Virus record (IMG/VR): IMGVR_UViG_3300032296_000793
Span: 1 to 31,552 of that record
Source: a virus
Lineage: Duplodnaviria; Caudoviricetes
Direction: 5' to 3' (one strand)
DNA: 31,552 nt
The position numbers and the translations under genes are program-made. Under the pieces are notes generated by a model, which did no database searches, was not told where the DNA came from, and saw only the letters and a program-made list of their open reading frames with translations. This document shows positions 1 to 31,552 of the stretch, piece after piece (position 1 is the first letter of the stretch; every line of letters starts with the position of its first letter).

Positions 1-151
1 CTTCAAAATGGCATTGCCTTGCCGTTTTCATAATCTGCTCCTTCTCCATTGCTTCGGCTTGTTCAATTGCTTCGAGTAAATCGTTTCCAATAAAGTATTG
101 ATTTTTACCCATCCAATCTTTTAGCCATTCTACTGCAGTTTCTTTTTTCAT
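1..151 (-). CDS. Small phage protein, TAVEWL...AMEKEQI family (runs off left end)
   Basis: Manual translation from ATG at 151: MKKETAVEWLKDWMGKNQYFIGNDLLEAIEQAEAMEKEQIMKTARQCHFE..., no stop before position 1; not in ORF track. Confidence 0.75.
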   Translation of the reverse strand, partial: MKKETAVEWLKDWMGKNQYFIGNDLLEAIEQAEAMEKEQIMKTARQCHFE

Positions 152-169
152 TTTGTTATTGTTTTGAGT

Positions 170-188
170 TGTTCGGAAATTCCGAACA
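170..188. repeat. Perfect 9-bp inverted repeat TGTTCGGAA-A-TTCCGAACA
   Basis: Directly visible intergenic palindrome. Confidence 0.85.
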
Positions 189-204
189 GTTGGTTTTTAA
201 GTTG

Positions 205-441
205 TCATAGTGGTCTCCAGTTCACCTGCTCACGCTCTATGTTGGCGAGGATAGTACCTGCGATTGCTTCTTGTTGGTCGGGCGTTGCATCATGAACGTC
301 AATGGAGAACTTGATACTTCCGTTCGTGTGACGCAATAGGGTGAATTCCCATTCGATTTTTTCGCAATGAGGAAAGGCAATGAAGATAGTACCCGAAAAG
401 AACTCGGTTTTCTTGTGTGGCTTGTCTGAAATAGTAATCAT
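205..441 (-). CDS. Hypothetical protein
   Basis: 78 aa ORF, ATGA overlap with ninG stop. Confidence 0.7.
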   Translation of the reverse strand: MITISDKPHKKTEFFSGTIFIAFPHCEKIEWEFTLLRHTNGSIKFSIDVHDATPDQQEAIAGTILANIEREQVNWRPL

Positions 442-971
442 TTGTGTGGTTTTAATTGTTTGATTAGTGTTTTATAGTGCGTTAATTTCTCTTTTATTTC
501 ATCGATAGTGAGTCGCAGTTCCGTGTTTCGTAGCGTGTAGAGTTCATTGAACTGACTTGTTCCAATTCTGCCGGGTAAGTTGTGGGCGTATTCGATGAGG
601 TTACCATGTCGGTGTTGGTTGCAGTGAGTACACTGTCCATGGACGTTGAGTTCATGGTAGCGAAGATTTGGGTAATTTCCAACGGAAAAAAAATGGCCGG
701 CATCATACTTGCCCTGCAATGGTCGACCACAAGAGATGCATGGCTTGCCTCGGTCTCGCAATCGGATGTACGTATTAAATACTTGCTGGAGTTCCTTGCG
801 CCACTGACTTGCAGGCTTGAGGTCTTCGCGTTTCTTTTTGATTTCATCCTTGTCTTTTTTGGTTCGTTTTTGATTCGCGTGTTCGATGATGCATAGGGAA
901 TTCGTGCATGTCATCTGCAGTGATGAGTAGGTAGGCTCAAATAGTTGGCGGCATATCTTGCATTTCCTCAT
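438..971 (-). CDS. ninG: NinG/Rap-family recombination endonuclease
   Basis: Likely start MRKCKICR at 971; motifs FNTYIRLRD, CISCG, DAGHF, GQCTHCN. Confidence 0.92.
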   Translation of the reverse strand: MRKCKICRQLFEPTYSSLQMTCTNSLCIIEHANQKRTKKDKDEIKKKREDLKPASQWRKELQQVFNTYIRLRDRGKPCISCGRPLQGKYDAGHFFSVGNYPNLRYHELNVHGQCTHCNQHRHGNLIEYAHNLPGRIGTSQFNELYTLRNTELRLTIDEIKEKLTHYKTLIKQLKPHK

Positions 972-1173
972 AGTAGTCAATGACCTTCTTGATATAGTCG
1001 TTGTGAATATACCACGAATAAGGAAACGCAATGTATCGACGTCCTATCGGTGACCATGATTTGTCTATTGATCCACAATAGAGGCACGATGAGTCATCAA
1101 ATTTGAATAGGTACTTCTTGTTGACGATGCACTCGAAGCCATCGTCCTCGGTAAGGTAAAAGCGTGGGTCCAT
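937..1173 (-). CDS. Hypothetical protein
   Basis: 78 aa ORF coupled to dnaB stop; one CxxC. Confidence 0.65.
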   Translation of the reverse strand: MDPRFYLTEDDGFECIVNKKYLFKFDDSSCLYCGSIDKSWSPIGRRYIAFPYSWYIHNDYIKKVIDYYEEMQDMPPTI

Positions 1174-2507
1174 TAGAATATGTTATGTGGGTTTAAGTCG
1201 GTGTATTTCATGATGCTTGGGTTGAAGCTTATCGGTACGGCTCCAGTTCCTCCGTTTCGTTGCTTCGATACTATGTACTCGGCATAACCTTGAATGCCTC
1301 CTTCTACTTGCATGCCGTAGTACTCCGGTCGGAAGAGGAAGGTCACGATGTCGGCATCCTGCTCAAGTGACCCCGACTCTCGCAGGTCGGATATCATCGG
1401 CTTCTTGTCGCTTCTTGATTCAACCGCTCGTGATAATTGCGCGAGTACGACCATAGGTATGTTATTCTCTTTCGCAATCAATTTTAGGTTTCTTGATATG
1501 GTTGAGAGTTCTTGTTCTCGATTAGCGTTACGATTGCCGTTCTTGCCTACCGACATCAGTTGTATATAGTCAACGAAGACCACTTCCACTCGATGCTTCG
1601 CGATGAGGTTCTTGACTTTATTGGACAAGTCGAAAACTGACAAGTCAGCCGAGTCATCTATATAGATGGGCAAGCGATTCACTTGGTCTAAATAGTGGTA
1701 GTATAGGCGAAGCGTGTCGTCGTCAAGTTTATACTTCATGAGTTTTTCGCTTGGGATACCGGTCATCATGCTCATCAGTCGATAGACGACTTGCACGCTG
1801 CTCATTTCGAGACTAAAGAAGGCGACTGGTGTACCTTGTTTCGCAAGTTCCAAGACTTCGGTTAAGGCCATGGCCGTCTTACCCATTCCGGGACGTCCTG
1901 CCATGTACATGAGGTCGGACTTTTGATGTCCTCCGATGAGCGTGTCGATGGCTTTGATACTTGTCGAGTAGCCACTGATAGCCTTGTTCGATAGTGATCG
2001 TGCCACGATGGACTCCGTTGCTTCCGGTGTGATGACCGATACATGGACGGCGTCACGCTTGTTGGCTCCTCCGAAGGTATTGTTGAGCGTGGTCAGGACT
2101 TCTCCGTATATGTCGAATATATCTACTCCAAGGTCGAATGCCTTGGTTGATACTTCTGCAGACAAGCGGATGAGCGTTCTGCGTATCCACAATTCGTTCA
2201 GTGTCAATGCCCACACTTCGAGGTTAGCCGATGAGGCAACACGGCTCGTCAAATTGGAGATATAAAGTTGATATCCTTCAAATTCCAATTTAAGCGTTTT
2301 AAGCGACTTAATCGTGGTAAGTAGGTCTATGGGTTCGCTTTTGCGAGATAGTTCAACCATGGCCTTAAAAATGCGTTTATTGCGGTCATCATAGAACTTC
2401 TCTTCAGTTAATTGGGTGGCGACCTTGGTCATGGCGTCACGATCGAGGAGGATTGCTCCAAGGATGACGGTCTCCAGTTCAAGGTCTTGAGGTAGTGATT
2501 GGTGCAT
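1173..2507 (-). CDS. dnaB: Replicative DNA helicase
   Basis: Likely start MHQSLPQDLELE at 2507; Walker A AGRPGMGKT, FSLEMS, VDYIQL, AQLSR, DLRESGSLEQDAD, KQRNG. Confidence 0.97.
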   Translation of the reverse strand: MHQSLPQDLELETVILGAILLDRDAMTKVATQLTEEKFYDDRNKRIFKAMVELSRKSEPIDLLTTIKSLKTLKLEFEGYQLYISNLTSRVASSANLEVWALTLNELWIRRTLIRLSAEVSTKAFDLGVDIFDIYGEVLTTLNNTFGGANKRDAVHVSVITPEATESIVARSLSNKAISGYSTSIKAIDTLIGGHQKSDLMYMAGRPGMGKTAMALTEVLELAKQGTPVAFFSLEMSSVQVVYRLMSMMTGIPSEKLMKYKLDDDTLRLYYHYLDQVNRLPIYIDDSADLSVFDLSNKVKNLIAKHRVEVVFVDYIQLMSVGKNGNRNANREQELSTISRNLKLIAKENNIPMVVLAQLSRAVESRSDKKPMISDLRESGSLEQDADIVTFLFRPEYYGMQVEGGIQGYAEYIVSKQRNGGTGAVPISFNPSIMKYTDLNPHNIF

Positions 2508-3120
2508 AGGTTGTATTCGTTGTAGGTTTTTGGGTTTTATACTTCTCATCGAACCATACTCCACGCATCTTCTGCTTCCAATTTCGCACGGGTTGACCTT
2601 TGGCGTCCCTCCAGTTTGCGTCTGCGTAGTAGTTAAATACATGGGTGGCGTGTGTCGATGGGTAGCCGTTCGCTTCAAAGTAGGCTATCACTTCGGGAAG
2701 AGTCGGAGCAATAAACTTGTCCTTCTCCTTTATTTTCTTATTTATATTTTTATTTACATCTTCATTTTCATTTTCCATATGTTCAACATATGTTTTAGAT
2801 ATGTTTTTCATATGTTTTTTCTTATTGGAATTCAATCGATTATTACGTCTTGATTCGGCAAATGCGGCACGTTTTAAGACTTCAATGCGCAAGCGTTCGT
2901 TATATAATTGACCATCTTCATCGACTTCAAACTTGACACGAACGGAGGCGAAAATCTCACTTGATACACATATCTTCATCATATGTTTATCGGTTATTGA
3001 GCCTTTACTTGCTTGGTGGCATAGGCATCGTATATACGCACCAACTTCATCGTTGGTCATATCATCAGTACCTACTAAAAAATCTTGATAATAGAAGAGA
3101 AATGCTGGGTCTTTAGCCAT
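2479..3120 (-). CDS. Phage replication initiator (DUF1376/YdaU-like N-terminus)
   Basis: MAKDPAFLFY...EVGAYIRCLCHQ N-terminus, low-complexity linker, C-terminal FIAPTLPEV...YY...NWKQ; directly upstream of dnaB. Confidence 0.85.
   Translation of the reverse strand: MAKDPAFLFYYQDFLVGTDDMTNDEVGAYIRCLCHQASKGSITDKHMMKICVSSEIFASVRVKFEVDEDGQLYNERLRIEVLKRAAFAESRRNNRLNSNKKKHMKNISKTYVEHMENENEDVNKNINKKIKEKDKFIAPTLPEVIAYFEANGYPSTHATHVFNYYADANWRDAKGQPVRNWKQKMRGVWFDEKYKTQKPTTNTTYAPITTSRP
2725..2822. promoter_or_regulatory. Putative replication origin: four (C/G)ATATGTT iterons at 11-bp period plus adjacent AT-rich tract
   Basis: Iterons start at 2776, 2787, 2798, 2809 inside the initiator gene (lambda-O-like layout). 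Confidence 0.7.
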
Positions 3121-3211
3121 AAATAAATACCCACCGACACACGCAAAGGCGTACCCTTGACCGATTGGTCTTCGGCAATGCGGTATCGATGGGATTTATA
3201 ATGTTTTTCAT
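3113..3211 (-). CDS. Putative 32-aa leader peptide (uORF) overlapping the initiator start
   Basis: MKNIINPIDTALPKTNRSRVRLCVCRWVFIYG*; stop lies within ATGGCTAA of the initiator. Confidence 0.4.
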   Translation of the reverse strand: MKNIINPIDTALPKTNRSRVRLCVCRWVFIYG

Positions 3212-3221
3212 TAGGGTACGC
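3130..3221 (-). ncRNA. Structured cis-regulatory leader RNA (interleaved helices, pseudoknot or switch)
   Basis: GCGUACCCU/AGGGUACGC 9-bp helix; CCCAUCGAUAC-CGCA/UGCG-U-GUGUCGGUGGG 11+4-bp helix with G-U pairs only on the minus strand; internal GACC-AAUC-GGUC hairpin. Confidence 0.65.
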
Positions 3222-3235
3222 GATGCAAATGTGAA

Positions 3236-3940
3236 TCAAGAATTAGGTAAAGTCAACCACTGATTGACGATTTCCATTTTTATTTCTTGCGCCTTCTCGA
3301 TGGACTGGAGCAAGTCCTCCGCATCTTGAATCGAGAAAAGAATCGGACATACGTGTACCATACGATGCTCCGGTTGACGAGGGTCGAATGATGCAAACAA
3401 CCACATCGGCATCTTGTGGACGATCATGTTCAACATAATTTGCCAATAGTAGTCGGGCGCGATGTCCTTCAAGGCTTCGCTATCGATGACCTTGCTATGT
3501 TCGTAGTGATTGACTGAATTGAATGGACACTTCACTTCGATTCCCACCTGCATTCCTTCATAGTCTATAAACGCATCGGGACTGCATCCAGTATAATCGT
3601 TGAACAACTTGAAGGCAGGCTTCAACACCAGCGTCTCACGATCGAGATTCATTTTCTTCACCACTTGCTCGATAGCCGTCTGCTCCCATTCGTTGCCCCA
3701 ATCGATTGCACGACCATAGGCATCGTCGCTTGATTGATTGGTGATGACCTCCATAGCCTTCTTGGTGATATATGTCATCGCGGTCTGCGAGAATAGACCT
3801 GCCTCACGTGCCTCTTTGCTTTTCGGCTTGGTCATTAAAGCAGATATGCCGCTTCCAGTAAAGCGACCGAGTCGTAATCGTGACCACGCCTCCGATTGTT
3901 GAGCGGCGTGGATTAATGCGTCTTGAATGTATGGGTTCAT
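3236..3940 (-). CDS. YqaJ/lambda-type exonuclease
   Basis: QQSEAWSRLRLGRFTGS, WGNEWE, GCSPD, EVKCP, YYWQ, SFDPR motifs. Confidence 0.93.
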   Translation of the reverse strand: MNPYIQDALIHAAQQSEAWSRLRLGRFTGSGISALMTKPKSKEAREAGLFSQTAMTYITKKAMEVITNQSSDDAYGRAIDWGNEWEQTAIEQVVKKMNLDRETLVLKPAFKLFNDYTGCSPDAFIDYEGMQVGIEVKCPFNSVNHYEHSKVIDSEALKDIAPDYYWQIMLNMIVHKMPMWLFASFDPRQPEHRMVHVCPILFSIQDAEDLLQSIEKAQEIKMEIVNQWLTLPNS

Positions 3941-4593
3941 CTTGCTTTGAGTAATGTGTTTATAGTTGCTTTCTGCGTTTCGGTCATCACTTCAGCGAGA
4001 GCCTCCATTGCCTCGCGAATCTCGAATTCATCACCTCCATTCTTTGCCGCAATGCATAGCTTCTCGAATGTGGTCGGAGGTAGTTGAGCCATGCCGGAAT
4101 TCGATGGCGTTATTTTGAACGGCTTGTACGTGTCAGCGTTCTTCCGATTGAGGTCACGTCCGAATATCTTACCAAGTGATTGAGCCGCATTTTTGAGACA
4201 CTCTGCCTTCAATTTCGGGAAGGCAAGGTCGAGTGCGTTCGGCTTCTTGTTCATTGGGTTAATGGCCCATTGGTTTCGCTCTTGGCCTTCAAAGCCTTGA
4301 GGTACTTTGTCAACCATGATGATGACCGAAGCCGCTCCGATACGGGTCAACTTCTGCCCATTGACCGGGTTGATGACCTCCAGTACGAGCGAGCCTTGTA
4401 CTTCATTCGCGATCGCTGACCACGTGAAGCTTGAGGTCGACCACTGACCGAAGAAGAGTTCGTCAAGTGTCATCTCAATGTGCGAGATAGTGATGGTCTT
4501 CGCACGTCCATCCGGAGTGTATTCGACCGCTTCATGGGCAGGCTCGGAGTTGAGCCGCCCGATGAACTTTTGCATTTGTTCTAATTGTTCCAC
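3937..4593 (-). CDS. Single-strand annealing recombinase (Sak/Rad52-like)
   Basis: LDELFFGQW...AECLKNAAQSLGKIFGRDLNR; coupled to exonuclease. Confidence 0.7.
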   Translation of the reverse strand: MEQLEQMQKFIGRLNSEPAHEAVEYTPDGRAKTITISHIEMTLDELFFGQWSTSSFTWSAIANEVQGSLVLEVINPVNGQKLTRIGAASVIIMVDKVPQGFEGQERNQWAINPMNKKPNALDLAFPKLKAECLKNAAQSLGKIFGRDLNRKNADTYKPFKITPSNSGMAQLPPTTFEKLCIAAKNGGDEFEIREAMEALAEVMTETQKATINTLLKAR

Positions 4594-4612
4594 AAGATAA
4601 ATGTTTTAAGGG

Positions 4613-4771
4613 TTAATAAGGGTGTAAGTAGTCTTCCAGTTCTTCGTCGTTGAGGAGTAGCCATCCATCCGCTTGACACTTCTCGCATCGGTAGGCTCGA
4701 TAAGGAGGGTCGTGTTCGATGAACTTACCGTGTCCATCACAATCCTTGCATACTACTCGGTGCGTGTTCAT
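4613..4771 (-). CDS. Small zinc-finger protein (DnaJ-like CxxCxGxG)
   Basis: Manual translation, 52 aa: MNTHRVVCKDCDGHGKF...CEKCQADG...; ATGA overlap with upstream gene. Confidence 0.7.
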   Translation of the reverse strand: MNTHRVVCKDCDGHGKFIEHDPPYRAYRCEKCQADGWLLLNDEELEDYLHPY

Positions 4772-5034
4772 AGTTCAAACTTTTTGAGTGCGACTTGAAG
4801 TGCAGCATTGAACTCTTCGATGGGCATCGGCTCGGAGCATGTCTTGAATTGACGTTTCAAGTACTCCTCGGTGCGGATATGGTTGACGAGGGTCTCATTG
4901 AGAAGATAGATAGCATGGTTCTCCGACTTAATGTAGAGCATCTCGTAGGGAAGTGATGGATTGCGGAAGGCCGCAGGAGTCTCGATGGTGACTGTGGTGG
5001 TCGTCTCGACCTTGGTTTTGAGGGTTAATTCCAT
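4768..5034 (-). CDS. Hypothetical protein
   Basis: 88 aa ORF with A-rich start context. Confidence 0.75.
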   Translation of the reverse strand: MELTLKTKVETTTTVTIETPAAFRNPSLPYEMLYIKSENHAIYLLNETLVNHIRTEEYLKRQFKTCSEPMPIEEFNAALQVALKKFEL

Positions 5035-5101
5035 TTTTTTAAGTTTTATTGATTAGAAAGTGATTACAAGAATGATAAAAAAGATAGCCGCGATGATCAC
5101 G

Positions 5102-5317
5102 TCAAGCAAAAAGTCCATTGATTTCGCGTGATGTGAGGAGGAGTTCGACTCGGACTTCGTCGTTGGCCGCAACATATTCGCCGACCACTTCGTTTTTGGG
5201 TTCGATATTGAAACCATCACAGTACTCTTTGAGCCAATTGAGACCTTGAGTTCGTGATTTGCTGATGGAAAAGGATTTGTCATGGGTTTTGAGGTTTGTG
5301 ATTATTAAGATAGACAT
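5102..5317 (-). CDS. Hypothetical protein
   Basis: 71 aa ORF tiling the early operon; preferred over the overlapping 5053-5283 frame. Confidence 0.55.
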   Translation of the reverse strand: MSILIITNLKTHDKSFSISKSRTQGLNWLKEYCDGFNIEPKNEVVGEYVAANDEVRVELLLTSREINGLFA

Positions 5318-5469
5318 TTGGTGTTGATGTATATGTTATATCCGTGAATTCGATTGAGGGTTGAGATAGCTTTGGATAGGTCGGATTCGGTTAGTCTCGG
5401 TGTTTTGATGACCACGAACGGCTCCAGTTCCTTTCCGTGTTGGGTCGCGATGACATGTATGGTTTTCAT
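5305..5469 (-). CDS. Hypothetical protein
   Basis: Start MKTIHVIAT at 5469 with ATGA overlap. Confidence 0.6.
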   Translation of the reverse strand: MKTIHVIATQHGKELEPFVVIKTPRLTESDLSKAISTLNRIHGYNIYINTKCLS

Positions 5470-5666
5470 GACCATATCATTGTGAAGTCGAAGCGAGGAC
5501 CTCCTGCAGTCCAACACTGAATCTTATCGTTTTCAATGACTGCATCTGCATTGTTGATATTATACTTTCGGATACGATCAATGAAGCCTTCAAAAGCATC
5601 ATCCTTGGTTGCGTATTCAAATTTTTCTACTTGACCATTGTGGTAGGTGATAGTGATGGTTTTCAT
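5466..5666 (-). CDS. Hypothetical early protein (first gene after early promoter)
   Basis: 66 aa ORF starting about 38 nt downstream of the consensus -7 box. Confidence 0.75.
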   Translation of the reverse strand: MKTITITYHNGQVEKFEYATKDDAFEGFIDRIRKYNINNADAVIENDKIQCWTAGGPRFDFTMIWS

Positions 5667-5703
5667 AAAACTGATTTTAAGGGGTTTGTTTTGTTTTGTG
5701 GGA

Positions 5704-5736
5704 CAAATGTATATGTAACTATTTCGTTACACCAAA
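5704..5736 (-). promoter_or_regulatory. Bacteroidota sigma-A promoter with internal palindromic operator
   Basis: Minus strand TTTG-N21-TACATTTG; TGTAAC-N6-GTTACA at 5714-5731 lies between the boxes. Confidence 0.8.
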
Positions 5737-5865
5737 AGAAAATTGTTAAAATTTCACTTTTGCCCTTGCGACGAGGGTTTCAATACCTCATTTTAGCCGC
5801 AGTTAATGCCAAGGAAGCGATTCCATGAGGTAAAAGGTTAAGACAAATTTGGTTTTAAGGGAAAC

Positions 5866-5894
5866 AAAGAGAGGTCAACGGACCTCTTTTTTTT
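5866..5894. terminator. Intrinsic (probably bidirectional) terminator after terL
   Basis: AGAGGTC-AACG-GACCTCT hairpin with T8 on + strand and T-rich tail on - strand. Confidence 0.8.
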
Positions 5895-7188
5895 ATGCGT
5901 ATGAGTAGCGGCCGTAGTTCGGGAAGAGTTCAAAGTACATTCGCATCATAATCATATCGGCGTAGTCAGGCGAAAGGCCATGTGTCTTTTGAATCTCATC
6001 CTTACCGGTCACGCTCAACTTCCCATCACCGTCTATGTTCTTGCGTCGAATCATGTCGAGTTCCTTCGTGATGGTGTCACGATGCTCCAGTGGGAAGAAG
6101 ACCTCATTCAACTCAATCTTCTCTGCAAGTTTGAAGTAACACTCGGCCTTGAGGTTAGTGAATCGCAGGGGTTGAGTGGCTCGCGATCCATTGCGGAACT
6201 CTCGAATTTTGGATACGTCGACCACTCCACTACCTAAACCATCGGCATCACCGATGCAATTCGACAACTTGATGTGTCGAGTATAGGCAAGGTCACCTAT
6301 CACACGAGCGACCTCGTCGACCTTCTTGCGTCTCAACTCAATAATCTCAATCAACGCCATACCACGCCAAATACCTATCACGGTTCTATCCTTCCCCAAT
6401 CGAGCAATGTCCGCAGTCAAGTACAACTCGCCTTGATTCGGATGGTCCCGGAAGCATCGCAGGACGTCATCGGTCGAGAATAGGTGGTCTTGAGTCTCGT
6501 CAAATTTCCAATCACCTTCAAGTAGTCGCTTGCGGTCGACCTCCGGTAGCAGAGAGAGGGTCTTGTGATACGATTCCGGAAGATGGATATTGTCTCCTGC
6601 CTTGGCTTGGATGAATGCATACTCCTTGGGAAGTTCTCCCTTCGCCCAAGGTGCGTAAAATTCGTTATACAACCAACCTTTCGTTGGATTGCATGTCATC
6701 AATCCCTTCGGTTTTAAATCATACTCCTTCAACTTGAAACGGACACGCGACCGCAATATGTCGATGGCCTTCTTGGATACTTGAGAAACCTCATCAACCG
6801 CCCAATCAGTCAACTCATAACCTCCAAGTGAATCAAAGGAAGGGTCGGATGGTCTCAACTCGAGGTCTTTTAGTATAACCTCCGAACCATTCCAAAAACG
6901 AATGATAGACGATTGCTGATTGTACTCATAATTTTTCCCTGCTTTAAGTCCATACATCGCACACACCTCAAAAAATGTCTTTAAGGTGGTCTTCTTCAGC
7001 GTATCTAATTTGGAACGACCAATCAGTCCACGAGTGCCTTTATATTTCAATCGTCGCTGAATCATCCATGCGCATAGCGTGAATGACTTCGAGCCTCCTG
7101 CGGCTCCTCCAAAAAGAACAACCTCCGAGTCACTGTCGTTGGCAAGTGATCGGAGGCATTCAAGTTGTTTGGGTAAGAATTCAATCAT
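5893..7188 (-). CDS. terL: Terminase large subunit
   Basis: Walker A GGAAGGSKS, Walker B WAVDE, coupling motif TCNP, RLLEGDW, nuclease ADIAR and SPDYADM. Confidence 0.95.
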   Translation of the reverse strand: MIEFLPKQLECLRSLANDSDSEVVLFGGAAGGSKSFTLCAWMIQRRLKYKGTRGLIGRSKLDTLKKTTLKTFFEVCAMYGLKAGKNYEYNQQSSIIRFWNGSEVILKDLELRPSDPSFDSLGGYELTDWAVDEVSQVSKKAIDILRSRVRFKLKEYDLKPKGLMTCNPTKGWLYNEFYAPWAKGELPKEYAFIQAKAGDNIHLPESYHKTLSLLPEVDRKRLLEGDWKFDETQDHLFSTDDVLRCFRDHPNQGELYLTADIARLGKDRTVIGIWRGMALIEIIELRRKKVDEVARVIGDLAYTRHIKLSNCIGDADGLGSGVVDVSKIREFRNGSRATQPLRFTNLKAECYFKLAEKIELNEVFFPLEHRDTITKELDMIRRKNIDGDGKLSVTGKDEIQKTHGLSPDYADMIMMRMYFELFPNYGRYSYA

Positions 7189-7367
7189 AGTAGGTACTTC
7201 GGGTTCTTGGTCAACTCGTAAGCTTCAGCCATGAGTCGATTCATTCGTCGCGAGTATTCAAGGTTCGGCTTCATGAGGCGCATCACGCCAAGCCATATGA
7301 TTTCTCGCTCGATGGCCGCTTCCCGTATCGATATGGCCTCGTCTCTATTGTCGCTTTGTCCGTGCAT
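7185..7367 (-). CDS. Hypothetical protein (YxLTKN..YL family)
   Basis: 60 aa, ATGA overlap with terL start; C-terminus resembles 31277-31435. Confidence 0.6.
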   Translation of the reverse strand: MHGQSDNRDEAISIREAAIEREIIWLGVMRLMKPNLEYSRRMNRLMAEAYELTKNPKYLL

Positions 7368-7510
7368 TCGTAGTATATATCTCGGTTAAATTTCTCCACT
7401 TCCATATCAACCGCTTCTTTTAATTGATGCAAGATGGCGGCTTCATTGTCTCCAGTCTCTTCTCGCAATTCGGAGAAGACACGATACAACCGGTCGATAC
7501 TTCTCACCAT
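7283..7510 (-). CDS. Hypothetical protein
   Basis: 75 aa ORF overlapping both neighbours in the operon. Confidence 0.55.
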   Translation of the reverse strand: MVRSIDRLYRVFSELREETGDNEAAILHQLKEAVDMEVEKFNRDIYYECTDKATIETRPYRYGKRPSSEKSYGLA

Positions 7511-7716
7511 GGCGTATCGGTTTGGGTCGGCTTCGGTTTGACCTCACTCAATGCGATGGATAAGAACTCGCCGCTCTTGCCTTGTTTCTTCCATGCAGAG
7601 ATTCTCATCTCCTTGTCACCGACCATGATGGTACCGGTCATGTCCGGATGCGTTTCTTTTTCTTTTCGGTCATTTTTGAATAGTGACCCTTGATTTGGTT
7701 TGTGTGTATATGACAT
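7504..7716 (-). CDS. DUF736-like small (ssDNA-binding-like) protein
   Basis: GSLFKND...HPDMTG...ISAWKK...FLSI motif, ending DTPW. Confidence 0.75.
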   Translation of the reverse strand: MSYTHKPNQGSLFKNDRKEKETHPDMTGTIMVGDKEMRISAWKKQGKSGEFLSIALSEVKPKPTQTDTPW

Positions 7717-7720
7717 GTGT

Positions 7721-7909
7721 TTATAGATTACGTGTGATATCTGCTATAGATAGACCGGTGATATCCGCGAGTCGCTTCAGGTCGCTCAACTGCATCGCAT
7801 TCGGGTTCTTCACCCATCGGTGCGCAGTCATCCGGGTGACCTTCATCCGCTCCGCGAAGAGGGTTTTGGTACCGAAGTGGTCGAGAATTATGTTTTCGAG
7901 TTGACTCAT
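7721..7909 (-). CDS. Cro/XRE-like HTH regulator
   Basis: Start MSQLENII at 7909; TKTLFAERMKVTRMTAHRWVKNP helix-turn-helix pattern. Confidence 0.8.
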   Translation of the reverse strand: MSQLENIILDHFGTKTLFAERMKVTRMTAHRWVKNPNAMQLSDLKRLADITGLSIADITRNL

Positions 7910-7931
7910 GTCTACTATTGACGTAGGTTTG
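7901..7931 (+). promoter_or_regulatory. Rightward sigma-A promoter for the sigma/late unit
   Basis: TTG (7901-7903)-N20-TAGGTTTG (7924-7931). Confidence 0.6.
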
Positions 7932-7932
7932 A

Positions 7933-7964
7933 CAAAGATATGTAACTTAATTGATGCAAAGCAA
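7933..7964 (-). promoter_or_regulatory. Leftward sigma-A promoter for the HTH-terL unit with degenerate operator
   Basis: Minus strand TTG-N21-TATCTTTG; TGTAAC-N6-GATGCA at 7941-7958. Confidence 0.7.
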
Positions 7965-7967
7965 GGC

Positions 7968-8519
7968 GTGAACGCAAATAAACTCGATAAGTCATTGACT
8001 GAACTGATGCCGGTGTGGCGAAGGTTCGCTCGTGGCCTCGTCAAGAATACCGTCAACGGCGACGACTTGCTGCAGGAAACGCTACTCAAGTGCATGGAGA
8101 ACCAAGGAGCCAAAATGCATGAACTCGCGCAATCAGGTCACCTCTTCACATACGTCAACCGATGCCTCTACACGATGGCTATTGATTCATCAAGCCGATA
8201 CGGCATGAAGTACCGGAAGTTCGCGACTGGATGGGACACGTTCTCAACTCAACACGAGAAGGAACCGGAGCAGCCATGGCTCGGAAGTCGCATCGACAAC
8301 GAGTACCTCGACGCATATATCTCCTTGATGCCGGACATTGACGCCATCATGCTGCGTCTCTACATCATGGACGACTTCTCCTATCAAAAGGTGAGTGAAC
8401 ACACCGGCATTCCCATCAAATACCTATATAAACGGGTCGAAAAGGCCATAAAAAAGATAAGAACTAATGTCACTAAACGTCCCTCCTGCCATACGGATGA
8501 AGAGATACGACCTATGTAA
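7968..8519 (+). CDS. ECF-like sigma factor (probable late-gene activator)
   Basis: Region 2 DDLLQETLLK and region 4 FSYQKVSEHTGIPIKYLYKRVEKAIKKIR; GTG 7968 chosen because it lies downstream of the promoter. Confidence 0.8.
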   Translation: MNANKLDKSLTELMPVWRRFARGLVKNTVNGDDLLQETLLKCMENQGAKMHELAQSGHLFTYVNRCLYTMAIDSSSRYGMKYRKFATGWDTFSTQHEKEPEQPWLGSRIDNEYLDAYISLMPDIDAIMLRLYIMDDFSYQKVSEHTGIPIKYLYKRVEKAIKKIRTNVTKRPSCHTDEEIRPM

Positions 8520-8934
8520 GTCGTGCAAGTACTTCAAGGCAACCACACGATCATGCGGAACGCTCCGGATATTCAAGCCACTCGGTGAGAAGATAACCAT
8601 CCAAGAGCAACTCCACAACGAAGAGGCTGAACAGAAGAACCAAGTCACCTACTATCGTCGCAAGGTCACCCTCTGCGGATGCGTCATGCCTCTCAAGACA
8701 TGGCTCAAAGGTGCAGAGTGTCCAATAGGAAAGTGGTCAAGTGAACTATCGAGGGAAGAAGTCGAGGAACTCCGTTTATTCTTGCAGTCACTACCGAACA
8801 CGATAAGCGACACCGAGATGCAAACAAGAATACTGAAGTGGTACAATAAACTCGCCCCCAATGGCCACAAGCTTACTTGTGCATCGTGCAATGTCCCAAC
8901 AATGGTCAAAGAACTACGTAAGCAAGTACTATGA
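8467..8934 (+). CDS. Cys-rich putative zinc-binding protein
   Basis: RYDLCKSC...CGT...CGCVMPLKT...CPIGKW...TCASC. Confidence 0.75.
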   Translation: MSLNVPPAIRMKRYDLCKSCKYFKATTRSCGTLRIFKPLGEKITIQEQLHNEEAEQKNQVTYYRRKVTLCGCVMPLKTWLKGAECPIGKWSSELSREEVEELRLFLQSLPNTISDTEMQTRILKWYNKLAPNGHKLTCASCNVPTMVKELRKQVL

Positions 8935-9272
8935 TGGCTAAAGTATTCCCATTCCATATCTTCCTCGCGGCGGTCTCGTTTGACTACGATGGTGTCCTCT
9001 CGACTAAAAAGGGTAAAGAGATGGCAAAGAACCACCTCACGCAAGGGGATAAAGTTTATATCATCACCGCTCGGCAGAAAGATGACTCCAGTGCAGTATA
9101 CAATACCGCTAAAGAACTCGGAATACCGCGATCGCAAGTCGTATTCACCGAAGGTCGAGACAAGTGGACATATGTCAAGCGTCGAAAGATGGATATCCAC
9201 TACGATAACAATCCCGAACAAGTCCAAAAGATAAACGAGAAGACAATAACACGAGGCCGACTATTCAAATGA
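8931..9272 (+). CDS. Minimal HAD-superfamily phosphatase
   Basis: Motif I FDYDGV, II ITAR, III K, IV HYDNN. Confidence 0.85.
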   Translation: MMAKVFPFHIFLAAVSFDYDGVLSTKKGKEMAKNHLTQGDKVYIITARQKDDSSAVYNTAKELGIPRSQVVFTEGRDKWTYVKRRKMDIHYDNNPEQVQKINEKTITRGRLFK

Positions 9273-9364
9273 CTACATATATATCCATATCAATCCTATC
9301 CGCACTACTCGTATTCCTCGGATACGTGATAGTCGATACCATTAACCAAGTAAAAGACAAGTAA
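9269..9364 (+). CDS. 31-aa single-TM peptide
   Basis: MTTYISISILSALLVFLGYVIVDTINQVKDK; coupled at both ends (ATGA, TAATG). Confidence 0.55.
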   Translation: MTTYISISILSALLVFLGYVIVDTINQVKDK

Positions 9365-9510
9365 TGCCCATACCCGAACCAACAACCGACGAACAACAAA
9401 GCGACTTCATTGGTCGATGCATGGCCGATGATAAGATGCTACTTGAATACCCGGACTCAAAGCAGAGGTATTCGATATGTCAAATGAAGTGGGATAGTAA
9501 AAAGCAATAA
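9364..9510 (+). CDS. Small phage protein (MPIP..FIGRCM..QRYSIC)
   Basis: Manual translation, 48 aa, fills the gap to terS exactly. Confidence 0.7.
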   Translation: MPIPEPTTDEQQSDFIGRCMADDKMLLEYPDSKQRYSICQMKWDSKKQ

Positions 9511-9511
9511 C

Positions 9512-9850
9512 ATGAGTAACAAGAGTAACAACAAAAAAGAGGCTATGCTGGAGGCACTTGAGAAGAGCCTCGGTGTAGTTACTACTGCGGCAGATATGGT
9601 CGGTATCAACCGGAAGTCACACTACGATTGGTACAACAATGACCCCGAATACAAGGCCGCAGTCGATGAATTGAAGGATGTCGCACTCGACTTCGCGGTC
9701 ACGGCTCTATACAAGTTGATTGAGAAGGGTGATACTGCGGCCACTATCTTCTACTGTAAGACCCAAGGCAAGAAGCGTGGATATATCGAACGTCAGGAAC
9801 TTACCGGTGAGGAGGGTCAACCTATCATCCAAATAGCGAAGAACCTATAA
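9512..9850 (+). CDS. terS: Terminase small subunit
   Basis: HTH ALEKSLGVVTTAA...HYDWYNNDPEY; AATIFYCKTQGKKRGYIERQE. Confidence 0.8.
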   Translation: MSNKSNNKKEAMLEALEKSLGVVTTAADMVGINRKSHYDWYNNDPEYKAAVDELKDVALDFAVTALYKLIEKGDTAATIFYCKTQGKKRGYIERQELTGEEGQPIIQIAKNL

Positions 9851-9859
9851 CACATACAC

Positions 9860-10450
9860 ATGAAGTTCAAACTACCTAAAGATTACGGCGATATCACACT
9901 GCGGCAGATGGTCGCATTCATGGAGGCGAAGACCCAAGTTCAACAACTCATGGCCATCACGGGGTTCCCTCAACTCCATGTGATGGACTTCAAGCAGAAG
10001 GAGTCCGACCTCGTGGTTGAGTCATTCTCTGCCGCATCGAACATCGGCACTCCACGACACGAGCAGACCTTCCTTGTTGAGGGTATGCGCCTCGGATTCA
10101 TTCCGGACATGGATGCTCTCTCACTTCGTGAGTACATCGACCTCGACTCGTATGCAAAGGAGATATGGAAGGGTGGCGATGTGGTCAACTACAAGTACCT
10201 ACCGGACCTGCTCTGCATATTATTCCGACCGGTCAACTCGATGCTGGGTGAGTACTACGACATCGACCCCTACAACGTGGATAGACTTCCACGCTACAAG
10301 CGGTATATTGAGTCGATGACCATGGATCGTGTGAACGGTGCCTTGGTTTTTTTTTCGACTTTACTAAGCGACTTAATAGTCAGTTCATTGGACTATTTGG
10401 AGCAGGAGATGAGGACGAAGATGGAGACCCTTCAACACCAAGCGGTTTAG
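9860..10450 (+). CDS. Tail assembly chaperone (gpG-like, zero-frame product)
   Basis: DITLRQ...GFIPD..LSLREYIDLD...ILFRP...GALVFFST with a T9 slippery run. Confidence 0.75.
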   Translation: MKFKLPKDYGDITLRQMVAFMEAKTQVQQLMAITGFPQLHVMDFKQKESDLVVESFSAASNIGTPRHEQTFLVEGMRLGFIPDMDALSLREYIDLDSYAKEIWKGGDVVNYKYLPDLLCILFRPVNSMLGEYYDIDPYNVDRLPRYKRYIESMTMDRVNGALVFFSTLLSDLIVSSLDYLEQEMRTKMETLQHQAV

Positions 10451-10623
10451 GACGATGGAAGTGGATGCACATAGTGGAGTCATTGGCGAGTCGCGACATA
10501 ACGAAGTTCGATATGGTACTCGACCGAGCGGTGAAGGAGGTGTTCACACATCTATCATATATGCGCGACTACACGCAAGAAGAAAGAAGATTAATGAATC
10601 AAGCATTAAAAAGGAATGTTTAA
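10348..10623 (+). CDS. -1 frameshift extension of the tail chaperone (gpGT-like)
   Basis: T TTT TTT at 10348-10354; -1 frame open 89 codons from 10354 (FDFTKRL...WKWMHIVESLASRDITKFD..) to TAA 10623, overlapping the next ATG. Confidence 0.8.
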   Translation, partial: FFFDFTKRLNSQFIGLFGAGDEDEDGDPSTPSGLGRWKWMHIVESLASRDITKFDMVLDRAVKEVFTHLSYMRDYTQEERRLMNQALKRNV

Positions 10624-12892
10624 TCAAGTAACCTACAACGTGGTCATCGAGCGTCTACGAGCGTTCGCAGAAGGCCACTACTTAATCAACAAGTTCACTC
10701 ACGGACAAATCAGTCAAACTGACCTTGAGCAGAATTCCGTGTTTCCGTGGATGCACGTCGACCCGATACAAGTAACACCAAGCGGTGGCTCTCGTTCGTA
10801 TCAATTCGAGGTCACGTTTGCTGACTTACCACGCGATAAGGAGACTGATGCCGACTATCAAAAGGAAGCTATCAGTGACTGTATTCGCTTGTGTGAGGAC
10901 TTGCTTGCAGAGATTAAAAACGGACACGTCATCTTCCCGGATGCGGACCTCGATGAAGGGTCGACAATCACGCCATTCATCGCGGAGTATACTCACACGT
11001 TAAGCGGTGCAACCTTGACCTTCTCGATGACCTTCCCATGGAACTGGAGTGCATGTGAGATTCCTGCTGATTGGTCAGTCGGTGGTAGTGGAAGTGGTGG
11101 CGGCGGTGGTGTTCCATCTGCTCTGCTCTTGAAGGTGAACGGAGTCAACAACGTAGTGCAGAATATCCTCGACCTCGTGGAAGGAACCGGCATCAATATC
11201 ACTGACAATGGTGATGGGTCGGTCACTATCACGAACACTGGAGGCGGTGGTGGCTCGGTGGCTTGGGGTTCGATAGTTGGTACGCTATCAAGTCAAACAG
11301 ACTTACAGAATGCACTCGACCTCAAGGCAGACATCAGTTCTCTCGCGGCAGTGGCTACGAGCGGCGACTACAATGACCTCGACAACCTTCCGACTATACC
11401 TACCCTCACGAGTCAACTGACCAACGATAGCGGATTCATCACGATTGGTGATGTGCCTGCGCAGGTCAATGCGGATTGGAACTCGACAAGTGGGGTGAGT
11501 GAGATATTGAACAAGCCGACCATTCCTGCCGCTCAAGTCAATAGTGATTGGAATGCAGTTAGTGGTGTGGCAGAGATACTCAACAAGCCAACTATACCTG
11601 CGGCGCAGATTCAAAGTGATTGGACGCAGACGAACACATCGGCTCTCGACTACATCAAGAACAAACCTACGCTTCCTGCCACGATAGGTGATATGCTCAA
11701 GTCAACATATGATACCGACAACGATGGCGTAGTTGACTTCGCTGAAGCTTTGAAGACTGAAGTGCGCAACTCAACGGGTGCGACCTTGCGCAAGGGTTAT
11801 ATCATCTACTTGTCGGGGTCAACGGGAAACCTTCCGAATGCAGTACTCGCCCAAGCAAATAATGATGCGAATAGTGCGCAGACATTCGGCGTGGTATACG
11901 AGGACATCGCGAACAACTCGGACGGATATGTCATCACCTTGGGTCAAATAAACACGCTTGATACTCGCACGACTGCGACTCATCCATTCACGGCAGACAC
12001 GCTCGTTGATGGAGACGTTCTCTACTTGTCACCGACAACTGCAGGATGGGTGACACGCATCAAGCCGCAGGCTCCCGAACACATCGTATATGTGGGCATG
12101 GTGGTTCGTACTTCACCGACGAACGGGACCATCCAGTATCGAATCCAAAACGGCTACGAACTCGATGAGATTCATGACGTCCGCATCATCTCACCGGCGA
12201 CAAGTGAAGTGTTGATGTACAACTTAGCGACTGACCTTTGGTTGAATACTGCATTGAAGGACACGCACATTGGTAACACGTCAACCGTCTCCGGCACTAC
12301 TGTCCAAGATGCACTCACAAACTTGAATAGTGGCAAGCAAGCGACCCTCACAAGTGGGTCAAACATCAAGACTATCAACTCCACATCACTCCTTGGTAGC
12401 GGTGATGTCGCAGTCCAAGCGACCCTCGTATCCGGAACCAATATCAAGACCATCAACTCAACATCGATTCTCGGTTCGGGTAACATCACGACTGCGGCGC
12501 AGGATAGCATCTCACTCATCAACAACGTAGCGGTCACTCTCGGTACATCCACCACATCATTCGTTTCGTTCTGCGCATTCACGACGAATAGCGTGGAAGC
12601 TTCACGTCAAGTCATCATTCCGATTGCAGGTACTATCAAGAACCTCTACGTGTTGACTGCGACCACTCAATCAGCCAACAACTCGCAAGTGTGCACGGTG
12701 CGCAAGAATGGAGCAAGTACGGCTATCACGACAACCATTCCTGCAAGTGCGGCGGCAGGTACGTTCTCGGACACTACGAATTCAGTATCAGTTGCGGCAG
12801 GTGACCGACTCTCGCTCCAAGTGCAGAACAACGCCGCGAGTGGAACGGCGGCGCAAATAGTATCAGTAGCAATAATCATCGAACGATCATAA
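10616..12892 (+). CDS. Tail terminator-like domain fused to a fibre/adhesin
   Basis: About 150-aa N-domain (FPWMHV...CEIP), Gly linker, QVNxDW..ILNKPTI and SGxNIKTIN repeats, beta-rich C-terminus. Confidence 0.7.
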   Translation: MFNQVTYNVVIERLRAFAEGHYLINKFTHGQISQTDLEQNSVFPWMHVDPIQVTPSGGSRSYQFEVTFADLPRDKETDADYQKEAISDCIRLCEDLLAEIKNGHVIFPDADLDEGSTITPFIAEYTHTLSGATLTFSMTFPWNWSACEIPADWSVGGSGSGGGGGVPSALLLKVNGVNNVVQNILDLVEGTGINITDNGDGSVTITNTGGGGGSVAWGSIVGTLSSQTDLQNALDLKADISSLAAVATSGDYNDLDNLPTIPTLTSQLTNDSGFITIGDVPAQVNADWNSTSGVSEILNKPTIPAAQVNSDWNAVSGVAEILNKPTIPAAQIQSDWTQTNTSALDYIKNKPTLPATIGDMLKSTYDTDNDGVVDFAEALKTEVRNSTGATLRKGYIIYLSGSTGNLPNAVLAQANNDANSAQTFGVVYEDIANNSDGYVITLGQINTLDTRTTATHPFTADTLVDGDVLYLSPTTAGWVTRIKPQAPEHIVYVGMVVRTSPTNGTIQYRIQNGYELDEIHDVRIISPATSEVLMYNLATDLWLNTALKDTHIGNTSTVSGTTVQDALTNLNSGKQATLTSGSNIKTINSTSLLGSGDVAVQATLVSGTNIKTINSTSILGSGNITTAAQDSISLINNVAVTLGTSTTSFVSFCAFTTNSVEASRQVIIPIAGTIKNLYVLTATTQSANNSQVCTVRKNGASTAITTTIPASAAAGTFSDTTNSVSVAAGDRLSLQVQNNAASGTAAQIVSVAIIIERS
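11456..11677 (+). repeat. Three tandem ~24-aa fibre repeats (AQVNxDWN...ILNKPTIP)
   Basis: Visible in protein and DNA. Confidence 0.85.
12338..12490 (+). repeat. Two tandem 26-aa repeats (QATLxSGxNIKTINSTSxLGSG)
   Basis: 78-nt period near-duplication. Confidence 0.85.
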
Positions 12893-13152
12893 TGAAAACA
12901 ATACAACCAATCAACGTGTGGGTCGATGGAGTCACTACGCAAGCGACTCAACTGACCCTCTTCATCACATTCGACAACCTCGAAACCGAAGCCGTGTTCG
13001 AATACCACTTGAGTGACGACAACGCTACATCACTTGTCAAGGGTTCGTTCACAATCGGTGATGGAGATTACCAACTATGGGGTCAGTCACTCGACGCGAA
13101 CACCGATGCCTACAACTATGCGGCGGCATTGCTTAACCTTACCTTCGTCTAA
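12892..13152 (+). CDS. Small fibre-associated protein
   Basis: 86 aa, TAATG-coupled to the fibre gene. Confidence 0.65.
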   Translation: MKTIQPINVWVDGVTTQATQLTLFITFDNLETEAVFEYHLSDDNATSLVKGSFTIGDGDYQLWGQSLDANTDAYNYAAALLNLTFV

Positions 13153-13691
13153 TGGCTAAACTCTCCACATTTCGCGAGAAACTCGACGCAATGGGTGCAG
13201 AGGTCATTGCTGAAGCGAAGAAGAACCTCCAAAAGCCTCGTAATATTCGCGGTCGCACGACGAATCGTGTGGCTACGGGTAAGTTGCGCGACTCATTAAC
13301 CTTCGGATACTGGAAGAGGGGCGATATGATTGTGCAATGGTATGGTACTAACGACAAACAAGTTCGCCAATACGCTGATGTTATAGAGAAAGGTCGTCGT
13401 AAGGGAGCAACTCCACCACCCATCGAACCAATTATGAAGTGGATGCGTGTCCGAAAGATAAAGGTCCGTGATAGCAAGGGTAGATTCACGGAAAAAAACG
13501 ATGCGAATATGCGTTTCGCGGCTCGTAAAATCTCCAAGGCTATCGGACGCAATGGTATCAAGGGTATCAACTATATGAGTCAAGCGTTTGATAAGGTCTT
13601 CAAGAAGCATAAAAAGGCACTTGGTCTTGCGATGCAGATAGATTTTCTCAATGAATTCCGTTTAATGAGTGATAAATACTTGAATAAGTAA
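13152..13691 (+). CDS. Tail completion/neck protein (HK97 gp10-like)
   Basis: Basic; ATGKLRDSL, EKGRRKG..PP...IMKW..., IGRNGIK pattern. Confidence 0.65.
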   Translation: MAKLSTFREKLDAMGAEVIAEAKKNLQKPRNIRGRTTNRVATGKLRDSLTFGYWKRGDMIVQWYGTNDKQVRQYADVIEKGRRKGATPPPIEPIMKWMRVRKIKVRDSKGRFTEKNDANMRFAARKISKAIGRNGIKGINYMSQAFDKVFKKHKKALGLAMQIDFLNEFRLMSDKYLNK

Positions 13692-14965
13692 TGGCTATAA
13701 CAATAACCGACCAACCATACGCACTCACCCCACGAGGGCAGAAGTTGATGATTATCGCATCGAGCGACAACGTAGCGAACGATGGTTTCAAATACGTAGT
13801 GAACGTGACTGACTCCGCGACGAGTAAGGTGTACACGTTCCTGCTTGCGCCATATAACGACGACTTATGTTACTATGATATGCAGAGCGTTGTCAACTTG
13901 GCAAATGAAGAAACGAGCATCGACCATACTGCGTTCACTCAACAAAATGAGCCACTCGGTAAAGGCATCAATGAGTATATCGTCGACATCAGCGAAGGAT
14001 GGATAGTGGCAGGAGTATTCACTAACCAAGGCGGCAACGCATCGACTACTATCAAGTGCATCAATGCGTACTATCAAGCGACGAATGGATACAAGCCGAA
14101 CGTAGATAATGGTACGGCTCCGCTTGGATTCTCTTTGACCTCTGCAAATGCGAGAGCGTGGACTGACCGATTCAATACAACCCATATCAATCGCAACAAT
14201 ACTCCGCTCAATATCGCGCCGAATGCGAACTATGTCTACGTTCCTGCATACGATAACGATTATGGTTTGCTATGTGGGTCAAGAACTGACCTATTGAGTA
14301 CATCAACTGCAACTCGTGTGCGATTCGTGATGTATGATGTGAACAATACACTACTCGCTCAATACACGCTCAACCTATCAAGCAATGATATGTGTCACGT
14401 AGGTGTCTATCCGATGAACTTGGAAGATGGTGCGCCTGCGGTAAAGCCTTCACTCAACCCAACGTGGGCATACTACGCGGTCGTGTTCGCTGACTCGTCA
14501 AACAATCCGAAGTCGCAGACATACATATTCTATCGCGCATCGGTATATGGCAACAATGACTGCAAGTACACTCCAGTGCGCCTCGCTTGGGTCGGTTCTC
14601 GAAGCGGATGGGAGTACTTCAACTTCATCAAGAAATCAACCAAGACATATCAAATCGATCGCAAGAGATATCGTCAAGTCTTATGGAATAAAACCACTTC
14701 GATATTCACTCCATCGAGTCGCGGTCTCACCGAATTCTCCAATATCACGAAACTCAACTACAAGTTAACGAGTGATTGGATAAGTGAGGGTGAGTTCACC
14801 TATCTCAAAGGTCTTCTTGTTAGCAAGCAAGTGATGATGTTCGTCGGCACTGACCTCGTTCCCGTGGTAGTTGAAGATTCTTCTTACGTTCAGCAGACGA
14901 CCGAGGATGGAAAGCTTTACAACTTGGAACTTAACATACAACTCTCAAACGATTACTGGACATAA
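13691..14965 (+). CDS. Tail/baseplate structural protein (distal-tail-like)
   Basis: C-terminal LAWV...GWEYFNF...SDWISE...LLVS motif; position in tail module. Confidence 0.65.
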   Translation: MAITITDQPYALTPRGQKLMIIASSDNVANDGFKYVVNVTDSATSKVYTFLLAPYNDDLCYYDMQSVVNLANEETSIDHTAFTQQNEPLGKGINEYIVDISEGWIVAGVFTNQGGNASTTIKCINAYYQATNGYKPNVDNGTAPLGFSLTSANARAWTDRFNTTHINRNNTPLNIAPNANYVYVPAYDNDYGLLCGSRTDLLSTSTATRVRFVMYDVNNTLLAQYTLNLSSNDMCHVGVYPMNLEDGAPAVKPSLNPTWAYYAVVFADSSNNPKSQTYIFYRASVYGNNDCKYTPVRLAWVGSRSGWEYFNFIKKSTKTYQIDRKRYRQVLWNKTTSIFTPSSRGLTEFSNITKLNYKLTSDWISEGEFTYLKGLLVSKQVMMFVGTDLVPVVVEDSSYVQQTTEDGKLYNLELNIQLSNDYWT

Positions 14966-17900
14966 TGACTAACGATGTACAACTCATAGTGACCATAGGT
15001 GAGACAATCACCGAACCAACTACCTTCCCATCTACAAGTAGTTCCGTGGTCGATGGTCAAACGACTATCAACTTGGGGTCATTGAATCCTGCTTTTAGTT
15101 GTGCGAATCCGCAAGTGGTTATTCAAGCAGGAGCGGTCGTTAATGTTCCATCTGCTACGGGAAATTCAACCGCTAATGTTATTTCCTATGACCCGAATAC
15201 CTGCACGATTGAGGTCGATACTCCTATCTATTGGAGCGGCGTTACTCCCGTTTCTTGCGATGTTATTATTGACATAACGACCGACACAACCCAAGACTAC
15301 ATCATCGACTTATATGAGAACGAGAGCATCTCACAGAATTGGCAATTCACGGACATCAGTAGCTTCGCATCCATCGGTGCGTTCTCGCGTGAGTTTCGCA
15401 TACCTGCGAACGAGAACAACATCACTATTCTTGGAGCGTTACACGATGCAACGTATACTCCGACGACCAACTACTACACGACCAAATTACCTGCGCGAAT
15501 TATGGTCGATTCATTGCCCATCAGTACGGGTCACATTCGAGTCATTAAAGCGTATCGACAACTCGATAAAATCTGCGACTTCGAAGTCTCGTTTTATGGT
15601 GACACGCCCGACATCATTCGAACTCTTGGCGCAAGCAAATTAAAAGACCTCGACTACTCCGACATCACATCCTCTTTCATTTATGAAGATGTAACCGAGA
15701 ACAACATCGACCCGAACTTGCGGTATATACTTACCGATCGCGGTCAACGATGGAGTGAAGAAGGCGAAGCCAACACACGACAAGTTCTCAATCCTGATAC
15801 TCCCGTTTATGCAGGTGATATGACTCCAGTGATGAATGCTGGCTATCTATTGCGCAAGATATTCAACACAGCAGGATTCGAGATTGACACGACTGCAGTC
15901 GATAGTTATATTGATGCTTATTGGATTCCGTGGATAATTAATAAGTACAATGATGGTACTGACCCGAACACGCAATACAAGTTCAATCTTGGCTTGACCA
16001 ATAACATCACATCTATAACATCGGATGATGTGGTTTCACCAATGACAGCATTCATAGACTTGAATAGTGATGTGATTGGTGCGTGGTATCAAGTGCCTTT
16101 TACGGGATACTACAAGTTCAAAGTATGGGCAACGCTCCAAGATAATCCACCCGTAGTTGGGCCGAATGGAGTCATCGGAATTCAACTTCGCTCAAATTCG
16201 GTGATGGCTGATGCAGGCTCGCAACCTATCGCAGTGCAAAATTTATTTTGGAATCGCACGCTTGTACCAACCGCGAATGTTCAGTATACGACCGAGTCCA
16301 TACTACTCACGCAAGGCACGTATGTCTATCAAAAAATCTTTACCGACCACGTTGGTCACGTGATTCTTGCAGACGCATTGAACAATCCTAACTATGGTAC
16401 TGGATTCGAACTTGTGGAATTCAGCGGCGCACTATATGGAAATGCATTTAACGCAAACGTGAACGCTCCCGATATTAAGCAAGTCGACTACGTTCGCGAC
16501 ATCATCACGATGCATCAACTCGCTTTCGTACCCGACCCAAACATCCCGAAGAAAGCAATGGTTGTGCCTATGGTCGACTACATCGGAAGCGGAACGAGTG
16601 AAGACTGGACAAATAAACTCGATACTGAAAAGGACATCACGATCGCGCCAACGACCGACTATCAAAGTAGAGATATCATCTTCTCGTATAAGTCAGGCGG
16701 TGACATCGCAAATCAACTCTATCAAGCCAAGAATCGTATCTATGGTGATTATAAAATCAACGGCTACACTACCGCTGAAGGCGAAGTGCCCAACGAGTTC
16801 GCGCAAGGTGAATTAAAAGTTGAATTGACTGCGGAATCAACGCCGTGCAATTACATCAAAGGAACGGGTATTGTCGTACCGAAGTTCGTGAATGATAAAG
16901 GTGAATTCGTAGTGCCGAATTTACGCTTCTTGTTTCTTGCAGGTACGGCAGAGATTCAACTCTACGATGAACAAGCGGATGTTGTTGCTTTGACCGAGGT
17001 CTATCTCGGCAACCATTACTCGACCATCAACGCATCAGTAGCCGATTACGACCTCAACTTCGCGCCCGAAACTCCATTGCATAGCATATTATCGAATCCA
17101 TATAATAACCTTTTCAACCTATTCTATCGGTCATATATGAATGAAATCTACTCGCCCGAATGTCGAGTAATGACTGCGTTCTTTAACCTTGATTTGACCG
17201 ACATATTATCGTTCTCGTTTGCGAACAAGTATTACATCAAGGATTCATACTGGAGGGTTCTTTCTATCAACGACTACAAGGTCGGAATGGGTGAGACAAC
17301 TCAAGTCACGCTCATCAAGTTAGTGAATCGATATGCCGATTGCGCGATGATTCCCGATGGCCAAGATGAGGATGGTATCATTCAATTCGTGGACTTCGAC
17401 GGCAATCCTGTTGAAGGCACTCAACCGTGTTGTGTTCGATATGGATATTCTTGGTCAACTGAACTCAATGGATGCATTGAACTGCAAACGAGCGACGACA
17501 ACCCATTCCCAACGGGCGAAGCGAAAGCAATGCTCCTTGCATCCAGTGCGCCAACGAATGCACTCACTCAACTCGCAGGTTCGAATATCGCAAAGAGCAA
17601 CTCGTTCAGTGTGTTTGCAGGTAGCAACATCACAATCGAAGATGGTAATGAGCGAATGATTGCGGTAGGTGATACGATGAACGCCATCGAGACGCTTGCA
17701 TCACCTGCTATGTTCGGTCGAAATGTAATGACTCGGTCGGGAGGTCTGCACATAGGTGGTGGATGGTTAGGTGATGACCGCACTATGTCGCTTGGTCAGT
17801 CGCAAATGGGTATCATTCCGCACGGAGCAGATGGCTCTTGGTCATCAAGTGGAACAAGCATTGCACTTGTTCGCGATAATCTCAAGAACACGTTTCTCAA

Positions 17901-18201
17901 CCTCGCGGATGGCTCGTCTATGGCTTGCATTGTGGTCATAAACGTGAGCAAGGATAACATCGCAAATTGGGGTTATGGCGTGTTCTCATTTATGATTTGG
18001 AAGAGTGGAACAGCAGGAGCATCTGCGGTGAATACTATCTACACGACCAATAACTTCACAAGCTTCACGCTTGGTTTGACAATCGATACAACAACCAATA
18101 CTGCAGAACATCGATTCAACGTAACCGCTACGGGTACTGGATTCCCACACAACGATGTGCGCATCATAGGTCAACTTAACTATACACAATTCAACACGTG
18201 A
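14965..18201 (+). CDS. Tail tip/hub protein
   Basis: 1078 aa; IDLYENE, FSREFRIPA, DWTNKLD, NLFNLFY, YWRVLSINDY, CCVRYGY. Confidence 0.7.
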   Translation: MTNDVQLIVTIGETITEPTTFPSTSSSVVDGQTTINLGSLNPAFSCANPQVVIQAGAVVNVPSATGNSTANVISYDPNTCTIEVDTPIYWSGVTPVSCDVIIDITTDTTQDYIIDLYENESISQNWQFTDISSFASIGAFSREFRIPANENNITILGALHDATYTPTTNYYTTKLPARIMVDSLPISTGHIRVIKAYRQLDKICDFEVSFYGDTPDIIRTLGASKLKDLDYSDITSSFIYEDVTENNIDPNLRYILTDRGQRWSEEGEANTRQVLNPDTPVYAGDMTPVMNAGYLLRKIFNTAGFEIDTTAVDSYIDAYWIPWIINKYNDGTDPNTQYKFNLGLTNNITSITSDDVVSPMTAFIDLNSDVIGAWYQVPFTGYYKFKVWATLQDNPPVVGPNGVIGIQLRSNSVMADAGSQPIAVQNLFWNRTLVPTANVQYTTESILLTQGTYVYQKIFTDHVGHVILADALNNPNYGTGFELVEFSGALYGNAFNANVNAPDIKQVDYVRDIITMHQLAFVPDPNIPKKAMVVPMVDYIGSGTSEDWTNKLDTEKDITIAPTTDYQSRDIIFSYKSGGDIANQLYQAKNRIYGDYKINGYTTAEGEVPNEFAQGELKVELTAESTPCNYIKGTGIVVPKFVNDKGEFVVPNLRFLFLAGTAEIQLYDEQADVVALTEVYLGNHYSTINASVADYDLNFAPETPLHSILSNPYNNLFNLFYRSYMNEIYSPECRVMTAFFNLDLTDILSFSFANKYYIKDSYWRVLSINDYKVGMGETTQVTLIKLVNRYADCAMIPDGQDEDGIIQFVDFDGNPVEGTQPCCVRYGYSWSTELNGCIELQTSDDNPFPTGEAKAMLLASSAPTNALTQLAGSNIAKSNSFSVFAGSNITIEDGNERMIAVGDTMNAIETLASPAMFGRNVMTRSGGLHIGGGWLGDDRTMSLGQSQMGIIPHGADGSWSSSGTSIALVRDNLKNTFLNLADGSSMACIVVINVSKDNIANWGYGVFSFMIWKSGTAGASAVNTIYTTNNFTSFTLGLTIDTTTNTAEHRFNVTATGTGFPHNDVRIIGQLNYTQFNT

Positions 18202-18392
18202 TAAACGACAACACAATCTCACCAGTACTCGACCTCTTGAAGGCAGGAGTCGAACACAATCTCCACAATTATCAATTGCGTGGATGGCGTAAATGGACAT
18301 TCCGTTCCGTTCGTTTTATGACGCGAACAATCAGCTATGTGTCGATTGCTTTGCTCCTTTTGTGGTTACTAAACAAGTTATTCAATGGCTGA
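18198..18392 (+). CDS. Small protein with C-terminal TM segment
   Basis: 64 aa, overlaps both neighbours. Confidence 0.65.
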   Translation: MINDNTISPVLDLLKAGVEHNLHNYQLRGWRKWTFRSVRFMTRTISYVSIALLLLWLLNKLFNG

Positions 18393-20535
18393 AACGAAAC
18401 AAGTAGCTGAATTCGCGATAGACGCATCGGGCGCACTCGTTGCACTTGATGAAACGGGCAAGAAACTCTATGTCGTTGGCGAGAATGCGAAGAATGTCAA
18501 GGGTGAGATTCGTGCCTTGCAGGAGGCTATGGCTTCGGGCAAGTTGACGGGTGACGCATTCGCACAAGCGGCATCGAAGGCGGGTGAATTGAAAGACCAA
18601 GTAAAGGATGCAAGTGAGGCGGTAAACGCAAACGCTGGCCCTGCATTCGAATCGTTCGGCAACAACGCGAGCAATCTCCAAGATAGATTGATGTCTCTCG
18701 ACTTCGAAGGTGTTGGTCAGTCTGCGAAGGGTATGGCCACGACCATCAAGAACTTCTCATTCAAGTCCATCACTGATGGAATCAAAGGAGCGGTAACGGG
18801 ATTCAAGGCCTTGACTACCGCGATGATGAGCAATCCCATTATCTTAATCTTGACGGGTATTGTAGCCGCAGTAGCCGCAGTAGCGGCGGCATTCTCATTC
18901 ATGCAAGACTCTGCTCGTGAGGATGCAGACAACGCGAACAAAGCAATTGTAAAAGGTGCAGAAGACCGCCATCGCAGAGAGAAGAAGTTGATTGCTGAAG
19001 CAGGTAATGATGAGAAGCGTAAGTACGAGTTGAAGCGAGAGGCGGCGAAGAATGATATGAATGACACGCAACGTCAAATAGATAACTTGACGAACATTCA
19101 AAAGCGTGGTTATTCATTGAGCGAAGACCAAGAGAAACAACTCAACGACTTGCGCAAACAATACGCAGACCAACGAGTCGATTATGAAGTAATGGCTATC
19201 GAGCGTATCAACGCACTCAATGCAACTCGTGTCGATGTCGAGCGTCAGTACAATCAAATCGGCATGAACGACCGAGAGCGTCAACTCGACGACCTCAAAA
19301 ATCAAATGGATGACCGATTGAAGCAACTTCGTGACCAAGGTGCGGATGAGGTTATGATTGCGAAACAAACTGCGGTCTTCGTCAATAAAGAGAATGAACT
19401 CAAGTCATCTTGGAATAAGCAAGATGCGGCTGAACACAAGGCGAATTCGGATGCAAGAAAAGCCAAGAACAAGGAAGTCTCGGATGCATCGAAGGCATAT
19501 GAAGCCGATTACCAAAAAGAGGTCGAGAAGATTCGCGAAGAACTCGCCGCGAATGGAATGACCGAAAAGCAAAAAGAGCAAGCCGCACTGGATAAGTATT
19601 ATGGTGACCTCGCTATCAAATACGAGAAGGACGCGAAGAAGAAACAAGAATTCGCGGAATTGCAGAAGCTTGCGCAAACGGCTCTTGATGATAAGTACAA
19701 GAAGATTGACCAAGACAAAGAGAATCAAAAGAAGGCCGAAGACTTAAAGAAGGAACAAGAGCAAGCGGATGCACTCGCAGAGGTTCAACGCAACTATCGA
19801 CTCGGTGAGATGGATGATAAGGCTCGTGCGAGAGCCGAAGAGATTGACGCACTTGTAAAGTACTACGAGGAGCAACAACTCATCGTGGTTGATAATGATG
19901 AGGAGTATCAAAAACTCGCGCAACAACGCGATGAGAAACTCAAGGCACTCCAAAAGAAATACAACAAGGAAGACCTCGACGCGGAGAAGGAGAAGGCCGA
20001 CAAGAAACTCGCACTTGAAAAAGAACTCGCAACCAATCGCGTTGATATGGTGCGGTCGGGACTTGGTGCGTTGAGTGACTTGAATGCTACATTCGAAGGC
20101 CAAACCGAGGCACAACGCAAGGCAAGCTTCAACCGAAACAAGGCTCTCGGAATTGCTGACGCATTAATCGCCACATATCAGTCAGCGACGAAGGCATATG
20201 CATCACAACTCGTTGTCGGTGACGTAACATCACCTGTTCGTGCATCGATCGCGGCAGGTATTGCAGTAGCGGCAGGTCTTGCGCAAGTAGCGAAAATTGC
20301 TAAAACTCAATACACCGGAAAACCATCGGGCGGCAGTGGTGGCGGTGGTGGTAGTGTTGGTGGTGGTATGCCGAGTGCAGGTGCGCCTAACACGGGAGTA
20401 CCACAATTCAACCCAATTAACACAGATTTTTTAACGAATAGACCGAACCAAGTTACTCCGTCCTACGTTCTCGCAGGTGATGTTGCGAATGCATCCGAGG
20501 CGAGAAGCCGTGTGCGTGATTTGGCTCGATTATAA
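18385..20535 (+). CDS. Tape measure protein
   Basis: 716 aa; Ala-rich N-terminus with SNPIILI hydrophobic stretch, long K/E/Q coiled coil, AAGLAQVAKI and Gly-rich C-terminus. Confidence 0.85.
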   Translation: MAETKQVAEFAIDASGALVALDETGKKLYVVGENAKNVKGEIRALQEAMASGKLTGDAFAQAASKAGELKDQVKDASEAVNANAGPAFESFGNNASNLQDRLMSLDFEGVGQSAKGMATTIKNFSFKSITDGIKGAVTGFKALTTAMMSNPIILILTGIVAAVAAVAAAFSFMQDSAREDADNANKAIVKGAEDRHRREKKLIAEAGNDEKRKYELKREAAKNDMNDTQRQIDNLTNIQKRGYSLSEDQEKQLNDLRKQYADQRVDYEVMAIERINALNATRVDVERQYNQIGMNDRERQLDDLKNQMDDRLKQLRDQGADEVMIAKQTAVFVNKENELKSSWNKQDAAEHKANSDARKAKNKEVSDASKAYEADYQKEVEKIREELAANGMTEKQKEQAALDKYYGDLAIKYEKDAKKKQEFAELQKLAQTALDDKYKKIDQDKENQKKAEDLKKEQEQADALAEVQRNYRLGEMDDKARARAEEIDALVKYYEEQQLIVVDNDEEYQKLAQQRDEKLKALQKKYNKEDLDAEKEKADKKLALEKELATNRVDMVRSGLGALSDLNATFEGQTEAQRKASFNRNKALGIADALIATYQSATKAYASQLVVGDVTSPVRASIAAGIAVAAGLAQVAKIAKTQYTGKPSGGSGGGGGSVGGGMPSAGAPNTGVPQFNPINTDFLTNRPNQVTPSYVLAGDVANASEARSRVRDLARL

Positions 20536-20545
20536 CAATAAAAAT

Positions 20546-21142
20546 ATGGAAACAAGAAAGGTATACAAGTGCGTCATTGACGACGAAAATCGACTCGGTG
20601 TTCAGGCCATTGGTTTAGTGGAACAACCGGCTATTGAAGAGAATTGGGTCTACTTGAATGCGGTCAAATTATCCGCAGTCAACAACGAGAAACGGATGTT
20701 ATATGGTGCGGCTCTCGTACCCGACAAGCAAATCTTGAGAATAGACAAGGACACGATGGAGGAGTACTACATCGTCTTTGATAAGGCCACTATCTACAAG
20801 TGCGCACATCTATATCTCAAGAAAAACCTGCAGCATGCCGCTACTATTGAACACGAATTCGCGGTTACCGGTGTCACCATGGTCGAGTCATGGATCATCG
20901 AAGACAGTGAGAAGGATAAGTCCAGTGCGATGGGCATGTCTTTACCTCAAGGTACTTGGATGATAGGCATGTATGTGGAAGACGAGTCGATATGGCAAGG
21001 CGTGAAGGAGGAGAAAATCAAAGGATTCTCGATTGAGGGCCTATTCAACAACGTGGCCGTGTCACTTTCCAAGAACTTCGAAGAGGATGCCTTTTTCCGG
21101 GACCTTGACTTGCTACTTCAAGACATGAAAAAGGGGTCTTAA
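20546..21142 (+). CDS. Prohead protease, XkdF-like serine peptidase
   Basis: Start METRKVY at 20546; EQPAIE, LVPDKQILR, IEH, VESWI, GTW, GFSIEG. Confidence 0.85.
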   Translation: METRKVYKCVIDDENRLGVQAIGLVEQPAIEENWVYLNAVKLSAVNNEKRMLYGAALVPDKQILRIDKDTMEEYYIVFDKATIYKCAHLYLKKNLQHAATIEHEFAVTGVTMVESWIIEDSEKDKSSAMGMSLPQGTWMIGMYVEDESIWQGVKEEKIKGFSIEGLFNNVAVSLSKNFEEDAFFRDLDLLLQDMKKGS

Positions 21143-21151
21143 TTGACCCCT
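21128..21151 (-). terminator. Intrinsic terminator for the antisense orphan gene
   Basis: AGGGGTC-TTAATT-GACCCCT hairpin with T tail on the minus strand. Confidence 0.75.
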
Positions 21152-21172
21152 CATTCACGTTTTAAGTTAGGC

Positions 21173-22207
21173 TCACCACGTCTTCTCGACTCTTGTCTCA
21201 AGGTCAAAGATGCGGCCTACGTTCTCATTTTTACCTTGTGCCGGTAAGAACTCGGCATAGGCCAAGATGCTCGCGGAAGTGGGCAAATTTGGGTCGTATG
21301 TGAACGTCTTGGTGGTCGTGTCATAGCTATCGGCTGACCCACTCACACAAGTCACCGTGTTTGCTGCAGAAGCGGTGAACGACACGGTCTTCGTAGCTCC
21401 ATACATGTCGTTTGTGTTCGGTGAATTGTAGAGTCTCCATTGGAATACGTATGATGGGCAGAACTTCCCGTATGAAGTCAACATCGTAGACAACGGTAGC
21501 GTGTTCGCAGGCACTCCATTGACGTGAAATACTCCTTTGTATTGGTTCTCCGCAGGTCGTTCGATGTCCATTCCTATGGATGTGATGAACTTTGAAGGGT
21601 CAACCTTCACGATCGGGAACTCGGTGCGTGTTAAGAGTGTGGTTTCAAGGTCCGTCCATCCACTCATTGACTTGAATAGATTCGCTTTGATGCGTACTGC
21701 TCGGCGCGAACCGGTAGTTGTACCTGATTGGGTGATGGTTTTCACTTGTTTCTGCAGAAGTATCCAAGGGTCGCTCGCACTTGTTGGTGTCCCATCACTA
21801 TTGGTATAGATGAATGGGTCGCTCAAGACAATCATTTTCGACTCACTCTTGCTCAAAACGGCTTTTTGCCATGGGAAGTGATAGGTCATTCCTGCAAATG
21901 GGCCTTGAGTGATGGTCTTATCGAATGCCTCTTTGAACATAGTATACTCGTCATTCGTATCATCCCATCCAATAGGCATACAACCATAGGCGTGGATGTA
22001 GTTACTGATGAGATTAAAGGCATATGCGCCGAATGCTTGAGTTGATGACATGGTCGCGAACTCGTTTGTGGTGACCTTCTTCCCGGTACGGAAGTCATTG
22101 ATCTCGGTCCATAGGATAGAGAAGGTAGTTTTCCGGTTGATTTGCCCATCGAAGACACTCATGTCACTCGGTAGGTCGAGTAGTTGCATTGCTTTAGTCG
22201 GATTCAT
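21173..22207 (-). CDS. Orphan protein (~344 aa), antisense within the head module
   Basis: Long ORF with own terminator; ATG 22207 lies just downstream of a CATATTTG -7-like box (ORF track starts at TTG 22225). Confidence 0.8.
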   Translation of the reverse strand: MNPTKAMQLLDLPSDMSVFDGQINRKTTFSILWTEINDFRTGKKVTTNEFATMSSTQAFGAYAFNLISNYIHAYGCMPIGWDDTNDEYTMFKEAFDKTITQGPFAGMTYHFPWQKAVLSKSESKMIVLSDPFIYTNSDGTPTSASDPWILLQKQVKTITQSGTTTGSRRAVRIKANLFKSMSGWTDLETTLLTRTEFPIVKVDPSKFITSIGMDIERPAENQYKGVFHVNGVPANTLPLSTMLTSYGKFCPSYVFQWRLYNSPNTNDMYGATKTVSFTASAANTVTCVSGSADSYDTTTKTFTYDPNLPTSASILAYAEFLPAQGKNENVGRIFDLETRVEKTW

Positions 22208-22296
22208 TGGTAGTTGTTTCGGCAAATATGCGCCTTAATTCAATGCCATGGGGGAATTGTTGGTCGATTCCGTATATACGTCAAATCGCAATAAAC

Positions 22297-22899
22297 ATGA
22301 ACTTCAAAGAAAGATTATTAGCGACATTTCAAAAACACAACATCGACGCGAAGTCGGTCGGCATTGCTTTAGCAGAAGAGGTAAAACTCGAAGTTGAAGG
22401 CAAGTTGATGGATGGAACAAGTGTCTTCACAAGTGCGGAGACTTTCGCAGTTGGAAGTGACGTATACACTAAAGACGAGGCAGGCAACAACGTTCCTGCA
22501 ATGGCAGGTGAGTACGTTATGGAAGATGGCACTACTATCGTAGTCGGTGAAGATGGAATGGTCGCAGAAATTAAAGAACAAGAAGTGGAGACCGAGATGT
22601 CATCCGAAGACTTCTTCTCTGCTATCGACAAATTGAGTGAGCGTATCTCTGCACTTGAGGCAGATAAGGCCGCTTTGTCAACCGAACTCTCAAACGAGAA
22701 GGCTCGTGTGACTGAATTGTCGAAGGACCTAAACTCAACTAAAACAGAGTTGTCTGCAATGCGCCGCACTCCTGCCGCTCCAAGTGTAAAGGAGAAGCAA
22801 GTCGCTCTCGCTAAGACGGCTCCAGTACAAGAAAAATCGTTCAGCCAAATGACCTTGAGCGAGCGTATCATGTCGAACATCCAAAAAATTAAGAAGTAA
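22297..22899 (+). CDS. Capsid scaffolding protein
   Basis: Acidic; GEYVMEDGTTIVVGEDG, coiled coil, ERIMSNI tail; directly before the capsid gene. Confidence 0.75.
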   Translation: MNFKERLLATFQKHNIDAKSVGIALAEEVKLEVEGKLMDGTSVFTSAETFAVGSDVYTKDEAGNNVPAMAGEYVMEDGTTIVVGEDGMVAEIKEQEVETEMSSEDFFSAIDKLSERISALEADKAALSTELSNEKARVTELSKDLNSTKTELSAMRRTPAAPSVKEKQVALAKTAPVQEKSFSQMTLSERIMSNIQKIKK

Positions 22900-22902
22900 A
22901 AA

Positions 22903-23808
22903 ATGGCAACTACAGTAAACGTAGATAGTACCTTCTCCGGTAAGTGGGCAGGTGACTACATTCGTTCGGCTTTCCAAGCCAACGACACTCTCCAAGGCAT
23001 CACTGTCAAGGAGAACATTGAATTCAAAGCGATCGTTAAGCGTCTCGCAGACGAAATTGACTTCGGTGCGGCGAACTGCTCATTCAATCCAACCGGTACG
23101 GTAGCAATCACCGAGCGTGTTTTGGAATTGAAGAAGTTCCAAGTGCAGCGTCAAATCTGCGTCAACTCATTCCTGCAAGATTGGAATGCAAAAGATGCGC
23201 AGAACGGTGAACTCGGTACTGCATTGACTGATGCTCTTATCGGTAACATCCTCGAAGGTGTGGCTGCAAAGAACGAAGAGTACGTGTGGACTGGTGATGC
23301 AACTAATACTAACCAATACGATGGCTTGTTGACCTTGATTGGTCAAGACGCAGGTGGTGACATCAACTTCGTATCTACTCCAGTAGCTATCGACTCTACT
23401 AACGTAGTAGCGAAAATCAACGCAACTATCGCAGACATGCCTGCAGCCGTTAAAGGTGCAGCAGAGAAGCCGGTATTGTACCTTTCTACTGACGTATGGG
23501 AGGCCTTCATGATTGCTTCTGCTGCAGCAGGAAACGGATGGTACACATATGGCGGTGCCGAGGTTCCAAAGTCATACCTTGGTATGTACAAATTCCACGT
23601 ATGTCCGGGTCTTCCATCATCAACTATCGTGATGGCTCGTCCGACTAACTTGTGGTTCGGTACTAACTTGGTCAATGATTGGAATAACATCACTGTTGCT
23701 GACATGCGTCAGTTCGGTGAGGACAACGTTCGCTTCTCCTTGAAGTTCTTCGCAGGTGCGCAGTACGGAATCGGTAGCGAAATTGTTGCCTACTCAACTT
23801 GGTTCTAA
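22903..23808 (+). CDS. Major capsid protein
   Basis: 301 aa; CSFNPTGTVAITERVL, VWTGD, YDGL, NLWFGT, VRF; high-expression codon usage. Confidence 0.85.
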   Translation: MATTVNVDSTFSGKWAGDYIRSAFQANDTLQGITVKENIEFKAIVKRLADEIDFGAANCSFNPTGTVAITERVLELKKFQVQRQICVNSFLQDWNAKDAQNGELGTALTDALIGNILEGVAAKNEEYVWTGDATNTNQYDGLLTLIGQDAGGDINFVSTPVAIDSTNVVAKINATIADMPAAVKGAAEKPVLYLSTDVWEAFMIASAAAGNGWYTYGGAEVPKSYLGMYKFHVCPGLPSSTIVMARPTNLWFGTNLVNDWNNITVADMRQFGEDNVRFSLKFFAGAQYGIGSEIVAYSTWF

Positions 23809-23819
23809 TAATAATAAAC

Positions 23820-23845
23820 GCAGGGAGGTCTCACGGCCTCTCTGC
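23820..23845 (+). terminator. Hairpin (attenuator or stabiliser) after the capsid gene
   Basis: GCAGGGAGGTC-TCAC-GGCCTCTCTGC, weak U tail. Confidence 0.6.
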
Positions 23846-23861
23846 TTAATATAATATAAAT

Positions 23862-24401
23862 ATGAGTTGTAATTTGACGCGAGGTTTTACCCTCGATTGT
23901 AATGAAGGTGTAGGTGGTGTAAAGGAAATTTACATCGCGAACTGGTCTGCATTCGCTACCGGTGTTACCTTCGACGTTGATGGATTCATCGACGACTTGC
24001 CAACTGCAACCGTTATGCCTTACCAACCAAACCGAAATACCGGTGCGGTGACTATCACGCCACAATCAAACCTTGAGAACGGCACTCTATACTACGATCA
24101 AGTAGTTGAGTTCTCTCTTGGTAAATTGGACAACGACAAGAAAAAAGAATTGGAACTCTTGTCAAAGGCGAAGGTCGCGGTGTTTGTTCGTTTATACGAC
24201 GACAAAATCATGATGGTTGGCCGCACGGACGGCGCATTCTTGACTGCAGGTACTTACCAAAGTGGTAAGGCTAAAGGTGATATGAATGGCTACATGGTGA
24301 CATTGACTGCACAAGAGCCGAATCAACCCGACTTCTTGCTTGCATATACGACTGAGCCATTCGATAACTTTGCATCCATCACGGTTGGCCCGACTTCGTA
24401 G
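23862..24401 (+). CDS. Major tail tube protein
   Basis: MSCNLTRGFTLDC..VGGVKEIY, ENGTLYYDQ, GDMNGY.VTLTAQE. Confidence 0.8.
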   Translation: MSCNLTRGFTLDCNEGVGGVKEIYIANWSAFATGVTFDVDGFIDDLPTATVMPYQPNRNTGAVTITPQSNLENGTLYYDQVVEFSLGKLDNDKKKELELLSKAKVAVFVRLYDDKIMMVGRTDGAFLTAGTYQSGKAKGDMNGYMVTLTAQEPNQPDFLLAYTTEPFDNFASITVGPTS

Positions 24402-24427
24402 TGGTTTGATAAGTGATTATGTGTATT

Positions 24428-24459
24428 AAAAAGGGCGAGGCATTGACTTCGCTCTTTTT
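24428..24459. terminator. Intrinsic terminator after the tail tube gene
   Basis: A5-GGGCGAGG-CATTGA-CTTCGCTC-T5. Confidence 0.8.
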
Positions 24460-24473
24460 ATATTAAAGCAAAA

Positions 24474-24863
24474 ATGAATATACTATTCACCAATACGTTG
24501 AATCAAACGCTTCGACTCACTCTTGATGAGGGTCGGCAGTACTTCTCGACGGCATATACTCACTATCTTCTCGTGTTGACTCACGAGGAGAACTCAACAA
24601 CCGGTACGGACCTCGCACAAGTGCCGCAAATAGTCGCGGAGAATCAACGTATCACGACTTTGAACGTGACTACTGTTGGCTTAACTTTGGTCGGTCGCTA
24701 TAGATACGAAGTATATGGTCAAAATTCACCAAGCAATCTCAACCCATCGGATGACTCGGTCGTCGGATTGGTCGAAATTGGTTGGCTTGACCTCGTTGAT
24801 ACGACCGAATACTACGAAATCCCCAATATAACAATTCAAGACGATGTCATCTACAATGGGTAA
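24474..24863 (+). CDS. Structural protein (head closure-like)
   Basis: GRYRYEVYGQNSPSNLNP...VEIG motif; precedes portal. Confidence 0.6.
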   Translation: MNILFTNTLNQTLRLTLDEGRQYFSTAYTHYLLVLTHEENSTTGTDLAQVPQIVAENQRITTLNVTTVGLTLVGRYRYEVYGQNSPSNLNPSDDSVVGLVEIGWLDLVDTTEYYEIPNITIQDDVIYNG

Positions 24864-26913
24864 CAATGCAGTGAGTATCATGCTCTCGGACTATACGCCA
24901 GTCACGGCGGTCGAGAAGGTAGATCGCGAGAACTATGTTCGCTTCGGAGTCGACAATCTCTTCCCTCAATACATTCGTGGCCTTGCAGAGACCTCACCTA
25001 TACACGGTTCTCTTTGCGTTTCGATTGGTGACATGATTGCCGGGAAAGGATTGAACGCAGGAGTCAATCAAGGACGTGTAGATGCACTCGGTGTATACGA
25101 TGTATACTACGCATGCTCACACGACCTCAAGAAATTTGGTGGTTTCTACGTCGAGGTCATCTACTCACGCGACTATCAAAGCATCGCGAAACTTAACCAT
25201 ATACCATTCGAGGAGTGCCGCATCGCGGTCGAGGGTGAAGATGAAGAGGTGACTGGAGTGTATCACTCGAATGATTGGGCGAATCCACGCAAGAAAAAGA
25301 ACAAGCCGACATTCATTCCCAAGTACCAACCACTTCGTGCGCAGGTTGAGCCTCGTCAAATATATTGGTGTTTTGACCATACGAGCGGTCAAGTCTATCC
25401 TCGTCCCGACTATTGGTCCTCGGTGAACTACATCGAACTATCAAAGCAAATAGGCATCTATCACGTCAACCAAATATCGAACGGCTTGATGCCTTCGTTC
25501 ATCGTGTCCATGTTCCAAGGTGCGCCTGAACCGGACACTCAAATGCGAATCAAGCGTGATTGGGAGGATAAGTTGAGCGGTGCGAAAAACGCAGGTAAGT
25601 TCATCATGACGTTCAACGAGCGTGATACACCGAAGCCTGACATCGTACCATTCCCACTATCGGATGCAGATAAGCAATATCAATTCTTGGCTGATTCCGC
25701 ACGTAATGAAATCTTAATCGGTCACCGCATCACTACTCCGTTGATATTCGGAGTTCGTGGAGAAGGTACCGGATTCGGGTCCAATGTCGATGAGATGACC
25801 ATCGGATTGAAGATATTCAACAATCAAGTCATCGAGCCTCGTCAACGTAAGTTGGCTACTTCATTCGAAGAAATTCTTTCGTTCGAAATGGCTGACATTG
25901 AGATCACAGTCATTCCGAACACTCCTATCGACATGCCGACTGCAGAGGTCAAGTCACAAGAAGGAGCGGTGACCGATTCGACTCAACCAAGTACTGGAGC
26001 GGCAGCGGTCGCAGACGTGAATGTCGCAGCCACGGCGTTGAATGGTGCGCTGATTGCATCACTTGTCGACATTCTTATCCAAGCCGCTACAGGTGTCCTT
26101 CCGGTAGCTTCTGCAAAAGGTGTCGTTCAAGCTTCATTTCCGACCTTATCGCAGGCGCAAATTGACTCTATCTTCACCGGCATCGTTCCGGGTAGTGTTG
26201 ACCCCAATGCAGTCGCAATGGAGGCACTCAAGACGACCATGCTGGAGTTGAGTAAAAAAAAAAGTACTCGCCCCAATGCTGCTGAACTCGATGCGGTAGC
26301 CGATGATTGCGTCGCACTCGGTCACGATCTGCCCGAAGATTGGGTCCTCATTGACGAGTTTCCGGTCGAATATGATACGGATGACGACCACACGAGCGAA
26401 GTGGATGCACTCAATGCAGTCAATCTCGTGTCAACCGGTACGGCTCGACCAAATGCAACGAGCAGCCAAGACAAACGCATCGACGGACGTGTCTTCTATA
26501 CACGCTATAAATACGATGGGCAAGTTTATCCGAACACTCGCGACTTCTGTCGTGCGATGCTTCGAGCAGACAAGTTATATCGCAAGGAAGACATTGAAAT
26601 GATGGGGAAAAAGGTAGTGAACGCAGGATGGGGACCATATGGAGCCGACACATACTCGGTGTGGCTATGGGTCGGAGGAGGAAATTGCACTCACCGGTGG
26701 CTCAAGCAGACCTATGCAAGTGCGAAAGGATTCGGCCTCGACTTGACCAATACGGACGTCAAGACTGCATCGAACGCGATCATCAAAAAGAGTGGGTATA
26801 AGGTGCGAAATCACCCGAATATAGGCAAGCAGCCGCAGGACATGAAGTATCGAGGCTTCCTTCCTGACAATCCAGTGTGGGGTAAAAATGGTTCAGCATA
26901 TAAAAACGACTAA
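24856..26913 (+). CDS. Portal protein with Ala-rich insert and C-terminal MuF-like domain
   Basis: FGVDNLFPQY, SPIH, YPRPDY, NGLMPS, GAKNAGK, HRITTP..FG; C-terminal RDFCRAM..YRKEDI..GGGNCTHRW; alternative start 24844. Confidence 0.88.
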   Translation: MGNNAVSIMLSDYTPVTAVEKVDRENYVRFGVDNLFPQYIRGLAETSPIHGSLCVSIGDMIAGKGLNAGVNQGRVDALGVYDVYYACSHDLKKFGGFYVEVIYSRDYQSIAKLNHIPFEECRIAVEGEDEEVTGVYHSNDWANPRKKKNKPTFIPKYQPLRAQVEPRQIYWCFDHTSGQVYPRPDYWSSVNYIELSKQIGIYHVNQISNGLMPSFIVSMFQGAPEPDTQMRIKRDWEDKLSGAKNAGKFIMTFNERDTPKPDIVPFPLSDADKQYQFLADSARNEILIGHRITTPLIFGVRGEGTGFGSNVDEMTIGLKIFNNQVIEPRQRKLATSFEEILSFEMADIEITVIPNTPIDMPTAEVKSQEGAVTDSTQPSTGAAAVADVNVAATALNGALIASLVDILIQAATGVLPVASAKGVVQASFPTLSQAQIDSIFTGIVPGSVDPNAVAMEALKTTMLELSKKKSTRPNAAELDAVADDCVALGHDLPEDWVLIDEFPVEYDTDDDHTSEVDALNAVNLVSTGTARPNATSSQDKRIDGRVFYTRYKYDGQVYPNTRDFCRAMLRADKLYRKEDIEMMGKKVVNAGWGPYGADTYSVWLWVGGGNCTHRWLKQTYASAKGFGLDLTNTDVKTASNAIIKKSGYKVRNHPNIGKQPQDMKYRGFLPDNPVWGKNGSAYKND

Positions 26914-26915
26914 AA

Positions 26916-27485
26916 ATGGCAGAGGTACTATTCATCAATGACGTGTATATTAAGAAGTATACGCAAATCAATGGAGCGGTTGACCCCAACTTGCTCTATC
27001 CATCCATCTACTTGGCGCAGGATAAGTACTTACATGCCTATCTTGGGACGAATCTCTACGAGACGCTGAAGGATATGGTCGCAAACGACACGTTGAGCGG
27101 TGACTATCAAATGCTCGTTGATGATTACTGTCGTCGAATGCTCATGTGGTGGGTCGTGGTCGAGGCTATGCCTTCGCTCATGTATAAGATAGACAATGGT
27201 TCGCTTGTTCAACGTACAAGTGAGGACGTTCAAACCATCAGCGACACGGTCTTCAAGGACATGATGAATCGAGCGAAGGAGAATGCGGAGTACTACACCG
27301 GTTTATTGAACGACTACTTGTGCGCGAACTCGAATCTCTTCCCGGAATACAACGACAACGTGTGGCCGCAAAGGTGTCCGATTGGTATCAAGAAGCCATC
27401 AAGCAACTACATTTTCAGTGATGGAAATACGGCCTTATCTCGTCGCTCATCCGACCGAATCCGATACAACCAAATCCCTCTATGA
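26916..27485 (+). CDS. Head-tail adaptor-like structural protein
   Basis: GAVDPNLL..IYLAQD...LGTNLY...FPEY; follows portal. Confidence 0.7.
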   Translation: MAEVLFINDVYIKKYTQINGAVDPNLLYPSIYLAQDKYLHAYLGTNLYETLKDMVANDTLSGDYQMLVDDYCRRMLMWWVVVEAMPSLMYKIDNGSLVQRTSEDVQTISDTVFKDMMNRAKENAEYYTGLLNDYLCANSNLFPEYNDNVWPQRCPIGIKKPSSNYIFSDGNTALSRRSSDRIRYNQIPL

Positions 27486-27580
27486 GTAAACCACAACCAA
27501 CCAAACCAAAGCAACAAGTCTACTTGGAGAAGTTGCGTCAATATGAATTGGAACAATTAAGAAAAGTCCGCAAAAAATGA
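27482..27580 (+). CDS. 32-aa basic peptide
   Basis: MSKPQPTKPKQQVYLEKLRQYELEQLRKVRKK; ATGA overlaps at both ends. Confidence 0.6.
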   Translation: MSKPQPTKPKQQVYLEKLRQYELEQLRKVRKK

Positions 27581-27897
27581 GCGAATTTATTCACGATACA
27601 CTTGGCCTATTCGGTAAGTTCTCTACTTGGATAGTGTCTATTCTCGTAGGCATCACGGCCAAGATTTCATATGAGGTCTATGTCAAGCGAACACTATCTA
27701 TCCTGCAGTGGTTCGCGATCATTGGAATGTCGCTAATTAGCGGCTATATGATGAGCATATACTGTCACTCCAATGGATGGAATGCACAAGGTCAGTATCT
27801 CGTACCTATCGCGACGTTGATGGGTGAGAAGATATTCATCTACCTCATTGAGAACTACAAGAGCATCATTGCAAAATTCTTAAATTTGAAAAAATGA
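27577..27897 (+). CDS. Putative holin
   Basis: 106 aa, about 3 hydrophobic segments, basic tail, in the lysis cluster. Confidence 0.6.
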   Translation: MSEFIHDTLGLFGKFSTWIVSILVGITAKISYEVYVKRTLSILQWFAIIGMSLISGYMMSIYCHSNGWNAQGQYLVPIATLMGEKIFIYLIENYKSIIAKFLNLKK

Positions 27898-28457
27898 GCG
27901 ACAAGAAGCCATTCGCCGAGACCAAGTTCGGCAAGTTCCTGAATGAAAAACTCAAGCCGGTAGCAGGAGACGTCCTCGAAGTAGTCGGCGGCTTGACTGG
28001 AGTCGAGGCCATCGAACGAGTAGGCGAGTTCCTGAATGACAAGAAGGATGAATCCAAGGCCATGAACGACCTCAATCTTGAATTCGAGAAGTACAAGCTT
28101 GATATGCAGATGGAACTCCATCGACTCGAAATTCAATCCGAACTTGATGGCTACAAAGCAGAGGTCGAAGACCGTGTAAGTGCGAGAATTCGAGAGGCCG
28201 AATGGACGAAGGCAACCGGTAAACGTGATTGGATAATGGGTGCGGTCATCATCACGGGACTCGTTTTATTGGTTGGCAGCATCGCGACCATTGTATTCGT
28301 CCAAATACCTGCAGAGAATCAACGCTTGGCTGATATGTGTTTCGGGGCGGTGATGTCTATCGGCGCATCGATATTCAGCTACTATGTCGGCTCATCACGT
28401 TCATCGAGTATCAAAGATCAACACTTAAAGGAAATCTATGCCCAGTCGCAAAATTGA
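27894..28457 (+). CDS. Holin-like membrane protein
   Basis: Soluble helical N-terminus, DRVSARIRE, two TMs, YYVGSSRSS motif; overlaps endolysin. Confidence 0.65.
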   Translation: MSDKKPFAETKFGKFLNEKLKPVAGDVLEVVGGLTGVEAIERVGEFLNDKKDESKAMNDLNLEFEKYKLDMQMELHRLEIQSELDGYKAEVEDRVSARIREAEWTKATGKRDWIMGAVIITGLVLLVGSIATIVFVQIPAENQRLADMCFGAVMSIGASIFSYYVGSSRSSSIKDQHLKEIYAQSQN

Positions 28458-28824
28458 AGACTGCGTTGAGCCATTGCAGGCCGCATGGCGAATCGCATCA
28501 GCGGAGTACGCGAAGACATACCCATCGGCTCCTCAAGTATTCCTGACTTGTACTTATCGGTCGAATTTAGAGCAAGCGGAATTGTATGCAAAAGGACGAA
28601 CCAAGCAAGGCGTGAGGGTCACCAACATCGCAAAAAACGGGAAGCATAACTCCTATCCATCGAAGGCATTCGACATCGCATTCAAGAAGGCTGATGGCTC
28701 ACTTGATTGGTCACCGAACAACTTCAAGAACTTCGCCGCAATCGTGAAAAAGACTTCTCCATTTGTGGAATGGGGCGGTGATTGGAAGTCGTTTAAAGAC
28801 CTACCACATTTCCAAGTTGCGTAA
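28438..28824 (+). CDS. Endolysin, M15-family L-Ala-D-Glu peptidase
   Basis: TYRSNLEQAELYAKGRT, KHN...AFD, WGGDW..FKDLPHFQ. Confidence 0.92.
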   Translation: MPSRKIEDCVEPLQAAWRIASAEYAKTYPSAPQVFLTCTYRSNLEQAELYAKGRTKQGVRVTNIAKNGKHNSYPSKAFDIAFKKADGSLDWSPNNFKNFAAIVKKTSPFVEWGGDWKSFKDLPHFQVA

Positions 28825-29812
28825 TGATAAATACATAGCCATCTATGAATGGTTCTACGACAACCACTTCAAGAAGGCTCAAATGCTTGAGTGGTATATG
28901 GCTCAAGAAGAGAAGAGCATGACGTTCAAAGCATTCTATGGATGCTTTCACAAGTGGAAGACACGAATGGTCAATGGACAGATGCGGAAGGCAATTAAAA
29001 AAGAAATGAATATGGCTAAAGCGACTAAACTCAAAAGCGAATTGAAGCCGTTAATCAAGCGAAAAACCGACCTCAACCTGCCTATAAGCAAGGCTCACAA
29101 GCCGCACGACTTCTATCTCAATACTACATATGACAACATTCTTTTTCTCACCGACATACACGTACCATATCACGACATCGACGCACTCAAGCAAGCCATC
29201 CAGTACGGACTCGATAACGAGGTCAATACAATATGGCTCAATGGTGACATCGTCGACTTCTATGCGATATCACGATACGACAAAGACCCAAGAAAACGAG
29301 ACTTCGGAGACGAGATAATGTCGGTCCGGATGCTCCTTGAGTCACTCCGGAATATCTTCCCTGATGCGCAGATATACTATAAGGAAGGCAATCACGAGCA
29401 GAGGTGGTTGAAGTACATCATGAAAAATGCACCGGACCTTCTCGCCCTTGGTGAGTTCGACCTTCCTTCGATACTCAAGTTGAATGAGTATAAGATTCAT
29501 TTTATCGCGAATGAACGGCTTGCATGGGCAGGCGACCTCCTCTTGTTACATGGAAACGAGATACGATTGAGTGGAAACATTGCGCAGAAACTCTATCAAC
29601 GAACCTATACCAAGGCTATATGTGGTCATCATCACCAAACATGGACGCACTCGGAGCCAAATATCAAAAAGGAGTTCGTTCATACCTACGCAGTCGGATG
29701 CTTGTGCGAACTTCATCCGGAATATATGATGTACAACCGGCACAACCATGGCTTCGCGCACATCACGATAGACAAAGGCAAGGCAACCGTTAACAATATC
29801 CGAATAGAATGA
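28817..29812 (+). CDS. Calcineurin-like metallophosphoesterase with basic N-terminal extension
   Basis: DIH, NGDIVD, GNHE, LHG, GHHH motifs; start uncertain (TTG 28817). Confidence 0.88.
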   Translation: MRNDKYIAIYEWFYDNHFKKAQMLEWYMAQEEKSMTFKAFYGCFHKWKTRMVNGQMRKAIKKEMNMAKATKLKSELKPLIKRKTDLNLPISKAHKPHDFYLNTTYDNILFLTDIHVPYHDIDALKQAIQYGLDNEVNTIWLNGDIVDFYAISRYDKDPRKRDFGDEIMSVRMLLESLRNIFPDAQIYYKEGNHEQRWLKYIMKNAPDLLALGEFDLPSILKLNEYKIHFIANERLAWAGDLLLLHGNEIRLSGNIAQKLYQRTYTKAICGHHHQTWTHSEPNIKKEFVHTYAVGCLCELHPEYMMYNRHNHGFAHITIDKGKATVNNIRIE

Positions 29813-30057
29813 ACCGAATCAAGTACCCAAAAGTCCAAGAAAGGAAACTAATGCGCGAGAATGCGCGAGGTCTATACTGCGATGGCGTCATTGAGATTGA
29901 CCCACGACTCGGTTCGCGTGAATACCTGATTGTCTTGGTCCATGAATATCTCCATCATATCTATCCATGGATGACGGAGGAGCAAGTCGACGAGAGCGGT
30001 GAGTTGATTGGTGGCTTCCTATGGAAAAACAACTACCGAAAGGTGCAATTAAAGTAG
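29809..30057 (+). CDS. Small HExxH metallopeptidase-like protein
   Basis: ARGL...IEIDPRL...VHEYLH..YP..EEQV. Confidence 0.7.
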   Translation: MNRIKYPKVQERKLMRENARGLYCDGVIEIDPRLGSREYLIVLVHEYLHHIYPWMTEEQVDESGELIGGFLWKNNYRKVQLK

Positions 30058-30264
30058 ATAAGCATCGAGCCAATACTCGTATAAGTCGCGCATGTATTCC
30101 ACAGTGAACTCATCCGGGTCTTGACATTCCATGAACACGATATATTGACGAGCGACATTCGCGTGAATCCGCTTCACGATCGTGTGAAATCCTGCGTGAA
30201 CTTCTTCGTCCAAATCGCAGAGCATGAAGTCCTCTTTAGCGAATGAATAGTCGAGACGTTTCAT
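30049..30264 (-). CDS. Hypothetical protein
   Basis: 71 aa, last gene of the converging leftward operon. Confidence 0.6.
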   Translation of the reverse strand: MKRLDYSFAKEDFMLCDLDEEVHAGFHTIVKRIHANVARQYIVFMECQDPDEFTVEYMRDLYEYWLDAYLL

Positions 30265-30487
30265 GGATCAATAGCATTGAGAAAAGACCTCCGAATGTAG
30301 TGGCGAAGAAGTCACCGAACGAGAAGTCGGATTGTTTATAGGTATCGTAGTACTCTTTGAAGAAGGCCACGCTCATGACCAAGAATATACATGGGAGTGG
30401 CTCGAATACGAGTGCGCATGCTGCGTATATGAACAAACCATAGATGAAGTGGTTCGCTTTGTCTTGGGGTAGTTGTGGAAGCTTCAT
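30236..30487 (-). CDS. Small membrane protein (DKxxHF..KExxD..D motif, VanZ/YfiM-like)
   Basis: Start MKLPQLPQDKANHF at 30487 (ATGA overlap); hydrophobic segments. Confidence 0.7.
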   Translation of the reverse strand: MKLPQLPQDKANHFIYGLFIYAACALVFEPLPCIFLVMSVAFFKEYYDTYKQSDFSFGDFFATTFGGLFSMLLIHETSRLFIR

Positions 30488-30966
30488 AGTTCTAAATAGA
30501 AAAACGGAGTATACGACTCTTTCACCTTCCACTTCTTGACCATTCCATAAGGTACACGGTAATAGTTAGCCGTGTAGTTACCTATCGGCTCGATGAATAC
30601 GAAGTGGGTGACCTTCTTTTTGTAGTATGCTTTGCGATTCACCCGGAGTTCGTGACTGGAGACATGCTTGACGTCGATGAGGTAGTCACCTTTCACGTGA
30701 AAATCGAATTCGTCCGACCCTCGGTCAAGTATAGTGGTTGTGTATTCGACTCCTTGACAGTTCAAATAGTCGGCAAAAATGAGTTCCGCAAGTGCGCCCT
30801 CTACGTCAATCTTGTGATTCAAATGTCCTCGATTGTATTCCGGATGCGCAGTACGTATCCGTTCGCATGCTGCGGTCCTCATCGCGCCTATTTTCTCCGC
30901 GATCTCATGCAATCCTGCAGGATAGTGGAGGATGTCTCGCTTTATTTCGGAAGGAGGTCTTGACAT
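30484..30966 (-). CDS. PD-(D/E)xK nuclease-like protein
   Basis: GALAE...DEFDF...IDVK motif. Confidence 0.65.
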   Translation of the reverse strand: MSRPPSEIKRDILHYPAGLHEIAEKIGAMRTAACERIRTAHPEYNRGHLNHKIDVEGALAELIFADYLNCQGVEYTTTILDRGSDEFDFHVKGDYLIDVKHVSSHELRVNRKAYYKKKVTHFVFIEPIGNYTANYYRVPYGMVKKWKVKESYTPFFYLEL

Positions 30967-31280
30967 ATATATAGTATATATCGGTAATTCACCACAATGT
31001 TCTCCTTCTCAAGTATCTTGAGCATTCGTCGGATGCGTAGACCGATGATGAAGTGGTCTATTCCGCAGAGCCAAATGATGAGAATGAACGCGAAGAACCA
31101 TGCAGCCGGTACCCAAAGGTTGATACCTCCAAGGGAGAGTATAAGGAAGAGGACCAGTGTCCATGAGAACCATGGTTTCAAGGTTCCGAGATTGCGATAC
31201 GTCCATCGGTAGATTCCAAGGTCGAAGTAAGTGGCCTTGAAGACCTCGCGGATTCGGTTGTTGATGTCGTTTTGGGTCAT
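30942..31280 (-). CDS. Membrane protein (2 TM)
   Basis: 112 aa, strongly hydrophobic hairpin. Confidence 0.7.
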   Translation of the reverse strand: MTQNDINNRIREVFKATYFDLGIYRWTYRNLGTLKPWFSWTLVLFLILSLGGINLWVPAAWFFAFILIIWLCGIDHFIIGLRIRRMLKILEKENIVVNYRYILYICQDLLPK

Positions 31281-31435
31281 AAATAAATAGTATTTTTTGT
31301 TAGTGTATAAAGGTCTCTATTGACTGACTTGAGTTTATAGTGGAGAAGCCTTCTTATGTACCGATTCTTCGCGAATTCGCAGAGCGTGATAAGGTCGACT
31401 CTTCTCGCTTTGAGTTCATCTATATCATGTTTCAT
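31277..31435 (-). CDS. Hypothetical protein (YxLTKN..YL family)
   Basis: Manual translation, 52 aa: MKHDIDELKARRVDLI...NRDLYTLTKNTIYL; ATGA overlaps at both ends. Confidence 0.7.
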   Translation of the reverse strand: MKHDIDELKARRVDLITLCEFAKNRYIRRLLHYKLKSVNRDLYTLTKNTIYL

Positions 31436-31552
31436 TTGTCACCTCCTTTCATTATAGTCGTGGGCGTGTCATCATGTGGAATACTCTTGTTGTCTCTAAT
31501 CCTTTCAAGATTACCCAGTTGTTTTTTAAAGGCATCAAGTTCCGCACTTAGA
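31432..31552 (-). CDS. 3' end of a gene entering from beyond the right edge
   Basis: Open frame ...LSAELDAFKKQLGNLERIRDNKSIPHDDTPTTIMKGGDK*. Confidence 0.6.
   Translation of the reverse strand, partial: LSAELDAFKKQLGNLERIRDNKSIPHDDTPTTIMKGGDK

Follow-up and report, generated by a model that had tools for sequence, protein, structure and literature searches.

A covarying leader RNA at the head of phage replication modules, and its possible action as a transcription attenuator

The minus strand of a 31,552-base virus record (the window, by which we mean this whole stretch of DNA) encodes a conserved, covarying structured leader RNA directly before a probable replication initiator gene. The leader is real and stands at the head of phage replication modules, and a mechanism for it is proposed here. 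Judged by its predicted folds, it is likely an on/off switch for replication genes. With a probability of roughly one half, it would be a kinetic transcription attenuator for the initiator gene.

The window carries terminase, portal, tail, endolysin and sigma-factor genes. The order on its minus strand is a YqaJ-like exonuclease gene, the leader element, a gene for a 213-aa protein, a DnaB helicase gene and NinG. The leader and its neighbors comprise the following features.

3236..3940, minus strand: YqaJ/RecE-like exonuclease gene upstream of the leader (Pfam YqaJ, E 1e-12)
3254..3257, minus strand: −33-like box, GTTG by sequence, one mismatch to TTTG, 20 nt before the −7 box
3226..3233, minus strand: −7 box of the Bacteroidota primary-sigma type; CACATTTG is a variant of TAnnTTTG
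3213..3221, minus strand: a, a strand of 9 nt that pairs with a′ and is predicted to form the 5′ end of the transcript
3113..3211, minus strand: upstream ORF (uORF) of 32 codons, its stop inside the initiator's AUGGCUAA
3179..3193, minus strand: b, 5′ arm of the long hairpin, pairing with b′
3174..3177, minus strand: UGCC, predicted second partner of a′ (3155-3152) when a is unpaired
3159..3170, minus strand: hairpin c, 4 bp and a 4-nt loop ending in an invariant C
3149..3157, minus strand: a′, complement of a, in the loop of the b:b′ hairpin
3130..3145, minus strand: b′, 3′ arm of the long hairpin, with GGG at its end
3121..3129, minus strand: tract rich in U (7 U of 9) that separates the base of the hairpin from the initiator AUG; termination is predicted here
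2479..3120, minus strand: probable replication initiator, 213 aa, DUF1376-like N-terminus (PHROG 'primosomal protein', E 7e-8)
1173..2678, minus strand: DnaB-like helicase ORF downstream of the initiator (Pfam DnaB_C, E 2e-84)

Helix a:a′ consists of nine Watson-Crick pairs and b:b′ of 15 pairs including two U·G, with one U bulged; b′ ends 9 nt before the initiator AUG (3120). The score of the a-b-a′-b′ arrangement, −44.1 kcal/mol, was the best on either strand of the window and was reached by none of 2000 dinucleotide shuffles. Plain folding alone was modest, with z −1.97 for the minus and −1.51 for the plus strand. An earlier note on this DNA had given the places of the helices, their 9-nt distance to the AUG and a −7-like box just upstream; every listed feature was found at its position, the box being CACATTTG at 3233-3226. 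The U-rich tract (3129-3121), the −33-like GTTG and UGCC (3177-3174) are added here. The same note had suggested a comparison with Rfam. Rfam 15 gave no match at the gathering threshold in the window or in 20 homologous loci, and at E≤10 the window gave four chance matches, none of them on the leader.

The 213-aa protein is called the initiator because of its PHROG and DUF1376 matches and its place before DnaB, and a replication initiator is what its sequence suggests. Its own match to DUF1376 is weak (E 0.0066, below the cut-off); 23 of 27 aligned initiator homologues matched DUF1376 at E≤0.05. A search of 50,697 cultured or annotated phage records for an initiator homologue returned one weak, unannotated match and thus no model phage for experiments. 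The promoter type points to a host in the Bacteroidota. Two contigs in one lake metatranscriptome, both from relatives, cover only 3288-3619 in the exonuclease gene, the 3′ end of which overlaps the −33 region of the leader promoter. No integrase was matched in PHROGs among 43 ORFs of the window and 63 ORFs of two complete relatives. The window genome encodes one Cro/C1-type HTH gene. This gene (62 aa, 7721-7909, minus strand) and the sigma-factor gene (7908-8519, plus strand) start back to back with no spacer, and their junction is the divergence point of the two transcription arms. The large terminase gene (5893-7188, minus strand) shares its arm and its direction with the replication genes and is set apart from the plus-strand small terminase and structural genes; the same was seen in genomes G005 and G007.

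To collect relatives, we used a degenerate pattern on b and UGCC, which found at least 119 viral loci. Together with the window and other initiator loci there were at least 130 matches, of which six were dropped at record ends. The 124 full-length matches gave, among the matches listed, 75 distinct leaders, which are kin and not independent samples; they were aligned as A2 with a mean identity of 79%. The pattern fixed b in part and also UGCC, and left a, a′, c and b′ free. Figures for the three helices in A2 were 99.5% of cells paired with two-sided changes in six of nine pairs (a:a′), 99.8% with two-sided changes in 7 of 15 (b:b′) and 100% with two-sided changes in four of four (hairpin c), so that 17 of the 28 pairs changed on both sides within the 75 relatives. 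Four of five covariation measures were reached by none of 500 shuffles and the fifth by 18. Controls with slid partners were paired in 28-46% of cells, against 93.8% without sliding, and a three-pair extension of b was paired in only 38.7%. The earlier note had proposed covariation among homologs as a check, and all three helices covary across the 75 relatives. A covariance model built from A2 found five further members at E≤9e-5 (L229, L230, L233, L287 and L232), all on the sense strand.

The oppositions in A2 included 187 G·U and 0 A·C, and therefore selection acts on the minus-strand RNA, as the earlier note had supposed from the window. The same count largely refutes a reading at the DNA level, in which the inverted repeats are operator half-sites or a cruciform: 50 of the G·U lie in a:a′ itself. 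The window's a:a′ is indeed a perfect inverted repeat, and a Cro/C1-type HTH protein is encoded in the genome. However, strict hits of the layout (below) fall on the sense strand only, and the 75 relatives hold 17 distinct a:a′ codes with a kept in register with a′. We find this reading hardly credible.

Outside the search pattern the invariant letters are the C in the loop of hairpin c (75/75), the C after a′ and one G in a′. Of the four loop letters of hairpin c (window 3159-3170), the last is always C and the other three vary. The helix order a-b-c-c′-a′-b′ resembles P1-P2-P3 of HDV, and an HDV-like or other self-cleaving ribozyme, cutting before G3221, would also account for the invariant G1-C pair and the invariant C in the linker before b′. 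However, this is very improbable. The L3 consensus of HDV occurred in none of the 75 leaders and the element has no Rfam match. G1 stands at the start predicted from the promoter, so nothing precedes it to be cleaved off. The a′-b′ linker is 3 nt (CUU in 67/75, otherwise CAU, CGU, CCU or CGC) and has no room for P1.1 or a J4/2 strand; an HDV-like signature was not found. HDV-like and theta ribozymes are described as a nested double pseudoknot that includes P1.1, the catalytic C being the first letter of the J4/2 strand (PMC10879173).

The start of the transcript was predicted from the promoter, for which a consensus with −33 and −7 boxes is given for Bacteroidota primary promoters (PMC7366714). 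In all 75 relatives 4 nt separate the −7 box from the first G of a: 67 have TAnnTTTG, five TAnnATTG, two TAnnTTCG and one CAnnTTTG. The last is the window alone, and such a box may be weak. Exact TTTG stands 19-21 nt before the −7 box in 63/74 relatives and in 0/74 at a control spacing of 24-26. Because the boxes are of the Bacteroidota type, the transcript is predicted to begin with a, its first base being G3221. A generic promoter and terminator scan, built for sigma-70 and for loops of up to 8 nt, returned nothing at the leader.

The following parts recur together as a cassette: the promoter, strand a as the predicted 5′ terminus, an AUG, the long hairpin whose loop contains a′, a U-rich tract and the first gene of the replication module. 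The gene after the cassette in the 75 relatives is DUF1376-like in 25, of the MREST/MKKSF/MKTSF type in 17 (DUF6291 in the three proteins tested), of a third type in nine, with C-terminal PHROG matches in common with the first two, and something else in 24, including small ORFs, SNF2 helicases, a methyltransferase and GIY-YIG nucleases. The earlier note had the leader gating MAKDPAF-type initiators; its place at the head of the replication module stands, but other gene types are found there too. An initiator-type gene lies within about 450 nt after a cassette in 10/10 near-complete relatives. Two of these (G008 and G002) carry two cassettes each, with differing a codes, which is expected by chance given 17 codes. 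The cassettes of G008 (C1:1234 and 3608, minus strand) flank a 751-aa ORF with a start of the SNF2-helicase type, and those of G002 (C1:735 and 31871, plus strand) flank one extra gene, the second copy being cut at the record end. Both arrangements look like gene insertion through recombination at the cassette, as far as the sequences tell.

At locus L001 the initiator is 86% identical to that of the window, and both promoter and leader are missing there; the exonuclease ORF reaches its stop codon within ATGGCTAA of the initiator (L001:2240-2320). This junction indicates that the cassette was gained or lost there as a block, and its absence that the element is not essential in L001. Locus L002 (2883-3345) has the window's leader before an initiator whose N-terminal part is only 45% identical, which points to recombination right at the start codon. 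Seven loci (L015, L019, L020, L024, L026, L027 and L043) hold an ORF of 167-174 aa, of homing-endonuclease type by eye, between a kissing-loop cassette, about 540-560 nt upstream, and the initiator. In six others (L311, L315, L349, L357, L385 and L407) the first ORF after the cassette is 69-78 aa long and belongs to several families; these ORFs between cassette and initiator gave no convincing Pfam match and are candidate regulators.

The layout reaches beyond the close relatives. A wider set of 308 loci included 302 with a recognizable initiator start, 298 of them with enough upstream DNA, in 197 clusters. The a-b-a′-b′ layout was found directly upstream of the initiator in 43/197 clusters; 20 rounds of shuffling gave 1.45 on average and never more than 4, and the controls gave 3/388 in coding windows and 11/197 on the reverse strand. 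Thresholds were chosen after viewing the data, and among the 43, L185, L187 and L211 are probably false positives. With the promoter and the U tract as further demands, a stricter detector placed 26 elements directly before the initiator and 23 further upstream in 196 loci, with none downstream of the initiator and none on the other strand. The 23 precede a gene inserted before the initiator. The elements take two forms. The one seen in the window has a free a and an a′ placed in a long loop. In the other, a lies in a small hairpin loop and a′ is a loop of 6-9 nt, giving a kissing pair (24/43 by a flanking-stem rule), and the median b:b′ loop is 8 nt. The A2 model (R1) did not detect the hairpin-loop form (best E 0.12), and the two forms are detectably alike in layout alone.

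Folding predictions suggest an order of formation, two states and a second partner for a′. ViennaRNA cannot fold pseudoknots, so its energies compare nested states only. A transcript ended just after a′ folds with a:a′ in 75/75. Blocking a gives a b:b′ fold of greater stability (mean −34.0 vs −20.6 kcal/mol), which takes the lead only after 12-17 of the 19 nt downstream of a′ have been made. In that a-blocked fold the CC of UGCC pairs with the GG of a′ in 74/75. GG is present at this place of a′ in 75/75, and its partners in a vary between C and U. UGCC was part of the search pattern, yet it is also present in ten members from the protein search; as it is invariant, covariation lends UGCC:a′ no support. 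Two predicted partners for one strand favor a switch.

We weighed this against a static pseudoknot in which a, b and c are all formed without switching, as a protein site, a 5′ stabilizer or a small RNA released by termination. The three helices do covary in the same molecules, the invariant c-loop C, C after a′ and a′ G hint at tertiary contacts, and linkers of 22 nt and 24 nt should be long enough, on steric reasoning, for the helices to coexist in a released RNA. However, a′ has its conserved second predicted partner, a ribosome on the conserved AUG would destroy the fold, and the hairpin-loop form keeps the same layout without detectable likeness of sequence, which does not suit one protein reading one shape. 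The static reading is quite unlikely.

In the proposed attenuator, a would pair with a′ as soon as a′ is made, and the long b:b′ hairpin would be kept from closing. With a:a′ formed (ON), RNA polymerase would read on into the initiator gene. When a is occupied (OFF), b:b′ would close before the U-rich tract and transcription would end at about 100 nt, a stop that would fall just before the initiator AUG. The block may be topological: b′, tethered to the polymerase, would have to wind about 1.4 turns round b inside the loop closed by a:a′. For designed RNAs, PMC1802593 reports long-lived co-transcriptional traps that a 7-nt antisense oligo can redirect, as well as 'entangled helix' barriers. 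In read-through RNA the ribosome-loading region would, in addition, lie under the b:b′ hairpin. Translation of the uORF may modulate the outcome, with a ribosome covering a when initiating and melting b when elongating; the part of PMC7858274 covered here, on transcription-translation coupling, makes no mention of Bacteroidota.

As in a terminator, the window has a G+C-rich stem base (CCC/GGG) directly followed by 7 U of 9, with the tract broken by A. At least five U of nine were present in 74/75 close relatives. A U-rich tract follows the stem base in 35/43 layout positives, against 11% at matched distances in element-less loci. In the hairpin-loop form the tract comes directly after the stem in 22/24, and the distance from stem to AUG ranges from 9 to 21 nt in 23/24. 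Against termination, the tract is interrupted in the window's form (UAUUUAUUU), and the loop is about 33 nt in the window vs 3-8 nt in ordinary terminators; a simple terminator scan limited to loops of up to 8 nt found no terminator at the leader. The stem ends 8-13 nt before the AUG in 72/75 close relatives, which fits translational control equally well. The earlier note had proposed a translational switch; the U-rich tract tied to the hairpin base points at least equally to termination.

Such a translational switch would resemble that of IncI plasmids. The b:b′ hairpin would hide the ribosome-loading region of the initiator, and a ribosome on the uORF would melt b. When that ribosome stops, a′ would be freed for a, which would hold the region open, with a restart in the window at AUGGCUAA. 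This logic matches that described for ColIb-P9 (PMC4705826). Adenines at −11 to −15 favor translation in the phylum (PMC7366714), and the stem covers that stretch as well as ending near the AUG. The AUG of the uORF lies 9-12 nt after G1 in 75/75 relatives, and the uORF covers all of b in 74/75, with the stop 6-7 nt past b in 58/75, some 50 nt short of the initiation region. Among five close relatives with a MAKDPA start, it ends in or 1 nt before the initiator start in four. Its length is 10 codons in one relative, 13 in 58, 19 in three, 20 in nine, 29 in one, 32 in one and 33 in two, in three frames, and this variation of length and frame indicates that no peptide is conserved. A stop overlapping the initiator's AUGGCUAA was seen in 3/75. 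The 32-codon uORF of the earlier note is thus present in the window, and its AUG is general, but its length and overlap are not.

Of the 39 distant elements left after dereplication at 70%, 25 lack an AUG between a and b, which counts against an IncI-like switch. In the 14 with an AUG, four uORFs end within 10 nt of the next start, vs 1/28 shifted frames (p 0.035), and ten read through b, vs 11/28 (p 0.05); in a long-loop subset picked post hoc, 7/7 read through b, vs 4/14. Stops between the AUG and b of close relatives give no measure of selection, because the TGA of ATGA always falls in the +1 frame and the +2 frame is free of stops in 26/31. The uORF is probably used in the long-loop form, to judge from these sequences; it is not universal, and its coupling to the initiator appears as a feature of a lineage. 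In three loci (L083, L095 and L104) the upstream AUG is in frame with the next gene and free of stops, so that it could start an N-terminally longer protein through the hairpin. The IncI-like switch leaves unexplained the U-rich tract after the stem base, which is present at any distance from the AUG. Moreover, a:a′ is predicted to form without a ribosome, and the antisense RNA that is the off-signal of IncI had no counterpart in our search for a promoter (below). As the main rival, the IncI-like switch is possible but tentative, and we prefer the attenuator.

For the off-signal, an antisense −7 box of the primary-sigma type was sought inside the leader and found in 1/98 contexts. No antisense primary-sigma promoter is conserved, and the antisense RNA that the earlier note had thought worth looking for was not borne out by this search. 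The nearest antisense box of the window is a variant at 2910, inside the initiator. A third exact 9-mer copy of a or a′ was absent from the window and ten near-complete relatives (11 genomes); copies with one mismatch numbered 3-9 in the own genome vs 0-14 in others. Own a:a′ pairs average −14.0 kcal/mol and cross-code pairs −6.5, and the two cassettes of G008 cross-pair at −3.9 and −4.6 vs −13.6 and −13.1 kcal/mol with their own partners. Among the paired columns, entropy peaks in the middle of a (1.73, 1.52 and 1.26 bits), vs 0.49-0.96 in the c stem. On a tree made from the same columns, parsimony gave 10 and 10 changes in the middle of a, and in unpaired positions 9 and 15 in the loop and up to 13 in the spacer. 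The middle of the code would thus change as often as unpaired positions and more than the c stem, which fits either drift or diversification.

These codes could serve a feedback or exclusion made of RNA alone from one promoter: stopped transcripts lacking their 5′ end would capture a on new transcripts of the same code through the a′ hairpin loop and force them to stop. We consider this speculative and unlikely; the terminated RNA's own a and UGCC would compete for a′, and the search for an integrase gave no match. If it were true, target and repressor would both derive from a single 100-nt leader, needing neither an antisense gene nor a third site nor a protein, and the 17 codes together with the kissing-loop form would define groups of phages that shut off their own or each other's replication genes.

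A search of mostly open-access full texts found no paper describing the leader, and nothing similar is named in the main texts of Weinberg 2010 (PMC2864571), Weinberg 2017 (PMC5737381) and bioRxiv 10.64898/2026.10.21.760802. The table of Fremin et al. 2023 (PMC10690425) lists unnamed candidates DNAVirus_187, _4653, _4859, _230 and _704, 49-124 nt long, from aquatic, mostly freshwater tailed phages and at most 25 nt upstream of DUF1376/YdaU, DUF4373 or HTH_36/Phage_rep_O genes. DNAVirus_187 has 49 nt, 122 sequences and two Bacteroidetes host calls, and DNAVirus_4653 has 124 nt and 43 sequences. The table marks these candidates as without a terminator, and the main text does not mention the five. 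Judged by their table descriptions, an overlap with the leader is fairly likely, and they may be pieces of it.

RNA control of replication initiators is known in plasmids and in P4, each with a separate antisense RNA or a third site. For the cassette described here neither was found. In abundant small aquatic phages it moves among no fewer than three families of initiator-type genes, and it exists in two forms without detectable likeness of sequence. Being short and having natural compensatory variants, the cassette is directly open to test. Such tests would show whether a pseudoknot can serve as a natural topological antiterminator, and whether short pairing codes time or restrict phage replication.

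In the antisense-driven attenuator of plasmid pT181, a pairing within the rep leader prevents termination by competing with a terminator that stands directly upstream of rep. The predicted competition in the phage leader is of the same kind. Unlike in pT181, no countertranscript promoter was found at the leader, and its competing helices interleave and do not share one strand. The P1/P7 c4 RNA is a comparison system alongside the P4 CI RNA. As with these, the leader is a phage RNA with short complementary elements before replication genes, and premature termination is its likely output. However, the leader has no match to Rfam C4, which is listed in PMC2864571. P4, whose CI RNA with seqA and seqC is treated in section 21 of PMC4825925, needs three sites, one upstream and one downstream of CI, whereas the leader has a and a′ only. 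CI and c4 act as processed trans RNAs; for the leader such a role is speculative.

The rep mRNA leader of I-complex plasmids (ColIb-P9 repZ with its leader peptide and Inc RNA, and IncB repBA; PMC4705826, PMC10286972, PMC10724649) is similar in that long-range pairing is set against an inhibitory hairpin beside the start of a replication gene, a competition that is predicted for the phage leader. In both, an upstream ORF runs over the hairpin, and in the window it ends at the initiator start. The differences are several. The phage leader belongs to a phage and not a plasmid, no antisense RNA promoter was found where a primary-sigma box was sought, and it has neither SD nor GUG start. Its uORF is optional in the wider group, its a is a free 5′ end and not a hairpin loop (a loop in the second form), and its a′ lies in the loop of the inhibitory hairpin, which a U-rich tract follows. 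The analogy to IncI1/IncB drawn by the earlier note is fair as a statement of how the leader may work, but not as to the antisense promoter. Because an antisense promoter and a third site were looked for and not found, the leader is a member of neither the I-complex nor the P4 group. By analogy, it appears to work like the I-complex rep leader and, in its output, like the termination by P4 CI.
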